Shown: piece by piece, positions 1-64,000 of the stretch | Layout: each line of letters starts with the position of its first letter | Numbering within the stretch: the stretch's first letter is position 1 | Source of the DNA: an uncultured virus (IMG/VR IMGVR_UViG_3300026413_000011) | Lineage: Duplodnaviria; Heunggongvirae; Uroviricota; Caudoviricetes | Strand: one strand, 5' to 3' | DNA length: 64,000 bases | IMG/VR virus record: IMGVR_UViG_3300026413_000011 | Location: 1 to 64,000 of that record | Program-made: the position numbers and the translations under genes | Notes under the pieces: generated by a model | Databases searched by the model: none | What the model was told of the DNA's origin: nothing | Seen by the model: the letters and a program-made list of their open reading frames with translations, nothing else

Positions 1-20
1 ATCCAGATTCCCAATCCCAG

Positions 21-1358
21 ATGGCAGATCCTGGTCAGACCGTAACAGTAGAAGACATGAAGCGTTGGCACACATTGATGCCAGGTTTGTTTACTCCGAA
101 TGGGGGTGTTGACGTAATGGCTCTAGCGGGTCGTGCTCAACGTAAAGCTGACGAAGCTCGTAAGGCTTGGGAAGCTATGGCTGAGAAAGCACGGAACATT
201 CAAGAACTCCGTGCAGGTATGAACACGGAGCTATCGAAGTATTACAAAGACCCGACACCAAACATGTCGACTCGTGAATACTTCCTTAAATACCTGGAAG
301 CTGACCCAGTAGGGGAATCAGCAGTCATCGACTCTGAGAAGTTTAGTGAATGGGGTGATCTGTCGAAGGTCTACAACTTCATTACGGGTGCACAACGAGA
401 TGGCATGCAGTTCGTCACATTGCGTGCAGACTTTAACGGAGAACAATCGGAATCCTTTACATCGTCCACTACGTCGGTAGGTGTTGCTCAAACACTGAAC
501 ACGAAAGTAACGGAAGGTCGTGCAGCTCAGTTCAACTTCATGCAAGGTAACGTCACAGATCTTATCGGTGGTGCATTCCAAGCGGTATCGAGTTTTGTAG
601 GTGGTGCACTCGACATGGTGAACATGTCAGGTCTTGCAACACTGGCAGGCTCTGCATTCGTTGACGTACCGGAATACTGGGAATCCTCAATGGCTTCTCT
701 GCCAACGGCATCTTACACGATTCCTCTCGTGTGTGCTCATGGTAACAAGATGTCGAGGTTCTTGAACATCTATCTACCGCTGGCTATGATCCTGCCAATG
801 GCGCTACCGCGTTCAGCTGGTCGCTCTGCATACACTGCTCCATTTATCTGTCAGTTGTTCCACCAAGGTCGTAACCAAAAGCAACTCGCGATTATCGATT
901 CGTTGACAATCCGTCGAGGTACTGGTCACGTAGGTTGGAACGCAGATAACGAAATGTTAAACTGTGAAGTTCAGATCTCCGTGAAAGACTTGTCGAAGAT
1001 CATGCACATTCCATTGAAAGCTGGCTTTGCTTCGGCATCGTGGTTGGGTACAGCTGTTCGTGGTGCAGCTGCTACGGCTGCTGAGATGGTTGGTGAATCT
1101 ACACTGAATACGGTTACTGCTTTAACCAACGGTGCAGTGTGGGATGAACAATCGTTGTTCAACGATTACACCGCTACGTTGACTTCTCAATCCTGGGCAG
1201 ATTTCTATTACGCTGGCAAACGACTGAACCTGAACATTGCTAAACAAGTTCAAGCATTCCAATCCTGGCGTAGTCCGTCTAACTTCATGTCATGGGTATT
1301 GGATGGTGATGTTGCTCGAACTATCGCTGCATTCGCGGCTTCTACTGATCGGTTCTAA
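21..1358 (+). CDS. Probable virion structural protein (5'-truncated by the window edge; frame is open upstream of 21)
   Basis: Long ORF; no catalytic motifs; structural role inferred from its position in a phiKZ-like gene order. Confidence 0.5.
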
Positions 1359-1436
1359 TGGAAAAGAATACTCGCGGTAGTGATCTAATGTAGACACTAT
1401 CGTGTCCTTCCCAAAAACCTCAAGTGGAATTCTGCA

Positions 1437-1874
1437 ATGTCTAAACTGTCCTTCCTGCAAAACCTCGGTCTGAAACTGCTGGGCACCGATGCTCTGGCTG
1501 CTATCAAAGGTGAAGTCGTTGACCTGACCCGTAAAACCGTTGAAGATGAACACGCCACCGCACTACGTGAACAACCACTGAGTCTTATGGTTGGCGCTAG
1601 CCGCCTGGAAACTTTCTTCCATGACACCCTGCGCGCCCGTGCCCGTGCTGGCTCTAACCAAGTAACGTCTGCCCTGCTCCTCAGCCTGGTCGGTGATAAC
1701 TACCAGGTTGCCTACTCCATCACAGAAGCTGCCCGTGTAGCTGAAGAATCCGGTGAAGGCTTCATGAAGAAGAAGGCTGCAGTTCTGCGCGCTATCCGCG
1801 AGAAAGAACTGGGCTTGAGCAAGTCCCAAGAACAACTGGTTATCGAACTGGCAGTTCAACTGATCCGCGATTAA
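1437..1874 (+). CDS. Hypothetical protein
   Basis: 145-aa ORF with strongly biased codons, followed by a terminator. Confidence 0.8.
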   Translation: MSKLSFLQNLGLKLLGTDALAAIKGEVVDLTRKTVEDEHATALREQPLSLMVGASRLETFFHDTLRARARAGSNQVTSALLLSLVGDNYQVAYSITEAARVAEESGEGFMKKKAAVLRAIREKELGLSKSQEQLVIELAVQLIRD

Positions 1875-1881
1875 TCTTATC

Positions 1882-1906
1882 GGCTATCCTTCGGGATAGC
1901 CTTTAT
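1882..1906 (+). terminator. Hairpin terminator
   Basis: GGCTATCC-TTCG-GGATAGCC then TTTATG. Confidence 0.8.
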
Positions 1907-1928
1907 GATGTGTTAAGGAGATCACCAC

Positions 1929-2207
1929 ATGAACCGATCATTATCTAGATGGCTAGCATCAAACGAACAAGTACATTACACCGAAGAAGAGAAAGATCAA
2001 CTCGTAAACAAACCGTTAGATCCACAGGGGGCTACGATTTGGGAAGACAACGAACCAGTCGCTAAAGGCGGTATGCGTACTTTGATTTCTACTGCGGATC
2101 TACCAAAGGATCCAAAGGAAGGAGAAGGTTACCAAGTACGGGATGTTTACTGGGTTTGGACTAACGGACGTTGGATGTCACTGCAAGGACTTTACGGACA
2201 TACGTGA
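1929..2207 (+). CDS. Hypothetical protein
   Basis: AAGGAG SD; C-terminal LPxxPxxG...WVWxNGxW motif typical of small phage beta domains. Confidence 0.75.
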   Translation: MNRSLSRWLASNEQVHYTEEEKDQLVNKPLDPQGATIWEDNEPVAKGGMRTLISTADLPKDPKEGEGYQVRDVYWVWTNGRWMSLQGLYGHT

Positions 2208-2230
2208 GTTCCCTTCGGGGAACTCTTATG
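2206..2230 (+). terminator. Hairpin terminator
   Basis: GAGTTCCC-TTCG-GGGAACTC then TTATG. Confidence 0.8.
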
Positions 2231-2253
2231 ATGTTTTAATAAAATCTCAGATC

Positions 2254-2268
2254 TATATTACTACATTG
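2254..2268 (+). promoter_or_regulatory. phiKZ-type early promoter
   Basis: TATATTAC-N5-TG, intergenic, just after a terminator. Confidence 0.8.
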
Positions 2269-2294
2269 ATATTAACTAGCATGGTCAGATACAG

Positions 2295-3155
2295 ATGCAA
2301 TCTAATTTTAATGTAATGAACGTTATCGAAGCCTTCCAACTTTTGCGTGCTAAACGTGCCGTGAACTATGAAGGTTATAACTTCAAATACGATACGTATT
2401 TCGATGGTCATGCCACGTTGCACCACATGGTCTGTATGGACGTGGAAACCAACAAAGGCATCTGGCACATCTGGGGTATGGAAGGTCGTAACTGGACTCC
2501 AGATGATCTCCGTCGTTCCAATATGAATCGCATGTTCTCGATTACCGAGATGTGCAGCTATGGTGACTTCGTGTTCTATGACCCGATGGGTCTAATTCAT
2601 TTCCCAGGTGGTGCGCAGCCCGCAGGCGCTGTATTGAACAGCTATAACCAGGGTCGTGGACTGGTTCGTCAACATGTATGTGGTACACCAATTAACGTCC
2701 ATCCCGGTTGGATGAGGCCTGGGGATTCGCCATTCCATCCTGGCCCTGGTATGCCTGGGTTGTTCCAGTGGCATGATCCACAAATGATTCGTCCTGGTTT
2801 TGGTCAGCAAACCCAATACTCTTCCGGCACTGGCCAGCGTAGTTCTAACTTCGGTACAGCCGAAGGTTTGTTGCATACGCTCTTAGGTGTACAAGGTGTG
2901 GCAGACTACAACCAAGTTCGCCGGGATCTTTTCGCCAAACTCGTTGATGCCAATAGCTGGACTTTCGATATCGATGACAATAAAGATCCAGTAATGACGT
3001 TCAGTTATTCTGACAGCCACCTGGCTAAAGGTGTACAACAAGTAATTCGCAAGTTGTTGAAGAATTCGTTAGTGGATAAAGGGTATACTGTTACCCCCAC
3101 AGCAACAGCCAGCGACACTGTCCTCGAAATCTCCGTTAACCTCCGCACTATCTAA
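2295..3155 (+). CDS. Hypothetical early protein
   Basis: 286-aa ORF after an early promoter; Pro/Gly-rich linker. Confidence 0.75.
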   Translation: MQSNFNVMNVIEAFQLLRAKRAVNYEGYNFKYDTYFDGHATLHHMVCMDVETNKGIWHIWGMEGRNWTPDDLRRSNMNRMFSITEMCSYGDFVFYDPMGLIHFPGGAQPAGAVLNSYNQGRGLVRQHVCGTPINVHPGWMRPGDSPFHPGPGMPGLFQWHDPQMIRPGFGQQTQYSSGTGQRSSNFGTAEGLLHTLLGVQGVADYNQVRRDLFAKLVDANSWTFDIDDNKDPVMTFSYSDSHLAKGVQQVIRKLLKNSLVDKGYTVTPTATASDTVLEISVNLRTI

Positions 3156-3164
3156 GGAATCAAA

Positions 3165-3659
3165 ATGCAACAGTCTATTCCTGATCTGCGTATCAATCCA
3201 TCCCATAAGGAATACGACCTGGAAATCCAGGCAATTACTGATGAAAAGATCGGTAATCCACGCGATCGTATCGATCGTGCCTCGTGGTTGATTCACGTGC
3301 TGAACAACATGAACCTAACCGGTCCATTCGCAGCACGCCGTAACTACTTCAAGCAAGTCGTCAAAGAAGTCTTCGGTTGCGATTGTAAGATCCAAACTCA
3401 TGGGCTTTCACACGAACGCCGCATGTGGGTTTCTGTCGAGCTCGACGAACTGGTAATCGGTATTAACCGAGGCTATCGCGTTGGCTATGATGAACTCACC
3501 GATAAATACGCTGCACACAGTAGCCGTATCGGTATCGAACTCATCAAGCTGGAAAATGGCATCGTGTACCAAAACTCCAATCAGCTCACCGATCCAGAGT
3601 GGTTGGAAAAGATCGATAAGGTAGCTGATATTGTCGGCTATCCGTACATCGGCAAGTAG
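3165..3659 (+). CDS. Hypothetical protein
   Basis: AAGGA SD, tight operon spacing. Confidence 0.8.
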   Translation: MQQSIPDLRINPSHKEYDLEIQAITDEKIGNPRDRIDRASWLIHVLNNMNLTGPFAARRNYFKQVVKEVFGCDCKIQTHGLSHERRMWVSVELDELVIGINRGYRVGYDELTDKYAAHSSRIGIELIKLENGIVYQNSNQLTDPEWLEKIDKVADIVGYPYIGK

Positions 3660-3674
3660 AAACAAACTCAGATC

Positions 3675-3689
3675 TATATAACTGTACTG
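3675..3689 (+). promoter_or_regulatory. phiKZ-type early promoter (variant TATATAAC)
   Basis: CTCAGATC-TATATAAC-N5-TG, intergenic. Confidence 0.7.
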
Positions 3690-3715
3690 CAATCCACAAA
3701 AGGGAAATACCTGTA

Positions 3716-4138
3716 ATGTCCGATGTATCCAAGATTCAAGCTGTATCTTACGCCGAGAAGAACGACCTGCGCGCCAAGATTTCGATCAACGACGCTGGCC
3801 TGTACACGATCCCAGCTGACATTCGTCAAGTGCTGGTCCTCGATCCGCTGGGTGTTTCGGCTGAAACCTACGGTAAGATCGAGAAAGAAGACGCCAAGCT
3901 GCTGGGTGGTATGATTTATGTTGGTGGCGAACTGGCAGTCGATCACTTCAAGGCCAATCCAGATGCAGTGGAAGTTGGCTTCAACTATCAGCAAGGCAAT
4001 TCCACCAGCGTCAGCGTGCTGTTCAACCGTGATGCAAAAGACCACACCGTAGTGGCAGTTGAAACCAAACACAAGACCGCAGACGTGAAGCGTGTGCTGT
4101 CGTACCTGGGTGACCAGTTCGCAAACATCAACTCGTAA
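3716..4138 (+). CDS. Hypothetical early protein (ends in INS)
   Basis: 140-aa ORF with biased codons. Confidence 0.85.
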   Translation: MSDVSKIQAVSYAEKNDLRAKISINDAGLYTIPADIRQVLVLDPLGVSAETYGKIEKEDAKLLGGMIYVGGELAVDHFKANPDAVEVGFNYQQGNSTSVSVLFNRDAKDHTVVAVETKHKTADVKRVLSYLGDQFANINS

Positions 4139-4147
4139 GGATTCGTA

Positions 4148-4588
4148 ATGAAGTTGCCAGATATCAGTGGGATGGATCGTCAACGCGCATCTTTCCATAT
4201 TCAACATGTCCTCAAGCAAGAACAGAATATGCTTCCCGAAGGCCACGGTATCTGGTACAACCTCTACCGTTATCCTGATCTGAAGATGTCATACTCATCC
4301 ATGCCTGTGCGTTACAAGGTGGATCGACTTATACCAGTATTTGCACCTCTACCGGAAGGTCATCGTAAACCACAGCTGGATCTTGTATCGCGTTTGGTAA
4401 AGACCTGTATTGTAGCTGTACGTGTTACTGGTCCGATTGTTAACAGCTTTGTCTACCGGAACGCGCTGGCTTACAAACAGGCTAAGGATAAAGAATACCA
4501 CGACAAACTTGAGCGTGAACACCGCGCATGGCAAGCACGCGGCGGTTGGCGTCAAGAGCATCCAGAATTCAATAAACTCGATTTCTAA
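4148..4588 (+). CDS. Hypothetical protein
   Basis: AAGGA SD, operon spacing. Confidence 0.75.
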   Translation: MKLPDISGMDRQRASFHIQHVLKQEQNMLPEGHGIWYNLYRYPDLKMSYSSMPVRYKVDRLIPVFAPLPEGHRKPQLDLVSRLVKTCIVAVRVTGPIVNSFVYRNALAYKQAKDKEYHDKLEREHRAWQARGGWRQEHPEFNKLDF

Positions 4589-4598
4589 GGAACTTCCC

Positions 4599-4766
4599 AT
4601 GTTTCAAGAAGCACGTCCATTTAAGCTGTTCGTAGACAAACACGGTGCAATCATCATGAACTGTGACAACCACAGCATCGATGCAGCCGAGCGTGTAGCT
4701 AAACGCATCAGCCATGGCAACCTCGTGCAGGTTGTTGTTACCAAGCGTACAAAAGCAAGTGAGTAA
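4599..4766 (+). CDS. Small hypothetical protein
   Basis: AAGGA SD before ATG 4599; fills the gap between neighbours. Confidence 0.65.
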   Translation: MFQEARPFKLFVDKHGAIIMNCDNHSIDAAERVAKRISHGNLVQVVVTKRTKASE

Positions 4767-5235
4767 CGGTTTTCGCGAGAAGCTGTTGCTCCAACGTGAT
4801 GCTATTGAATGTTTGGCACTGGTGACTGAGGCACAGTTAAAGCGCAAACAGGCTATACTTGCTCGACGTTCTCATGGCATCACCAAGGTTCATGTAGCGC
4901 ATAAAGAACAACCGTTGTATGTGTGGGATGTTTACATCTATTCGCGTAAAGACGGGTACGAACCATTTAAGCTGCCTGGTCAGTTCCCGCTTAAACGAAT
5001 CTATGGTAACGTTTACCATGCACACTTCCATGTGCCGATTGGCGCACCTCTTGAAGTAATCGTACATTGGAATGGTGGACATGTGATGATCTCTGCACCG
5101 GGTCGTCCATGGAACATCGCTTGTCAAGTAGGAAGATGTAAAGATGGCGAAGAAAACATCACCACAGGCTTTAACGTTGACGGAAAAGGCACTCATAAAG
5201 AACCTTACACTCTTGCGCAATTACCTGCGACATGA
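4759..5235 (+). CDS. Hypothetical protein
   Basis: GTG start overlapping the upstream stop; start uncertain. Confidence 0.6.
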   Translation: MSNGFREKLLLQRDAIECLALVTEAQLKRKQAILARRSHGITKVHVAHKEQPLYVWDVYIYSRKDGYEPFKLPGQFPLKRIYGNVYHAHFHVPIGAPLEVIVHWNGGHVMISAPGRPWNIACQVGRCKDGEENITTGFNVDGKGTHKEPYTLAQLPAT

Positions 5236-5563
5236 GAGCTCCCGCACCGATGGGCGAGTGACACGCCACTTAGAAAGACATACCCATACACTGCATGTTG
5301 AAGTGTCCAAGCGTGGTTGGGTACGGGTATGCGTAGCTGGGCGTGGGTTCTACGAAACCGATCCTTATCTCCTGGATGTTCGCATCAATGGCGATAAGGT
5401 TATGATGGAAGGTACGCGTCGAGAGACCTTTTTGGGAATTACCCGTTCCCTAAAGCTGTCTCAACCTGCGGTATTGAAGTACCTGCGTAAAGCCCTCAAA
5501 CACAATTTTCCTGGTTATACCGAACCTCGAGCCGAATGGGTACCACCCGTTCGGATTAGTTAA
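5144..5563 (+). CDS. Hypothetical basic protein
   Basis: 139-aa ORF within the operon. Confidence 0.65.
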   Translation: MAKKTSPQALTLTEKALIKNLTLLRNYLRHESSRTDGRVTRHLERHTHTLHVEVSKRGWVRVCVAGRGFYETDPYLLDVRINGDKVMMEGTRRETFLGITRSLKLSQPAVLKYLRKALKHNFPGYTEPRAEWVPPVRIS

Positions 5564-5576
5564 GTAAGGAAACACA

Positions 5577-5993
5577 ATGAGTTCTTGCAAAAACCTGTCT
5601 GTTGAAAAGCTGCTGCTGAAACTGCGTCAACACCTGTGGCGTGTTACCACTGGTAGTTCTGGTAACGTCGTACGTAACGTCGCAGTACACGGTCGTGAGA
5701 TTCGTGCACAAGTTCGTAAGAGCGGTGCTATCGAACTCGAAATCAAACTGGGCTCTACTTCCCTGTACGCTTACTACAACGGACGTGATAAACTCGTCTA
5801 CAACGGTACCGATCGTTTTGGTTCGATGCTGAGTAAGTCCCGTAGCATCGAAGATGCACAAGTTCTTTACCTCCTGCGTGACAACGTCAAGCGTGCCTTC
5901 CCTGACTACAACAAGTCGGCGCTGAGCTACAAGAAGCCTGAAACCAAGAATGGTCGTCACCGCATGGTCGGTGGCGCTATGGAAAAATACTGA
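5577..5993 (+). CDS. Hypothetical basic protein
   Basis: AAGGA SD, biased codons. Confidence 0.8.
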   Translation: MSSCKNLSVEKLLLKLRQHLWRVTTGSSGNVVRNVAVHGREIRAQVRKSGAIELEIKLGSTSLYAYYNGRDKLVYNGTDRFGSMLSKSRSIEDAQVLYLLRDNVKRAFPDYNKSALSYKKPETKNGRHRMVGGAMEKY

Positions 5994-6027
5994 TTCCTAT
6001 AATGGAATAGGAACACCGCTGCAAAGC

Positions 6028-6047
6028 TTGGGTCCTTCGGGACCCAA
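6028..6047 (+). terminator. Hairpin (terminator or processing site)
   Basis: TTGGGTCC-TTCG-GGACCCAA, T-run further downstream. Confidence 0.6.
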
Positions 6048-6083
6048 TGCTCAATTCTTTTTTATTCAAGAGGCTGTAAATAG

Positions 6084-7154
6084 ATGACTCAAGATGTTCA
6101 ATTCGTCGCTCCTTTCTTTGTCCTGGAAGGTGATGAAGGTACTGGCAAAGGCACCGTAGCAAAAAAGGTAGTTCAAAAGCTGACTGCCAAAGGTATTGAA
6201 TTCGTCCATACCCGTGAACCAGGTGGTACCGAACTCGGCGAAGTTCTGCGTCAACAACTGCTGCTGAAACGCGAGCAACCACTGGAGCACGTTACACACA
6301 TCCTGCTGCACCAAGCTTACCGCAAAGAACACATCGAGAAAGTTATTCTCCCAGCACTGTACGCTGGTAAAGTTGTTCTGTGCGAGCGCTTCTTCATGTC
6401 GACTCTGGCACTGAACGTGATGCCGTACATGGAAACCAATCCTGAACTCTATCAACTGTTCATGGATACCATGCCGTACATCGGTAGCACCGTCATCGAA
6501 CCAGTCAGCGTAATCCTGGATATCGAAGACGAAGCTGTTCGTAAAGCTCGTCTGACTGACCGTGAACTGGACTTCTACGAGTCCCGTACTCCAGAAGAAC
6601 TGCAAGCAACTTCGAATGCTTACAAGATGTTCCAGAAACATCCTGCCAGCATTACCCTCGACGCTACCAAGTCTCCAGATGAACTGGCCGATCACATCGT
6701 CGAGCGTATCGAAGCTCAACTGAAACAAGCAAAAGAACAAGCCCGTGAATTCGCTGAGCAAGAAGCAAAACGTGAAGAAGCTACTGCGGCTGCTGAACAA
6801 GGGATCGAGATCCCAGAAGAGCTCCGCGAACTGGATGGTGGTGTTGCCGCTGAGCCAGTGAAAGAAGAAGCACCTTTCAACCTGGAAGAAGCTGTTGAAG
6901 GTTTCCTGGCTGAGAACCTAGTACCTGCTCTGTTCAACCATGACTCAGAACAAGTTGAACGTTACCTGCCAGTCGCACGATCCTATGTACTGTCGATCTT
7001 CAACCAGATCCAAGATCCTGGTCTGTTCCTCGGTCAGAACCGTGCACAACTGCGTACCAACATGCACAGCATCTTCCACTACGGTCACCAGATGGATCTC
7101 ATCCGTGAACGTCAAAACACCCCAGCCGAAACTGCTGAAGCTGTAGCCGAATAA
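6084..7154 (+). CDS. tmk: Thymidylate kinase with long C-terminal extension
   Basis: P-loop EGDEGTGKGT, TREPGGT and LCERF motifs of the dTMP kinase family. Confidence 0.92.
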   Translation: MTQDVQFVAPFFVLEGDEGTGKGTVAKKVVQKLTAKGIEFVHTREPGGTELGEVLRQQLLLKREQPLEHVTHILLHQAYRKEHIEKVILPALYAGKVVLCERFFMSTLALNVMPYMETNPELYQLFMDTMPYIGSTVIEPVSVILDIEDEAVRKARLTDRELDFYESRTPEELQATSNAYKMFQKHPASITLDATKSPDELADHIVERIEAQLKQAKEQAREFAEQEAKREEATAAAEQGIEIPEELRELDGGVAAEPVKEEAPFNLEEAVEGFLAENLVPALFNHDSEQVERYLPVARSYVLSIFNQIQDPGLFLGQNRAQLRTNMHSIFHYGHQMDLIRERQNTPAETAEAVAE

Positions 7155-7166
7155 CAAGGATAACCA

Positions 7167-7415
7167 ATGCAAGTCAGTAAGAAAACCATTCACGTACCTG
7201 CCACTGAACTAGGAGACCTTAACGAATTCCTCAACCGTACCTTCAGTACCAAGAAGAACAATCGTGAAACTCTAGTTACGCTGGAGAAGGTCACTAACCG
7301 GGATGTACAACTCGCCTTCGCTAAAGAAGAACGAGCTGATCGGTTTACTATTTCACAGGCTAAGTTCCGTAAGTATTACTGCTTGCTGCGCACAGTCAAA
7401 GTTGAAACAGAATAA
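7167..7415 (+). CDS. Hypothetical protein
   Basis: AAGGA SD; followed by a terminator. Confidence 0.75.
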   Translation: MQVSKKTIHVPATELGDLNEFLNRTFSTKKNNRETLVTLEKVTNRDVQLAFAKEERADRFTISQAKFRKYYCLLRTVKVETE

Positions 7416-7416
7416 T

Positions 7417-7442
7417 GGCAGCCCTTCGGGGCTGCTTTATTT
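7417..7442 (+). terminator. Hairpin terminator
   Basis: GGCAGCCC-TTCG-GGGCTGCT then TTATTT. Confidence 0.8.
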
Positions 7443-7451
7443 CGTGAGGTT

Positions 7452-7730
7452 GTGATGTCGAAACATTTGATTCTGAAACGCGATACCCATGTCGGTGGTG
7501 GCTTAACTGGCGCTGGTTATGTAATGAACCTAAGAGGACGATACGCGTCATTGTCGATGTCTTATCCACCATTGGCATCGTTCTACGATTACATGGAAGG
7601 CATTGGGTGGAAATTGTTCACTCCACCTCTCAAGACAATGAACTCACATGCTAAGGAAGTCTACTTGATGACCTTCCGGCATAAAAAGAAATCTATTGGT
7701 GTAGCTAACCCTGGGGAACTGGCATTATGA
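7452..7730 (+). CDS. Hypothetical protein
   Basis: GAGG SD; stop overlaps the next start (ATGA). Confidence 0.7.
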   Translation: MMSKHLILKRDTHVGGGLTGAGYVMNLRGRYASLSMSYPPLASFYDYMEGIGWKLFTPPLKTMNSHAKEVYLMTFRHKKKSIGVANPGELAL

Positions 7731-8131
7731 TCGTATTCAAATGTGAACGGTTGAAGACACTGGAAGAAGTTATCCTTCGTGTTAATGCAATGGGGATGGG
7801 TGCTGGTAACTTCGGTAACGGTTCTGTCGTTGACCTGACGATCGGTGATCACGGATTCGTATTCAAAGATCGGAAGAAACGTCGCATTGCCCGGTTGGCT
7901 AACGGCATGCAAACAAATACCATCGTAGTGGAACTGCAATCACTCGATGAAGACATCCCAGGTATCATCAAGATCAATGATGCTGAAGAATATTTGGAAG
8001 TAGCCAGTGCTATTACCAATTGGTTCTGTGTGGAAGACGGTAACGTTTGTGGTTGCCGTAAGAATGGTCGGATCGAGGCATTCCAAGTGATCCGTGTTGA
8101 AGGTAACACTAAACTGGTTAAGGCTGAATGA
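7727..8131 (+). CDS. Hypothetical protein
   Basis: ATGA overlaps on both sides. Confidence 0.75.
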   Translation: MIVFKCERLKTLEEVILRVNAMGMGAGNFGNGSVVDLTIGDHGFVFKDRKKRRIARLANGMQTNTIVVELQSLDEDIPGIIKINDAEEYLEVASAITNWFCVEDGNVCGCRKNGRIEAFQVIRVEGNTKLVKAE

Positions 8132-8802
8132 TGCGCGTACTCGCTCTGATTGCAATGCTGTTCATCTGCGCAGTGTCGTATGCTGCTGAACCTCTGCGTT
8201 ATGTTGGGGTTCCTGTGTTCTATTCGAAGTTCGTGCCGAAGCTTGCACATTGCACGTACAACGAAAAGGTACAATATGGTTTCTGTGGCTGGGCTAATTA
8301 TCCTGAGGAAGGAGAAGTTGGTGTAACCACTACATCAGGTGATGTAACCGAGGCATTTAACGTTCGCCTCTACGATGAAGTAGTTTGTATAGGTACAATC
8401 TGCCAAACGAACTATGGGGAATCTCGAGGGTACACCGAATCCAACGAAGTCTCGTACTGGTATATCCCAAAAGGATTTTACTTGGCTACGTTATCCGGTG
8501 AGACTACCGCGGTTAAGTACGGCAATGGCCCTAGAGCGAGTTCTTACCCCATTCGTGGCGTTAAGATCTTGCCAGAGTACAATGACGTACCTGATGGCGA
8601 ATACATCCCTGAAGAGCAAGCTGAGGGCGTTTACTACGTGCATTGCAATCCAGCTTTGGACTGCGAATACATGGGACGTGTGATGCCCTTTACTGAACTC
8701 AAGCGTTACATTTCTACAGTCATGACTGTGAATTGCGATAAGTTTTTCTGCTATAACCCTGAACAACAAATCGTCGGCATTAATCCAAAGACCCCTCTCT
8801 GA
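8128..8802 (+). CDS. Putative exported Cys-rich protein
   Basis: Signal-peptide-like N-terminus (ending SYA) and paired cysteines. Confidence 0.7.
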   Translation: MMRVLALIAMLFICAVSYAAEPLRYVGVPVFYSKFVPKLAHCTYNEKVQYGFCGWANYPEEGEVGVTTTSGDVTEAFNVRLYDEVVCIGTICQTNYGESRGYTESNEVSYWYIPKGFYLATLSGETTAVKYGNGPRASSYPIRGVKILPEYNDVPDGEYIPEEQAEGVYYVHCNPALDCEYMGRVMPFTELKRYISTVMTVNCDKFFCYNPEQQIVGINPKTPL

Positions 8803-8810
8803 GTACCACA

Positions 8811-9176
8811 ATGGAAACCTTCCTCTCGCTAGTCCCTTACTTCGAACTCTTCTTCTTGTTGTGCATCGGTCACGCTGTTGCGGATTATGCGATGCAAAAC
8901 GATTTCATTGCAACTGCTAAAAACCACACAACTGATTTGGGTCGAGTGTTCTGGAAGTGGGTACTACCATCACACGGCTTGATGCATGCTCTGCCCGTGT
9001 ACGTAGTAACAGGTTCCTTTGTGTTGGCCGTGGCTGAGTTCGTGTGTCACTCAGTAATCGATTACCTCAAGTGCGATGGAAAGATTGGCTTTAACACTGA
9101 TCAATTGCTGCACATTGGTTGTAAAGTCCTGTGGGTAGTTCTGTTGGCAATGGAACTACCTTTGTTGGCTGAATAA
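8811..9176 (+). CDS. Membrane protein, DUF3307-like
   Basis: GHAVADYAMQ...HGLMH...HSVIDYLK...DQLLH pattern within hydrophobic helices. Confidence 0.75.
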   Translation: METFLSLVPYFELFFLLCIGHAVADYAMQNDFIATAKNHTTDLGRVFWKWVLPSHGLMHALPVYVVTGSFVLAVAEFVCHSVIDYLKCDGKIGFNTDQLLHIGCKVLWVVLLAMELPLLAE

Positions 9177-9185
9177 GGAGTAAGC

Positions 9186-9488
9186 ATGAAGTTGTCTGAA
9201 GTACCGTTCCCGTTGTTGTCGACCGAAGAAAATTGGGTGACTAGATTGCACGGTAAGAAAGGAACAATCGAAAAGATTTCCGTACGTGCATATGGTCGCC
9301 AATTCGAAATGTCTTTGCACATTGTCTGGGAAGACGGCAGTACATCGAATCCGGTATTCCCTGATGAGTGCGTACACGTGACAGCGAAGGACCCTAATCC
9401 GATTTCACTGGATCCATGGGTTAATCACCAAATAAAGTTGCTCGATAAACATCGAGATAACTTCGAATCTCATCGCAGAGCGTTGTAA
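9186..9488 (+). CDS. Hypothetical protein
   Basis: AAGGAG SD. Confidence 0.75.
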   Translation: MKLSEVPFPLLSTEENWVTRLHGKKGTIEKISVRAYGRQFEMSLHIVWEDGSTSNPVFPDECVHVTAKDPNPISLDPWVNHQIKLLDKHRDNFESHRRAL

Positions 9489-9497
9489 CGATATAAT

Positions 9498-9522
9498 GGC
9501 TCTCCTTCGGGAGAGCCTTATG
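9498..9522 (+). terminator. Hairpin terminator
   Basis: GGCTCTCC-TTCG-GGAGAGCC then TTATG. Confidence 0.8.
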
Positions 9523-9556
9523 CCGTATTTTCTTTTATTTAAAACTATCAAAGCCC

Positions 9557-9571
9557 TATATAACAATCGTG
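9557..9571 (+). promoter_or_regulatory. phiKZ-type early promoter (variant TATATAAC)
   Basis: ATTTAAA...AAGCCC-TATATAAC-N5-TG. Confidence 0.7.
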
Positions 9572-9602
9572 AATACATCCCCCTGAATTTAAGGAGCTGC
9601 AC

Positions 9603-9971
9603 ATGTCGTTCATCAAAACCGGTTTCACCCTGGCTGTTGGCGTTGTGGTTGGCATCGCTATCAAAAGCATCAAGGATATGGAAAAAGATGTGGTGATGCT
9701 CAATAATGCTAAGCGGCAAGAAAAAGATATCATCGCCCTTCTGGATGGTCGCTACTATCAGAAGGTCGAGTACGCCATTGTGACCCTCACAATGGATGTA
9801 CTGCATGAAAAAGAAAACAAGCAGCAACTGTGGGAAGAAGGCATCTCGGCTGTGGTTTACGGCCAGTGCCTGGTGGAACTTAATGCATCGCATTACTCGG
9901 ATCACATCAAAGCCGAGGTAGCAAAAGAACTCGACGTGTTGTTCGAGCGGTTCAAAGAATGCCGACTGTAA
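9603..9971 (+). CDS. Hypothetical protein with N-terminal membrane anchor
   Basis: AAGGAG SD; hydrophobic N-terminus; monocistronic. Confidence 0.8.
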   Translation: MSFIKTGFTLAVGVVVGIAIKSIKDMEKDVVMLNNAKRQEKDIIALLDGRYYQKVEYAIVTLTMDVLHEKENKQQLWEEGISAVVYGQCLVELNASHYSDHIKAEVAKELDVLFERFKECRL

Positions 9972-9980
9972 CAACATAAA

Positions 9981-10000
9981 GCCAGCCCTTCGGGGCTGGC
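9981..10000. terminator. Bidirectional hairpin terminator
   Basis: GCCAGCCC-TTCG-GGGCTGGC between convergent genes. Confidence 0.75.
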
Positions 10001-10019
10001 ATTCACCTTATTTTTTTTT

Positions 10020-10235
10020 TCATTGATTGTCTAGTTCATCACGAATATCTTTAACTTCGTCTCCGACAGCAATGACTTCATCTAACAACCACTCAGTAGA
10101 ATTGTTTAGTCGTTCTTCCAGATCAGCTATTTGATCTGAGAGATTCTTTACTACGAAAGCTCCACCTATTAATGCGACAGTAGCTGCTACCATAGGTAGA
10201 TTTCTTTTAAACCATGACTCGGGTTTTGGTATCAT
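10020..10235 (-). CDS. Small membrane-anchored coiled-coil protein
   Basis: AAGGAG SD on the minus strand; TM segment plus acidic helix. Confidence 0.7.
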   Translation of the reverse strand: MIPKPESWFKRNLPMVAATVALIGGAFVVKNLSDQIADLEERLNNSTEWLLDEVIAVGDEVKDIRDELDNQ

Positions 10236-10317
10236 ACAGGACTCCTTCTATTTACATGATTGGTTAATCCTGTTCAATCTCATGTAGCATAGTAGTATCC
10301 CCAATAAGGAGGGGGTT

Positions 10318-10800
10318 ATGGTAATCTCATATAACACGGTTCAGGAAATTGATGCGCAGGTCAAAACGGGCTGCGGGATCGGTTATTATGGTCGGCAAGA
10401 CGATATGTCGGTTATGCCGAGGATGTTGGGCGATTGGAACCTTCGCGCCATCGGTGACTCACGCCACCCAGGTTGTGGTTTGATCGTTGCCGTACCATCA
10501 AATGCTAGGACTCGCATTATCTACATGGAAGGACGAATGACTTGGCTGAAAGCTCTTGGTTTCGATCACGATCTAGCAGTTCGATACATTCGTGCAAGTA
10601 CGGTGGTGAGTCGTAAGTGGGACCACGAGGTAGCGTTGTTTGTATTGAACAACCTCAAAATGGACGAGTACGTTTTAGATAAAATGCTAGCCAGCAACAA
10701 CCCTAAGAAAGTTGGCGAGAAGTACAATATCTATACACGTAGCACTCGAGGCAAGGTGTTAGCGGGATGTCAGATCCTTAAAAATTTGTTAGCACAATGA
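10318..10800 (+). CDS. Hypothetical protein
   Basis: Strong SD AAGGAGG; terminator after the stop. Confidence 0.8.
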   Translation: MVISYNTVQEIDAQVKTGCGIGYYGRQDDMSVMPRMLGDWNLRAIGDSRHPGCGLIVAVPSNARTRIIYMEGRMTWLKALGFDHDLAVRYIRASTVVSRKWDHEVALFVLNNLKMDEYVLDKMLASNNPKKVGEKYNIYTRSTRGKVLAGCQILKNLLAQ

Positions 10801-10804
10801 AATA

Positions 10805-10830
10805 GCCCTCCCTTCGGGGAGGGTTTATTT
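10805..10830 (+). terminator. Hairpin terminator
   Basis: GCCCTCCC-TTCG-GGGAGGGT then TTATTT. Confidence 0.8.
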
Positions 10831-10868
10831 TGCCCAATAGGTATGTATTCAATCAAGAGAAAACAATC

Positions 10869-11300
10869 ATGAACTTTTTCCTCGATTGCGAGTTTGAAGA
10901 TGCAACTCGCACTCTCATTTCTGTTGGGCTGGTAAGTGAAGATGGACAACGTGAGTTCTACGAAGTCTTACCGCACTCTCTAGTTACAGACGAGTGGGTA
11001 AAGGCGAACGTTATTCCAATCCTTCAGAAAGCACCAATCACAACCGAGCAATTCAATGCCAAGCTGAAAACTTTTGTTGATCAGTTCCCAGGCATGACGA
11101 TCTATTCGGACCACATTAATGACACAGCATACTTCAGCCGCGCTCTAGACTTGGGCGAGGGTGATTGGATTAAGATCCAACCATTGACATTTATTGTCGA
11201 CCGAGATCTATCCGCTAAGAAGTCAAAGATTTTACACAACGCCCTTTTTGATGCGCGTGCTATTCGTGACTCATTCCTGAAAAAGGAAGGGTTGGACTAA
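10869..11300 (+). CDS. DEDDh 3'-5' exo(ribo)nuclease, RNase AS-like
   Basis: FFLDCEF (ExoI) and HNALFDA (ExoIII) motifs. Confidence 0.8.
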   Translation: MNFFLDCEFEDATRTLISVGLVSEDGQREFYEVLPHSLVTDEWVKANVIPILQKAPITTEQFNAKLKTFVDQFPGMTIYSDHINDTAYFSRALDLGEGDWIKIQPLTFIVDRDLSAKKSKILHNALFDARAIRDSFLKKEGLD

Positions 11301-11318
11301 CCACTATGGAACCTTACC

Positions 11319-11972
11319 ATGTCTAACAACTACAACCGCATGACCTCTCGACCTAACCGAAAGAATCGTCCTGAGACTTTGCTACGGTTACTGATGTCTA
11401 CCTCGTACCCACATTCCACCTTAGCTGATTTGATGTTCGCTTTCTCTCGACATTCGGGACCAGCAGATCAAGAAGAACTCGACACTATTGCTGATGAGAT
11501 GACAGCAGTAGAACGTCAGTTTGGTATGACTGACTTTATCCGTACCGTTGAGATTCTCCGTAACAAAGATCAAGTTACAATCGTACTGCGTGCATTAGAC
11601 TTCGATCCATCTGTGCGTGAAGTCATCGACAATAACTCTACCCATGTAGAATTAGCTCGTGTTGCTTTCCACCTGACCTCTGCTGACGCTATGCTGGAGA
11701 ACATTGATTCACTAGCTGAAGAATTAGTATTGATGTTCCGTAAGGCACAGCAAGACAACATTCGTACGGATCGTAAGTGGCGACTGCGGCAACGACCTAC
11801 TTCGAAAGGTAATGCTAAGCTCGGTAATACGGAAGTACCTGCTACGGAAGAGATTATCGATCATCGTACTGCTGTAGCCATGCTAACGGCATCGCTAGCT
11901 AAGACTCGGTTCCATGTTGTGCTTACCCACAATACGATTCTGTTGTTCGATCAACAGCGCAGTTTGAAATGA
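11319..11972 (+). CDS. Hypothetical protein
   Basis: 217-aa ORF ending at a convergent terminator. Confidence 0.75.
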   Translation: MSNNYNRMTSRPNRKNRPETLLRLLMSTSYPHSTLADLMFAFSRHSGPADQEELDTIADEMTAVERQFGMTDFIRTVEILRNKDQVTIVLRALDFDPSVREVIDNNSTHVELARVAFHLTSADAMLENIDSLAEELVLMFRKAQQDNIRTDRKWRLRQRPTSKGNAKLGNTEVPATEEIIDHRTAVAMLTASLAKTRFHVVLTHNTILLFDQQRSLK

Positions 11973-11980
11973 CATAAATA

Positions 11981-11998
11981 CCTCTCCCTAGGGAGAGG
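11981..11998. terminator. Bidirectional hairpin terminator
   Basis: CCTCTCC-CTAG-GGAGAGG between convergent genes. Confidence 0.75.
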
Positions 11999-12008
11999 CA
12001 ATATGCCG

Positions 12009-13958
12009 TTATACCTTGGTAGTGTTTGTAGCGTTAACTACCCACTTAGTGCCATCAAGTGTGTTATTCACTTTACGACCTAGGGTAAGGATAACATCTG
12101 CCTTAGCCGTGTGTTGTCGCCACACCATGGGAATGTCATCCCAATAATGAACGATGTTGGTATCAGCAATAACTACTGCATCACCGATGTTGCCGAATGT
12201 AGGCTTACCCGCAACCCAAGCAGCGTTGTTGGTGTATACACGTAGGTTAGCCGGATTCAATTCAGCAGTCGTAAATGGAATCCGTGCTTTACCCATCGTT
12301 CGCCACCAATGCGATTGTGCAGCCAGACCTAAGTCTTTAGCTTTGGCGTAGTACTTGCTAACAAAGTTCAGAATATCAGCAATAGCAACAGTAGCTGTTT
12401 TACCTGAGAAGTACGGATGAGTAATGAGTTTCTTAGCAAACATCGGAATACTACCCGACTCAGCCAAGTATGGTGCAGGATCAGGAATCGTTACCACTCG
12501 ACTGATCGTGTATTCAAACGGATCAGTAATGGTGAATTTCATGGTCTGCCCCGATTTGATAGGAACAGCTGAACCTACACCACCGAATGGATAGTACACG
12601 GTTGACCAACCACCTGAGCCATTTGGAGTAGCTCGGAAGAAAGCAGCCAATACACCATTTACTTCGATCTTACCTAACAACGTTTGGGTTGACGACGTCC
12701 CATCCACATTGTATTCAACGCTACCCATGTACGTGCTATACGAATTACCTACGATGTTATTGAAACTGTCCCGTAGGTTTACGTCACTAGGGTTAATGAT
12801 GATGTACTTCAATGGACGGGTAATGATTGTACCGTCATCCAACTGAATCAAAACGTTAACTCGGTAAGTGCCAGCAGTAGACATGTTGAGCGTGTAGGGT
12901 TGATCTGGATTGACTTGGTCAGCTGGGTAAAGTTCTGGTACGATCAAAGATTCCGACCCACCAGCAAAGATGTAATCCGAATCAGCCATGCCAGCCAATA
13001 GTGGGTGGTCTGCAGGTGGACCTGGCAAACCGATCTGTCTACGGATCTCACTAACCAACACAGAACTTCGTCCAACGTCACCAGAAAAGTAAGCACCGAA
13101 ATGCTGGGCTACTTGAGTTGCATCACCACCGAAAATAGCACCGCGATCAATAGCATCTTGTAGGTTATTGTAGTTATCGCTACAGTGGTCAGTAATGATG
13201 GCTACACCGCTACCGGCTGCACGGAACTGAGCAATGTTAGAAGTACAGTTAGCGGTGATCCAATGCTGACCTGCCTGGTTCTCGCCACGGCTAGCTAGGA
13301 AAACAATAGCACTGTATTGTTCCATGGTCGCCAGGGAAACATCAATAGGTGCATTCCCTTGGTGAGTAGCATCGAAGTATGTTGGAATCCAACCACCGAT
13401 ATTACATACCGCATCAAACGTATCGCGGAATCCATCATCGCCAGCATTGTTCTGCTGTGGATCAGGATTGTAATGCGACTTTAAGATGTTGTATTGCCCT
13501 GTTCGTGTGGTGTTGTTCAGGAACAAGATCTTACGGTTACCTTGAGCAACTTTCCGTGGGTTAGCGATAAATGACAGTGCGTTTAACAGATACCGACAAG
13601 CCGGAGCCAAACCTGCTAAAGTAGTTGGCAATGTAGCTGGGTATGTGCCACCATTCGCTACGCGGATGTGTGAGTTATAGAACTTAGGGAAACCACCATC
13701 GTAGATAACGTTGCCACGACCGTCTTGCGTTACTGCTAGGAATGGACGATCTACAATCGGTCCTTCACCAATAGCTGGATCAGGGTTAGACGGAATGGGT
13801 TGGATATAACCTCGGTCGTATGCCAAGATCTCAGTCAACACAGGAGAACGATCATCACGAGTAATGATCGCCTTCCGGGTATTGGCTGGGAATGTAACGG
13901 TTAGAGTCTGTGCACCAGTGTATTGCCCTGGATCTAGACTTGTAATAATCTCAGCCAT
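12009..13958 (-). CDS. Putative tail fibre/virion structural protein
   Basis: 649 aa, Gly/Thr/Asn-rich beta composition, in the minus-strand structural cluster. Confidence 0.6.
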   Translation of the reverse strand: MAEIITSLDPGQYTGAQTLTVTFPANTRKAIITRDDRSPVLTEILAYDRGYIQPIPSNPDPAIGEGPIVDRPFLAVTQDGRGNVIYDGGFPKFYNSHIRVANGGTYPATLPTTLAGLAPACRYLLNALSFIANPRKVAQGNRKILFLNNTTRTGQYNILKSHYNPDPQQNNAGDDGFRDTFDAVCNIGGWIPTYFDATHQGNAPIDVSLATMEQYSAIVFLASRGENQAGQHWITANCTSNIAQFRAAGSGVAIITDHCSDNYNNLQDAIDRGAIFGGDATQVAQHFGAYFSGDVGRSSVLVSEIRRQIGLPGPPADHPLLAGMADSDYIFAGGSESLIVPELYPADQVNPDQPYTLNMSTAGTYRVNVLIQLDDGTIITRPLKYIIINPSDVNLRDSFNNIVGNSYSTYMGSVEYNVDGTSSTQTLLGKIEVNGVLAAFFRATPNGSGGWSTVYYPFGGVGSAVPIKSGQTMKFTITDPFEYTISRVVTIPDPAPYLAESGSIPMFAKKLITHPYFSGKTATVAIADILNFVSKYYAKAKDLGLAAQSHWWRTMGKARIPFTTAELNPANLRVYTNNAAWVAGKPTFGNIGDAVVIADTNIVHYWDDIPMVWRQHTAKADVILTLGRKVNNTLDGTKWVVNATNTTKV

Positions 13959-13965
13959 TGTTCAC

Positions 13966-14328
13966 TCACTTCTTAACAGGTTCTGTAATACGTGCGTGGT
14001 ACGTTACAGCAGCCGTGTGGTTATTACGGATAGTGATCTTACCATCCGCAGCAATAGCAAAGTCCAATACCGCAGTTGCAAGAATCACAGGTGGGTTAGG
14101 GGTAACAAATGGATCAACCATTCGTAGTTCAACCCCTACGGAATAGATGTTGTGAGTAGTTGACGTGTATCCAATAATACCAGGGGCATCATAAACCACG
14201 CTACCGTTAGCAGGCACGCTGCCAGTAATGTAACGGAATCGTCCACCAGCACCGACACCTCCCTCTTCAATTTTATCGAACCATGCCTGGATGTAACCAA
14301 GCATTTGTTCTTTTGTCATAGCAGCCAT
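13966..14328 (-). CDS. Putative tail-associated structural protein
   Basis: Shares an N-terminal TKxxMxxYxxAW helix with its neighbours. Confidence 0.6.
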   Translation of the reverse strand: MAAMTKEQMLGYIQAWFDKIEEGGVGAGGRFRYITGSVPANGSVVYDAPGIIGYTSTTHNIYSVGVELRMVDPFVTPNPPVILATAVLDFAIAADGKITIRNNHTAAVTYHARITEPVKK

Positions 14329-14337
14329 TTTATCACC

Positions 14338-14772
14338 TTAGCCAATTTGCGTGAGTCCTGTGGTCATGAATCTTTTCAGATCCCCATAACCGTCAGCTAC
14401 ATGAACCCGTCCGCTCCACGAACTGAAGTAGACTCGACGTTGACGGATTTTATCAAAGTATCCAGTAGATGTAGCTGTCCATGTCCCTGCATCTGGATCA
14501 TACGTTTCGATTTGGCGAGTGAAAGCATTAATCAGTTCATTACCACCGTTAGGGTAGTTGTTGATTAATGATTGTTTCGCTATTGCCACTTCGTTTGCAG
14601 TTGTTGCAATTTGGAGAATACTAACAGCAGACTCCGGTTTGAATGAAAACACGCCTTCATTGTTATCAATGAACAATACTTGATCTCGATACGCCTTCGA
14701 TCTAGCGAAAGCGTTAATCGTCCGAGTAATGAAAGCGTTGATGTATGAAAGCATTGAAGCCTTAGTAGCCAT
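14338..14772 (-). CDS. Putative tail-associated structural protein
   Basis: AGGTG SD; paralogous N-terminus. Confidence 0.6.
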   Translation of the reverse strand: MATKASMLSYINAFITRTINAFARSKAYRDQVLFIDNNEGVFSFKPESAVSILQIATTANEVAIAKQSLINNYPNGGNELINAFTRQIETYDPDAGTWTATSTGYFDKIRQRRVYFSSWSGRVHVADGYGDLKRFMTTGLTQIG

Positions 14773-14779
14773 AAATCAC

Positions 14780-15181
14780 CTATGGAGTTGGAATAGTGGT
14801 ATCCACTGCATGTAATGCTCCAGGTTCCCCATGCAGAAAGACTTTACCGTTGTTGCGTCCAAGTACCAATGTGTATTTACGCAGGAAGGCCCTTCCGCCC
14901 ACGTATGGGGTCGATACCCACGAACCACTAGCTTTGGTCCAATACGTAGACGTACGCGTATCTAGGTAGTCCACAGTGCCTGCCTGAAGCGTTGTAGCTT
15001 CAGCGGCAGTAGTAGCGAGGTTGAAGATACTCATTGGCATCCCAGCATAGAACTGCATGCCTTTTGGATTCGTATCCGTGGAGAACACAGCAGTCCTTTT
15101 AGGAACAGCTAAGATCAAATCGGTAACGCGTTTTAACCACGCTACCGAGTAATCGATCATCTCTTGTTTAGTCATGCTCAC
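14780..15181 (-). CDS. Putative tail-associated structural protein
   Basis: Paralogous N-terminus MTKQEMIDYSVAW. Confidence 0.6.
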   Translation of the reverse strand: MSMTKQEMIDYSVAWLKRVTDLILAVPKRTAVFSTDTNPKGMQFYAGMPMSIFNLATTAAEATTLQAGTVDYLDTRTSTYWTKASGSWVSTPYVGGRAFLRKYTLVLGRNNGKVFLHGEPGALHAVDTTIPTP

Positions 15182-18027
15182 AGTCGATATACCCGCGATT
15201 CAGAATCGACATAGTAGAACTTACCGGTTGTCATGTTGTGGTGTGTCCACTCCAATGCCAGTAGTCCTTCAGCGATTAGGTTAGCTTTAGTACTTGCGAC
15301 TTTCGTCCAAGCGTTATTAGCGAATACCCATTTAGACCAATCACGAACATCAATGATTGGTAAACGAGATTCTGGTCGTTGGAATACTTTCCATGTAGCA
15401 TTCGGCTGAGAGGTAGCTGTGTAACCAAACGACTGTGGTCCAAGGAACACCGCCAGTTGTGGATCAGCTGCCAAGTCAATGACACGCTTAGCTGGTTCGA
15501 AGTAAACATCGCTACCGAATTGAGAAGTCTCTACGGTGAGGATGTTCTTCTGACGTGTTACTTTAATCCGTGCACCCAGTGGGTTAGCAGCAGGCCACAA
15601 ACCGTTCGCACCGTTAACGCCAGGACCAGTAGCAACTGTACCGTTCGTCCACGTCAATCCATCAAGAACAGCATCGATTGGATAACGAGCAATGTTGTAT
15701 CCATTGAAGTCTTTATCGATCACTAATGGAGCACGACCATTACCCGCACGTTGTACGGTGAGGATGTGTGTGGTGTTATCCGATTTGTCCAAGGCATAAG
15801 CTGCAATGACACCAGCAAAGTCATCGTCGTTACCCGTAGAAGACACCTGTACTTCAAACACGTAGTCTTCATATTTCTCAGGAGACACGAAACCTAATAC
15901 CGATGCAGAGTTGATCGTGCTTCGAATGGAATCCGTATTAGCGTCGTATGCCCATGTATCCAACTCAGTTAGGTTGAATTCGTCAGTGTAAGTACTACCC
16001 CCACGACTGATTCGTTTCCACCATTTGAATACGGATTCAAACGTTTCACTTGCACCTTTCTGTGTTTCCAGATCGGTATCGTTTTCTACGATCGAGCAAG
16101 GCATGAAGATATGACGACCATCGAACTTACCGTCAGCATCAGTTACCAACACCGTGTTCATTTTGTTGACCGGCACAGTAATGCTCTTACTCACAGTCTC
16201 AGCAAATGTGTTTAGCCCAGAGGTCATCTGTGTCTTACGGTTCGGTACATACGCTGGCAGATCTTCATTCAGCTGATACATACGGAATCGACGGTTAGAA
16301 GGATCTCCTGATAGGATACCTACCAACAACTCCGGATGACCATCTTGACCGATAGCAATGGCTAAGCCTTCTGGTTCATACCGAACAGCAGTGGCTTCCA
16401 TAGCAGCGGCAATACGACCAGCATTTAGGTTGTTGTCTTTATAGACAGGTTCGCCAGTGATCAGATCGTAGATATGGAATCGTTTGTTTACGTCTGGTGT
16501 GAAACCAGTACCACCAGCAACCATGTACACGTAACGACCATCGCTAGCCAGACCTTGTAATGGGTTAGATGGATCATAAAGATCATCGGTTTCCCATTCG
16601 TACAGATGACGTGTCGTGTAATTACCTGCACCACCTGCTACTAATGTAGCCAGATCGAATACCCGTACTACCGATCGAGTTGTACCAAAGCGCATGCCAT
16701 GGGCAATCAGATACTTGCCATCCGAACTGACGGTTGGTGTACATGACGTGCTATTCGCAAACGTACCCGTAGGGAACAGTTCAAATACTTCTGCCGTATC
16801 AATCGCAACACCCGGAGTATAACTAAATCGAGCTGCTGATCGACCAACAACACTAGAAGTAGTCCAGAGCTTAATCGTTGACGCTAGGTATTCAGTACTT
16901 AGTCCTTGGTGGCCAATAGCTGCACCATTAATCAAAGTCTGATCGATTGGATTGACTTTGATACCACCATCCATCGGATAGCGGTTGATCGCCCCTGCTT
17001 CAGAAATGTAGAGGTGTCGTTGTCTTTCATCAAACGTGAATGCCTGAGCACCCCGAGTAATGGTAGAACCGTTAACAGCTTGTAAGTCGTAACGGAGTGT
17101 GGACTTAGATCCACCTAAATGTTTGTCGGGCATTGGAATACTCACTTTTGGTAAAGGGTATGGACGATGCGCGTTCAATCGATAGATGTCATACCGACGA
17201 TCTGGGTAAGCATACATGATCCCTACGTAGAGATAATACTTACCGTCATCACCAATACGCATTGACATGCCTTCTGGTTCCCAGGCTCGGTAGTTAGGTA
17301 CAGACATAGCTTTGTCTTTACCAATAAGCAAGTTGTTCTCTTGCTCCACCATCAAACCATCGATCGTGTAAACGTGTAGTCGTTTGTTTACCGTTGCATC
17401 AACGCCAGTACCACCAGCTACCAGATAAACATAACTACCACAACACGCCATACCCTGCATCGGATTGTTTTCATCCGTTAAGCCAGGTACTTCGAATTCA
17501 TAGGTCCATGCGTTGGTATAGTTACCAGGTCCGCCTGCTACTAATGTAGCTAGGTTGAACACACGTACAAGTGTTGTAGTTGAATCTGCTTTCATGCCCT
17601 GAGCAACCAGCCATTTGTTATCAAGGCTAACTGTCGGGGTGGTTTGAATGGAGTTCTTGTGCGTGGTGTTAGGGAACAGTCGATACTCTTCCCCTGTGTT
17701 AATTGCCACACCTGCTTGGTATTCGATACGGGTAGCAGCACGCCGGTCTACGTTCGACGTAGTCCATAGACGGATACCTGTTGGTAGGTATTCGATCGCT
17801 AAGCCTTGGTGACCTACGGCTGTACCGTTGATCAATGATCGATCTAGGCTACGTAGACCAACACCACCTTTCAGTTCGTATCGGTTAATAGCCCCGTCTA
17901 GTGTGGCATAGCAGATCTTCGCCCGTTCATCGAAAGCAAAAGACTGCGCAGCACGCACAGTCTCTGAACCATTCATATCCAGGAGTTCGAAAGCAATCGA
18001 GTTTTCGGTATTGAAGTTAAGACTCAT
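15178..18027 (-). CDS. Putative receptor-binding/tail protein with two tandem beta-propeller-like domains
   Basis: Internal duplication of about 290 aa (AQSFAFDER/AQAFTFDER, GHQGL twice, EPEG twice). Confidence 0.65.
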   Translation of the reverse strand: MSLNFNTENSIAFELLDMNGSETVRAAQSFAFDERAKICYATLDGAINRYELKGGVGLRSLDRSLINGTAVGHQGLAIEYLPTGIRLWTTSNVDRRAATRIEYQAGVAINTGEEYRLFPNTTHKNSIQTTPTVSLDNKWLVAQGMKADSTTTLVRVFNLATLVAGGPGNYTNAWTYEFEVPGLTDENNPMQGMACCGSYVYLVAGGTGVDATVNKRLHVYTIDGLMVEQENNLLIGKDKAMSVPNYRAWEPEGMSMRIGDDGKYYLYVGIMYAYPDRRYDIYRLNAHRPYPLPKVSIPMPDKHLGGSKSTLRYDLQAVNGSTITRGAQAFTFDERQRHLYISEAGAINRYPMDGGIKVNPIDQTLINGAAIGHQGLSTEYLASTIKLWTTSSVVGRSAARFSYTPGVAIDTAEVFELFPTGTFANSTSCTPTVSSDGKYLIAHGMRFGTTRSVVRVFDLATLVAGGAGNYTTRHLYEWETDDLYDPSNPLQGLASDGRYVYMVAGGTGFTPDVNKRFHIYDLITGEPVYKDNNLNAGRIAAAMEATAVRYEPEGLAIAIGQDGHPELLVGILSGDPSNRRFRMYQLNEDLPAYVPNRKTQMTSGLNTFAETVSKSITVPVNKMNTVLVTDADGKFDGRHIFMPCSIVENDTDLETQKGASETFESVFKWWKRISRGGSTYTDEFNLTELDTWAYDANTDSIRSTINSASVLGFVSPEKYEDYVFEVQVSSTGNDDDFAGVIAAYALDKSDNTTHILTVQRAGNGRAPLVIDKDFNGYNIARYPIDAVLDGLTWTNGTVATGPGVNGANGLWPAANPLGARIKVTRQKNILTVETSQFGSDVYFEPAKRVIDLAADPQLAVFLGPQSFGYTATSQPNATWKVFQRPESRLPIIDVRDWSKWVFANNAWTKVASTKANLIAEGLLALEWTHHNMTTGKFYYVDSESRVYRL

Positions 18028-18028
18028 T

Positions 18029-20149
18029 TTATCTCATCCATCCAGGGACTCGGTTGGCTGTGTATTTAGGTACTTCGAATTCTTTTTGGTCTACGGTTAG
18101 ATCGTAGGCTTCCATTGATTTCTGTAGTACCGCATAGAACATCTTGTTTTCATCAAACTCTTTTGGTTGGTTAGCCAGGTAGGATTCAAATGCTTCCTTC
18201 TGTTCGAATGGAGATTTGACGCCAGTGATCTCTTCAACCATTGCTTGAGACCAAGCCAAGATGTCAGCCGAACGGGTCGAGATGTTAGGTACGTCACCAG
18301 TATCCAACACAGCGGTGTAAACCACACACTGAGAATCCTGACCAATACGCCAGATACGGGCAATAGCCTGTTCTAGGATATAGCTACGGAATGGCGAGTT
18401 CAGAATCAACATGGTGTCAGCCATGGTTAGGCGCACAGCAGTTGCAAGGGACGCGTAAGTAGCGAGTAGCGGGTTCAGCTTAGGATCTTTATCGAAACGA
18501 CCTACAATCGAAGACAGCTCGTTAGACGTTTTGCCGTAGACAGCAATTGGAGTCATACCGAGTTTACGGGTATGGGAATCCGAGGCTTCTAGTGCTTCCA
18601 CGAACGAAGTAAACATGATCGTCTTCTTCTGAGTGGATTCCACGATACCAACCCAGTCAACATGTGGAACCATAGCTACGTGACATTCAATACGCTTACC
18701 ACCCAGGATACGTCCGAGGGTTTCACCTTGGATCTTCAGCATCACGTATTTGATAGCCGACTTAACATCACGGAACTCATGAATCATCGACTGTGGTAAC
18801 GATGGACCGAACACGAGCTTCTCGTATTTGTTAGTAGCCTTGATCTCTTCACCCGTGAATCGTGGATCTGGGTTAGCGATAACGATCTTCAGTACACGAC
18901 GATATTCGTTATAAGCAGCAGTCTGTTCTTTTGTACGGAGGGTAGCTTCGTGTAACCGTAAGCATTCGGCCCAGTATTTCTCATCCTGTGGTTTCCGATC
19001 TTTGTAGTACTTGACACGCTCTTTAATGAACGCTTCCATCACTACCTTAATAGCCGGGAGTGTGAAGTCGTTACCATTCGGGATCTGGATCTTGTAGGGT
19101 TTGTTGATCGGTGGTTTGAGACCAGTGTCTTTCTCAGTCTTAGCGATGAAGAATGACATGAAGCCCATTCGATGTCGGATAATGTCCAGACCCTTACCAC
19201 CTTCTTTCCCGTAGATCAACCGGAACCTAGCTTCCACTTCAGGAGTGAACAATGGATCGGATACAGTCATCAACGTGATCAATTCAGCACCCAGTGCTTT
19301 AACTGGAGTACCAGAAGCCAAGATGTTGTCTTGTGAGCCTAGGGCCTTAACGCACGCGATATAGAGCTGCGTTTGCATGGACTTAGGGTCGTTCATGTTG
19401 TGACATTCATCAAGCGCAGTGAAGATCTTCTGGCCTTTAAACACACCGGTCTGTACTAGGTCGAGGAAGTTCGATAGCCATTGATAGTGAACAATGATAA
19501 TCCGCTCACCATTGTAAGGTCTGCCCATTGCTGAGGACCACACAGTTTGCTTCTGATGGTACATCTCATCCATCGAGGCTTCCCACACAACTTCAACTGC
19601 TCGTTTCTCACAGAAGAATACCATCTTGTCAGCACCGAGCATCTCACCGATAGCTGTACACATGTAGGTCTTGCCAGTACCAGGTTCCGCGTGTAGCAGA
19701 TCGCCCACAAGGTTCCATTGATCCAGTCGAGTATTGTACGACTGGAAGTATTCCATCTGTGGTTGCTTAGCCGAGAACTTCAGGTTGTTTAGTTTGGAGA
19801 AGTCCAGGCGACCTACCGCGTTAGGCTCAGGTTTAGCAAACGCTTTACCAACCCATGTAGATGTCAGCATTGCTTCACGGATAGCAGCTGCCGTTCGTAC
19901 CGAGATGAATCGGGAACGGTAGTTCATCACGCTGTTGAGGATGTACAAGAAGTCAGGAGCAAAGAACTTATAGAACCGAAGTTCTGTAGATGAAGCGTGG
20001 TTGAAGATGTTGGCCGCAATACGTGAAGTCTTCCAATACTTGGAAATGTCCCGAACGAGATGATTCCCGTTTACACCGGAGAGGATGATTTCGTTGCCTT
20101 GTTCTTTAGCAACTACGACGCCCATCAAACGTCGGAAATAGCTTTGCAT
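18029..20149 (-). CDS. SF2 (SNF2/DExH-like) helicase
   Basis: Walker A PGTGKT, DECH, SGTP, QAIARIWRIGQ. Confidence 0.9.
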   Translation of the reverse strand: MQSYFRRLMGVVVAKEQGNEIILSGVNGNHLVRDISKYWKTSRIAANIFNHASSTELRFYKFFAPDFLYILNSVMNYRSRFISVRTAAAIREAMLTSTWVGKAFAKPEPNAVGRLDFSKLNNLKFSAKQPQMEYFQSYNTRLDQWNLVGDLLHAEPGTGKTYMCTAIGEMLGADKMVFFCEKRAVEVVWEASMDEMYHQKQTVWSSAMGRPYNGERIIIVHYQWLSNFLDLVQTGVFKGQKIFTALDECHNMNDPKSMQTQLYIACVKALGSQDNILASGTPVKALGAELITLMTVSDPLFTPEVEARFRLIYGKEGGKGLDIIRHRMGFMSFFIAKTEKDTGLKPPINKPYKIQIPNGNDFTLPAIKVVMEAFIKERVKYYKDRKPQDEKYWAECLRLHEATLRTKEQTAAYNEYRRVLKIVIANPDPRFTGEEIKATNKYEKLVFGPSLPQSMIHEFRDVKSAIKYVMLKIQGETLGRILGGKRIECHVAMVPHVDWVGIVESTQKKTIMFTSFVEALEASDSHTRKLGMTPIAVYGKTSNELSSIVGRFDKDPKLNPLLATYASLATAVRLTMADTMLILNSPFRSYILEQAIARIWRIGQDSQCVVYTAVLDTGDVPNISTRSADILAWSQAMVEEITGVKSPFEQKEAFESYLANQPKEFDENKMFYAVLQKSMEAYDLTVDQKEFEVPKYTANRVPGWMR

Positions 20150-20220
20150 GGTTGAGCCCTTGTTCTTTATTAGAAGTCATAAGATTAGCCCCGATCAGAA
20201 ATAAAATACTTTATGCATGA

Positions 20221-20380
20221 TAGTATAGACGAGGCCCGCGCTTAAGCGCAGTCCATGAGGAGGTGATCCAGCCTAGTTGCACCCATGAGCGTGACCATTA
20301 TTGCTGAGAAGCAACGAATGCTCATACACGTACCTTGTCTATTAGAGCCTGACCTCTGGTGGTTACCTTCGGGTAACCAT
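20221..20380 (+). ncRNA. Candidate structured small RNA displaying a 16-nt complement of the 16S rRNA 3' end
   Basis: Closing stem 20225-20234/20333-20342; hairpins GCGC-TTAA-GCGC and ATGAGC..TTGCT-GAGA-AGCAA..GCTCAT; AGGAGGTGATCCAGCC at 20258-20273; own terminator. Confidence 0.6.
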
Positions 20381-20384
20381 TATG
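20360..20384 (+). terminator. Hairpin terminator
   Basis: TGGTTACC-TTCG-GGTAACCA then TTATG; no convincing + strand CDS upstream, implying a non-coding transcript. Confidence 0.75.
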
Positions 20385-20407
20385 TCGTTTCTAAGAAATC
20401 TCAAATC

Positions 20408-20422
20408 TATATTACGTTATTG
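20408..20422 (+). promoter_or_regulatory. phiKZ-type early promoter
   Basis: AAATCTCAAATC-TATATTAC-N5-TG. Confidence 0.8.
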
Positions 20423-20443
20423 CATTCCAACTGGAGTTTTTAA

Positions 20444-20938
20444 ATGTCTCAAGAGTTACAGCCTATTCCACGCATGTCGCTGAAAACAGCTGACGGCAAA
20501 AACATTCCCGTCATGGCACAAGTTGGTTGCGGTACAGTTGAGTTCAGCGTCGATGTTGACAACGATGCGCAATACCCAGCATTCCCTCGCCAGTTCTTCT
20601 CGATCCAGTCGATCACCACGCTGACGTATCTGGACGTGCACAAAGCTTTCACTGATGAAGACACGTTCCATGCACTGCAAGCATGTGAAGCGATCTTCGG
20701 TTCTGGTCAACGTCGATACGGTAATGTGGATGATCCGAATCCAGAAAGCGACAAAGTCTTCAAAGGTATCTCGATCTCGTTGGCTGGTATGATTCCAGCT
20801 GACCAGATGATGGCATTGTATATTTTCGCTCAAGATGCAGGCCACATGATGCTACCGAAAATGCAAGTCAGTAGCGAAGGCAACACCTACACCATCTTCA
20901 CGCTGATCCCTAACTACGAGGCACTGTGTGGAGCGTAA
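20444..20938 (+). CDS. Hypothetical early protein
   Basis: GGAG SD after an early promoter. Confidence 0.8.
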   Translation: MSQELQPIPRMSLKTADGKNIPVMAQVGCGTVEFSVDVDNDAQYPAFPRQFFSIQSITTLTYLDVHKAFTDEDTFHALQACEAIFGSGQRRYGNVDDPNPESDKVFKGISISLAGMIPADQMMALYIFAQDAGHMMLPKMQVSSEGNTYTIFTLIPNYEALCGA

Positions 20939-21359
20939 CCCTACCCTCAAGAAGATCCCACTAGAAACCCGTGTTGATCTCATTCGTGAAGCTGCTGCTT
21001 ATGCGAATAAAGAATACATGGATCGCTGCTGGATTGAGAAAGATGAGGATGGTTTCACGGGATGGCGTTGGGACAAGTATAAGTCCACCCGTGTGATCGT
21101 CTGTGCTGCTAATCGCTACGGCGATTTCATTGTCACCGGTAGTCGTCACTATTCTGTATCGATGACGATGACTATCAAACTCGTAGGCATGGACGCATTG
21201 CGTGCTTACGCTGGTAACGAATATGATCAAGGCTTCATCGATCAGTTCGGTACGTACTACACCCGTAAAGAAGCATGGGATCTGTGCGCTGCACAAGGGC
21301 GCAAACTATTACCTGATGGAGGTCCTGACGGAACTCTGTTCTCGGAGCATCTGTACTGA
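20928..21359 (+). CDS. Conserved phage hypothetical protein
   Basis: CAA..GxRH, QGFIDQFG.Y.TRKEA and LFSExLY motifs resembling a family seen in many phages. Confidence 0.75.
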   Translation: MERNPTLKKIPLETRVDLIREAAAYANKEYMDRCWIEKDEDGFTGWRWDKYKSTRVIVCAANRYGDFIVTGSRHYSVSMTMTIKLVGMDALRAYAGNEYDQGFIDQFGTYYTRKEAWDLCAAQGRKLLPDGGPDGTLFSEHLY

Positions 21360-21847
21360 TGGCAAAGAAGCAACCACCCGTTAAGCTAAAAGTGTTCTTC
21401 GTATTGGACACTGGCGAAACGATTCTGTGTGACAACGTGATCTACAAATCCATTCCTCTGCAACCAGGTAACAAGAAGTTTTGTCACCTAGAGCGCAAAG
21501 GCAACCAATGGATTCTGCTGCATACCGAAGGGACATTCTTCGATGGCGATATCCCGGATGAAACCGATATCCAGGTAATTCGCCATGAAGAAGGTAAGCG
21601 TTATTTCCCCCACTTTATCCTAGGTGATGGACGACCACTCATTGTAACGAGGTACACTGTACTGACGCCAATGAACATCGAGCCGTTTTATCACTTCGAT
21701 GAACTACCGGACAATACGTTCCGGTTGACCCACAGTACTAACTTCTTCAATCCGGATGTTCAAAATCGGATAATGATAGTTAGCTCTGAGAAAGCCCCGC
21801 TGCATCAAGATCTGAACCGCATCTTTGTGGCTAAGATCAAAAACTAG
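21359..21847 (+). CDS. Hypothetical protein
   Basis: TGATG coupling; hints of an internal two-fold repeat. Confidence 0.75.
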   Translation: MAKKQPPVKLKVFFVLDTGETILCDNVIYKSIPLQPGNKKFCHLERKGNQWILLHTEGTFFDGDIPDETDIQVIRHEEGKRYFPHFILGDGRPLIVTRYTVLTPMNIEPFYHFDELPDNTFRLTHSTNFFNPDVQNRIMIVSSEKAPLHQDLNRIFVAKIKN

Positions 21848-21949
21848 AGGGTTGTAAGCCTGCGTGCAAGCAGGAGCTGTAATAAAAATAGCAATACAAG
21901 CACTGGAGCGCTGGTATGAAACCGGCATTTTATTTACTACGGGGATGTT

Positions 21950-22690
21950 ATGATTTCCACAATGGATGGAATTGACCTTCAACTACACTCGGCAACTGTT
22001 ATCTACGATCGGGAGAAACGTAGCTTTCAGATTGACCGGGCGACTACAGGGGAGGCGGCACAGATCGCCAAGTGGTTTAATGAAGGAGTTGTAAGTTTCA
22101 AGGAAGGAAAAGGGTTTCTGATAAACAGTACCTATTACGTGAAGGCAACAAAGCAAGGTCGGTTCTACGTCACACATTTGTCGTGGACCGAACGCTTTTT
22201 GGAATACCCTTGGTTTACATGCCGTGATTTCGGCGTGGAAGGCTTTGGGTGGAACATCGTGGATCATAACCAAGAACTGAAGGTATTCAATATGTGCATG
22301 TTGGAAAAGAGTGTTGACCTCATCGAAGTTGCATCCACCAGTGCGGATGTGCACATCGAAGACACTCTTGCAGGTATTGAATTCTTCGGAAGCAATCCAG
22401 ATCTCGTCCAGTCGGTACCGGATGAGCTGGAAGTAGAAAAGGATGAACAACTGAAACACCTTGCTCGAGCGGGGTTGGATTGGTTGCCTACTCCTGAAGA
22501 AGTAGAAGCACAGCGTCCCGTTTGGTTGAATGCGGATGGTTCGTATAACGCAGAACTGCACAAAGCAGACTGCGATGAACTGGCCCGTATGTATCCAATC
22601 GTTGCAGTACCGCAGCAACTTAGCGAGGCTGCTCAAGCTAAATTGAGTGGCACCATCCGTGCTGTTGATAGCGCGTTGATGACCCGTTAA
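21950..22690 (+). CDS. Hypothetical protein
   Basis: GGGGA SD; 246 aa. Confidence 0.7.
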   Translation: MISTMDGIDLQLHSATVIYDREKRSFQIDRATTGEAAQIAKWFNEGVVSFKEGKGFLINSTYYVKATKQGRFYVTHLSWTERFLEYPWFTCRDFGVEGFGWNIVDHNQELKVFNMCMLEKSVDLIEVASTSADVHIEDTLAGIEFFGSNPDLVQSVPDELEVEKDEQLKHLARAGLDWLPTPEEVEAQRPVWLNADGSYNAELHKADCDELARMYPIVAVPQQLSEAAQAKLSGTIRAVDSALMTR

Positions 22691-22765
22691 GTCCGAAGTA
22701 AATACTATCGGAACAATAGTTTGTGGGGTACATCGTGCCCCACGAGCTATTTAAAGGGAGCAACC

Positions 22766-23284
22766 ATGTCAAGCATCATTCACTCGAATCGATACGAACG
22801 CCCAGGCAATTGCTTTGTTGGTCGTATCGGTCCAGGTATCATCCGATCTCCTGCTGAACGAGAAGCAGAAGAACAATTTATGAAAGCGATACGGGAATTA
22901 CCTCTAATCGAAGATCCTGTATTGAAAGCACTGCGTGAGAAACGCGAGGAAAGAGCAATGAGTGGAACTGAAATCCCATGTGCGCACGAGCCACATGGCG
23001 TAGGTAATCATGACCTACCTGATGTTGTAACCCCCGAAGTATTTATGGACCGCTTTACTCATCAAGCTGCTTTTGATGCTGTAATGAAGTTCGAAGCTGA
23101 ACTGATCAAAGCAAAACCTGTTGCTTCTGCACTGGGTAGTTTCTTGGAAGTAACCATCGCCGCGGTATTGAGTGGTCGTGTTACTGATATCGTCAAGCAG
23201 AAGTATCTGGACGCTGGTTGGAAAACCGTTACCTTTACTCAGGGTAGCCCTACCACTACTACGCTGAAGGTAATCTTCCCTTGA
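22766..23284 (+). CDS. Hypothetical protein
   Basis: GGGAG SD before ATG 22766; C-terminal YLDAGW domain. Confidence 0.7.
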   Translation: MSSIIHSNRYERPGNCFVGRIGPGIIRSPAEREAEEQFMKAIRELPLIEDPVLKALREKREERAMSGTEIPCAHEPHGVGNHDLPDVVTPEVFMDRFTHQAAFDAVMKFEAELIKAKPVASALGSFLEVTIAAVLSGRVTDIVKQKYLDAGWKTVTFTQGSPTTTTLKVIFP

Positions 23285-23634
23285 TTTCTTCCCTACACGA
23301 AGAACAGAACGTTCGATTAGCACGCGCTCGTGAAGTCTACACCTGTGATGAAGACTTTTGTGAATACATCAAACTAGCCCAAGTGATGGTTCCACGTTAT
23401 CTTGCAATGTTGCGTGTTGACCATGATCGTGATTGGAACGAAGATCGCTTCGGTCCAAAGACCTCTCTAGGACATCTGAAATGGATGCTTGAAGAAATCA
23501 AAACCAACTTCGAACAATCCATCACCAAGAAACATCGATGGATGGGTTTCATTCATGGGTTGCTCGTGGCCTATGGCTTCACTACCGTAGACCGTGAACG
23601 TGACATGACTCGAGGTATTCTCGATGGTTCCTGA
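23281..23634 (+). CDS. Conserved phage hypothetical protein
   Basis: HLKWML...KHRWMGFIHG...ERDMTR motif; start uncertain. Confidence 0.7.
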   Translation: MISSLHEEQNVRLARAREVYTCDEDFCEYIKLAQVMVPRYLAMLRVDHDRDWNEDRFGPKTSLGHLKWMLEEIKTNFEQSITKKHRWMGFIHGLLVAYGFTTVDRERDMTRGILDGS

Positions 23635-24022
23635 TTGGTTGAAGCGTTGGTGGAATCACAGTGAATATGGTACACCGGCTGCTGAAATTCTCGGTGAGCG
23701 CGTTACGCCAGTACTGAAATCAATTCCGGCACCGCACCAAGTTCGTCGAGCACTTGAGGCATATACAGACAACGTTGTCATCGTGCTTAACGTGATGACA
23801 GAGCTACTCAGTGAAGCTGAGCAAGTACGTGCATTCATGTTGAGCAGTGGTTGTATTCGTATACCCGCTTGCCGTTATCTGACTGACGAGGAAGTGGAAC
23901 AAACCAAGAAAGCTTTGTCGAAAGTTGGTTGGATCGTCAAGGAAGTTGTGTTTGAACCCGTAAATCGTCGCCATCTTTATTACCTTGAATTCCCTCTGTC
24001 ATCAGGTGGTTGTACTGATTAA
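23624..24022 (+). CDS. Hypothetical protein
   Basis: GAGG SD; overlaps its neighbours. Confidence 0.7.
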   Translation: MVPDWLKRWWNHSEYGTPAAEILGERVTPVLKSIPAPHQVRRALEAYTDNVVIVLNVMTELLSEAEQVRAFMLSSGCIRIPACRYLTDEEVEQTKKALSKVGWIVKEVVFEPVNRRHLYYLEFPLSSGGCTD

Positions 24023-24659
24023 AGGCTATATCGCGGGAGTCGGTTCACGTGAAGTTCCAGAGTGGGCATTAGAGCTCATGATCCGGTTGGGTCGAACCTA
24101 TACGGATCTAGGGTATCAAATGTCATCAGGGGACGCATGGGATTCAGACCGTGCGTTCCTTTATGGCGCTGCACAGTCGAAACGATACCAAGAGATTGGC
24201 GCGAGAGTCTTTCTACATAAAGACGGAACCAACGGTAGATGGGTTAAAGATAATCCATTTTACTACGATGCTTCATTGTTTGATGCAAACACGCAAACTA
24301 CCGCATTGAACCTGGCTACATTGGCTCGTGGTGGTTTATGGGGATTGAACCCTGGTGGTGTACAACTCCATACGCGGAACGTGTATCAAATCCATGGAGC
24401 TGATCTAGCTTCACTTGTATCGGCGATTTACTTTTATGCTGAACCTAATGGTAAATCGAAAGTACATGGTGGTACTAACACTGCCCTGCAATTAGCAAAG
24501 AAAGCAAACGTACCGATCATTAAGAATCTGTACGATGCCAAAGTCGTTGAGGAAGTCGAAGCATGGCTGGAGGAGCATGAACTCGATTACCCGTACATCG
24601 ATATTGATTGGCACCAAATTCATAAACCGACTGATCCCCGTTTAAAGGAATTCGAATGA
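24006..24659 (+). CDS. DprA/Smf-like (SLOG) Rossmann-fold protein
   Basis: AGVGSR, SSGDA..SD.AF, TRN, GGTNTA motifs; start uncertain. Confidence 0.7.
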   Translation: MVVLIKGYIAGVGSREVPEWALELMIRLGRTYTDLGYQMSSGDAWDSDRAFLYGAAQSKRYQEIGARVFLHKDGTNGRWVKDNPFYYDASLFDANTQTTALNLATLARGGLWGLNPGGVQLHTRNVYQIHGADLASLVSAIYFYAEPNGKSKVHGGTNTALQLAKKANVPIIKNLYDAKVVEEVEAWLEEHELDYPYIDIDWHQIHKPTDPRLKEFE

Positions 24660-25219
24660 CTCTGTGGCAACGCATCAAAAGCTGGTTCGGTTTCAAACCA
24701 AAACAAGTAACGCCTGCACGACCACCACGTACTGATATTGTTATCAGTCTGGGACGCTCTACTCCGGTTCGCTCTGCAGGGGAATCGGAAATCCGTGATC
24801 GCAATATTGCTGCATTCAGTACAGGTGTAGCCAGTGTCTCTCGGCAACCTGCTTACGTGGCACAGCAACAAGTACATCGTCCATCCCGTGCAGCTGTAAG
24901 TTCTCCAGTAGTTGATCGGAGCGATAGTCTACTGGATACGGTCACCACAGTACTGGCCGTCGATGCTGTCACCGACATCATTAGCGATCTGCTAAAGACT
25001 GATCCCCAACCAGAGCCTGCGCGTACGGTTGGTTGGGGCGATCATGAAGAACGCGTACGTTCTGAGAATGCTTACAACACTGCACGTGAACAAGCTTCTC
25101 AACCAGCTGAACCGGAGTCGTCTACTCGCTTCGACGATACTCGCTCCAGTTCGTTCGATGACTCCGGCTCTCGTTCGAGTTCCTGGGATGATTCTGGTAG
25201 CTCGAACTGGTCTGACTGA
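24656..25219 (+). CDS. Hypothetical protein with Ser/Asp-rich low-complexity tail
   Basis: AAGGA SD; SSSFDDSGS/SSSWDDSGS repeats. Confidence 0.75.
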   Translation: MTLWQRIKSWFGFKPKQVTPARPPRTDIVISLGRSTPVRSAGESEIRDRNIAAFSTGVASVSRQPAYVAQQQVHRPSRAAVSSPVVDRSDSLLDTVTTVLAVDAVTDIISDLLKTDPQPEPARTVGWGDHEERVRSENAYNTAREQASQPAEPESSTRFDDTRSSSFDDSGSRSSSWDDSGSSNWSD

Positions 25220-25227
25220 ATAAAGAC

Positions 25228-25250
25228 GGCTACCTTCGGGTAGCCATTTT
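25228..25250 (+). terminator. Hairpin terminator
   Basis: GGCTACC-TTCG-GGTAGCC then ATTTT. Confidence 0.75.
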
Positions 25251-25266
25251 GTCGTTAAGGATAGAA

Positions 25267-25536
25267 ATGAAAACTGGTCAATCTAAGTTGTTCCGTAAGC
25301 TGGCACTGAACCGTCGTTCGAATCGGATCAACTCTGCGGTATACGGGGGTGTCAATAGCAATGACATTGCACCTGTTCCGAACTTCTGGAAAGCGCAAAC
25401 CATCAGTGGTATACACAGCAAGATCGAAGAATGCGTGAAGATTGCAAATAGCACGGCTCAGACTGCAATCGGACCTATGTACGAAATCAGTCATCCAGAC
25501 TTCGATAAAGAACTAGACAAAATTCTACGCCGGTAG
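25267..25536 (+). CDS. Hypothetical protein
   Basis: AAGGA SD before ATG 25267. Confidence 0.7.
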   Translation: MKTGQSKLFRKLALNRRSNRINSAVYGGVNSNDIAPVPNFWKAQTISGIHSKIEECVKIANSTAQTAIGPMYEISHPDFDKELDKILRR

Positions 25537-25566
25537 TCAATGTAATGTCTACCCAGGAGTATTTCA

Positions 25567-26193
25567 ATGTCTGTTCTTTCTGACAAATCAATTCGCAGCC
25601 TCTGTCAAGATGCTGAAGTTCCAATGATCTCGCCTTTCTACGGTCGTTCCGTAAAAGAAGTGCGGGGTGAAAAAGTTGCAAGCTATGGTCTGTCCACTGC
25701 CGGATACGATATCCGAGCAGCCCAAGAGTTCATGATCTTTAAACCGATCAAGTACTCGTTGTGGGAACGCCTCAAACATCTGTTCACTGGCAAGCCGAAA
25801 CCGGTAAGTCCATTGAGCTATAAAGAAATCACCCCCGACATGTTTGACAAAGTCAACGGTCGTCAGGTTGTAGTACCACCGGGTGGTTTCTTGCTGGCAC
25901 GTAGTATGGAGTACGTCAATATGCCTCGCGATGTTGTCGCGATTTGTATTGGTAAGTCTACCATTGCCCGTGCAGGTTGGAACTGTTTGTGTACCCCGAT
26001 CGAACCAGGTTGGGATGGTTACATTACGTTGGAGTTCCAGAACACTACAGACCGACCGAATATCTTCTACGCTGAAGAAGGTTGTCTGCAGCTGGTATTC
26101 CACAAACTCGATCAAGACCCTGAGACGTCGTACTCTGACCGTAAAGGCAAGTACAACAACCAGGAAGCCAAGATCGTTCTGCCACGTGTATAA
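25567..26193 (+). CDS. dcd: dCTP deaminase
   Basis: LSDKSI, SYGLSTAGYDIR, GKSTIARAG, TPIEPGWDGYITLE, KGKY motifs. Confidence 0.95.
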   Translation: MSVLSDKSIRSLCQDAEVPMISPFYGRSVKEVRGEKVASYGLSTAGYDIRAAQEFMIFKPIKYSLWERLKHLFTGKPKPVSPLSYKEITPDMFDKVNGRQVVVPPGGFLLARSMEYVNMPRDVVAICIGKSTIARAGWNCLCTPIEPGWDGYITLEFQNTTDRPNIFYAEEGCLQLVFHKLDQDPETSYSDRKGKYNNQEAKIVLPRV

Positions 26194-26195
26194 TC

Positions 26196-26229
26196 AGTGA
26201 GCCTTCGGGCTCACTCTTTATTTTCTTTT
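26196..26229 (+). terminator. Hairpin terminator
   Basis: AGTGAGCC-TTCG-GGCTCACT plus T-tract. Confidence 0.85.
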
Positions 26230-26240
26230 TGGGAGTTTCT

Positions 26241-29180
<2,940 letters not shown>

Positions 29181-29185
29181 ACAAA

Positions 29186-29449
29186 ATGGAAATACCCCTT
29201 TTATCTGGTATCTGGAAACGATATCTAGTCCGTAAGAAAATTCGTCAGCTCCGTAATGAGCGTCTGCGCTTGATTAATAGATCTTGTGCCGATGGTATAG
29301 CTTACGATACATCAACCTCTCGGTTCCTGTGTCCTTGCTGCCTACAGCGAATCTGTGGACGTAAACACAATCGCTCAAAGATCCCTGCCGTTATTCGTGC
29401 CCAGGAACAACTGGACGCTATCAACGACCAGATAATGCAATTGTCGTAA
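29186..29449 (+). CDS. Small basic Cys-containing protein
   Basis: CPCC..C motif; terminator after the stop. Confidence 0.65.
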   Translation: MEIPLLSGIWKRYLVRKKIRQLRNERLRLINRSCADGIAYDTSTSRFLCPCCLQRICGRKHNRSKIPAVIRAQEQLDAINDQIMQLS

Positions 29450-29458
29450 CAGCATATA

Positions 29459-29492
29459 GCCTCCCTTCGGGGAGGCGTTATGTTTTTTTTTT
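29459..29492 (+). terminator. Hairpin terminator
   Basis: GCCTCCC-TTCG-GGGAGGC then GTTATG and T-run. Confidence 0.8.
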
Positions 29493-29513
29493 CATCACAA
29501 AAAGTTTGAGATC

Positions 29514-29528
29514 TATATTACTACTTTG
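29514..29528 (+). promoter_or_regulatory. phiKZ-type early promoter
   Basis: AAAGTTTGAGATC-TATATTAC-N5-TG. Confidence 0.8.
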
Positions 29529-29556
29529 GCTTAATTCACCAAAAGGAAAAATAAAG

Positions 29557-30525
29557 ATGGGTATCCGTAGACGCTTGCTAGAAAGCAAGGAGGCATGGCT
29601 TGCACGTGTAATGCACTTGCATGACGTGCACTTTGCAATTGCTACTGATGAGAATCAGAAGCGCTGGCTTGTCTTCGTCGAAGATGACTACGAAGGGAAA
29701 GTTGGGTTCCATCGTATCGGGGAAGGACCAGAACTTGGACGCATGCATCTGACCGGTAATGACGCCAGTCAGTATACGTTTGAGTTCTGTACGCGTAATG
29801 ACTCCACCCATGTAAAGCATCTGTCGCATCGCCCTGATGCCGATAGCGTTGTGAACTTCATGAATGACCGCATTGCTATTGTGCGTCAACTCGCAGCTCA
29901 TGAAGGAATACATGTCTACACCGATGCAAGAGGTATTAAGTGGTATGCAGCTTGTGATTCCAGCCGGGGTCCCAGGTTGAATCTGTATACCATGCCGGAT
30001 GCATTGTCGGTTCGTCGAACTGGTTGGTTCATGTTTTTTCTATTGGACCAATATGGTGGAACGTGGCATCTCGATAACCTCTCGTATAAAAATCGAGTAG
30101 TCATCGACAACAGCATGGCAGTTACAGATGTATCTAATCTGCCTATCCGCAAGACACTGCGTGAGCGTTACACCTTAACCGAGATGGACAAGGATGATTC
30201 GGTCATTGCATTGAAGGGTGCAGGCGAAGGTTTGTCCGATAAGCACTCTTATCGACTGGCTATCGATCTGTCGGGTATGGCTGGAGACAATCAAGTCTTG
30301 AACGTCTACTACCTGATCAACCACATTGTGGCAGCTGAGTTCCATGGACGAGCTGTATTGATCGATCTGGATCGCATTGACTTTATCATTGACGGTGTAC
30401 TCAGTCACGGTATGGTTATGCATTCGCTTTATGAAAACAAATACTTCTTCCATTTCCCTAATGGATCGAAGTCCGCTTCATTCCAAATCCGTAATGATGG
30501 ATTGTTCCCTCGTACTTTCGCATAA
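29557..30525 (+). CDS. Hypothetical early protein
   Basis: AAGGA SD; after an early promoter. Confidence 0.75.
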   Translation: MGIRRRLLESKEAWLARVMHLHDVHFAIATDENQKRWLVFVEDDYEGKVGFHRIGEGPELGRMHLTGNDASQYTFEFCTRNDSTHVKHLSHRPDADSVVNFMNDRIAIVRQLAAHEGIHVYTDARGIKWYAACDSSRGPRLNLYTMPDALSVRRTGWFMFFLLDQYGGTWHLDNLSYKNRVVIDNSMAVTDVSNLPIRKTLRERYTLTEMDKDDSVIALKGAGEGLSDKHSYRLAIDLSGMAGDNQVLNVYYLINHIVAAEFHGRAVLIDLDRIDFIIDGVLSHGMVMHSLYENKYFFHFPNGSKSASFQIRNDGLFPRTFA

Positions 30526-30534
30526 GGAAATAAG

Positions 30535-31446
30535 ATGTTCAGGTCGTATATCAACAAGAGTCGATTGGCCAGTCTGGTAGAAGACGAAAGCTTCAAAGAT
30601 TATGTTCCATTCTTCAGACATCCAGAGTATCGCGACATGTACCTGGTAATGAAGAACGGAGAACTCGTCTTCTTCCATAAGAACTCGTTGTATCCAGTTC
30701 CTGCATGTACTTTGGATATTCCAAAGAAGGACAGGTTCAACTGGATTCTTCGAGATCAGCGTACCCACTCGAGTTGGCACAATCATGCTGTAGCTCTTGT
30801 TAGCCATATGGAAATGCGCAATGTAAGTGATCATTGCGGTATTCACTTTATTACTTGGCCAAAGAATGATGTCAAGTATTACCTGAAGCGTGATAGCATC
30901 AAAGGTGATTGGATCGTGTTGTATACCCGAGGGGGGCAGGCAGTTAGCATCCCCTCGGTTATGCTTCGTGAATTCCAATATGGCTGGTTCAATGATGTCC
31001 ACCCATATACTGCCAAGATTGAAGATCTTTGCTGTGAAGGTGATTCCAGTTATCGTCCGATCATCGAGATCACCAATGAACGACTCGATCCGATTGGTGC
31101 ATACACGCGTTTAGTAGAAGTCCCCAATTGCCCAGGTGTTTATGATTATCTGTCCTATGACGTAATCATCAATATCAATACGTTAGATAACTCTGGCATT
31201 CCAGTAGTTGATCTGGCTCCGTTCATGACTGCAATTCACAACAATTACGACCACGATTGTAAAGAATGGTCTTTGAATATTGATGAGATCAAATTGCGTG
31301 TGGGTATGATGCCGGAACCCATCGCAATCGGTAAACTAGACGTAGATCTTCCTGGTCATCGGTTCTTCTTGAAAGAATCGAATAGTCCCGGTTTCGGAAC
31401 CGGTCTATACACCTATACTAACAAGCTGCCAACCAAATTCCCGTAA
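30535..31446 (+). CDS. Hypothetical protein
   Basis: AAGGA SD; 303 aa. Confidence 0.8.
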   Translation: MFRSYINKSRLASLVEDESFKDYVPFFRHPEYRDMYLVMKNGELVFFHKNSLYPVPACTLDIPKKDRFNWILRDQRTHSSWHNHAVALVSHMEMRNVSDHCGIHFITWPKNDVKYYLKRDSIKGDWIVLYTRGGQAVSIPSVMLREFQYGWFNDVHPYTAKIEDLCCEGDSSYRPIIEITNERLDPIGAYTRLVEVPNCPGVYDYLSYDVIININTLDNSGIPVVDLAPFMTAIHNNYDHDCKEWSLNIDEIKLRVGMMPEPIAIGKLDVDLPGHRFFLKESNSPGFGTGLYTYTNKLPTKFP

Positions 31447-31454
31447 GGATTCAT

Positions 31455-32708
31455 ATGTCGATCTGTAGTTTCGTTTCTGAACTGTTCTGGGGCAAGAAAG
31501 AACCTGTAACTCCAGCTGCGCCTGCGAAGAAACCACCAGAAACTTTCTGCCGTACCAACCGCTACCAAGAGTGGTTGGATGCGATGTCGAAGGATATCAA
31601 GAATACAAAAGCTGATCTGGTTGAGATCCATTGCTTTGACGACCCGGCACGGTATCGTGGTTTGATCCAAGGGGAAAATAATCTCGAACACAATATGCAC
31701 TTGTTCAACTGTGATACACTAGAACAAGTCACGCTGTCGGATATCTACGAGAAAGGTATCTCCAGCGGCGCGTATTACTCAACTAGTCTTATTGAGTGGG
31801 GTAGTAAATATAGCCACTTAGAACTGACTTCGTTAGAACGGAATTCGACGGAAGAGAAAGATCCGGCTACTTTCGAAGTAATCCCTCGATTCGAGAACAA
31901 ATGTACTTATCGTAAACGCAGGGGGCGGCACGACTACTATCCTTACCGCGCCCTCCCTGACTCAAGCGATTCTTGGATGTATAAGGGGCTAAGAGATACC
32001 TACGCAAGATGGGAACTGGCTAACCGTTGGAATCTGGAAAAATACATCGTTATTGGTGAACTGTCCCCCACCCGGTTATTGCTGGTGTCATTCGAGGATC
32101 GGGGACAGATAAAAAATCGTACATTCAACATGAATGTACGGTACTATGTCTACGATACCGAAGAAAAGAAAATCATCGGTGAAGCTGGACAACACGTGTG
32201 GGTCATGTTGCCGTTAATTGACCGTTACAAGAAATTCCGTTTGTTCGATGTAGCACTCGGTGACTATGTTGAACTATTTGATCCTATCCGTGTGTCGAAG
32301 CTTGCAGCTGATGAAGACCAGGGCCAGGAAGCCTACGTAGCGCTGTTAGAAGGCAAGTTGGCAAATACCTTCACTCGTCAACGGTATCGCGTCGAAGTCG
32401 ACTCAGAGATGCTCTATCGAGACGTCATCGTGGATCTGACCACGTTGTACGCGGCTGTTGCAGAACGGCTTAAGTTAGAAGGGTGTGAACTGGATGGGCG
32501 ACTATTTGTGGACAACATTCGTTACAAGCGTTTGGATGGTTCGGAGCACTCACCTAACACAGCAGGCTTTGCTACGATTGGTGCTGAGCCATATCTTCCG
32601 AAATGGGAACGCACTACACGTGACCGTTGTCAGCATACGCATGTCTGGTACTACAGTGGTCCATACATCATCACAAACGAATTGTATCCGGTGGAACCTA
32701 CTTACTAA
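31455..32708 (+). CDS. Hypothetical protein
   Basis: AAGGA SD; 417 aa. Confidence 0.8.
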   Translation: MSICSFVSELFWGKKEPVTPAAPAKKPPETFCRTNRYQEWLDAMSKDIKNTKADLVEIHCFDDPARYRGLIQGENNLEHNMHLFNCDTLEQVTLSDIYEKGISSGAYYSTSLIEWGSKYSHLELTSLERNSTEEKDPATFEVIPRFENKCTYRKRRGRHDYYPYRALPDSSDSWMYKGLRDTYARWELANRWNLEKYIVIGELSPTRLLLVSFEDRGQIKNRTFNMNVRYYVYDTEEKKIIGEAGQHVWVMLPLIDRYKKFRLFDVALGDYVELFDPIRVSKLAADEDQGQEAYVALLEGKLANTFTRQRYRVEVDSEMLYRDVIVDLTTLYAAVAERLKLEGCELDGRLFVDNIRYKRLDGSEHSPNTAGFATIGAEPYLPKWERTTRDRCQHTHVWYYSGPYIITNELYPVEPTY

Positions 32709-32735
32709 TGGCATGATTTAAACTAATTAAAAGGC

Positions 32736-32750
32736 TATATTACAATCGTG
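32736..32750 (+). promoter_or_regulatory. phiKZ-type early promoter
   Basis: ATTTAAAC...AAAGGC-TATATTAC-N5-TG. Confidence 0.8.
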
Positions 32751-32782
32751 AATATAGCCCTTTTAATAGTAAGGATTACGCC

Positions 32783-33076
32783 ATGGAATTCCCTGTTTCG
32801 CAGCACACTTCCCGTGAACGCATTGTTCAGAAAGTCTCTTACGGTGTGATGGACATCACAATCAACACTGGTCTGACTTTCCCAGCCAAGTTGGCTGAAA
32901 TCCGTCGTCAAGTTCTTGACCGTCGGACTAAGCAAGGTGAACACCCAGAAATCCTGCAATGGATTCGGGATTCGAGCAACAAAGACTTCTACGTGTTCGT
33001 ACAAGACTGCCTGAAGGATCAAAGCTCGGAAGGGCGTCCGATCCAGATGCCTCGTCTTGACGATTACGTAGTATGA
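32783..33076 (+). CDS. Hypothetical early protein
   Basis: AAGGA SD; monocistronic unit. Confidence 0.8.
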   Translation: MEFPVSQHTSRERIVQKVSYGVMDITINTGLTFPAKLAEIRRQVLDRRTKQGEHPEILQWIRDSSNKDFYVFVQDCLKDQSSEGRPIQMPRLDDYVV

Positions 33077-33088
33077 AACCCATGGCTT

Positions 33089-33116
33089 AGGCTTACCCAC
33101 AAGGTAAGCCTTTATG
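33089..33116 (+). terminator. Hairpin terminator
   Basis: AGGCTTACC-CACAA-GGTAAGCCT then TTATG. Confidence 0.7.
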
Positions 33117-33419
33117 CCGCCAGAGATCGCTATAATGGATGTACTAGAGCTGTGGAAGCTCTGCGTGCTAGAGACTGCGCGTCTCTTCCTACAAGGAGCT
33201 GAAGAACAAGAACTACGAAAAGTTGTAAAACACCTGAACATCATACTCAACACTGAGTTGGTGTTTGATCCTGCTGTCAGTCGAGCTATGGCATTGCTGG
33301 AAGCCATAACGTTCCAGATACATGCCTCGTTTGACCATCACGGAGACAGAGACATCTTGCCCTCCGCACAACGCTTAAATCTCATCCAGCTACAACTCAA
33401 AACTATCCGACGACCGTAA
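33114..33419 (+). CDS. Hypothetical protein
   Basis: About 100-aa helical ORF; start may be 33135. Confidence 0.55.
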   Translation: MPPEIAIMDVLELWKLCVLETARLFLQGAEEQELRKVVKHLNIILNTELVFDPAVSRAMALLEAITFQIHASFDHHGDRDILPSAQRLNLIQLQLKTIRRP

Positions 33420-33462
33420 CAATACGGGAGCCGGAATAATAACTCATTCCAAGGAGGTTCCC

Positions 33463-33828
33463 ATGTGCAAAGCACTTTATCTTAACCTGACCGATAGCAC
33501 TGTTGTTTATGAAGACCTGATCCCAGTTGGACAAGATGCTGAGAAGCTCAAGTTCACCCTGGTTGATCGGTTCTCTCGTAAACCTATCGATCGCTCCATG
33601 ACCATTACCGCTACTGACAAGCGCCATGAAGGCGTTGAAGTATCGTCGGTGGTAATGCATGGTGAAAATGATTCCACTCTGCAAGCTCTGTACGACTGGT
33701 GGCACAAGTGTGAGATCCATGAGATCGAACTCGAGTGGTATCACATCGACAGTGCTAAAGTGGATATCCGTGTAAAGGGTAACCCTAAGCACGTAGTGAA
33801 CTATGCGTTGAAAGTTGAACCCGTATAG
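33463..33828 (+). CDS. Hypothetical protein
   Basis: AAGGAGG SD. Confidence 0.8.
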   Translation: MCKALYLNLTDSTVVYEDLIPVGQDAEKLKFTLVDRFSRKPIDRSMTITATDKRHEGVEVSSVVMHGENDSTLQALYDWWHKCEIHEIELEWYHIDSAKVDIRVKGNPKHVVNYALKVEPV

Positions 33829-33841
33829 TTCTTCCTATTCA

Positions 33842-33900
33842 GGATGGACTCCTCTGGCCTTCGGGTTAGGGGAGTCCATCCACTACTCTTTTTATTTTTT
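33842..33900 (+). terminator. Long-stem hairpin terminator
   Basis: 18-bp stem with G-U pairs, TTCG loop, downstream T-rich tract. Confidence 0.7.
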
Positions 33901-34028
33901 ATACTCAGCTCCCCCTTAGTATAGGTGAACGACTACACTAAGAGCAAAGGAGTGGGGCTTTTTATCGTAACATGGTTGCATAGCAACATCCTTATCCTTA
34001 AAACTAACAACAACCTGGAGTAACTAAG

Positions 34029-34409
34029 TTGAACCTAGTTGCACGTATTCCCGTATTGGACGCTGGCAAAGAGTCCAAACTCCTTTTCAAAGATGGCACT
34101 GAAATTGAAAAGGTTATCAGCTGCAAGCTATTGGATGCACATGGCGAAGAAGTCAAGGATTACCTCATCTGCAACGAGGCCATTATCCCTGGCGTGTACC
34201 AACGAACGATCTATCGTAAGGGTCGTGAAGAATCTGTAAAGCTGGGTAGCCTGATGCTAGACATCGGTACTGGGCATTATTTTCTGAAGCTCGAGAACCC
34301 AATGGATCGTCCTGCCGGTGTCGATCTTCATCTCATCATCCAACCGAAGGAAAGCAAATGTACGAAATGTCAATCCGCAGATTGCCAGTCGACGATAGCA
34401 GCGGCGTGA
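34029..34409 (+). CDS. Hypothetical protein
   Basis: GGAG SD with TTG start. Confidence 0.7.
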   Translation: MNLVARIPVLDAGKESKLLFKDGTEIEKVISCKLLDAHGEEVKDYLICNEAIIPGVYQRTIYRKGREESVKLGSLMLDIGTGHYFLKLENPMDRPAGVDLHLIIQPKESKCTKCQSADCQSTIAAA

Positions 34410-34825
34410 AGCAAGTTATCGTTCAAGTTCCAATCATGGGATCTGAATGCTATCAACTGCCGGAGATGCTTGGGGTTGATGCCAGTAAGATTCAGTGGAT
34501 TACACCAGTCCAAGTGTCGGAGCAATACACAGGTATCCCAGCAAAAGGGTTTACTTTCTGCCTCCAACCAAATTGGACTGAGCGCGGTACAGCCCAGGTC
34601 GTTACTGTTGTCTACAACCTACAGAAAGTTTCGTCTGTAATGTTCGGTGGTCCACACAAACGGATCGTTACTGACAATGCTGCTCTCGATGCTATTATTC
34701 CAGTAGAACTGGGTGCGGCTATCGAACGTTGTACTATTGCTTTCCTCGTACAAATCGAGGATACCCATGAAGACGTCGATAACCCTGGATTACTCCAATC
34801 GGGGCGTTGTATCGGGACGGTCTAA
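34358..34825 (+). CDS. Hypothetical protein
   Basis: AAGGA SD; overlapping operon. Confidence 0.7.
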   Translation: MYEMSIRRLPVDDSSGVKQVIVQVPIMGSECYQLPEMLGVDASKIQWITPVQVSEQYTGIPAKGFTFCLQPNWTERGTAQVVTVVYNLQKVSSVMFGGPHKRIVTDNAALDAIIPVELGAAIERCTIAFLVQIEDTHEDVDNPGLLQSGRCIGTV

Positions 34826-35144
34826 TTCCCTGGTACACATAGGTTCACCAGATCACACGTTCATTGATGCTAATGTACTGTCGATCACACAAGGGCCACA
34901 GAACTATGAATCTGAGCTGGGTGTTTATAAAGAACCCCAGCTTGAGTTCCCCAATCGGATTGTGTTTATTTTCTTTGATCGCATCCAAAACGAGATGATT
35001 GCTGAGCTGGAAGTTGAATTACAGCTCAAGCGAATGCGTTGGATTAAACCTGTTAGCATGCGTCGGTTAACGCCTTTCCAAACCGTGTTGGAACTATCGC
35101 AAGATCCAGCTATTCCATCGCATCTATGGAGTATAGCGGTATGA
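34767..35144 (+). CDS. Hypothetical protein
   Basis: GAGGA SD before ATG 34767. Confidence 0.7.
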   Translation: MKTSITLDYSNRGVVSGRSNSLVHIGSPDHTFIDANVLSITQGPQNYESELGVYKEPQLEFPNRIVFIFFDRIQNEMIAELEVELQLKRMRWIKPVSMRRLTPFQTVLELSQDPAIPSHLWSIAV

Positions 35145-35557
35145 TAGAACTAACCATTGGTTTGTACGACGACTGCATTGGTGATCTAGGGAGTTGTGTT
35201 CGAGGCACTGAAGACAAAACCTTAGGGAAACCTTTTTGGATTACACCGGGATTGACTTTCGAAACAGATGGTCAACCGGTACATGCATTTAAAACAGTAC
35301 CCACGTTACACTCGTATGAAGGAATCAAACAATTCCAGATTTGGGATAAGCGGAGTCAGTCCAATAGGAAACTAGTGGCTACGATTACGGTAGATACAGC
35401 TAAGGACCAGTATCATGTTAAACTGGAACCTTATTACCAACGTCGTAGGTTGAACATGACTTTCCATGTACATGGCGAGTATAACCGACCTCCTGCTCCT
35501 GTGGCATTCCATAACAAAACCCATCACGGCGATTGGGTATTCGATAACACGATCTGA
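35126..35557 (+). CDS. Hypothetical protein
   Basis: ORF within the operon; start may be 35141. Confidence 0.7.
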   Translation: MEYSGMIELTIGLYDDCIGDLGSCVRGTEDKTLGKPFWITPGLTFETDGQPVHAFKTVPTLHSYEGIKQFQIWDKRSQSNRKLVATITVDTAKDQYHVKLEPYYQRRRLNMTFHVHGEYNRPPAPVAFHNKTHHGDWVFDNTI

Positions 35558-35559
35558 TT

Positions 35560-35769
35560 ATGCCTACTAAAACAGAGTTGATTGAAAAGCAACGTGAAGA
35601 TATTGATTTGCTGATCCAAACTAACGAGGATCTGGTAAAGCAAATGTCAGCGTTGCTTAAACGTGAGACCGAGATGGAAAAGCGTTTAGATACGTTGGGT
35701 CGAAAGTACGAACGATTGCTGGAAAAAGTTAATGGGCACACACGTAAAGTGGGAGTCCCTCGGAGGTAA
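35560..35769 (+). CDS. Small coiled-coil protein
   Basis: Heptad-like charged helix. Confidence 0.7.
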   Translation: MPTKTELIEKQREDIDLLIQTNEDLVKQMSALLKRETEMEKRLDTLGRKYERLLEKVNGHTRKVGVPRR

Positions 35770-36232
35770 GATGTTGCATCCTGTAGTAGCACGAAAACAT
35801 TTCGCAGATGTAGGAATCGATATCCGATCTAACACGTACATCCCAGAAGGTTCGGTTAACGCACATCTGGTGGAAAAGATCTTGATGCGTGAAGCCCGAT
35901 GGCTATCACGTAACAAAGCTGGTGTACTGGTAGGCTTCGATCCTAAAGAAGACCTCCAGATCGGTTCCCGTTTGGTATTGAATCAAAACGGTACTGTCCA
36001 AGCCACCGATGTGTTCTGGTCTAACCTACATGGCGATGAATCAACCTCTCTCACAGAACTGGTAACCACGGGCCACGATACAACTGTCGCTAAAGCTCGC
36101 GAAACACACGGCTTCATCATGTTGGGTGAAGCCTTGCGTGGCTGGGGTATGGGTTCTTCACCTGAAGGTGATGTCATTGCCCTCTGCCGTAATCACGTAG
36201 CCAGTGTCACACACATCGAACGTAACCTTTAA
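35732..36232 (+). CDS. Hypothetical protein
   Basis: GGAGG SD before ATG 35771 suggests a later start. Confidence 0.7.
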   Translation: MGTHVKWESLGGKMLHPVVARKHFADVGIDIRSNTYIPEGSVNAHLVEKILMREARWLSRNKAGVLVGFDPKEDLQIGSRLVLNQNGTVQATDVFWSNLHGDESTSLTELVTTGHDTTVAKARETHGFIMLGEALRGWGMGSSPEGDVIALCRNHVASVTHIERNL

Positions 36233-36240
36233 GGAAACAA

Positions 36241-36696
36241 ATGTCTACTATTCTTTACGTGTTGGATGAACAGCACTTTGATGCAATTGCTGCCCACTTA
36301 CCGCTGGTCAGTACACCACCAGAGTCACCACGTTGGTGCACTGGCATTGGACCTGAATGTCCGCTTTACGATTTCCTGGATAAACACCTGGAACGCATTG
36401 AACACGATCAACCGATCGATTGTGAAAAGGTCATTGCCCCAGCTGGTAAGATGTTGATGGGTGTCACCTGCGCTTGGCGTGACGACGGTGAATTCAAAAG
36501 CATGGACTGTGATCTGTTCGCCCCACACAAGGAATACGAAACTCCATTGCGTTCGATTATCGGGCAAATGTACGGGCTGGCTAACTATCTGGTAGCCCCT
36601 GCACTGCGTCCCAAAAAGACCACTGCTTTGGGCTGGCAGCTCATGACAGAGGAAGAAGGATATCGTGTATTGCGCCTGCGAGGGCTGCACGAATAA
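36241..36696 (+). CDS. Hypothetical protein
   Basis: AAGGA SD. Confidence 0.8.
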   Translation: MSTILYVLDEQHFDAIAAHLPLVSTPPESPRWCTGIGPECPLYDFLDKHLERIEHDQPIDCEKVIAPAGKMLMGVTCAWRDDGEFKSMDCDLFAPHKEYETPLRSIIGQMYGLANYLVAPALRPKKTTALGWQLMTEEEGYRVLRLRGLHE

Positions 36697-36740
36697 TGGC
36701 TTGAGTGCCATTATATTCTGATCCTTCAACATGAGGCAAC

Positions 36741-37115
36741 GTGATGCAATGTTTAACACACGTACTGAGGTCGTTGGTTCTTGTAACCGCACTTGCGGTT
36801 TCAGGCAATGCGATGGCAACAGAGACGGTTGTCGCGGATAATAACTACTGTGATAGTTTGGCCTTGATGGCTAAAGCTGGAGCAGAAGCAAAATCGCGCG
36901 GGGAGTCCCAGCAACAATGGCGCTCTAACCTTCTCTCCCTAAAGGGATACGTTGTGAAGAATAAAGATAACGTTCTTTACAGCATTCTTCCTAAAGCGGT
37001 AACAGAAGTAGATCGTGTTTATCAGGAACGTAAAACTCCGATGGATACGTATCAAACTTCATACGTCAGCTGTATGGCGAATGACTACGGCAAAACAGTC
37101 GTACTCAACTATTGA
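36741..37115 (+). CDS. Putative exported small helical protein
   Basis: Signal peptide ending AMA; two cysteines in the mature part. Confidence 0.7.
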   Translation: MMQCLTHVLRSLVLVTALAVSGNAMATETVVADNNYCDSLALMAKAGAEAKSRGESQQQWRSNLLSLKGYVVKNKDNVLYSILPKAVTEVDRVYQERKTPMDTYQTSYVSCMANDYGKTVVLNY

Positions 37116-37120
37116 TGTTT

Positions 37121-37145
37121 GGCCTTCCTTCGGGAGGGCCTTATG
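37121..37145 (+). terminator. Hairpin terminator
   Basis: GGCCTTCC-TTCG-GGAGGGCC then TTATG. Confidence 0.75.
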
Positions 37146-37164
37146 TCCCATTGGAGCAAAAGAG

Positions 37165-37338
37165 ATGTGGGCTGCTTATCTAGTTGCCTTTGTTATATTC
37201 GTATTTGGTGCGTTGATCTTCTTCGGTCCACGTGAAGAATACCTGGATGCTGATGACATCGGTCGTTCTCACAAAGACGAGAAGTTCCCTGGTTTGGTAA
37301 TGATGCTGGTGGCTATTTTAATCTGCATCTGGGTGTGA
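37165..37338 (+). CDS. Small two-TM membrane protein
   Basis: GGAG SD; two hydrophobic segments. Confidence 0.65.
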   Translation: MWAAYLVAFVIFVFGALIFFGPREEYLDADDIGRSHKDEKFPGLVMMLVAILICIWV

Positions 37339-37358
37339 AGTGCAAAAAGTTTGAAATC

Positions 37359-37373
37359 TATATCACTACTTTG
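37359..37373 (+). promoter_or_regulatory. phiKZ-type early promoter (variant TATATCAC)
   Basis: AAAGTTTGAAATC-TATATCAC-N5-TG, nearly identical context to 29514. Confidence 0.7.
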
Positions 37374-37402
37374 AATTCTAACGCTAAAATTGGAGTAAGA
37401 CA

Positions 37403-38095
37403 ATGCTGCAAGCCGCACCTGAGCTGAACATGACCCGTGCCGTAATGAACACCATGATCCAGTGGTTCATCGACATGGATATGCCACGTCGTATCCTGTT
37501 GGTTGCTGATGCCCGCATGTTTGATGTCGGTATCATGGAACCTGAAGTAAACGGGCTGTATCAGATCAAACTGAACATCGCTGCAAACGCAACCAAGAAT
37601 TTCAGCTACAATGAAGAAAACTTCAGCTTCAACTGTGGCTACAATCGTCAAGACGTTTTCGTAGAAGTTCCGTACGCTGCTGTACTGGGTTTCATCGTTC
37701 CGACTTCCGATTCGACTCAAAGCTTCCTGCCTATCCCGAATGTCGAGCGTGAACTGCTGGGTATTCAACTCCGTGAAGAACTGCAAGACCTTCTGGCCCA
37801 AAGTGGTATGCAAGGTCCGATGGGTGATATGGAAGGTGACACACTGCCCGATGGTGCTTACGCAGTGCATGGCGTAGAACCACTGACGCATGATGAAGAC
37901 GGCAATCAACTGCCGACGCTTCAAGAGTTGATGAAACGCAAGCCTCTGGCACAACGTCCTGCTGCACCTGCACCAAAAGAACAACCCAAACCACTCCTCG
38001 ACTTCGGCGACGTTGGTGGCTTCTCGCTGCCTACTCCACGTAAACGTCGTGTATGTCCGCCACACCTGCGTGTTATCCAAGGGGGTAAAGCGTGA
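37403..38095 (+). CDS. sspB: SspB-like (ClpXP adaptor/stringent starvation protein B) protein
   Basis: IKLNIAANATKNF...FSFNCGY...VEVPYAAVLG core and C-terminal PHLRVIQ resembling the ClpX-binding tail (LRVVK). Confidence 0.7.
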   Translation: MLQAAPELNMTRAVMNTMIQWFIDMDMPRRILLVADARMFDVGIMEPEVNGLYQIKLNIAANATKNFSYNEENFSFNCGYNRQDVFVEVPYAAVLGFIVPTSDSTQSFLPIPNVERELLGIQLREELQDLLAQSGMQGPMGDMEGDTLPDGAYAVHGVEPLTHDEDGNQLPTLQELMKRKPLAQRPAAPAPKEQPKPLLDFGDVGGFSLPTPRKRRVCPPHLRVIQGGKA

Positions 38096-38766
38096 ACCTG
38101 GATCGTCTGGTTCCTGCTGTACGTAAGACAGCGGTATTCGATTTCATGGCAAAGACTCCACGGTTCACACCCGTGGATCTTTACGCCCTTAACGACATGT
38201 TCTATAAGGACTTGATCTGGTGCCCTGAGGAAACTCTGGTACACTCGGAAGAGCTCCATCGAATCGTCTTCAACTTCCTTCCGGTGCACCGCCAGAATAA
38301 CGGACACCTATACCACATGGATGTTAGTACTCGTCAATATACACATGCTCCGAATATGGAGCAAGTTGGTAACGACATGGTACCGTTTGTGGACATGGTT
38401 GAACGTGGACTAATGGACCAAGTTATGGATTGGGGTCTCCGCCTTTCCAAACTCGCTGGTGCATACAGCTACGAGCAGCTCCAGCCATATGTCGATGCGA
38501 CTGTCGTGGGTGTTAATACGAACAAGGTTGGCTTCACTAACCTGCTCGAAGTAACTGTTGTACTAAATGTTCGTTATGACGTTTTCGCCCTGATGTACGA
38601 CAACGAAGAGTTCCACTGGACTCTTACAGACCAGAAGCTGGAACCAACCAAAGAAGGGGTGAACCACATATCTTCTCCCGAAGCAATTGATGCATTCTAC
38701 GAATACGTACAAGCTGCCGGTGAAAACTGGGACAGTGTCGTTACAATCCAACCTGGGCTTAACTGA
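38092..38766 (+). CDS. Hypothetical protein
   Basis: Translationally coupled on both sides. Confidence 0.75.
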   Translation: MNLDRLVPAVRKTAVFDFMAKTPRFTPVDLYALNDMFYKDLIWCPEETLVHSEELHRIVFNFLPVHRQNNGHLYHMDVSTRQYTHAPNMEQVGNDMVPFVDMVERGLMDQVMDWGLRLSKLAGAYSYEQLQPYVDATVVGVNTNKVGFTNLLEVTVVLNVRYDVFALMYDNEEFHWTLTDQKLEPTKEGVNHISSPEAIDAFYEYVQAAGENWDSVVTIQPGLN

Positions 38767-40142
38767 TGATTGTTAATGAGGTTTTGTCGTTCTTCCATAA
38801 TACCCTCGAATTGCTGAGTTCTGGCGATTCGACGGTTAAAGGTTTTATGACCTTGGGTCTGATGGGCGTATTAGGTTGGTTCGGTCGAACTATCCCGCAG
38901 ACCATCTGGAACTTCATTCGTCGTAACACCGTGGCATCGATGACGTTTACCCGTGCTGGGTCGTACTCGATGGACCTGCATAACTACGCTGAGTTTATGA
39001 AGTGGTTTGCTCGCACCAAGTGGGCGAAGTACGATCGTAACCGGCGTGTAACGTTTGATCGTGACGATCCTGCATTCGGTCCGGGTATGGGATTCCACTG
39101 GTTCTTCTTTGAAGGGCGTTACTTCTGGTTCAATGTACAACGCCTGGCATCTTCAGGTACGGACATTGAAAAAGAAGAGTTCACTCTTTATACGTTCGGT
39201 CGTAGTACAGAACCATTCGAACGACTGGTAGAAGAGTTCCGCATCAAGAAAGATAAAAATGCTGTGCGGATCTATGCTCCAGAAGAAGGTCGTTGGTCTA
39301 TCACGGGTAAGCTCAAGCTGAACCAAGGTGAGATTCTCGTAATCGATCCAACCGTTGAGGAAGAGTTCTTCGGTTCGATTCAGCGATTCATCGACAACGA
39401 ACAGTGGTACCGTAAGCGTGGTCGTGCGTACAAACACACCGTGATTCTCGAAGGTCCACCTGGTACGGGTAAAACCTCGTTAATTAAAGCTGCGGCTCGT
39501 AGATTCAAACGAGACGTACACTTCATTAACTTGGCTACCGATGGTCGTGCATTGCAGAAACTGATCTCCCAGCTTTCGCCTGGGGACATGCTCTGCATTG
39601 AAGACTTCGATGACGTTAAGTCGCTGCACCGTCGTGTAGCAGCTGAACCGACTGAGAAGCGTCTCGAAATGGGTGATGATGGCATCGCTAAAGAACTGGC
39701 CTTCATGGACTGTGATATTCAGCTGTCCACGTTCCTCAACATCTTGCAGGGTGTAGTGGAACTCGAAGACCTGATCATCGTGATGACCACCAACCACATC
39801 GAGAAGATCGACCCAGCTGTATATCGTCCTTCTCGTGTGGATAAAAACATCCACGTACCATTCTTGAAAGACGCTGAAGTTAAGCGCTACATCGATGCGA
39901 TGTATGATAATCCTACTTACGACCGTAATGTAATGTTCCCGGATACGGCGGCTGCAGTATTGTCCGGCCTGTTTACGGAACATCCACATGACGCCAGTGC
40001 GTTCATCGAACATCTCGGTACTCTCAGCGACAGCTATATCGCTGAGAACTACGCATTGAGACCAGAACCTGCCCCAGTAAAGAAAGCACCCGCTAAACGT
40101 GGTGCGGTACCAATTGAAGCTGTGGGCGAACCAGCTGTGTAA
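38766..40142 (+). CDS. Membrane-anchored AAA+ ATPase, Bcs1-like
   Basis: N-terminal TM; GPPGTGKT, CIEDFD, MTTNH..IDPA..RPSRVD. Confidence 0.85.
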   Translation: MIVNEVLSFFHNTLELLSSGDSTVKGFMTLGLMGVLGWFGRTIPQTIWNFIRRNTVASMTFTRAGSYSMDLHNYAEFMKWFARTKWAKYDRNRRVTFDRDDPAFGPGMGFHWFFFEGRYFWFNVQRLASSGTDIEKEEFTLYTFGRSTEPFERLVEEFRIKKDKNAVRIYAPEEGRWSITGKLKLNQGEILVIDPTVEEEFFGSIQRFIDNEQWYRKRGRAYKHTVILEGPPGTGKTSLIKAAARRFKRDVHFINLATDGRALQKLISQLSPGDMLCIEDFDDVKSLHRRVAAEPTEKRLEMGDDGIAKELAFMDCDIQLSTFLNILQGVVELEDLIIVMTTNHIEKIDPAVYRPSRVDKNIHVPFLKDAEVKRYIDAMYDNPTYDRNVMFPDTAAAVLSGLFTEHPHDASAFIEHLGTLSDSYIAENYALRPEPAPVKKAPAKRGAVPIEAVGEPAV

Positions 40143-40151
40143 GAGGATATC

Positions 40152-40496
40152 ATGGAACCAAAACTGCATCACTTTTTCCGCGTACTGCCTGATGAAATGA
40201 CTTACCACAAAGATCGCTTCTTTGTTACTGAAGGAGCGAAAGTGGTTTCGGTTAAGTTCGTTGCTGCTTATCATGGCGAACATGTACTCACGAACGAAGT
40301 TGAAGTTATCGCTCGTGGTGTTGAACTTGGCAAGGTTGCACGTTTCCTGGTACGCTGTGGTGATCAGGAAACAGATCTGGTTATGGATCTGGAGACTTGC
40401 CGGTACGAAGCTGATAGCAACATCAAAACGAAGCTCGGTGATGTCGAGTTGCTTTTCGATGCCGACTTTGCAATGGAACAAAAGGAAGCTGCATGA
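40152..40496 (+). CDS. Hypothetical protein
   Basis: GAGGA SD; coupled to the next gene. Confidence 0.75.
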   Translation: MEPKLHHFFRVLPDEMTYHKDRFFVTEGAKVVSVKFVAAYHGEHVLTNEVEVIARGVELGKVARFLVRCGDQETDLVMDLETCRYEADSNIKTKLGDVELLFDADFAMEQKEAA

Positions 40497-41437
40497 CACA
40501 GAATCTGAAGTTGATCGTTACTCAGGAGGGATTGGGTCACTCCCAGTCCTTCCCTACCGAAATCCGCGATGGGCGAATGTTCCCTGCGGGTGAAGTGAAC
40601 GTATCTATCCCACGTGAGGATGTACATGGTCGCAAGGGTGTCTGGTATAAAGGCGAGACTTATCGCATTGTAGCTGCTCTACCTGACGCAGCTGCTGCTT
40701 GGTCTTTGATCATGGCTGTTAACGCTATCCGTGAAAACGCGACCGTAGCTAACCCACAGATTACTCTGGACATCGGCTACATGCCATACGCTCGTCAAGA
40801 CCGTGTGTGCAATCCAGGTGAAGCGAATTCAGCTAAGGCGTTTGCCCACGTCATCAACAGTTTGAATGTTGAGCGTGTTGTTCTGACAGACCCTCACTCT
40901 GACGTGATTGGTTCGGTGCTGAACAATGCTCGTGTGTTCTCGCTGAATGATCTGTTCCGCAAGCACATGCTAGATATCGGCAGTGTCGATCGAATCAACC
41001 CAGCTAAGACCATCTTGGTTGCTCCAGATGCTGGTGCACGTAAGAAAGTCGAATCGCTGGCAAAGGAATTCGGCTTCAAAGGTGTTGTGTACGCTAACAA
41101 GGTACGTAACACTCGTGACGGCAAGATCCTGCGCACTACTGTAGACAGCTTTGTTTGCGGTGAAGAAGTTCTGGAACTCGATGAACTCCGCGGCGAAGAA
41201 CTGTTGATCGTTGATGACATCTGTGATGGTGGCCGTACCTTCACTGAGCTCGCTAAGGTCCTGAAGCAATATGACCTGGGTTCGTTGTCGCTCTACGTCA
41301 CTCACGGCATCTTCTCGGCTGGCATCAATGTGTTGACCGATGTCTTCGACAAAGTTTACACCATGAATACCTATCACGTGGATCTGCCTTCCCGTGAGAA
41401 CAATCCTGAAAACCTGATCGCATTCAAGCACCTCTAA
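40493..41437 (+). CDS. PRPP-synthetase-family protein (probable ADPR-PP synthetase, Adps)
   Basis: FPAGE, YMPYARQDR, DPHS, VAPDAGA, IVDDICDGGRTF, THGIFS. Confidence 0.9.
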   Translation: MTQNLKLIVTQEGLGHSQSFPTEIRDGRMFPAGEVNVSIPREDVHGRKGVWYKGETYRIVAALPDAAAAWSLIMAVNAIRENATVANPQITLDIGYMPYARQDRVCNPGEANSAKAFAHVINSLNVERVVLTDPHSDVIGSVLNNARVFSLNDLFRKHMLDIGSVDRINPAKTILVAPDAGARKKVESLAKEFGFKGVVYANKVRNTRDGKILRTTVDSFVCGEEVLELDELRGEELLIVDDICDGGRTFTELAKVLKQYDLGSLSLYVTHGIFSAGINVLTDVFDKVYTMNTYHVDLPSRENNPENLIAFKHL

Positions 41438-41446
41438 GGATTCAAC

Positions 41447-43273
41447 ATGTCTGCACTTTGGCTTCAAGCTGGTACCGGTACTGACTTCTACAAACCAGGC
41501 CACGGTCCTCTGTACCCGGAAGGCACCACCCGTAAGTATTCGAACTTCACCCCGCGTTCGGCCAAGAACTTCATGCGCTCGAAATCGGCTTCGTCGTACT
41601 ACGACAACAAAGTCGTAAACTTCGGTATCTACGGTACCTGGCAAGAACTGGTTGAGCTGTGGGATCGTACCTTCTTCAAGGTCGAAAAAGAGAAGGCCAT
41701 CAAGAAGATCAAGCGTCGCTTCGACAATGCTTGTGGTGTTGATGTCATCTCGGTCAAACAGATCGCTGCACTGCATGACGTAGGCTACCTGCCTGTAACC
41801 GTGCTGGCTCTGGAAGAAGGCAAACGCGTTAACATCGGTATTCCGCTGTGGGTACTGTACAACGAAGAAGAGCACAAAGAACACTACTGGTTGGTTAACT
41901 ACCTGGAAACCATCCTGTCGTCGTACAACTGGCAGCAAATTACCAACGCCACTATCGCCTACGAATATCGTCGTGTGATGGAACGTTGGGCAGCCAAGAC
42001 CTGTGATAACCGTGACCACATCCTGTTCCAAGGTCACGACTTCTCGTTCCGTGGTATGCCTGGTCCAGAAGCTGCTGGTCGTTCTAACGGTGGTCACCTG
42101 CTGGCATTCGCTGGTACCGATACCATCCCGTCGATCGACTACCTCGAAGCGCTGTACGGTGCTGATTCCGATAAGGAACTGGTAGGTGCTTCGGTTACTG
42201 CTACTGAGCACGCCGTAGCTACTGCGAATATCCTGTCGCGCCTGCAAGACATGTTGGAAGCTATTGATCCAGCTGAACTGGCAGCAATGCCACACGAGCA
42301 ATACGTTGGTTTGATCGATCGTCTGAAACTACAGTGTGAACGTGAGTTCATCCTGGAGATCATCAGCAAGAAAGTCAACGAAGGTATCGTGTCGCTGGTA
42401 TGTGACTCGTTCGACTTCTGGGGTGTGATTGCAAACGTACTGCCTTCTCTGCGGGTAGAGATTGAAGCACGTAAGAAGAACGCTCTGGGTCTGGCGAAAG
42501 TCGTAGTGCGTCCTGACTCGGGTGATCCTGTTAAAGTCATCACTGGCTTTACCTTGGTCGAATACGAGTCGATGTCAGCATTCCAACAGGCATTGTACAA
42601 CATCGGTTGGTGTGCAGTCAATGGCGAAGCTATTCGCATCGGTGATCGCTATTTCGAGTTGGACAACCAAGACTATATTGGGAATGATCCTGATAGTTAC
42701 ATTGGTCGTGAGATGTCTCGTGCGGAAGCGATCGGTGCAATTGAATCGCTGTGGGAATCCTTCGGTGGTCACGTAAACGGAAAGGGCTACAAAGTCCTGA
42801 ACGAATACATCGGCCTGATCTATGGTGACTCGATCACTGTAGAACGCACCGAACAGATCTTCCAGCGCCTGGCTAACAAAGGTTTCGCTTCGTCGAACGT
42901 CGTGTTGGGTATCGGTTCGTATACCTATCAGTATAACACTCGCGACACCTTCGGTATGGCTATGAAAGCTACCGCGTGTGAAGTGCGTGAACGTCTGGTG
43001 GAACTGTACAAAGATCCGAAGACTGCTGCATCGAAGAAATCGGCTCGTGGTTTCCTGCGGGTAGATGAAGATTGCTTCGACTTCAAGCTGGCACAAGGCG
43101 TCGACATGGATTGGCTGGATCTGGCTACCAAGTCTGGCGAACTGAAACCTCTGTGGATGGGTGGTCAATTCGTTCACACCACTACTCTGGCTAACATGCG
43201 CAACTACATCGAAGAATCCATCGCTGATGAGATGGAAGAATTCGATCTGGATGAACTGGTAGTCGAAGCCTAA
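41447..43273 (+). CDS. Nicotinamide phosphoribosyltransferase-family protein (probable Namat)
   Basis: TDFYK..H, HDFSFRG, GTDT, ATEH, SLVCDSFD, VRPDSGDP, IYGDSIT, RDTFG.AMKAT. Confidence 0.92.
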   Translation: MSALWLQAGTGTDFYKPGHGPLYPEGTTRKYSNFTPRSAKNFMRSKSASSYYDNKVVNFGIYGTWQELVELWDRTFFKVEKEKAIKKIKRRFDNACGVDVISVKQIAALHDVGYLPVTVLALEEGKRVNIGIPLWVLYNEEEHKEHYWLVNYLETILSSYNWQQITNATIAYEYRRVMERWAAKTCDNRDHILFQGHDFSFRGMPGPEAAGRSNGGHLLAFAGTDTIPSIDYLEALYGADSDKELVGASVTATEHAVATANILSRLQDMLEAIDPAELAAMPHEQYVGLIDRLKLQCEREFILEIISKKVNEGIVSLVCDSFDFWGVIANVLPSLRVEIEARKKNALGLAKVVVRPDSGDPVKVITGFTLVEYESMSAFQQALYNIGWCAVNGEAIRIGDRYFELDNQDYIGNDPDSYIGREMSRAEAIGAIESLWESFGGHVNGKGYKVLNEYIGLIYGDSITVERTEQIFQRLANKGFASSNVVLGIGSYTYQYNTRDTFGMAMKATACEVRERLVELYKDPKTAASKKSARGFLRVDEDCFDFKLAQGVDMDWLDLATKSGELKPLWMGGQFVHTTTLANMRNYIEESIADEMEEFDLDELVVEA

Positions 43274-43279
43274 TTGGAA

Positions 43280-43318
43280 GGGGACCTTCGGGTCCCCAAC
43301 CTCTATTTTTCTTTTATG
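43280..43318 (+). terminator. Hairpin terminator
   Basis: GGGGACC-TTCG-GGTCCCC then T-rich tract. Confidence 0.75.
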
Positions 43319-43333
43319 TCGTTAGGAGCTGAA

Positions 43334-43921
43334 ATGAGCTGCTGTGAAGATTGCAAGAAGGATGTAAGTAACCGGGTTGAATTCGACGTGGATGTTCACT
43401 TCGATATCTCTACTACTATTACTGAGCGGGATATCATTGGTGAAGACGTCGACTTCGTTAGCGGTATTTTGTTGACTGCTGATGGCGCTATGCCGAAAGG
43501 TGGGTTCCAGATTCAGTTCCACAGTTATGGTGATCGAAAGCACATCAACATCTACCGTAATCGGTTGCCTTTCGATGAACTCATGGCTACCATCCAGTTC
43601 AACTCCTCGACTGGTGGGTTGAAGGTTGAGAAATTTTCGCTGGTTGAATTCGCGAAAGTTCGTTTGACCTTTACGAAAAAGCACATTGAAAAGAAACCAT
43701 ACCTGGAACTAGGCGATGGTGTTTATCGCGTACCGGATTACCTCGCAGGTATCCATCTGAGCAATGACCTGGATATCTGGGACAGTACGTTGGTAGCTGT
43801 GCAACGGGGCTTTCGTGAGAACACGGAATGGCCAGTGTTGCTACTACACCATGATCAAGCCCTCTGTGTGTTGTTCAACCCAACCCACGATACCTGGAAA
43901 AATGACGCACTGTGGCAATAG
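43334..43921 (+). CDS. Hypothetical protein
   Basis: AGGAG SD before ATG 43334. Confidence 0.75.
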   Translation: MSCCEDCKKDVSNRVEFDVDVHFDISTTITERDIIGEDVDFVSGILLTADGAMPKGGFQIQFHSYGDRKHINIYRNRLPFDELMATIQFNSSTGGLKVEKFSLVEFAKVRLTFTKKHIEKKPYLELGDGVYRVPDYLAGIHLSNDLDIWDSTLVAVQRGFRENTEWPVLLLHHDQALCVLFNPTHDTWKNDALWQ

Positions 43922-43944
43922 TGTGTTATTAACAGGGGACTACA

Positions 43945-45345
43945 ATGGAACAATATCATTCTTACCTTGAAGAAATCCTGCAAGACGGCGTTCCTAAAGG
44001 TGATCGTACAGGCACTGGCACTACATCTAAGTTTGGGGTAGTACGTCGTTACGATATCAGCAACAATCGCTTGGCTGCTGTGCAATCCAAAAAGCTGCAC
44101 CTGAAGACTGGCTTCGTTGAAGAAGACTGGATGTTGTCTGGCGATACTAACGTTAAGTTCTTGAAAGAGAACAATGTTAGCATTTGGGACGAATGGGTTA
44201 AAGCTGGTACAGGTGTGTATCGTCCAGCTACTCAGAAGGAGATGGAACGCAATTACCGCCGTACACACTTCGGATGGAAAGATCCATACCACAGCGCCTA
44301 TAACCCACAGGCCCAGCCAGAAGGTGAATTGGTAGGGGACAACGATCACTTCGTTGTTTATGTGTTCCCCGGTCAGGCGTACGCTATCTACCATAAGCAT
44401 CCAGCAGAAACCGGTCGAATGGAATGTGACTATTCCCATAGTGCTTGGTCGATTTTCTATGAGATGGTTGGTGTCCCAACGCAGACCGTAGTGGAAGGCG
44501 AACTCGGTGCAGTATACGGACAGATGTTCCGTAGCATCGAAGACACTCGTCTGATTGCGGATACTGATGAACTACAACCGTATTTGGATCGCGGCTTTGT
44601 GATGGTTGGTGAAGTCACTGGTAAACCACTAGCGGTTATTACTCGTCGTATTGACCAATTCACTGATCTGATCGATGGGTTACGTGAGAATCCGGATTCT
44701 CGTCGTCACATTCTGTGTCCATGGAACCCAGCTTATCTCGATGAGCAAGCGTTACCACCATGCCATTCGTTCATCCAGTTCTGGACTCGTGAACTGAGTG
44801 TGAATGAGCGCTGGATGATCATGAAGGTACAGTATAACGAAGCTCTAAGTCAACACATCCAGATGTTGAAGCATGGTCCTGAGCAAAGTGAAACTCCAGA
44901 CTACCCAATCACTGAACCCCTACCGCATGAAGCGTTTGTGAGAAAGCGTGACGAGTGTGTGCATTTGGATGAAGATAAAATGCACAGTTACATGGATAGT
45001 CGCCTGATCCCACGCCGTGCATTGAAGTGTCTGGTGTACATGCGTAGTAACGATGCATTCCTGGGTGCGCCGTATAATCTTACGTTCTATTCTTCGCTGA
45101 CCCACAAGATCGCCCATGAACTGAACTACTGGGGTGAGGAACTGATTCACGTTGTAGGTGATGCACATATCTACAACAACCATCAAGCCCAAGTAACTAC
45201 CCAGCTCTATCGTACACCTCGTGAGATGCCTCGACTGAAGATCAACCAACCTGTAGGTACATCGGTGCTGGATCTGACGTGGCGTGACCTGGAAGTAATC
45301 GGTTACGATCCTGATCCTGCTATCGAAGCCCCCGTAGCTGTTTAA
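43945..45345 (+). CDS. thyA: Thymidylate synthase with large insertions
   Basis: DRTGTGT, IWDEW, LGAVYG, DSRR, ALPPCH, RSND, PYN, GDAHIY. Confidence 0.95.
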   Translation: MEQYHSYLEEILQDGVPKGDRTGTGTTSKFGVVRRYDISNNRLAAVQSKKLHLKTGFVEEDWMLSGDTNVKFLKENNVSIWDEWVKAGTGVYRPATQKEMERNYRRTHFGWKDPYHSAYNPQAQPEGELVGDNDHFVVYVFPGQAYAIYHKHPAETGRMECDYSHSAWSIFYEMVGVPTQTVVEGELGAVYGQMFRSIEDTRLIADTDELQPYLDRGFVMVGEVTGKPLAVITRRIDQFTDLIDGLRENPDSRRHILCPWNPAYLDEQALPPCHSFIQFWTRELSVNERWMIMKVQYNEALSQHIQMLKHGPEQSETPDYPITEPLPHEAFVRKRDECVHLDEDKMHSYMDSRLIPRRALKCLVYMRSNDAFLGAPYNLTFYSSLTHKIAHELNYWGEELIHVVGDAHIYNNHQAQVTTQLYRTPREMPRLKINQPVGTSVLDLTWRDLEVIGYDPDPAIEAPVAV

Positions 45346-45352
45346 CGTCAAA

Positions 45353-45379
45353 AAGGCTCTCCTTCGGGAGAGCTTTATG
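45353..45379 (+). terminator. Hairpin terminator
   Basis: GGCTCTCC-TTCG-GGAGAGCT then TTATG. Confidence 0.75.
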
Positions 45380-45391
45380 TCTGGAGGTAAC

Positions 45392-45610
45392 ATGTCTGTA
45401 CTAGCCGAAGCAGGAATCGCGTTAGCATCCATAGGTACACTGGGTATGATTGTAATCGTACTGGTGGCAATACTGCAATCCGACAAAAAGAAGTACAAAG
45501 AAATATTTAGCTGGTGGTATGTTCCCCCACTTGTCGCAATAAGCGCTTGGTGCACATTGTACCTGGTTAGCTTATTCAGCTCAACCCCTCTTAAATGGAT
45601 CTGGCAATGA
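45392..45610 (+). CDS. Small two-TM membrane protein
   Basis: GGAGG SD before ATG 45392; two hydrophobic helices. Confidence 0.7.
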   Translation: MSVLAEAGIALASIGTLGMIVIVLVAILQSDKKKYKEIFSWWYVPPLVAISAWCTLYLVSLFSSTPLKWIWQ

Positions 45611-46134
45611 CTCGCAAACTTTCGCTTGAAGAACGCATCACCCTTTTCAACCTGACCAAGCATCCTGTATTCTCAGGTTCTCGCGATACTCCAGTTATCC
45701 GTACGGTGGCGGACTATGACAGCATGCTGGTTGTCAGTTCGGATCGAACCATCGATGCTCTGATGAATAAGTTAGACCGTGAGGGTATCCCCGACACAAC
45801 TAACTCCCCTTACTCATTGTATTTCATCGGTGAATGGGTAGCCACAGGTAAACCGCGTCTAGATCTGATGCGTCTTACCCATGATCGTAAGATGCGATTC
45901 ACGTCTAACGAAATGCGGGAACGTGTTTTGAATATGGCGTTGGACGGCGCTTTGAAACGTGATCACATTGCTATGGTTTCTGATGGCAAGGAACTGATTC
46001 ATACTTTCAGTGATGACAAGGTTGAGCGTGAATTGAAAGACGGTGATATGTTGTTTGTTCAATCCGACGTTTATAAGGTCTACGCCGCTTGGGTAAGTAA
46101 TGATACCCGTTCTAAAATCTGCAAGGTGCTATAA
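45595..46134 (+). CDS. Hypothetical protein
   Basis: ORF within the operon; start 45595 or 45607. Confidence 0.7.
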   Translation: MDLAMTRKLSLEERITLFNLTKHPVFSGSRDTPVIRTVADYDSMLVVSSDRTIDALMNKLDREGIPDTTNSPYSLYFIGEWVATGKPRLDLMRLTHDRKMRFTSNEMRERVLNMALDGALKRDHIAMVSDGKELIHTFSDDKVERELKDGDMLFVQSDVYKVYAAWVSNDTRSKICKVL

Positions 46135-46136
46135 GC

Positions 46137-46556
46137 ATGGAATACTTCACTAAGACAACCATTGATTTCACGGATAAACCTGAAGGCTTCCGTCAAGCGC
46201 TGGAGAAGCTCCTGGAGAAACGCGGCGTACATGGGTTGATCTGTGAACTCGGTACTCCTAATCTGCGTATCTATACTGACCCTAAGCGGGTGTTGTGGCG
46301 GATGCGTCAAATCAATCCAGCGTTAGCGTGCGCTGACCTGCATAACCCGGTGTTTGAAGATAACACTGTAACATTCGATGTACGGGCTTATGGTCCTTGT
46401 CGTGATCGTTACGAGTTCGACACTAATCGTGGTGTCAAGTTCGTACTGGCTGCACGCTTGATGAAAGACACAAAAGGAAAGGTCATCGAGATCTGTAACT
46501 TCGACATGATCCCAGAACACCAGCACGTTGATTTTGAATTGGAGAAAGTGAAGTAA
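46137..46556 (+). CDS. Hypothetical protein
   Basis: Tight coupling to its neighbours. Confidence 0.75.
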   Translation: MEYFTKTTIDFTDKPEGFRQALEKLLEKRGVHGLICELGTPNLRIYTDPKRVLWRMRQINPALACADLHNPVFEDNTVTFDVRAYGPCRDRYEFDTNRGVKFVLAARLMKDTKGKVIEICNFDMIPEHQHVDFELEKVK

Positions 46557-46942
46557 TGGAAAAGCTGTTGATGTTTCTGTCTATGGTGGGCGGTGAAGCA
46601 AAACGCCGTAAGCCTAAAGACACCCCGTGGTTCTGGTTCCTGAGTAACGGATTCTCGAACTTTCTGATCGTATCCATCGTGTGGGTATGGTGGGTGTGTT
46701 CGTGGCCTTGGCGTGGTTGGTCGTGGGAACGCTCTACCGTGGGTAAACTTGAGATCGATAAGAAGGATCATCCTTACTCGGTTGACAAGATTATCAAGCA
46801 CATCAAGGAATCTTATCCCGATGATACTGAACTAACCATTGCTCGTTACCCAAGTTTTAGTATCGGCCATGACGTGTGGAAGTTTAAAGTCTATGGTGGT
46901 GTTAGTAACGACAAAGCCCATACGTTCCGCGTGAGCTGCTAA
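46556..46942 (+). CDS. Putative membrane protein
   Basis: Trp-rich hydrophobic segment. Confidence 0.7.
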   Translation: MEKLLMFLSMVGGEAKRRKPKDTPWFWFLSNGFSNFLIVSIVWVWWVCSWPWRGWSWERSTVGKLEIDKKDHPYSVDKIIKHIKESYPDDTELTIARYPSFSIGHDVWKFKVYGGVSNDKAHTFRVSC

Positions 46943-47007
46943 AAAGTACTCGTGTTGATTATTGATTGCAGAGGAATCTGCTTTCAATATCTCACGAGGA
47001 AAATGCA

Positions 47008-48306
47008 ATGACCGAAGTGGTTGTAGAAGAAAAGCCAATCCGTGAAGGTTTTGGTGTTGTAGAAAAAGATCGCAAGCTGGCCCGCATTGTTGAAATTGAC
47101 GATGTGGTTCCGCACCCCAATGCCGATGCACTGGAGCTGGCTGTAATTGGTGGCTGGCAACTGTGTGTTAAGCTGGGCGAATACAAGAAAGGTGATCGCG
47201 CTATTTACTGCGAGATTGACTCTCTGCTCCCGCTGTCCAACGTAGAACTGTTTGGTTTCCTGGAAGCTCGTCGTTCCGATAACCGTCGGGTTAACGGTGA
47301 GAACTACCACCGTCTGAAAACCATCAAGCTGCGTAAGGAACTGTCGCAAGGTCTGCTGGTGCCAGTACCTGAGAAGTTCAAGGATACTCCGGTTGACACT
47401 AACGTGACCCTGGAACTCGGTATCCTGAAGTACGAACCTAAGCCTCAACGTGAGCGTGATGGTTCGGGTGGCGAAGTAGCCTCGGACTGGTATGGTAATC
47501 TCGTTCGCCGTATCCTGAAAGGTCTGGATGGTTCTCTGATGCCATGGCCTGCCCAACTGACCAAGTCGGATCAAGATCGTGTACAGAACAAGACTGTTGC
47601 TTTCGCTACTGCAAAAGCAGATCAGACCTCGTTTGAAGTAACCTACAAGCTGGATGGTTCTTCGATGACTGTGTTCTGCATCAACGACGATGGTGTACGT
47701 ACTGGTGTCTGCTCGCGTAACTACGAGCTGTCGCTGGGTGACGATGCTCCTTGGTCGCTGTTTGATCAAGTCCGTTATTGGACTGGTTCGTTCCTGGCTC
47801 GTAACCGTAAGATGTTCAAAGTTAAACGCATACACTGGCCTGAATGGCGGAAGGCTGCACTGGTAACTGAGAACAACTTCACCCGTTACGTGAAAGAACA
47901 CGAAGTCATCCAGAAGCTGAAAGCCTACCAAGCTCGTACTGGTGAGTTCATCACTCTCCAAGGTGAGCTGATCGGTCCTGACATCCAATCGAACTTCGAG
48001 GGTGTCGAGAAACACGAATACTACGTCTTCTCGGTATACCGCAATGGTAGCGAAGAAGTCCTGCCGGATGAAGCTCGTCGCATCGTAGCTGAAATCGGTC
48101 TGACCTACGTTCCGGTATTCGATGAGAACTTCGTCATCGGTGCTGAAACTACCGTCAAGGATATCCTGGAAATGGCTGAGGGCCAACGTGCCTTTAACCA
48201 GAAGAAAGGTACCTACCGTGAAGGTCTGGTATTCAAAGCACGTAACAAGATCATGTCGTGGAAGTCGATCTCGAACTCCTACCTGCTGAAGAAAGCTGAC
48301 GAATAA
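47008..48306 (+). CDS. RNA ligase (Rnl2/DRB0094-like, with N-terminal OB-like domain)
   Basis: HPNADALE, YCEIDS, SQGL, KLDGSS (motif I), QGELIG, REGLVFK, KSISNSYL; GAGGA SD before ATG 47008. Confidence 0.9.
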   Translation: MTEVVVEEKPIREGFGVVEKDRKLARIVEIDDVVPHPNADALELAVIGGWQLCVKLGEYKKGDRAIYCEIDSLLPLSNVELFGFLEARRSDNRRVNGENYHRLKTIKLRKELSQGLLVPVPEKFKDTPVDTNVTLELGILKYEPKPQRERDGSGGEVASDWYGNLVRRILKGLDGSLMPWPAQLTKSDQDRVQNKTVAFATAKADQTSFEVTYKLDGSSMTVFCINDDGVRTGVCSRNYELSLGDDAPWSLFDQVRYWTGSFLARNRKMFKVKRIHWPEWRKAALVTENNFTRYVKEHEVIQKLKAYQARTGEFITLQGELIGPDIQSNFEGVEKHEYYVFSVYRNGSEEVLPDEARRIVAEIGLTYVPVFDENFVIGAETTVKDILEMAEGQRAFNQKKGTYREGLVFKARNKIMSWKSISNSYLLKKADE

Positions 48307-48310
48307 CATC

Positions 48311-48334
48311 GAGCCACCTTCGGGTGGCTTTATG
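48311..48334 (+). terminator. Hairpin terminator
   Basis: GAGCCACC-TTCG-GGTGGCTT then TATG. Confidence 0.75.
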
Positions 48335-48347
48335 CCAATAGAGGAAA

Positions 48348-48539
48348 ATGAAGATGAGCTGTGATGGCCTGACTAATCGAGCGGTATACGAGTATCGCCA
48401 AGAACAAAAGAAGAACCGCAAGTATAGCCCATGGAAGTGGGTAACAGCAATTGTGATTGGTGCAATGCTGGCAGGGTGCACATACTTTGCGTTGAACTAC
48501 ACTGTGGTTGAACGATTCCAGCTGGAGCAACGTCGTTGA
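48348..48539 (+). CDS. Small membrane protein
   Basis: GAGGA SD; one TM. Confidence 0.65.
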   Translation: MKMSCDGLTNRAVYEYRQEQKKNRKYSPWKWVTAIVIGAMLAGCTYFALNYTVVERFQLEQRR

Positions 48540-48832
48540 AATATCTTATCGCTTTAGCAGTACTGTTGTCAATAGCGGGTTGTGATGTACGCAAAGCAGA
48601 ATTCGTTGTTAACGGTACGTTGACAGGATCTACCTGCAAGCATTACAAAGTTGTTCCACGTTACGGCGAACCTTACCCAGCCGTAATGGATTGCTTAGCT
48701 GTGGTTGAATCCGAGGAAGGTAAGACACAGGCTTTCCCTGTTGAAGCAGAGTACGATAAGTTGCTGGGTAAACCTGTAACTGTCGTTAACGTGAAGGAAG
48801 GTGAATTCCGAATCCTGGAGATTACCAAATGA
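48536..48832 (+). CDS. Putative lipoprotein
   Basis: Lipobox IAGC after a hydrophobic leader. Confidence 0.7.
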   Translation: MKYLIALAVLLSIAGCDVRKAEFVVNGTLTGSTCKHYKVVPRYGEPYPAVMDCLAVVESEEGKTQAFPVEAEYDKLLGKPVTVVNVKEGEFRILEITK

Positions 48833-49236
48833 CTGAACAACCTAAAGTTATACGACGACTGAAGACCTTTGTAACCATTACCGATAAACACGGTATTGTC
48901 TATGACGGTCTGCAACTCGGCCTGGCTGAAAAGTGTGGCGGTAAACCTGGTTACGACGGTGAGATGATTTACGTCACCAAAGCGTACGAGGAATGGTCGC
49001 CTGAAAAGAAAGCCGCTCTTAGCAAACAAGTTTTCATCTCTCACCGTGCACCTGTCGATTACATTATCTGGGAAGTTACACATGGCGATAACGACCAATA
49101 CGTCACCACTCTTTATCCGGGCGATCTCCTTCTGTTCATCGATGGCTCGTTTGTACCGTACATCGGCGAACAAGTTAAGCTTGGCTTTAATGTCACGAAA
49201 GAAACTCGAGAGCTTCCTCCAGAACCAAACACTTGA
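48829..49236 (+). CDS. Hypothetical protein
   Basis: GGAG SD, ATGA overlap. Confidence 0.75.
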   Translation: MTEQPKVIRRLKTFVTITDKHGIVYDGLQLGLAEKCGGKPGYDGEMIYVTKAYEEWSPEKKAALSKQVFISHRAPVDYIIWEVTHGDNDQYVTTLYPGDLLLFIDGSFVPYIGEQVKLGFNVTKETRELPPEPNT

Positions 49237-49516
49237 ACACTCGGTTATTCGTGAACGCTGCAACAACAGCGGTCGACTAGCTTTCCGTTGGGATGGCTTC
49301 AGTCGCACTGCACTGGAAAGCTTCGTAGGTCCGTATGCACAGTACCGATTCCACCGTAATGGCGATGCTATCGTAACTGTCGGTTATGGTAGCCTGCATC
49401 TCAAACCCGGATACTACATCTGGGATGACAGTGATGGCTATGATAGTGGATCACCTGAGCAATTGCAAGAACAATTCGAGATTATCAAACATGGCGGGCC
49501 AGGAACACTACGTTGA
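49190..49516 (+). CDS. Hypothetical protein
   Basis: Overlapping operon ORF; start uncertain. Confidence 0.6.
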   Translation: MSRKKLESFLQNQTLEHSVIRERCNNSGRLAFRWDGFSRTALESFVGPYAQYRFHRNGDAIVTVGYGSLHLKPGYYIWDDSDGYDSGSPEQLQEQFEIIKHGGPGTLR

Positions 49517-49703
49517 CATGCTAGCGACAATCCATGCGAATCCCCAAGTGGGATTACAAATGGATTCCATGTTGGGTATGTCCCCTAAATATCGTAAAAG
49601 GATGATGCGTGATGGGCGAAACACTGTTACCGACCCTGGAAGAACGGGCGATAGAAAACAAGAAGTGGATGACGGAGTGGCGGAAAGCCTTAACCGATCC
49701 TAA
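49491..49703 (+). CDS. Small hypothetical protein
   Basis: Fills a gap; overlaps its neighbours. Confidence 0.45.
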   Translation: MAGQEHYVDMLATIHANPQVGLQMDSMLGMSPKYRKRMMRDGRNTVTDPGRTGDRKQEVDDGVAESLNRS

Positions 49704-50112
49704 GAACAAAGCCACCATTGATAATGCAATGCATCAACATCCAATGGTGCGTTGGTTCCTAGGTGAAATAGATGGACCTATCCTGGAGCAGTACATTGCT
49801 CTGTTACGGGATTTCCATCGGGTATTCACCACGAATGGTAATGGGCCGCGTGTGGGAGCATCGATTCGGTTTGCTACCTATTACGATATTTGGCTATATC
49901 TGCCGGATGAAACCAAGCAGCGTTATCCAGATGTAATCGAGATCATGACCTATTGGGAAAATCATCCAGCCACGGCTTGCAATGCTGCAATGGTTGTTGC
50001 TAAAGAACATGGCCCAATCATGCTGCCGTATGAACTCGATCATGCGTGGCAGAAACAAGTCCCTCAGTGGTACGAAGGTATCTTTGGTAAGAAGGGTGAA
50101 GTAGATGGCTGA
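49609..50112 (+). CDS. Hypothetical protein
   Basis: AAGGA SD. Confidence 0.7.
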   Translation: MMGETLLPTLEERAIENKKWMTEWRKALTDPKNKATIDNAMHQHPMVRWFLGEIDGPILEQYIALLRDFHRVFTTNGNGPRVGASIRFATYYDIWLYLPDETKQRYPDVIEIMTYWENHPATACNAAMVVAKEHGPIMLPYELDHAWQKQVPQWYEGIFGKKGEVDG

Positions 50113-50335
50113 TCCAAAAGCATTTCGTTATCGTGATGGTACACGTGTAGCTGCTAACACCACCGCTGCACAACTGAAAGCAGATGGTAAAACTAAAGAA
50201 CTCGACAAGCACATGAAACAGCTTGACACCGATTGGCGTGATGCAGAGGGCCGCAAACCCGCTGATGAACTCACCGAACGTGAGCAGATGCTTGAAGGAA
50301 GAATCCCATGGAATCAAGCCCTCCTGAAATCGTAA
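50105..50335 (+). CDS. Small hypothetical protein
   Basis: Biased codons; operon coupling. Confidence 0.7.
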   Translation: MADPKAFRYRDGTRVAANTTAAQLKADGKTKELDKHMKQLDTDWRDAEGRKPADELTEREQMLEGRIPWNQALLKS

Positions 50336-50487
50336 GGCCTGAGATCCTAGAGATCGTTCGATTACAGGACCAAGTAGGATCTACTCAAATACCGAATGGT
50401 ATGACTAGAGCCGAACGTAAGGAATTCATTCGTGATCTCCTTATGAAACAGCTTGAACAATCACGTCGACTAAACAAAGGGGAATAA
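50308..50487 (+). CDS. Small hypothetical protein (59 aa, below the ORF-track cutoff)
   Basis: AAGGA SD; MESSPPEIVRPEILE...LNKGE. Confidence 0.55.
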   Translation: MESSPPEIVRPEILEIVRLQDQVGSTQIPNGMTRAERKEFIRDLLMKQLEQSRRLNKGE

Positions 50488-50542
50488 GTATGGTTAATTT
50501 AATCACACGATAGCCCGTCTCATCTCCGAGGCGGGCGTCGCA

Positions 50543-50869
50543 GTGAGAGAATTCGCTATGTCCGCAGATAAGCAAACCCGTGCCCTTAATCGTTACCATG
50601 ACTTCCGTGTAACCCGTAATCAGACCGCTATCTATTTGTTGTATAACGGTACGGAATGGTTGGCTGCTAATAAGCAACCAGGGTTCCGTAAGCGTAAGGC
50701 TATGAACTGCAGCTGCCGTACTTGCCGTGGTTGGGATCGGGTTGCAAAGCAATTCCGCTTTAACCTGCAGTTGGAGAAACAAGGTATGTGCGAGAAACAT
50801 CAACTCCGCCGTCGTTTGGCTGGCGGGCGTTTGACCAAAGAATGGTCAGAAGAATACGAGGGCCTGTAA
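50543..50869 (+). CDS. Basic Cys-containing protein
   Basis: CSCRTC motif; start uncertain (see findings). Confidence 0.65.
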   Translation: MREFAMSADKQTRALNRYHDFRVTRNQTAIYLLYNGTEWLAANKQPGFRKRKAMNCSCRTCRGWDRVAKQFRFNLQLEKQGMCEKHQLRRRLAGGRLTKEWSEEYEGL

Positions 50870-51039
50870 CATGCGTGAAATCGATTGGGATCTGTTCGAC
50901 GAACACGATGATCTGGTTACTCAGGAAGAGGAATGGGTATGAAACAAGACGAACGTCCTGATATCTAAGGAACCATAATGCCAACTTATAACCAACTCCG
51001 TCCGGGTCTTATTACCGTAACCCGTTCGGAGGGAAGACC

Positions 51040-51216
51040 ATGGCAAAATCGTACAGCAGGCGTAGCAAAAGTGGTTGGAAAGATCTGTGGTCGCCAAGAC
51101 CAATGCGTTTCCAACCATCCACCAAGATGAACAAAGTTCTGTGCCACCGTATCGAGCGTGCACAGGAACTCCAAATGTTGCGCCATGAAGTATCGGCGTT
51201 CTACGCCATCGAATGA
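51040..51216 (+). CDS. Small basic protein (58 aa)
   Basis: GGAGG SD; MAKSYSRRSKSGWKDLW...; ends just before a terminator. Confidence 0.6.
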   Translation: MAKSYSRRSKSGWKDLWSPRPMRFQPSTKMNKVLCHRIERAQELQMLRHEVSAFYAIE

Positions 51217-51222
51217 CATAAC

Positions 51223-51247
51223 GGCTACCCTTCGGGGTAGCCTTATG
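51223..51247 (+). terminator. Hairpin terminator
   Basis: GGCTACCC-TTCG-GGGTAGCC then TTATG. Confidence 0.8.
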
Positions 51248-51276
51248 CCAATTTTTATTTAAACGTTTTACAAGCC

Positions 51277-51291
51277 TATATTACTACGGTG
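51277..51291 (+). promoter_or_regulatory. phiKZ-type early promoter
   Basis: ATTTAAAC...AAGCC-TATATTAC-N5-TG. Confidence 0.8.
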
Positions 51292-51318
51292 TATTCACAC
51301 ATCAAAAGGATTTAAAAG

Positions 51319-51570
51319 ATGGCATCGTCAATCGCTGTAGTTTTCATGACTGTGATGGTAGGTATCGGCAACTCAAGCTCTCGACCACCTGTCGTTGAAA
51401 AAGAAACTGTTGTGTTGCAAGGCAGCAATGCAATGGCGGTATGTCGTCGGCTGGAAAGTAATTTCCACATGGGTGTACCAACGGCCTCAGGGGAAGTAAA
51501 GATTTCGGTTGACAAGTATGGCAACGATATGGTCCGCCGTGAATCCAGCTGTGCCCAGATTACGCTGTAA
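51319..51570 (+). CDS. Hypothetical early protein
   Basis: AAGGA SD after an early promoter. Confidence 0.7.
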   Translation: MASSIAVVFMTVMVGIGNSSSRPPVVEKETVVLQGSNAMAVCRRLESNFHMGVPTASGEVKISVDKYGNDMVRRESSCAQITL

Positions 51571-51591
51571 AAAGATTTTTGTAGAAATAGC

Positions 51592-51620
51592 TTGACGCCT
51601 GCATCGGGTTTAGCTATTAT
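51592..51620 (+). promoter_or_regulatory. Sigma70-like promoter
   Basis: TTGACG-N17-TATTAT with an AT-rich upstream tract, intergenic. Confidence 0.55.
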
Positions 51621-51691
51621 ACAAACACCTGGTAGCGATACTAGGTAGCTGCAAAGAAGCAAACTAAAAACACACATTAAGGAAGCAACAA

Positions 51692-51901
51692 ATGCGTTAT
51701 GAAGACCTGCTGCACATTTCCACCCAGCTGCGCTGTGGTTACCTTCACGATGTTCTGCGAGCTGCTGTCGCAGAAGGCCGTGAAACCCATAAACCGGTGG
51801 GGATTGCTGTAGCAGAAACGCTGGCGGTGTTCAGCCTCTCGGACAAAGAGCGTGCTGCTCTTCAACGCGAAGCAATTGAACGCCTCCGCACTGTAGCGTA
51901 A
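51692..51901 (+). CDS. Small hypothetical protein
   Basis: TAAGGA SD; flanked by a promoter and a terminator. Confidence 0.75.
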   Translation: MRYEDLLHISTQLRCGYLHDVLRAAVAEGRETHKPVGIAVAETLAVFSLSDKERAALQREAIERLRTVA

Positions 51902-51907
51902 CAAGTT

Positions 51908-51934
51908 GGGCCTCTTCGGAGGCCCTTCTCTTTT
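51908..51934 (+). terminator. Hairpin terminator
   Basis: GGGCCTC-TTCG-GAGGCCC then TTCTCTTTT. Confidence 0.8.
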
Positions 51935-51945
51935 GGGGAAAGAAA

Positions 51946-52221
51946 ATGTTGTCAGGTATCTCGGTTTGGATGTACTGGTCAGTAGGCTTCATGTTGTGGG
52001 CAGCAATCGGGCTCGCTATGCTGCAGCCAAAGGAAGTGCTGACTAAAGTTGATCTCTTTAACGGCACTGTGCATCTCTTGTGCTTCTGCTTGCAATTGTG
52101 GTTCTTTACGAGTGGTATGGTTCACAGCGCTGAAGTGAAGTACGAAAAGCAGCAGTACATGGAAGCCTTGGAAATGGAACAGCAGGAGTGGAATGATGAC
52201 CCACAAAATCCTAAGGATTGA
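51946..52221 (+). CDS. Small two-TM membrane protein
   Basis: Two hydrophobic segments, acidic tail. Confidence 0.7.
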   Translation: MLSGISVWMYWSVGFMLWAAIGLAMLQPKEVLTKVDLFNGTVHLLCFCLQLWFFTSGMVHSAEVKYEKQQYMEALEMEQQEWNDDPQNPKD

Positions 52222-52618
52222 AGACACCGATGGCGAAGGCTTGTATCGGGTTGGTGAGTTCCAGTGGTCTCTAGCCAAGCGGTTGGGGATGACGCAAGAT
52301 AACTGTCCTGTTCGTCCAGCCCCATCGGCAGACGGTTTGTGTGATGGCATGCTTGCCCCTACCGAGCAATACGGTTTCGCTAATCCAGATCAATTGATCC
52401 GCTGGATGGATGATATCAACCCAGAAGACATCTACGAAAAACAAGGACACATCGTGGAAGTTGAAGTGTCTGAATTGACGAAGGGTCGTAATCAAATTCG
52501 ATTTCGTCCTGAAGATGTCATCAGCCGGAAAGTGTTGACCGTGGATCAGTTCTACGATACACTGTATTCAAACACAGCAAATCAACTTGAAAACATTGCT
52601 GCAACATTAAGGAACTAA
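52193..52618 (+). CDS. Conserved phage hypothetical protein
   Basis: AGGAG SD; RIE..G.GLY, PAP..DG, YGF...QL..W pattern. Confidence 0.75.
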   Translation: MMTHKILRIEDTDGEGLYRVGEFQWSLAKRLGMTQDNCPVRPAPSADGLCDGMLAPTEQYGFANPDQLIRWMDDINPEDIYEKQGHIVEVEVSELTKGRNQIRFRPEDVISRKVLTVDQFYDTLYSNTANQLENIAATLRN

Positions 52619-52619
52619 T

Positions 52620-53312
52620 ATGGGTATGTATACTGGTGTTCAGATTGATCTTCGGTTGAAGAAAAGTCTGCCCCCACAAATCGTTGTATGGTTGGCCAAG
52701 CACACTCAAGGCGAAGGCGACCTGAAAGACATGAACTCGATGTTCACTGCTGGTCCTGAGTACTTCAAAAACTGGAAAGGTGGTGGTCTCCGTTATGTCG
52801 AAGGCGACCAACAGTTTGGTGATTACTGGCGCCTTAAAGTAAATGGTTGCTGGAAACATGATAATAACAAACTTGCATTCTTCCTGCATGAGATCTATCC
52901 ATGGATTGACATGCGTGAAGGTGAAATTCTGGCACGTACCTGTTACGAAGAATTCGACGCCTGTGACTATATCTACTGGGTTGATCCTAGCGATACACTG
53001 GTTCATTCTCGTCAAGGTGTAAGCTATTGTTGGGAACGCGCTATGTCCCTTGACATTGACGACCCAGCAATTTCTTCCGAGCACCCGAAAGACTGGGATG
53101 CCGATTATCTGGCTGAATCACTAGGACTAGAAAAAGATTACCCAAAAAAGAAAGGGTTCTGTGATAACCGGGTATTCAACTTCAAAGTCAATGAAGTGGT
53201 AAGCCCGAACCAAGAAGAGAAACGGATTCTCGCTAAGCAGCACAACGATAACTACGAAAAAGAACAGCTGGATGACATTCAGCGTCAACTGCAAGAAATG
53301 GAAGGCAAGTAA
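52620..53312 (+). CDS. Hypothetical protein
   Basis: AAGGA SD; MGMYT start typical of a phage family. Confidence 0.8.
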   Translation: MGMYTGVQIDLRLKKSLPPQIVVWLAKHTQGEGDLKDMNSMFTAGPEYFKNWKGGGLRYVEGDQQFGDYWRLKVNGCWKHDNNKLAFFLHEIYPWIDMREGEILARTCYEEFDACDYIYWVDPSDTLVHSRQGVSYCWERAMSLDIDDPAISSEHPKDWDADYLAESLGLEKDYPKKKGFCDNRVFNFKVNEVVSPNQEEKRILAKQHNDNYEKEQLDDIQRQLQEMEGK

Positions 53313-53725
53313 TGAACATCAAGTCTTGGCGTGAAGCCCGTTTCATTCTGGTTAAAGATCAGCTGATCGCATTGGCCGCTCGTCTGGGTTTCATGAACGC
53401 AGAACAGATCAATGAAGTTCCAGTTGCCGTAGTAAACGATGGCTGGAACGTGCGTGTTAGTGCTACTAAAGGCATCGGCCTACAGATCCGTCATTCGCTG
53501 GAAGTTGAGATTTGGCACAGTGAACCTGGGGAAGAACATTATCGGTTCTCTATCGATGTGTTGGGTTCCAACCAATGCAAGAACTGTTACTTCCCAGCTA
53601 TCTATCTGGAAGCTGAAGGGGTTAACAGTTTGAGTGGTCCACAGTTCAGTGACCTGTGCATCCTGCCTGAAATCTTCGGTGACTTCGTAGCTGCGGAAAT
53701 GCTGACCCATTACAAAAAGGATTAA
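53312..53725 (+). CDS. Hypothetical protein
   Basis: TAATG coupling. Confidence 0.75.
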   Translation: MNIKSWREARFILVKDQLIALAARLGFMNAEQINEVPVAVVNDGWNVRVSATKGIGLQIRHSLEVEIWHSEPGEEHYRFSIDVLGSNQCKNCYFPAIYLEAEGVNSLSGPQFSDLCILPEIFGDFVAAEMLTHYKKD

Positions 53726-53726
53726 C

Positions 53727-54179
53727 ATGAGCTTTATTGAACCCAACGAACCGAACACTTCGAAAGACTTCGCTGTGCACATGATTCGTGGTTTGTTGGA
53801 CCATGTGCTAGAACTCGGTTACTTCACGGCATTCCATGTGTTTGCTAAAGAAGGACGCCCGATCTATCGCCGGTGTCATCAGGCAGGTGAAGATCATGTA
53901 ACGATTGAATTCGATGAGTTCAATCCAGAGGTTGATGGTTACGTCTTCCGTATTATTCGTCGTGATCACGATGCAAATTCGTGGTACAAGGTACACGTTC
54001 GTCTAGACTTCCATTTCCAAGTGAAGGGACTGGAAGTTGAATCGCCTAGCCATACGGCTTTGGAGATCGCTACTAACCTGCATCGTGTATTCACCAGCGC
54101 ACGTTGTGGCTATCACTGGAATGGTGAACGCCGTTCGATGCAAGAAATCTCTGATATGCGTGTCTGCAACAACCTCTAA
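53727..54179 (+). CDS. Hypothetical protein
   Basis: AAGGA SD. Confidence 0.75.
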   Translation: MSFIEPNEPNTSKDFAVHMIRGLLDHVLELGYFTAFHVFAKEGRPIYRRCHQAGEDHVTIEFDEFNPEVDGYVFRIIRRDHDANSWYKVHVRLDFHFQVKGLEVESPSHTALEIATNLHRVFTSARCGYHWNGERRSMQEISDMRVCNNL

Positions 54180-54188
54180 GGACTCCGT

Positions 54189-54374
54189 ATGAACCCTGCT
54201 GCTGTCGCACCTGTTGTAGAAGAACCAGAAGAACTCGCTGTATATAAATGTCAGGCTGATAGCAAATCGCCTTACGTTTATTCGCTTCGCAAGAAATGCC
54301 GTTACTGCACTCGTGTTACGGGGAAAGAACGCGAAACCGCTTTGGCTAAAATGCGTCTGCCAGCTGCACAATAA
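54189..54374 (+). CDS. Small zinc-finger-like protein
   Basis: AAGGA SD; C...CRYC. Confidence 0.6.
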   Translation: MNPAAVAPVVEEPEELAVYKCQADSKSPYVYSLRKKCRYCTRVTGKERETALAKMRLPAAQ

Positions 54375-54397
54375 CTAGACTTAGGAAATAGTAAGAA

Positions 54398-54886
54398 ATG
54401 ATGACCAACACTTTCGAAAAACGTATCGGTATGCAAATGCTGGAAGTTCCAATCGTGAACTTCGTCATGGCTGGGTTCATGGATATGTTCGACAAAGATC
54501 CGTCTGCCCGTGTCGTGAACGTGACGGTTGATACCGATGTGATCTTCGAAAAGATTCCACGTGAAGGCAAGCGTTATGAACTGCACGTTACTGTGCGGAA
54601 CAAACGTAGCGGCACCAGTGAGAAAGTCATGTACACCCAAGCAGCAATGGGTGTAAGTGAAATCATGGTTGAAGAGAACATCTCCAACCAACAACGCATC
54701 GACTACCTTAAGCTGGCGGTGTATATTGCTAAGGCGGTAGGTGGTGTACTGGGACGCTTGACCGTTGATGGTGAAGTCGTACCAGATCAACCAGCTGGCA
54801 AAGGTTACTCCCGTCTGGAAGGCGACGTAGCTGCAAACTCTTTCCAGAACTTCCGTAATAATGCACCACTGGCGACGGCTAACTAA
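54398..54886 (+). CDS. Hypothetical protein
   Basis: AGGA SD. Confidence 0.75.
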   Translation: MMTNTFEKRIGMQMLEVPIVNFVMAGFMDMFDKDPSARVVNVTVDTDVIFEKIPREGKRYELHVTVRNKRSGTSEKVMYTQAAMGVSEIMVEENISNQQRIDYLKLAVYIAKAVGGVLGRLTVDGEVVPDQPAGKGYSRLEGDVAANSFQNFRNNAPLATAN

Positions 54887-55161
54887 TGCTTCGGTATAGC
54901 ACTTCTGAAATGATGGTGCTACTGATTCCGCTGGCGATCCTAGCTGCATGGACGCTGGCGCGAACAGTTCGGCTCTATCGTGAACACGCGCGGTTCTCTC
55001 TGAACTACAAGCCTAGTTATCACGGTGAGGATTACCGGGAACGTTGGCGGCGTAAGTTCGACCAATATTACTTTGCCTGTGGATACACCTGTTTCACGTG
55101 GTGTGCATTCACAGCAGTTTCGATTATTACTTATTTCGGGGCAGTACATGGATCACCTTGA
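54886..55161 (+). CDS. Small two-TM membrane protein
   Basis: TAATG coupling; hydrophobic ends. Confidence 0.65.
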   Translation: MLRYSTSEMMVLLIPLAILAAWTLARTVRLYREHARFSLNYKPSYHGEDYRERWRRKFDQYYFACGYTCFTWCAFTAVSIITYFGAVHGSP

Positions 55162-55615
55162 TACACAGTGTATGAAAATGCTCACCGGTATTCTGACGGG
55201 TGGGCAACTCAAACGTTACAAAATGACTACGGCTGTATTGGAAGCATGGCAGAAGTCTATGGCGTATCGTCTAGACTTTGCTCAGTCTACTGACAACACG
55301 TCGGTAGATGGTTTCGTATGGAAACGCCATAGCGATTTCAACGATAAGCGCCCGATCAATGATCGTGTGCGCCGTGGTTATTCGATCCACTCAGTTGCCG
55401 ATGGGTGGACATGGATCGCAGATTCTCTACCTGATAAAAAGATCCCTCTGAAGCGCCACATGGAACTTCTGAAGATCGGTCCGGTTAATGAAGTGGACAT
55501 GGTGAAGCTTACCATTGAAACTCCAGCCTTCACAACTCCTGAAGGTAAAGATCTACACGCCGAAAGTTTCACAGGTTGGCTGTTCGATCCGAAGAATCAT
55601 TTCTGGAGAGACTGA
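55148..55615 (+). CDS. Hypothetical protein
   Basis: ATG 55148 after GGGG; coupled to the next gene. Confidence 0.7.
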   Translation: MDHLDTQCMKMLTGILTGGQLKRYKMTTAVLEAWQKSMAYRLDFAQSTDNTSVDGFVWKRHSDFNDKRPINDRVRRGYSIHSVADGWTWIADSLPDKKIPLKRHMELLKIGPVNEVDMVKLTIETPAFTTPEGKDLHAESFTGWLFDPKNHFWRD

Positions 55616-55992
55616 TGCGATTTCTCAAGTTGCTGTTGGGTACTGTCGCTATGTTGGGGATGACTACGTGTCATCCCGTCATGGCTATGCAGGATAATAA
55701 GGTAGCACTTACGGCAACCAGTTGTCAAGTCGCTGATCAATACGCACGTGATACCATCCATCTGATTCAGGATGGTAAATCGAACATCGAAATCATGTCG
55801 TGGTTGGATTCTGTTACACCGGATGTAAATGTAGAACCACAAGGATACCTCGGGGTTTTGTGGACAAAGCTGAATGTTTCAAATCTACGTGTTGCCTTGA
55901 GCAAAGCGTATAAAGAAGGTGTCATCCGCCAGAAGTCCATGAACAATTGTCTGGACTCTGTAAACCAAGAATTTATGGTAGTAAGGAAATAA
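55615..55992 (+). CDS. Putative exported small helical protein
   Basis: GGAG SD; signal peptide; two cysteines in the mature part. Confidence 0.7.
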   Translation: MRFLKLLLGTVAMLGMTTCHPVMAMQDNKVALTATSCQVADQYARDTIHLIQDGKSNIEIMSWLDSVTPDVNVEPQGYLGVLWTKLNVSNLRVALSKAYKEGVIRQKSMNNCLDSVNQEFMVVRK

Positions 55993-55995
55993 GCT

Positions 55996-56460
55996 ATGGA
56001 ACTCTCCCTGATTCGTGCACTGCGTGATAACTTCGGCGATCGCTATGTATCCGCTGAAGATCTTTTCCGCAAGTCACTGAACACCGTTGCAACTCCAGCC
56101 ATGGGCCATGACCACGCGGTGTTGTGGATCATTGTTGACAACGCTCGTGGCGAGGACATTGTACGTCGCCACTACGAATCGATGCTCCGCTATGATGCTG
56201 AGATCGATGGCATCGAAAAGCCAATCGATCCGTACAACGGTCCTCGTGAACTGGCTACCCGTTTGATCCAGCAAGGCTACAAGCTGGAACTGACCGTATT
56301 GCCGCCAGACTTCGATAAGAAGGAACAGTACGTAATGCTCAAGCATCGTGAGATGCAAGCCAAACATTACGACGTCCAAGCTGTGTGCTATAACCTGGAC
56401 AATCGAGTTATGCCAGATGAAACCATGGATCCACTGAAGATCGATGGTATCAGCGAATGA
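55996..56460 (+). CDS. Hypothetical protein
   Basis: AAGGA SD. Confidence 0.8.
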   Translation: MELSLIRALRDNFGDRYVSAEDLFRKSLNTVATPAMGHDHAVLWIIVDNARGEDIVRRHYESMLRYDAEIDGIEKPIDPYNGPRELATRLIQQGYKLELTVLPPDFDKKEQYVMLKHREMQAKHYDVQAVCYNLDNRVMPDETMDPLKIDGISE

Positions 56461-56876
56461 CCGCTGGTGCTTTCCGTGTGATGCTGATATACATGTCACT
56501 GGTGTTTGCCGGTATTGCATGTTGGCCTGCACACGCAGAAGAAACCGAGTTCCTACGTATCACTCCTAAGGCTTGTAACTACGTGGAAACGTTGTCACAG
56601 TCTGCAGTGGTCTTACAAAAGGCTCTCGGGGACAATCAAGCTACAGCATGGTTTGACGGCGAACTCGAACGTAGTACGGATGAACCAGATCTGTATTTGG
56701 CTACGTACATGGTTCGGTCAGCTATCCCCACCACGTTGGCTAAATATGATTCCAAAGAAGTAAAGGACCTGAAGAAGATCCTTCCACGCTATAACCAGAT
56801 GCAATTGTTTGGCGTGCGAATGAAACAACTGTGCGCTACATCGGAGAACTCGTTATACGAAGTTCCTAAGCGCTAA
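56457..56876 (+). CDS. Putative exported small helical protein
   Basis: Signal peptide ending AHA; two cysteines in the mature part. Confidence 0.7.
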   Translation: MTAGAFRVMLIYMSLVFAGIACWPAHAEETEFLRITPKACNYVETLSQSAVVLQKALGDNQATAWFDGELERSTDEPDLYLATYMVRSAIPTTLAKYDSKEVKDLKKILPRYNQMQLFGVRMKQLCATSENSLYEVPKR

Positions 56877-56883
56877 ATAGAAT

Positions 56884-56921
56884 GCCTCCCTTCGGGGAGG
56901 CTTCTATGCTATTTTTTTTTT
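56884..56921 (+). terminator. Hairpin terminator
   Basis: GCCTCCC-TTCG-GGGAGGC then TTCTATG and T-run. Confidence 0.8.
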
Positions 56922-56942
56922 GACTCCAAAAAATCTCAAATC

Positions 56943-56957
56943 TATATTACTCTCGTG
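56943..56957 (+). promoter_or_regulatory. phiKZ-type early promoter
   Basis: AAATCTCAAATC-TATATTAC-N5-TG. Confidence 0.8.
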
Positions 56958-57028
56958 ATGCATCTGTTATAGGAGCAAGGCAAAAGCTTGTAGTAAACTA
57001 CTTGCGTGTATTTGATATAGGAGCAGCA

Positions 57029-57514
57029 ATGGCTTATGCACGGTTGGCTATTGTTCGTGGAGAATGGCAACTTGATCCTGATGGGGTCATCCGTCTCTAT
57101 GTTCGCCCTACTCTTGAACTAATAGACCGCAACGGGGACACGCAACATGTATCAGCATTCGCAGCAACTGGCAGACGATCAAACTCAACATGCAGCAAAC
57201 CGTCGAGTACTTTCGTTTGCACCTCCACCCAAGCCTGTGACGCGGTTGGGCGAGGCTATGGGCAAGCCGCAATACCAGCGTACCGACAGTGGTTGGAACC
57301 GCTAACACCGGATCAGAATTTTCACGTACTTGGAGAATTGTGTAACAACAGTTCTCCGATTATGGCGTTAATCGTTTTAAATGCAGCAATCAAGTGGCAT
57401 GTGCAACAAATGGAACCAGGTCTGGTATGTATTACAGACGCAATTGAAACTAATCAATTCGATGGGCAGATCATCGAGATATTGAGGCGAATGAAAGTTG
57501 GCAAATGTCATTGA
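57029..57514 (+). CDS. Hypothetical early protein
   Basis: AGGAG SD before ATG 57029. Confidence 0.7.
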   Translation: MAYARLAIVRGEWQLDPDGVIRLYVRPTLELIDRNGDTQHVSAFAATGRRSNSTCSKPSSTFVCTSTQACDAVGRGYGQAAIPAYRQWLEPLTPDQNFHVLGELCNNSSPIMALIVLNAAIKWHVQQMEPGLVCITDAIETNQFDGQIIEILRRMKVGKCH

Positions 57515-57836
57515 ACAGTTGTTGAGTAACATTCCTAATCGGAATGAACTCATCGAACGTGGTACCGCTCATGAAGTGAAACAAATCCTGGAACTCGTCG
57601 TTGCTGTATTCTGCGGCGATCAGGGTTACGACCCTTTCCTGAACGTTCAAGATAACCAGAACGCATGGAAGTGGTATATTGAATTGCCATTCCATGTTTC
57701 TGAATACGTGCAGCATGCTGTGCGTGACAAGCTTGCAGATAAAGAATTCAGCATTGTGCATTTCAATGACTACAATGCTTTCGAAGACGGGTTCACCCGT
57801 ATGTCCCTTACTGTCCTGAAGAGCGATCCAAAGTAA
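57498..57836 (+). CDS. Hypothetical protein
   Basis: TTG start after GAGG; coupled to the next gene. Confidence 0.7.
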   Translation: MANVIEQLLSNIPNRNELIERGTAHEVKQILELVVAVFCGDQGYDPFLNVQDNQNAWKWYIELPFHVSEYVQHAVRDKLADKEFSIVHFNDYNAFEDGFTRMSLTVLKSDPK

Positions 57837-58201
57837 TGTGCCATATGTACCAAGATGCTGACAAGCATGTCGTAGAAATCCAGGAAAGCATCGCTAAAGC
57901 TGTTATCGATGCCGTGATGGAAAAGCACTACGAGAAACCAATCCCAGGTCCCGCTCGTGTTACCCACAACGGTCTGGTATTCATTATTCACCACCCAGTA
58001 GACATCCGCAGTGAATCGCTGGCTGGTAAGAAGATCATCCAAGAACTCCGTTCTCTTGGCTTCATCGCTATCGAATTCTACGATGCCCCTAGTCGTGATC
58101 TGGGTACAGCTATTGAATACGCCCTTCCGACCGTAGAACGCTACGAGGAATACTGGGCTCAAATTGACGAATATAACCAAGAGGATGGATGCCGTGTTTG
58201 A
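57836..58201 (+). CDS. Hypothetical protein
   Basis: TAATG coupling. Confidence 0.75.
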   Translation: MCHMYQDADKHVVEIQESIAKAVIDAVMEKHYEKPIPGPARVTHNGLVFIIHHPVDIRSESLAGKKIIQELRSLGFIAIEFYDAPSRDLGTAIEYALPTVERYEEYWAQIDEYNQEDGCRV

Positions 58202-58526
58202 TCTCGCCGCTGTGGATATCTTCCGTCCGGGTGATGTGGTATGTTCGTTCCGTAAGGATGACAATGAAACCGTGAAGAAATTTGCGGAAGTCATGCAACA
58301 ACAGGGTATGGAAATCTGGGCGTATTCGGATCGTGGCGAATACTACCAGTATCTGTTCGTACCAGATGCTGAAGCGCGTCGTGCAGTAGCCTTGGCTTCT
58401 GATCAGAACTCGCTGGCGGGTATCATCCCTCCACCGGCTCAAATCGGTGATGCGATCATCGAGCATACCGCCTACAATCTCGAAGGTTGGCCTAGTGATA
58501 AAGGCATAGCCCACCTGGCTTCGTAA
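58164..58526 (+). CDS. Hypothetical protein
   Basis: Overlapping operon ORF; start uncertain. Confidence 0.7.
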   Translation: MTNITKRMDAVFDLAAVDIFRPGDVVCSFRKDDNETVKKFAEVMQQQGMEIWAYSDRGEYYQYLFVPDAEARRAVALASDQNSLAGIIPPPAQIGDAIIEHTAYNLEGWPSDKGIAHLAS

Positions 58527-58570
58527 GAAACTTTTTACGCAGGTTATCTAATTCCATGGAGGACTAAGAA

Positions 58571-58756
58571 ATGGCAAAAGAACCTTTCCCAGAAAACCTG
58601 TCGTTTGAAGAAGTTTTGGCTTCTGTGGCTGGTGGCGCATTGTTGATTCGACATAAACGCGAAGAGGCAAAAACCACTAGTCCAGAGCCCCAAGAAGGAG
58701 CTGACAAACTGGTATTGAAACCTAACCCAGAATACCTCGTGGATGTACACGTATGA
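58571..58756 (+). CDS. Small hypothetical protein
   Basis: GGAGG SD. Confidence 0.7.
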   Translation: MAKEPFPENLSFEEVLASVAGGALLIRHKREEAKTTSPEPQEGADKLVLKPNPEYLVDVHV

Positions 58757-59037
58757 GCAAACCCTTCAACAGCATGACTGCGGCACGAGATCACATTCTC
58801 ACTGGTCTGTTGGAAATGAACAAAACTGTTCAGGATGAACTCGATAGCCAAGACCTCGGTTTTACTATTGATCAATCCGTAGCAGTGCAGCAAGCGATTC
58901 AAAACACAACTATCGGTACGTTGCGTGTCATCGATAGTGCAGCACAAATTTGCCCAGCTGGTTACAACCTGGGTAGCACCCCATTCTTCGATGAAGATGA
59001 ACTAGTCGAAGCGTACATCGAAACCATTAACTCGTAG
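58753..59037 (+). CDS. Small acidic protein (ends in INS)
   Basis: ATGA overlap. Confidence 0.75.
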   Translation: MSKPFNSMTAARDHILTGLLEMNKTVQDELDSQDLGFTIDQSVAVQQAIQNTTIGTLRVIDSAAQICPAGYNLGSTPFFDEDELVEAYIETINS

Positions 59038-59046
59038 AGAACTGAG

Positions 59047-59310
59047 ATGGCCCTCACACAAGAAAACATTGACGCGGTAGCTGCTTCGGTTGCAGATGCT
59101 AACGATGCAAAGCAAAAAGAAATCCTGGATTCGTTGGTAGGTATTCGTATCGAAGCCAGCGCATTGCCGCAAGAACAAGGCATTGTCCACGCCATTGCTG
59201 AAACGGCGCGTGTGTATGAAAATGCTTTCTGCCTGGAAGTATCGGCTGAAGGTTGCGCTACTGAGTTCATGGGGGCAGCCGATCGTTTCATCGAAGAAGT
59301 CAACTCATGA
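59047..59310 (+). CDS. Small acidic protein (ends in VNS)
   Basis: Operon spacing. Confidence 0.75.
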   Translation: MALTQENIDAVAASVADANDAKQKEILDSLVGIRIEASALPQEQGIVHAIAETARVYENAFCLEVSAEGCATEFMGAADRFIEEVNS

Positions 59311-59543
59311 GCCAGATCACTGATGAAGCTGTAGATATCGCTGCACAGCAGTTCATCAACTGGGCCCGTGACCAACATGGCGAAGACTTCGAACGCCACG
59401 CTCCGGGGCTTGAGGGAGCTCTGAACGCCCTTACTGCTGCTGGTATCCTCGAACCTGATTTCCAATCGCGCGTATTGGAATCGATGAAAGCGATTTCCAC
59501 GGCAGAAGAAGAACAGGCACTGGAGGATTTCTTTGGTTCTTGA
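59307..59543 (+). CDS. Small acidic protein
   Basis: ATGA overlap. Confidence 0.75.
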   Translation: MSQITDEAVDIAAQQFINWARDQHGEDFERHAPGLEGALNALTAAGILEPDFQSRVLESMKAISTAEEEQALEDFFGS

Positions 59544-60159
59544 TCCCCTACCTACACAAGACGAGTGGGAGGATAAGTACGATCAGAGTAGTCTCACATA
59601 CGAGACAGCTTCAGAACTACATGCCCTAGGTATCCCTCACCCGTCTACAGATGACGACATGTCATGGACAGCGTATGAAACTCCGTCATTTGCACTGGAG
59701 TATCTACGCCCACAACTTCGTGATGTTCGTGACGATGTATTGGCTCGTGCAAAAAATCACTTGCCAATGCAATACCATGCAGTGATCAGTGCCGCGTTAC
59801 AAGATGCGATCACAGACACAGCGTGCACCATCAACAATCAAGTCAGAATGGTCGACTGTGGCCATACCGAACTCTGGGGTTTACATCTAAACCTCTGGAA
59901 CACTCAAACAAGGAACTCTGTAATGTCCGATACTCAAGCTGGCAACACCACCACCGAAAACAACGCTGCTGTAGTTGCCGCAATCAACGTCATGCGCACC
60001 GAAGCACTGGCTGTTGAAGACAAGACCCTGGCTGTCAACACCGCCATCACCGGCACCGTTGTCGTTCTGGAAGAAGCCTTTGCATCGGGTGGCATCTCCA
60101 CTGTTCAAGGTCTGAGCGAATCGCTGAATGCTTCCTGGGCTGAGACCGTTAACTCGTAA
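59533..60159 (+). CDS. Hypothetical protein with a likely internal start at 59923 (ends in VNS)
   Basis: GGAGG before TTG 59533; AAGGA before in-frame ATG 59923. Confidence 0.65.
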   Translation: MVLDPLPTQDEWEDKYDQSSLTYETASELHALGIPHPSTDDDMSWTAYETPSFALEYLRPQLRDVRDDVLARAKNHLPMQYHAVISAALQDAITDTACTINNQVRMVDCGHTELWGLHLNLWNTQTRNSVMSDTQAGNTTTENNAAVVAAINVMRTEALAVEDKTLAVNTAITGTVVVLEEAFASGGISTVQGLSESLNASWAETVNS

Positions 60160-60165
60160 GGAACA

Positions 60166-60516
60166 ATGATGGACTTCCCTGTTTACTGGCAAGGTAGTGT
60201 TATCGGTGCGGTCATGGGCATTGCCTTGATCGTCACCCTGGGTATCTGGCTGATCCGTTCGAAAGCCGAACTGGTCGCTGGTATTACCGCCAAATGGCGT
60301 TGGCTGCTGAGCATCGCAGTCCTCGTGCTTTGGACTGGTAGCTTCATCAACGTCGGCGTCCATCAAGTCCAAGGCGATCGTGCTCGCTTCGATCAGGTTG
60401 GTACACTGACCGAAAAGCGTGAAGTGGTTCGTCCTGAATCCGCTTCTCCTGAGTCGACAAAGAAAGCTGCTGCTGAACTGCGTAAAGAAATTGACGCTGG
60501 CAATCTCGACAAATAA
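60166..60516 (+). CDS. Two-TM membrane protein
   Basis: AAGGA SD; two hydrophobic helices; upstream of the SPFH gene. Confidence 0.75.
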   Translation: MMDFPVYWQGSVIGAVMGIALIVTLGIWLIRSKAELVAGITAKWRWLLSIAVLVLWTGSFINVGVHQVQGDRARFDQVGTLTEKREVVRPESASPESTKKAAAELRKEIDAGNLDK

Positions 60517-60577
60517 TTCGATAGCCCGATAAGTCGGGCTGTCTGCTGCACCTCTCAAATTCAAAAGGAATAGCTGC

Positions 60578-61441
60578 ATGAAACTGCTGTCTGTTATCAA
60601 ATCTGCTGCACTCGCCATGGTTGCTGTCGTTGCACTGCAAGGCTGCTCGTTCGAAGTCATCCCACCTGCTTACAAAGGTAAGGTCCTGACCACCTCAGGC
60701 TACAACCCAGAGATCCTGGAACCAGGTAAAGAAACTCTGTGGGGCCGTGATGAACTGGTCTTGCTGGAAACCGGTACTCGCACCGTTGCCGAAACCATCA
60801 CCGTGAAGATGGAAGACAAACTGGACCTGACTTTCGACGTCAAGTTCCGTACTCGTATCGGTGGTAACGAGAAAATTCTTAACCAGATGTTCAACGACAT
60901 CCAGGTCAAAGACAAACGCGTTACTCTGCAGCAAGTCTACGGTGTCTACGGTCTGGACGTAGTGCAGTCGGTTTCCCGTTCGGTTGTAGGCAAGTACAAA
61001 ACCGAAGACGTAGCTGCCAACTTCGACAACATCACCAAAGACCTCGGCGATCGTCTGGTTAAAGCAATGGCCTCTTCTCCTCTGGAAGTTTCCAACGTAA
61101 CTCTGGGTAACCTGCAATACCCTAAAGTTATTACCGATGCCATCGAGAAACAATCCGAGCGTAAGCTGGCTATCGAAACCGAAACCAACCAGCAAGCCAT
61201 CGAAACTGCCAAGCGTACCAACGCTCTGGCGCTGGCCCAACTGGATCGCGATATCGAGCTAACTAAAGCCAAGACCCTGCGTGACTCCAACGCCATCACT
61301 GCTGATGGCCTGAGTGATCGCCTGCTGCAATACAAAGCCCTGGAAGTTCAAGGCGAAATGGCTAAGAACAACGCTGCTATCTTCGTGCCATACGAAGCTA
61401 TCGGTACCTCGGGCATGTCTAACCGCATGTTCGGCAAGTAA
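60578..61441 (+). CDS. SPFH/Band 7/prohibitin-family lipoprotein
   Basis: Lipobox LQGC; VIPPAYKG..., LQYPKVITDAIE and C-terminal coiled coil typical of SPFH. Confidence 0.8.
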   Translation: MKLLSVIKSAALAMVAVVALQGCSFEVIPPAYKGKVLTTSGYNPEILEPGKETLWGRDELVLLETGTRTVAETITVKMEDKLDLTFDVKFRTRIGGNEKILNQMFNDIQVKDKRVTLQQVYGVYGLDVVQSVSRSVVGKYKTEDVAANFDNITKDLGDRLVKAMASSPLEVSNVTLGNLQYPKVITDAIEKQSERKLAIETETNQQAIETAKRTNALALAQLDRDIELTKAKTLRDSNAITADGLSDRLLQYKALEVQGEMAKNNAAIFVPYEAIGTSGMSNRMFGK

Positions 61442-61448
61442 TACAGAT

Positions 61449-61485
61449 GCCTCCCTTCGGGGAGGCTTTCTGCCGTTTCTTTTTT
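61449..61485 (+). terminator. Hairpin terminator
   Basis: GCCTCCC-TTCG-GGGAGGC then TTTCTG and T-run. Confidence 0.8.
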
Positions 61486-61496
61486 CGAGGTTTCTT

Positions 61497-61727
61497 ATGT
61501 TTGGTAATAATGATAAATTCTTTTCTGGTTTGGTGGCATACATTCATGATGCACTCCCCCATGTGGATGAATCTGAGCTTAGGTCTGTTCACCTAGGGAC
61601 TAAGCTTGCTCTGGATTACTTTGAGCTCACCATCTCGTCTGGTGAATCTAACACAAGTATGATCTCAGAAGAGTTCCAAAAGCACGTTGATATATTCTAC
61701 GCTAACCCTGAGGAAACCGCAGTGTGA
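61497..61727 (+). CDS. Small hypothetical protein
   Basis: GAGG SD before ATG 61497. Confidence 0.65.
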   Translation: MFGNNDKFFSGLVAYIHDALPHVDESELRSVHLGTKLALDYFELTISSGESNTSMISEEFQKHVDIFYANPEETAV

Positions 61728-62008
61728 CAGATTACAGAGAACTATTCCATGACATGATCGTAGAGTCTCAGGGTAAGTCGTACGCAGAGAACCATCAAGA
61801 TCCATGTCCTATCATGCTTGGCTATTACAATGGTCAACGACATGGGATACTCCACGGTATTACCCTAGGTTTCCGTACGATGGCTGAAGCTGGCCATCTA
61901 CCGCAAGCTATTTATGAAGGGTGGCACGAATTCGTGTATTCTAAAGCAATGGAAGACCCACGGGTGTATCGGGATACCGTTATTAAAGAACGTTCGGAGC
62001 GAGAGTAA
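61724..62008 (+). CDS. Small hypothetical protein
   Basis: GAGGA SD, GTGA overlap. Confidence 0.7.
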   Translation: MTDYRELFHDMIVESQGKSYAENHQDPCPIMLGYYNGQRHGILHGITLGFRTMAEAGHLPQAIYEGWHEFVYSKAMEDPRVYRDTVIKERSERE

Positions 62009-62009
62009 C

Positions 62010-62246
62010 ATGAGCACTGTCAAACAACCCATGATTGTCATCAACGATCAGGAAGCTTTCTTAGAAGGCTTAGCCAAACACATGTCTGCCCAGTCCGATG
62101 GTGAAGCTGGTGCAGATCGCCTAAGGGTTGAAGGGGCTGCACAAGTGATGGATTACATCGACATTGTGCGTGTGCCTAAAGAGCATGAGAACTTTGCACC
62201 AATGACCAGCAAGTTTTACGAATACGTTGGGTTGTTTTTCGATTAA
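62010..62246 (+). CDS. Small hypothetical protein
   Basis: GGAG SD before ATG 62010. Confidence 0.7.
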   Translation: MSTVKQPMIVINDQEAFLEGLAKHMSAQSDGEAGADRLRVEGAAQVMDYIDIVRVPKEHENFAPMTSKFYEYVGLFFD

Positions 62247-62293
62247 TAAATACGCACTGCTTTCTGGTATGTACCACAACCAGGAACTTTGCA

Positions 62294-62401
62294 ATGAAAC
62301 AAAAACTGCTCTCGTTTGTCTATGCTTATCGTGCACCTATCGGGCTCGCAGCGGTAGGCTTGCTTTACATCTCTTTTGTCCTCTACACCAAAATGACCTA
62401 A
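62294..62401 (+). CDS. 35-aa single-TM peptide
   Basis: AGGA SD; MKQKLLSFVYAYRAPIGLAAVGLLYISFVLYTKMT. Confidence 0.5.
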   Translation: MKQKLLSFVYAYRAPIGLAAVGLLYISFVLYTKMT

Positions 62402-62413
62402 CAGGAATCCGAA

Positions 62414-62866
62414 ATGTTTACGCTGCCTTCGCCTACCGTCACCGTTACTGCCGTATGTATCGTCATTGTTGCACTTGTGGCATACTACACCTGGGTGTAT
62501 CTCATCAACATCCAAGGTGGCGGATTGAAAGAATGGGTTGATAACGATTTCCCTGAAGTCGTACACACGCCCAAAAGAACATGGTTCACCGGGTTCCGTT
62601 TCAAACGACATGGTGTTGATGCTATTGCCATGTTGGAACAACCGCTGTTCCTTGAGTATGACGAGTCTGGTCGTCTGGGTGCTTTCGGTGCAGCTGACCA
62701 GCACGCTTGGAATATCCGTGATAAAGAACAATGTGCTTATGACTTCGGTGTAGAAATCGAACAACTCGTTGGTGGTCAATTGGCTATTACCGAGAAGTTC
62801 AAGAAAATCTCTATCACCGAAATCGAACCAATCATCGAGGACTCCGCTTGTGAGCGACACGATTAA
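62414..62866 (+). CDS. Membrane-anchored hypothetical protein
   Basis: AGGA SD; N-terminal TM. Confidence 0.75.
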   Translation: MFTLPSPTVTVTAVCIVIVALVAYYTWVYLINIQGGGLKEWVDNDFPEVVHTPKRTWFTGFRFKRHGVDAIAMLEQPLFLEYDESGRLGAFGAADQHAWNIRDKEQCAYDFGVEIEQLVGGQLAITEKFKKISITEIEPIIEDSACERHD

Positions 62867-63212
62867 TGCACCAGCCGTAACACGGCAAGAACTCGAACAC
62901 GCGCATGCTGTTCTTAAAGACCTGGAACGGAAGATGGTTGAAAGCTCACGTGTTGCTCGTGTAGCTTTCTTCTCTGAAATCCAAACTCAAGTAAATGACC
63001 GTAACATTCCGGCGTTTGCTAAAGGGGCTACCATGTCCCAAGCTTACCGAATGGGTATGGACGCTGGCGTAGAAGCTACGTTGGTCAGTATCGATAACTG
63101 CTCGGTAGTAATGACCGATGGTCGTGAGCGCATGCTGAACGTTGATCTGTCTGGTGATGAACCAGACATCGTTCCTATTGCCGACATGTGGGCAAGTTAC
63201 ATTAATAGCTGA
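62850..63212 (+). CDS. Hypothetical protein (ends in INS)
   Basis: GAGGA SD before GTG 62850. Confidence 0.7.
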   Translation: MSDTINAPAVTRQELEHAHAVLKDLERKMVESSRVARVAFFSEIQTQVNDRNIPAFAKGATMSQAYRMGMDAGVEATLVSIDNCSVVMTDGRERMLNVDLSGDEPDIVPIADMWASYINS

Positions 63213-63273
63213 GGGTGTGTGATCTTATGTATCTACCTATGTAGATTCCTCTGAGATCACAAAGGAGCCCACT

Positions 63274-63822
63274 ATGGCTATTCTAACTCAAGCTGCTGCT
63301 GTTGCACAACGTATCGAACTGGACAATGCTCCACTCGAAGAAGCGATCAATGCGCACCTGACTACCCAACGTGTTATCGATTACCTCGGCAACGATGAAA
63401 TCGAAACTCACAACCTGAAAGTGATTGTCGATAAGACTGTTCTGACCGTTGCTGCTCAAGCCGCTTTGAAAGAAGCTGTTGAAGCTGCTGGCTGGGAACA
63501 AGTAGTTGTCACCCAAGAAGCTACTCGTGTAGTTGTTTCTTTCGCTGACAAAGCTGCTCCAGTCGTACCTGACGTCTACGTTGCTACTGTAACTCCAGCC
63601 TCGCCTAGCGCTGCTGTTGGCGCTACCGTACAACTGGTTGTAACCGTCACCAAGAACGGCCAGCCATACACCGCATCGCCGACCTTCACTTCTGGTAGCA
63701 CCGCTAAGGCCACCGTTAATTCGACTGGTCTGGTTACTGGTGTTGAAGCCGGTACCTCGGTTATCACCATTGCTGAAGCTGGCAAGTACAGCGTCACCAA
63801 GACTGTTACCGTTACTGCTTAA
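63274..63822 (+). CDS. Ig-like (Big_2) domain protein, probable virion decoration protein
   Basis: C-terminal VGATVQL...TFTSGSTAKATVNSTGLVTGVEAGTSVIT Ig signature; AAGGAG SD. Confidence 0.8.
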   Translation: MAILTQAAAVAQRIELDNAPLEEAINAHLTTQRVIDYLGNDEIETHNLKVIVDKTVLTVAAQAALKEAVEAAGWEQVVVTQEATRVVVSFADKAAPVVPDVYVATVTPASPSAAVGATVQLVVTVTKNGQPYTASPTFTSGSTAKATVNSTGLVTGVEAGTSVITIAEAGKYSVTKTVTVTA

Positions 63823-63829
63823 TCATACT

Positions 63830-63868
63830 GCTTCCCTTCGGGGAAGCTTTATGCCGTATTTTTTTTTT
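63830..63868 (+). terminator. Hairpin terminator
   Basis: GCTTCCC-TTCG-GGGAAGC then TTTATG and T-run. Confidence 0.8.
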
Positions 63869-63902
63869 GAAGAAAAGACTTGATTTAAACATTTTAAAAG
63901 CC

Positions 63903-63917
63903 TATATTACTTTCGTG
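63903..63917 (+). promoter_or_regulatory. phiKZ-type early promoter
   Basis: ATTTAAAC...AAAGCC-TATATTAC-N5-TG. Confidence 0.8.
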
Positions 63918-63945
63918 GATTAAGAAAACTATGGAGCAACACGAT

Positions 63946-64000
63946 ATGCCTACTAAAGAACAAATTGCTGCAGCTCTCCCGAAGCACGTTGCAAAACACA
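63946..64000 (+). CDS. Start of an early gene (truncated by the window end)
   Basis: GGAG SD, open frame to the end. Confidence 0.55.
   Translation, partial: MPTKEQIAAALPKHVAKH

Follow-up and report, generated by a model that had tools for sequence, protein, structure and literature searches.

The 64,000-nt stretch of uncultured-virus DNA analysed here (the window) contains a unit whose reading as a small RNA (sRNA) is strongly supported, and the best-conserved part of this sRNA, a formally unpaired strand, is complementary to the 3' tail of the host 16S rRNA. The sRNA is transcribed by the phage non-virion RNA polymerase from a middle-type promoter and ended by a phiKZ-type terminator as a discrete middle-class transcript, as shown for the unit itself or in its homologues. 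Judging from comparative sequence evidence, the phage probably uses an RNA to take hold of the small ribosomal subunit, and we lean towards a trans-acting, start-less 'super Shine-Dalgarno' RNA that would dock on the 16S tail.

Phage takeover of host translation is known almost only through proteins, a recent example being the ribosome-binding protein gp014 of phiKZ (PMC10914614). The RNA described here is conserved and abundant-looking in the best-studied nucleus-forming phages (phiKZ, 201phi2-1 and PhiPA3), and it is annotated in none of the phage records examined. The phiKZ/PAO1 pair is a direct test system, for which gradient sequencing, antisense knock-down and phage editing exist.

The transcription unit and its ends

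The element lies in a 294-nt divergent gap between an SNF2-type helicase gene (18029-20149, - strand; a DNA helicase by PHROG) and a + strand gene starting at 20444. The features of the gap are listed below.

20203-20228, + strand: phiKZ middle-type promoter, AAAATAC (20203-20209), 14 nt, then TATAG (20224-20228), with the predicted start at A20227
20227-20386, + strand: non-coding sRNA of about 160 nt, its 3' end placed by homology with the 201phi2-1 termination site 229201, inside TTATGYC
20227-20234, + strand: 5' strand of the closing stem P1, AGACGAGG, partner of 20333-20340
20238-20249, + strand: hairpin P2, GCGC-UUAA-GCGC, with 2 of 4 pairs changing on both sides
20256-20273, + strand: 16S-tail complement UGAGGAGGUGAUCCAGCC, the strand between P2 and P3, 18 nt against 16S 1525-1542 with one G-U
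20285-20325, + strand: compound hairpin P3 with a GAGA (GNRA) loop, its arms being ATGAGC (20285-20290) with GCTCAT (20320-20325) and TTGCT-GAGA-AGCAA (20301-20314); 6 of 7 inner-helix pairs change on both sides in the 7-sequence alignment (A4)
20333-20340, + strand: 3' strand of P1, CCUUGUCU, with CCTTG invariant in 12 of 12 aligned sequences
20343-20358, + strand: short hairpin or linker UAGAG-CCUGAC-CUCUG of the minimum-energy fold, with the anti-SD-like ACCUCU inside
20361-20388, + strand: phiKZ-type intrinsic terminator GGUUACC-UUCG-GGUAACC, then A and UUAUGUCGU, with 7 of 8 stem pairs covarying
20408-20415: early-type promoter motif TATATTAC, between the sRNA terminator and the next gene

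Every feature described in the initial annotation was found in the window sequence where it had been placed, including an end stem of ATAGACGAGG (20225-20234) with CCTTGTCTAT (20333-20342). The 10 bp given for this stem hold for the DNA; in the RNA only 8 bp are left, because the transcript starts at A20227.

The 30 phiKZ 'middle promoter' rows compared, of 33 in all, read AAATAC-N13/14-TATG with the start at the last base (PMC10914365 supplement), and the promoter of the element, AAAATAC-N14-TATAG, fits this pattern. Its TAC-N14/16-TATAG was kept in all 15 homologues described below (as TATG in Noxifer). This middle-type sequence is the real signal, and the late-promoter-like TATG at 20212-20215 that had been pointed out earlier was not conserved. 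At the other end of the unit, GGTTACC-TTCG-GGTAACC-A-TTATGTCGT, whose UUCG hairpin occupies 20361-20378, is a canonical copy of the phiKZ terminator motif, which PMC10914365 gives as a stem-loop and then TTAT, in the form ...YTTATKYYGT. The early-type promoter motif TATATTAC, conserved in the window's subgroup and in phiKZ, separates the terminator from the next gene, and the sRNA is therefore its own transcription unit.

Published transcript ends were compared with the homologous units. The 201phi2-1 start site P047 at 229019, typed 'middle promoter' (PMC11512511), is the fourth base of the TATAG of the homologue. The 201phi2-1 termination site T089 lies at 229201 with an efficiency of 0.998, and the transcription unit TU063, of 182 nt, is typed 'sRNA' (PMC11512511). 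For phiKZ, an orphan + strand 3' end, T095 at 213001 (PMC10914365 supplement), falls within the element.

Four RNA runs, all of them assembled contigs, were compared with a phiKZ-identical IMG/VR locus (L126). In the nanopore cDNA run X13, 5' adapters were found at L126 551 (3 records), again the fourth base of TATAG and on the motif strand, and a poly(A) junction at L126 402 is the same position as T095; this run is possibly the published ONT set, and so perhaps not independent of it. A further adapter junction at L126 596, the helicase start, coincides with the published helicase late promoter P107 at 212808 (PMC10914365 supplement), which indicates that the reading of ends from this run is sound. 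Contig depth in X13 reached 7611 over the RNA versus 20 and 138 alongside, although such depth is a hint only. The Illumina run X11 gave a separate 210-nt contig covering L126 365-574; the uncovered positions 346-364 and 575-656 are uninformative, because the runs consist of assembled contigs. With its own promoter and terminator in the window, and with transcripts in 201phi2-1 and in a phiKZ-type run, the discrete non-coding + strand small RNA first proposed from the window alone was strongly supported.

Homologues, prior reports and fold

The gap was 78-93% identical to the same gap in the Pseudomonas phages D6, RVTF4 and Psa21. By eye, the element was also present in phiKZ, between PHIKZ203 and PHIKZ204, and in PS119XW, and in PhiPA3 the whole unit was inverted as a block relative to the helicase gene. 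A search with a strict pattern found the element in 9 IMG/VR contigs of 267-317 kb, one of which equals the window across the 320-nt stretch compared.

A covariance model (R1) was then made from 12 distinct sequences, the window and 11 relatives. R1 matched the window with 157.4 bits (E 1e-31, 20224-20388), 201phi2-1 with 96.4 bits (E 2.8e-18, 229016-229203) and Phabio with E 2e-12; the match to Noxifer was weak (E 0.16), and the element there was clear by eye. In all, 15 distinct homologues from at least 8 genera were collected, all from nucleus-forming jumbo phages of Pseudomonas hosts and including phiKZ, PhiPA3, 201phi2-1, Phabio, Noxifer and Psa21. The neighbouring helicase proteins of the window and phiKZ were only 53% identical. 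At E <= 1, R1 found no match in any of seven other phages (EL, OBP, Erwinia Ea35-70, Ralstonia RP12, E. coli Goslar, Serratia Moabite and Vibrio Yong XC32).

By sequence and structure homology under R1, the window unit belongs with sRNA006 of 201phi2-1, the product of TU063, whose middle promoter is likewise TAC-N14-TATAG and whose terminator is of the same type. The 201phi2-1 paper lists sRNA006 only as a '5'UTR derived' sRNA of a hypothetical gene, and its column for similarity to sRNAs previously identified is empty for this entry (PMC11512511). The text of the same paper does not contain 'Shine-Dalgarno', and '16S' occurs in it only in host taxonomy (PMC11512511). The sRNA is already in print only as these supplementary rows for sRNA006 and as the orphan 3' end T095 of phiKZ. 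Neither its conservation nor its 16S complementarity was found in the accessible literature on 201phi2-1, on phiKZ (ONT, dRNA-seq and Grad-seq), on gp014 or in the 2025-2026 jumbo-phage reviews, nor by full-text searches of that literature.

The predicted fold is a junction closed by P1 and carrying P2 and P3, with the linker and the terminator beyond it. In the 7-sequence alignment, 10 of 37 pairs changed on both sides, while shuffled alignments gave 3.7 +/- 1.3 such pairs (none of 500 reached 10) and slid controls gave 0-3. In the 14-sequence alignment the same was true of 10 of 19 pairs, and again none of 500 shuffles reached 10, although this alignment leans to structure because it was fitted to the model. 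The conservation and covariation looked for across phiKZ-like phages were thus found, in 15 homologues with covarying stems. Conservation of the hairpin or linker at 20343-20358 was limited to the window's subgroup and, in part, to phiKZ. A search of Rfam, which had been suggested earlier, gave no family on the element, and the two matches elsewhere in 19500-21000 were at chance level.

The two strands fold about equally well in silico. One P1 pair varied between G-U (5 of 14 sequences) and A-U (the others), and this exchange is possible only in an RNA of the + strand, which agrees with the earlier remark that a G-U pair in the end stem favours that strand.

Complementarity to the host 16S tail

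The 16-nt stretch AGGAGGTGATCCAGCC at 20258-20273 occurs once in the window, even when up to 3 mismatches are allowed. After it, the longest stretch that exactly complements the 16S tail measured 10 nt, with both strands of the window considered. In front of the ORFs with 120 or more codons (123 ORFs), the maximal 16S complement was 3-8 nt.

The host 16S tail was taken from genomes. A Pseudomonas 16S primer led to 80 loci, 69 of which reached the 16S 3' end; GGCTGGATCACCTCCTT was present in 69 of these 69, and ...CTGCGGCTGGATCACCTCCTTA followed by ATCGA was read in 54 of them, including P. viridiflava, P. avellanae, P. putida and P. fluorescens. The 16-nt complement announced from the window sequence was confirmed against these tails. 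On the genome-read tail, U20256 and G20257 extend AGGAGGTGATCCAGCC, and the pairing therefore runs to the final 16S nucleotide (18 nt, one G-U). With runs anchored on GGTGATCCA and 16S positions numbered as in E. coli by analogy, contiguous pairing with the 16S tail was found in 15 of 15 homologues and was 14-21 nt long, as follows for the main groups.

Window group: 18 nt, 16S 1525-1542
Psa21 group: 19 nt, 16S 1523-1541
phiKZ: 21 nt, 16S 1522-1542
Noxifer: 16 nt
201phi2-1: 17 nt, motif GAGGGGGTGATCCAGCC
Phabio: 14 nt, 16S 1528-1541

All substitutions within these runs in the 15 homologues were transitions that preserve pairing by G-U wobble. The variable columns are A/G facing U1537 and U1541, and C/U facing G1526 and, in Noxifer, G1525. 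The motif thus proved to be conserved beyond the window's subgroup. The 12-mer GGRGGTGATCCA occurred once per genome, within the sRNA, in 201phi2-1, Noxifer and Phabio. Among the seven phages without an R1 match, six had no copy of it and Ea35-70 had one, apparently in coding sequence. The known hosts are all Pseudomonas and share one 16S tail, with which each of the variants CCAGCC, CCAGUC and CCAGUU can pair; tracking of the motif with host 16S variants is therefore non-discriminating.

The duplex with the 16S tail was predicted at -27 to -36 kcal/mol, and at about -21 kcal/mol with 1530-1542 alone, while the predicted cost of opening the motif was 3.6-7.7 kcal/mol. In the predicted folds the motif was only partly open, with a mean unpaired probability of 0.29-0.57.

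Viral contigs were also scanned for the 15-mer on its own, which gave at least 117 loci. Among the matches listed, many were evidently coding (peptide E-E-V-I-Q), and only 17 of 117 had a start codon opening an ORF at Shine-Dalgarno (SD) distance. As a control, 80 unrelated viral 15-mer loci were compared with R1, and none matched the whole model. The bare motif is therefore not diagnostic.

Proposed action on the 30S subunit and competing explanations

In the mechanism towards which we lean, the P2-P3 junction strand UGAGGAGGUGAUCCAGCC would act as a start-less 'super Shine-Dalgarno'. Once in the cytoplasm, it would base-pair with the free host 16S tail (1530-1542), and the pairing could continue along the 3' strand of helix 45 as far as 1525, or 1522 in phiKZ. 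The sRNA would dock in this way on 30S subunits and occupy the anti-Shine-Dalgarno. Docking is proposed because the comparative evidence suggests that selection acts on pairing with the 16S tail. Its outcome may be competition with mRNA at initiation or protection of the 16S 3' end from nucleases; docking might also anchor and stabilise the sRNA together with whatever its hairpins bind, or deliver something bound to them.

Blocking of the 16S 3' end by synthetic oligomers stops SD-dependent initiation. Oligonucleotides and PNAs against this end reportedly inhibited initiation in the hands of Taniguchi and Weissmann (1978), Jayaraman (1981) and Good and Nielsen (1998). These man-made molecules have the same target sequence as the phage sRNA, and we know of no natural phage counterpart of them. 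If the sRNA binds, it would be a natural counterpart of initiation-blocking antisense oligomers and a new class of viral ribosome effector.

Several known systems resemble the sRNA in part. The STAB-SD of Bacillus thuringiensis cry3A is likewise an SD-like sequence without a start codon that can pair with the 16S 3' end and seats a 30S subunit (PMC4113751). This short SD belongs to the 5' UTR of an mRNA in a Gram-positive host, where it blocks the 5'-3' exonuclease RNase J1 (PMC4113751). The phage complement, by contrast, is 14-21 nt long and is part of a structured sRNA with its own terminator, and the phage host, to our knowledge, lacks RNase J. Two small non-coding RNAs, SprF1 (Staphylococcus aureus) and Val-tRF (Haloferax), bind the small subunit or the ribosome, in the case of SprF1 by a purine-rich stretch, and they compete with mRNA during initiation (PMC8938821, accessible sections). 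Both are cellular and stress-induced, and a long perfect 16S 3' complement is not reported for them in those sections, whereas the phage sRNA is viral and its binding predicted. Extended SD-anti-SD helices in S. aureus involve the same 16S tail, with two extra pairs that serve start-codon placement (PMC13009471); unlike these, the pairing of the phage sRNA is 14-21 nt, start-less and directed into helix 45.

We hold more tentatively that the phage RNA might clamp the 16S 3' end and invade the base of helix 45, so that phiKZ-like phages would employ RNA in place of protein to withdraw 30S subunits from SD-dependent initiation, to re-programme them, or to seal their 3' ends against host nucleases. 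A global block of the anti-SD would also hit the phage, whose own genes apparently rely on normal SD sites, 3-8 nt in length. The helix-45 part of the pairing is dispensable in Phabio, since the run there is only 14 nt (1528-1541).

Further points count against docking, among them the only partial opening of the motif in the predicted folds. Pairing past G1530 would need the base of helix 45 to be opened in the mature 30S subunit, and the sRNA was missing from 7 of 7 relatives classed as on other hosts. As jumbo-phage reviews describe, the phage nucleus is the site of middle transcription in these phages, and the sRNA would therefore have to be exported to meet ribosomes. The phiKZ Grad-seq study flagged two different ncRNAs instead of the sRNA described here.

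The motif could instead serve another partner, a phage or host protein or an RNA with an anti-SD-like sequence (for example sequestered ribosome-binding sites that are freed or blocked), and the match to 16S would then be mimicry. We regard this as unlikely, though worth keeping in view. Two conserved parts of the RNA have no explanation in the 16S model: the hairpin loops of GNRA type, and CUACG(G), a stretch that precedes P1 in 10 of 15 homologues and is absent in the window and RVTF4. Action on mRNAs is, moreover, usual for phage sRNAs. CUACG(G) is itself a complement of the helix 45 5' strand (16S 1509-1514), but this pairing is unproven because CUACG(G) variants do not keep it. Against another RNA partner, 10-mers identical to the tail outside the element numbered 2 versus 1.6 expected in the window, the mRNA targets sought in the window gave matches at chance level, and no second copy of the 16-mer was present there at up to 3 mismatches. 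A protein site would not predict that G-U pairing is kept at every substitution, and 16S rRNA is presumably by far the commonest perfect partner in the cell.

It is quite improbable that the unit is a cis-acting leader which holds a 30S subunit at the 5' end of read-through transcripts, as a stabiliser or standby site for the genes from 20444, much as STAB-SD does, with the short RNA as a by-product of attenuation. The authors of the 201phi2-1 study class sRNA006 as '5'UTR derived' and list a read-through unit, TU064, into gp305 (PMC11512511); a + strand gene follows the unit in most homologues, and STAB-SD is an established precedent (PMC4113751). However, the terminator of 201phi2-1 works with an efficiency of 0.998, and the early-type promoter TATATTAC at 20408-20415 lies after the terminator and ahead of the next gene, so the downstream genes do not need a leader. 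In PhiPA3 the inverted unit faces the helicase gene, which has its own late promoter. The window element shares with STAB-SD the SD-like sequence with no start at SD distance; it is not in the 5' UTR of a stabilised mRNA, as the efficient terminator, the separate promoter and the PhiPA3 inversion indicate. Since transcription in these phages occurs in a nucleus that ribosomes do not enter, as the reviews describe, attenuation or antitermination that senses ribosomes is unlikely.

A functional - strand, as a copy or mimic of the 16S tail, or a DNA-level site in the divergent promoter region is very improbable. GGCTGGATCACCTCCT on that strand is identical to the 16S tail, and the about equal folding of both strands in silico is compatible with it. 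Yet the G-U pairs of P1 and elsewhere would become A-C, the promoter and terminator face the + direction, and the adapter and poly(A) ends as well as the published start and termination sites are all on the motif strand. The variants GGGGG and CCAGUC break anti-SD mimicry but keep + strand pairing, and the unit has moved as a block in PhiPA3. The G-U pattern, the orientation of the signals and the transcript ends together rule this reading out for practical purposes.

Hardly credible is a strong ribosome-binding site of a small ORF. One candidate is the 52-codon ORF at 20285-20443, which opens 21 nt past GGAGG (which ends at 20263, with the ATG at 20285) and is confined to the window, D6 and RVTF4; another is the mini-ORF that begins at 20255, ATG-AGG-AGG-TGA. 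However, no ORF is common to the 15 homologues, phiKZ has none of 25 codons or more, and Psa21 lacks the ATGs of 20255 and 20285. The 1-3 nt indels and compensatory stem changes suit an RNA and not a protein, and, as had been noted from the window, GGAGG has no start codon 4-13 nt downstream.

An internal partner that masks the motif was also considered. Within the window's subgroup, CUGG together with the 5' arm of the terminator is a possible partner of the motif, at -16 kcal/mol. Across the homologues the best internal partner reached -9 to -16 kcal/mol and differed from lineage to lineage, far weaker than the 16S duplex, and such a partner was rejected.

Promoter-type elements on either side of the sRNA and inversion of the unit in PhiPA3

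The divergent gap that holds the sRNA also carries two promoter-type elements, and the PhiPA3 locus holds the unit in reverse:

Window 20170-20192, - strand: helicase late promoter, AAGTCATAAGATTAGC, read on the helicase strand as GCTAATCTTATGACTT
Window 20406-20415: early-promoter-like motif TCTATATTAC, fitting the phiKZ early-promoter core TATATTAC
PhiPA3 locus L122, 1755-1935: sRNA unit, promoter through terminator, in opposite orientation relative to the helicase gene

AAGTCATAAGATTAGC showed no variation across the sRNA family. GCTAATCTTATGACTT constitutes the helicase late promoter, and the helicase transcription start site (TSS) was predicted at window 20178 (-) by homology to phiKZ P107, which is listed with TSS 212808 and type 'late promoter' (PMC10914365). 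The early-type motif TCTATATTAC lies 3' of the sRNA terminator, 29 nt ahead of the gene at 20444, and is kept in phiKZ and in the window's subgroup; the published phiKZ table has no TSS at its phiKZ counterpart. In PhiPA3 the sRNA unit points toward the helicase late promoter, and such inversion of the entire unit, from promoter to terminator, showed that it is mobile as a block.

3' ends in phiKZ and a predicted alternative pairing of the main motif

phiKZ seems to make two sRNA 3' ends. The upstream end follows the first hairpin, marked by the orphan + strand 3' end T095 (213001) and by poly(A) junctions at position 402 of the phiKZ-identical locus L126, giving an RNA of ~150 nt. The downstream end lies near the canonical terminator, ~37 nt beyond T095, and an Illumina contig extends to L126 ~365. 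These double ends may reflect processing or, alternatively, two-step termination. In the window's subgroup, main motif positions 20259-20271 are predicted to pair alternatively with 20355-20371 (CUGG plus the terminator 5' arm) at -16 kcal/mol, and this modelled pairing would be an antiterminator-like conformer; the CUGG/terminator-arm partner is not kept in the phiKZ subgroup.

A second 16S-complementary stretch

Homologues, immediately 5' of the P1 3' strand (window equivalent 20326-20332): conserved stretch CUACG(G)

CUACG(G), present in 10 of the 15 homologues, complements 16S 1509-1514, the helix 45 5' strand, which invasion of the 3' strand by the main motif would release. In the window and in RVTF4, however, ACACG stands at this place, and pairing is lost in the variants, so the match may be due to chance.

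Other loci resembling the motif or the terminator

The sRNA covariance model R1 also gave two weak matches, both ending in a terminator of the sRNA's type:

Window 9362-9526 (E 0.004): GGCTCTCC-TTCG-GGAGAGCC-TTATGCCGT
G000 78401-78579 (E 0.001): GCCTACC-TTCG-GGTAGGC-TTTATGTTGT

Both were rejected as sRNA copies and represent additional phiKZ-type terminators. Separately, GAGGAGGTGATCCAGCATCT is common to at least eight otherwise distinct IMG/VR viral contigs (L007, L008, L011, L032, L042, L063, L091 and L102), where it stands without a start codon at SD distance; they may form a further start-less 16S-tail complement family, or else share a coding motif.
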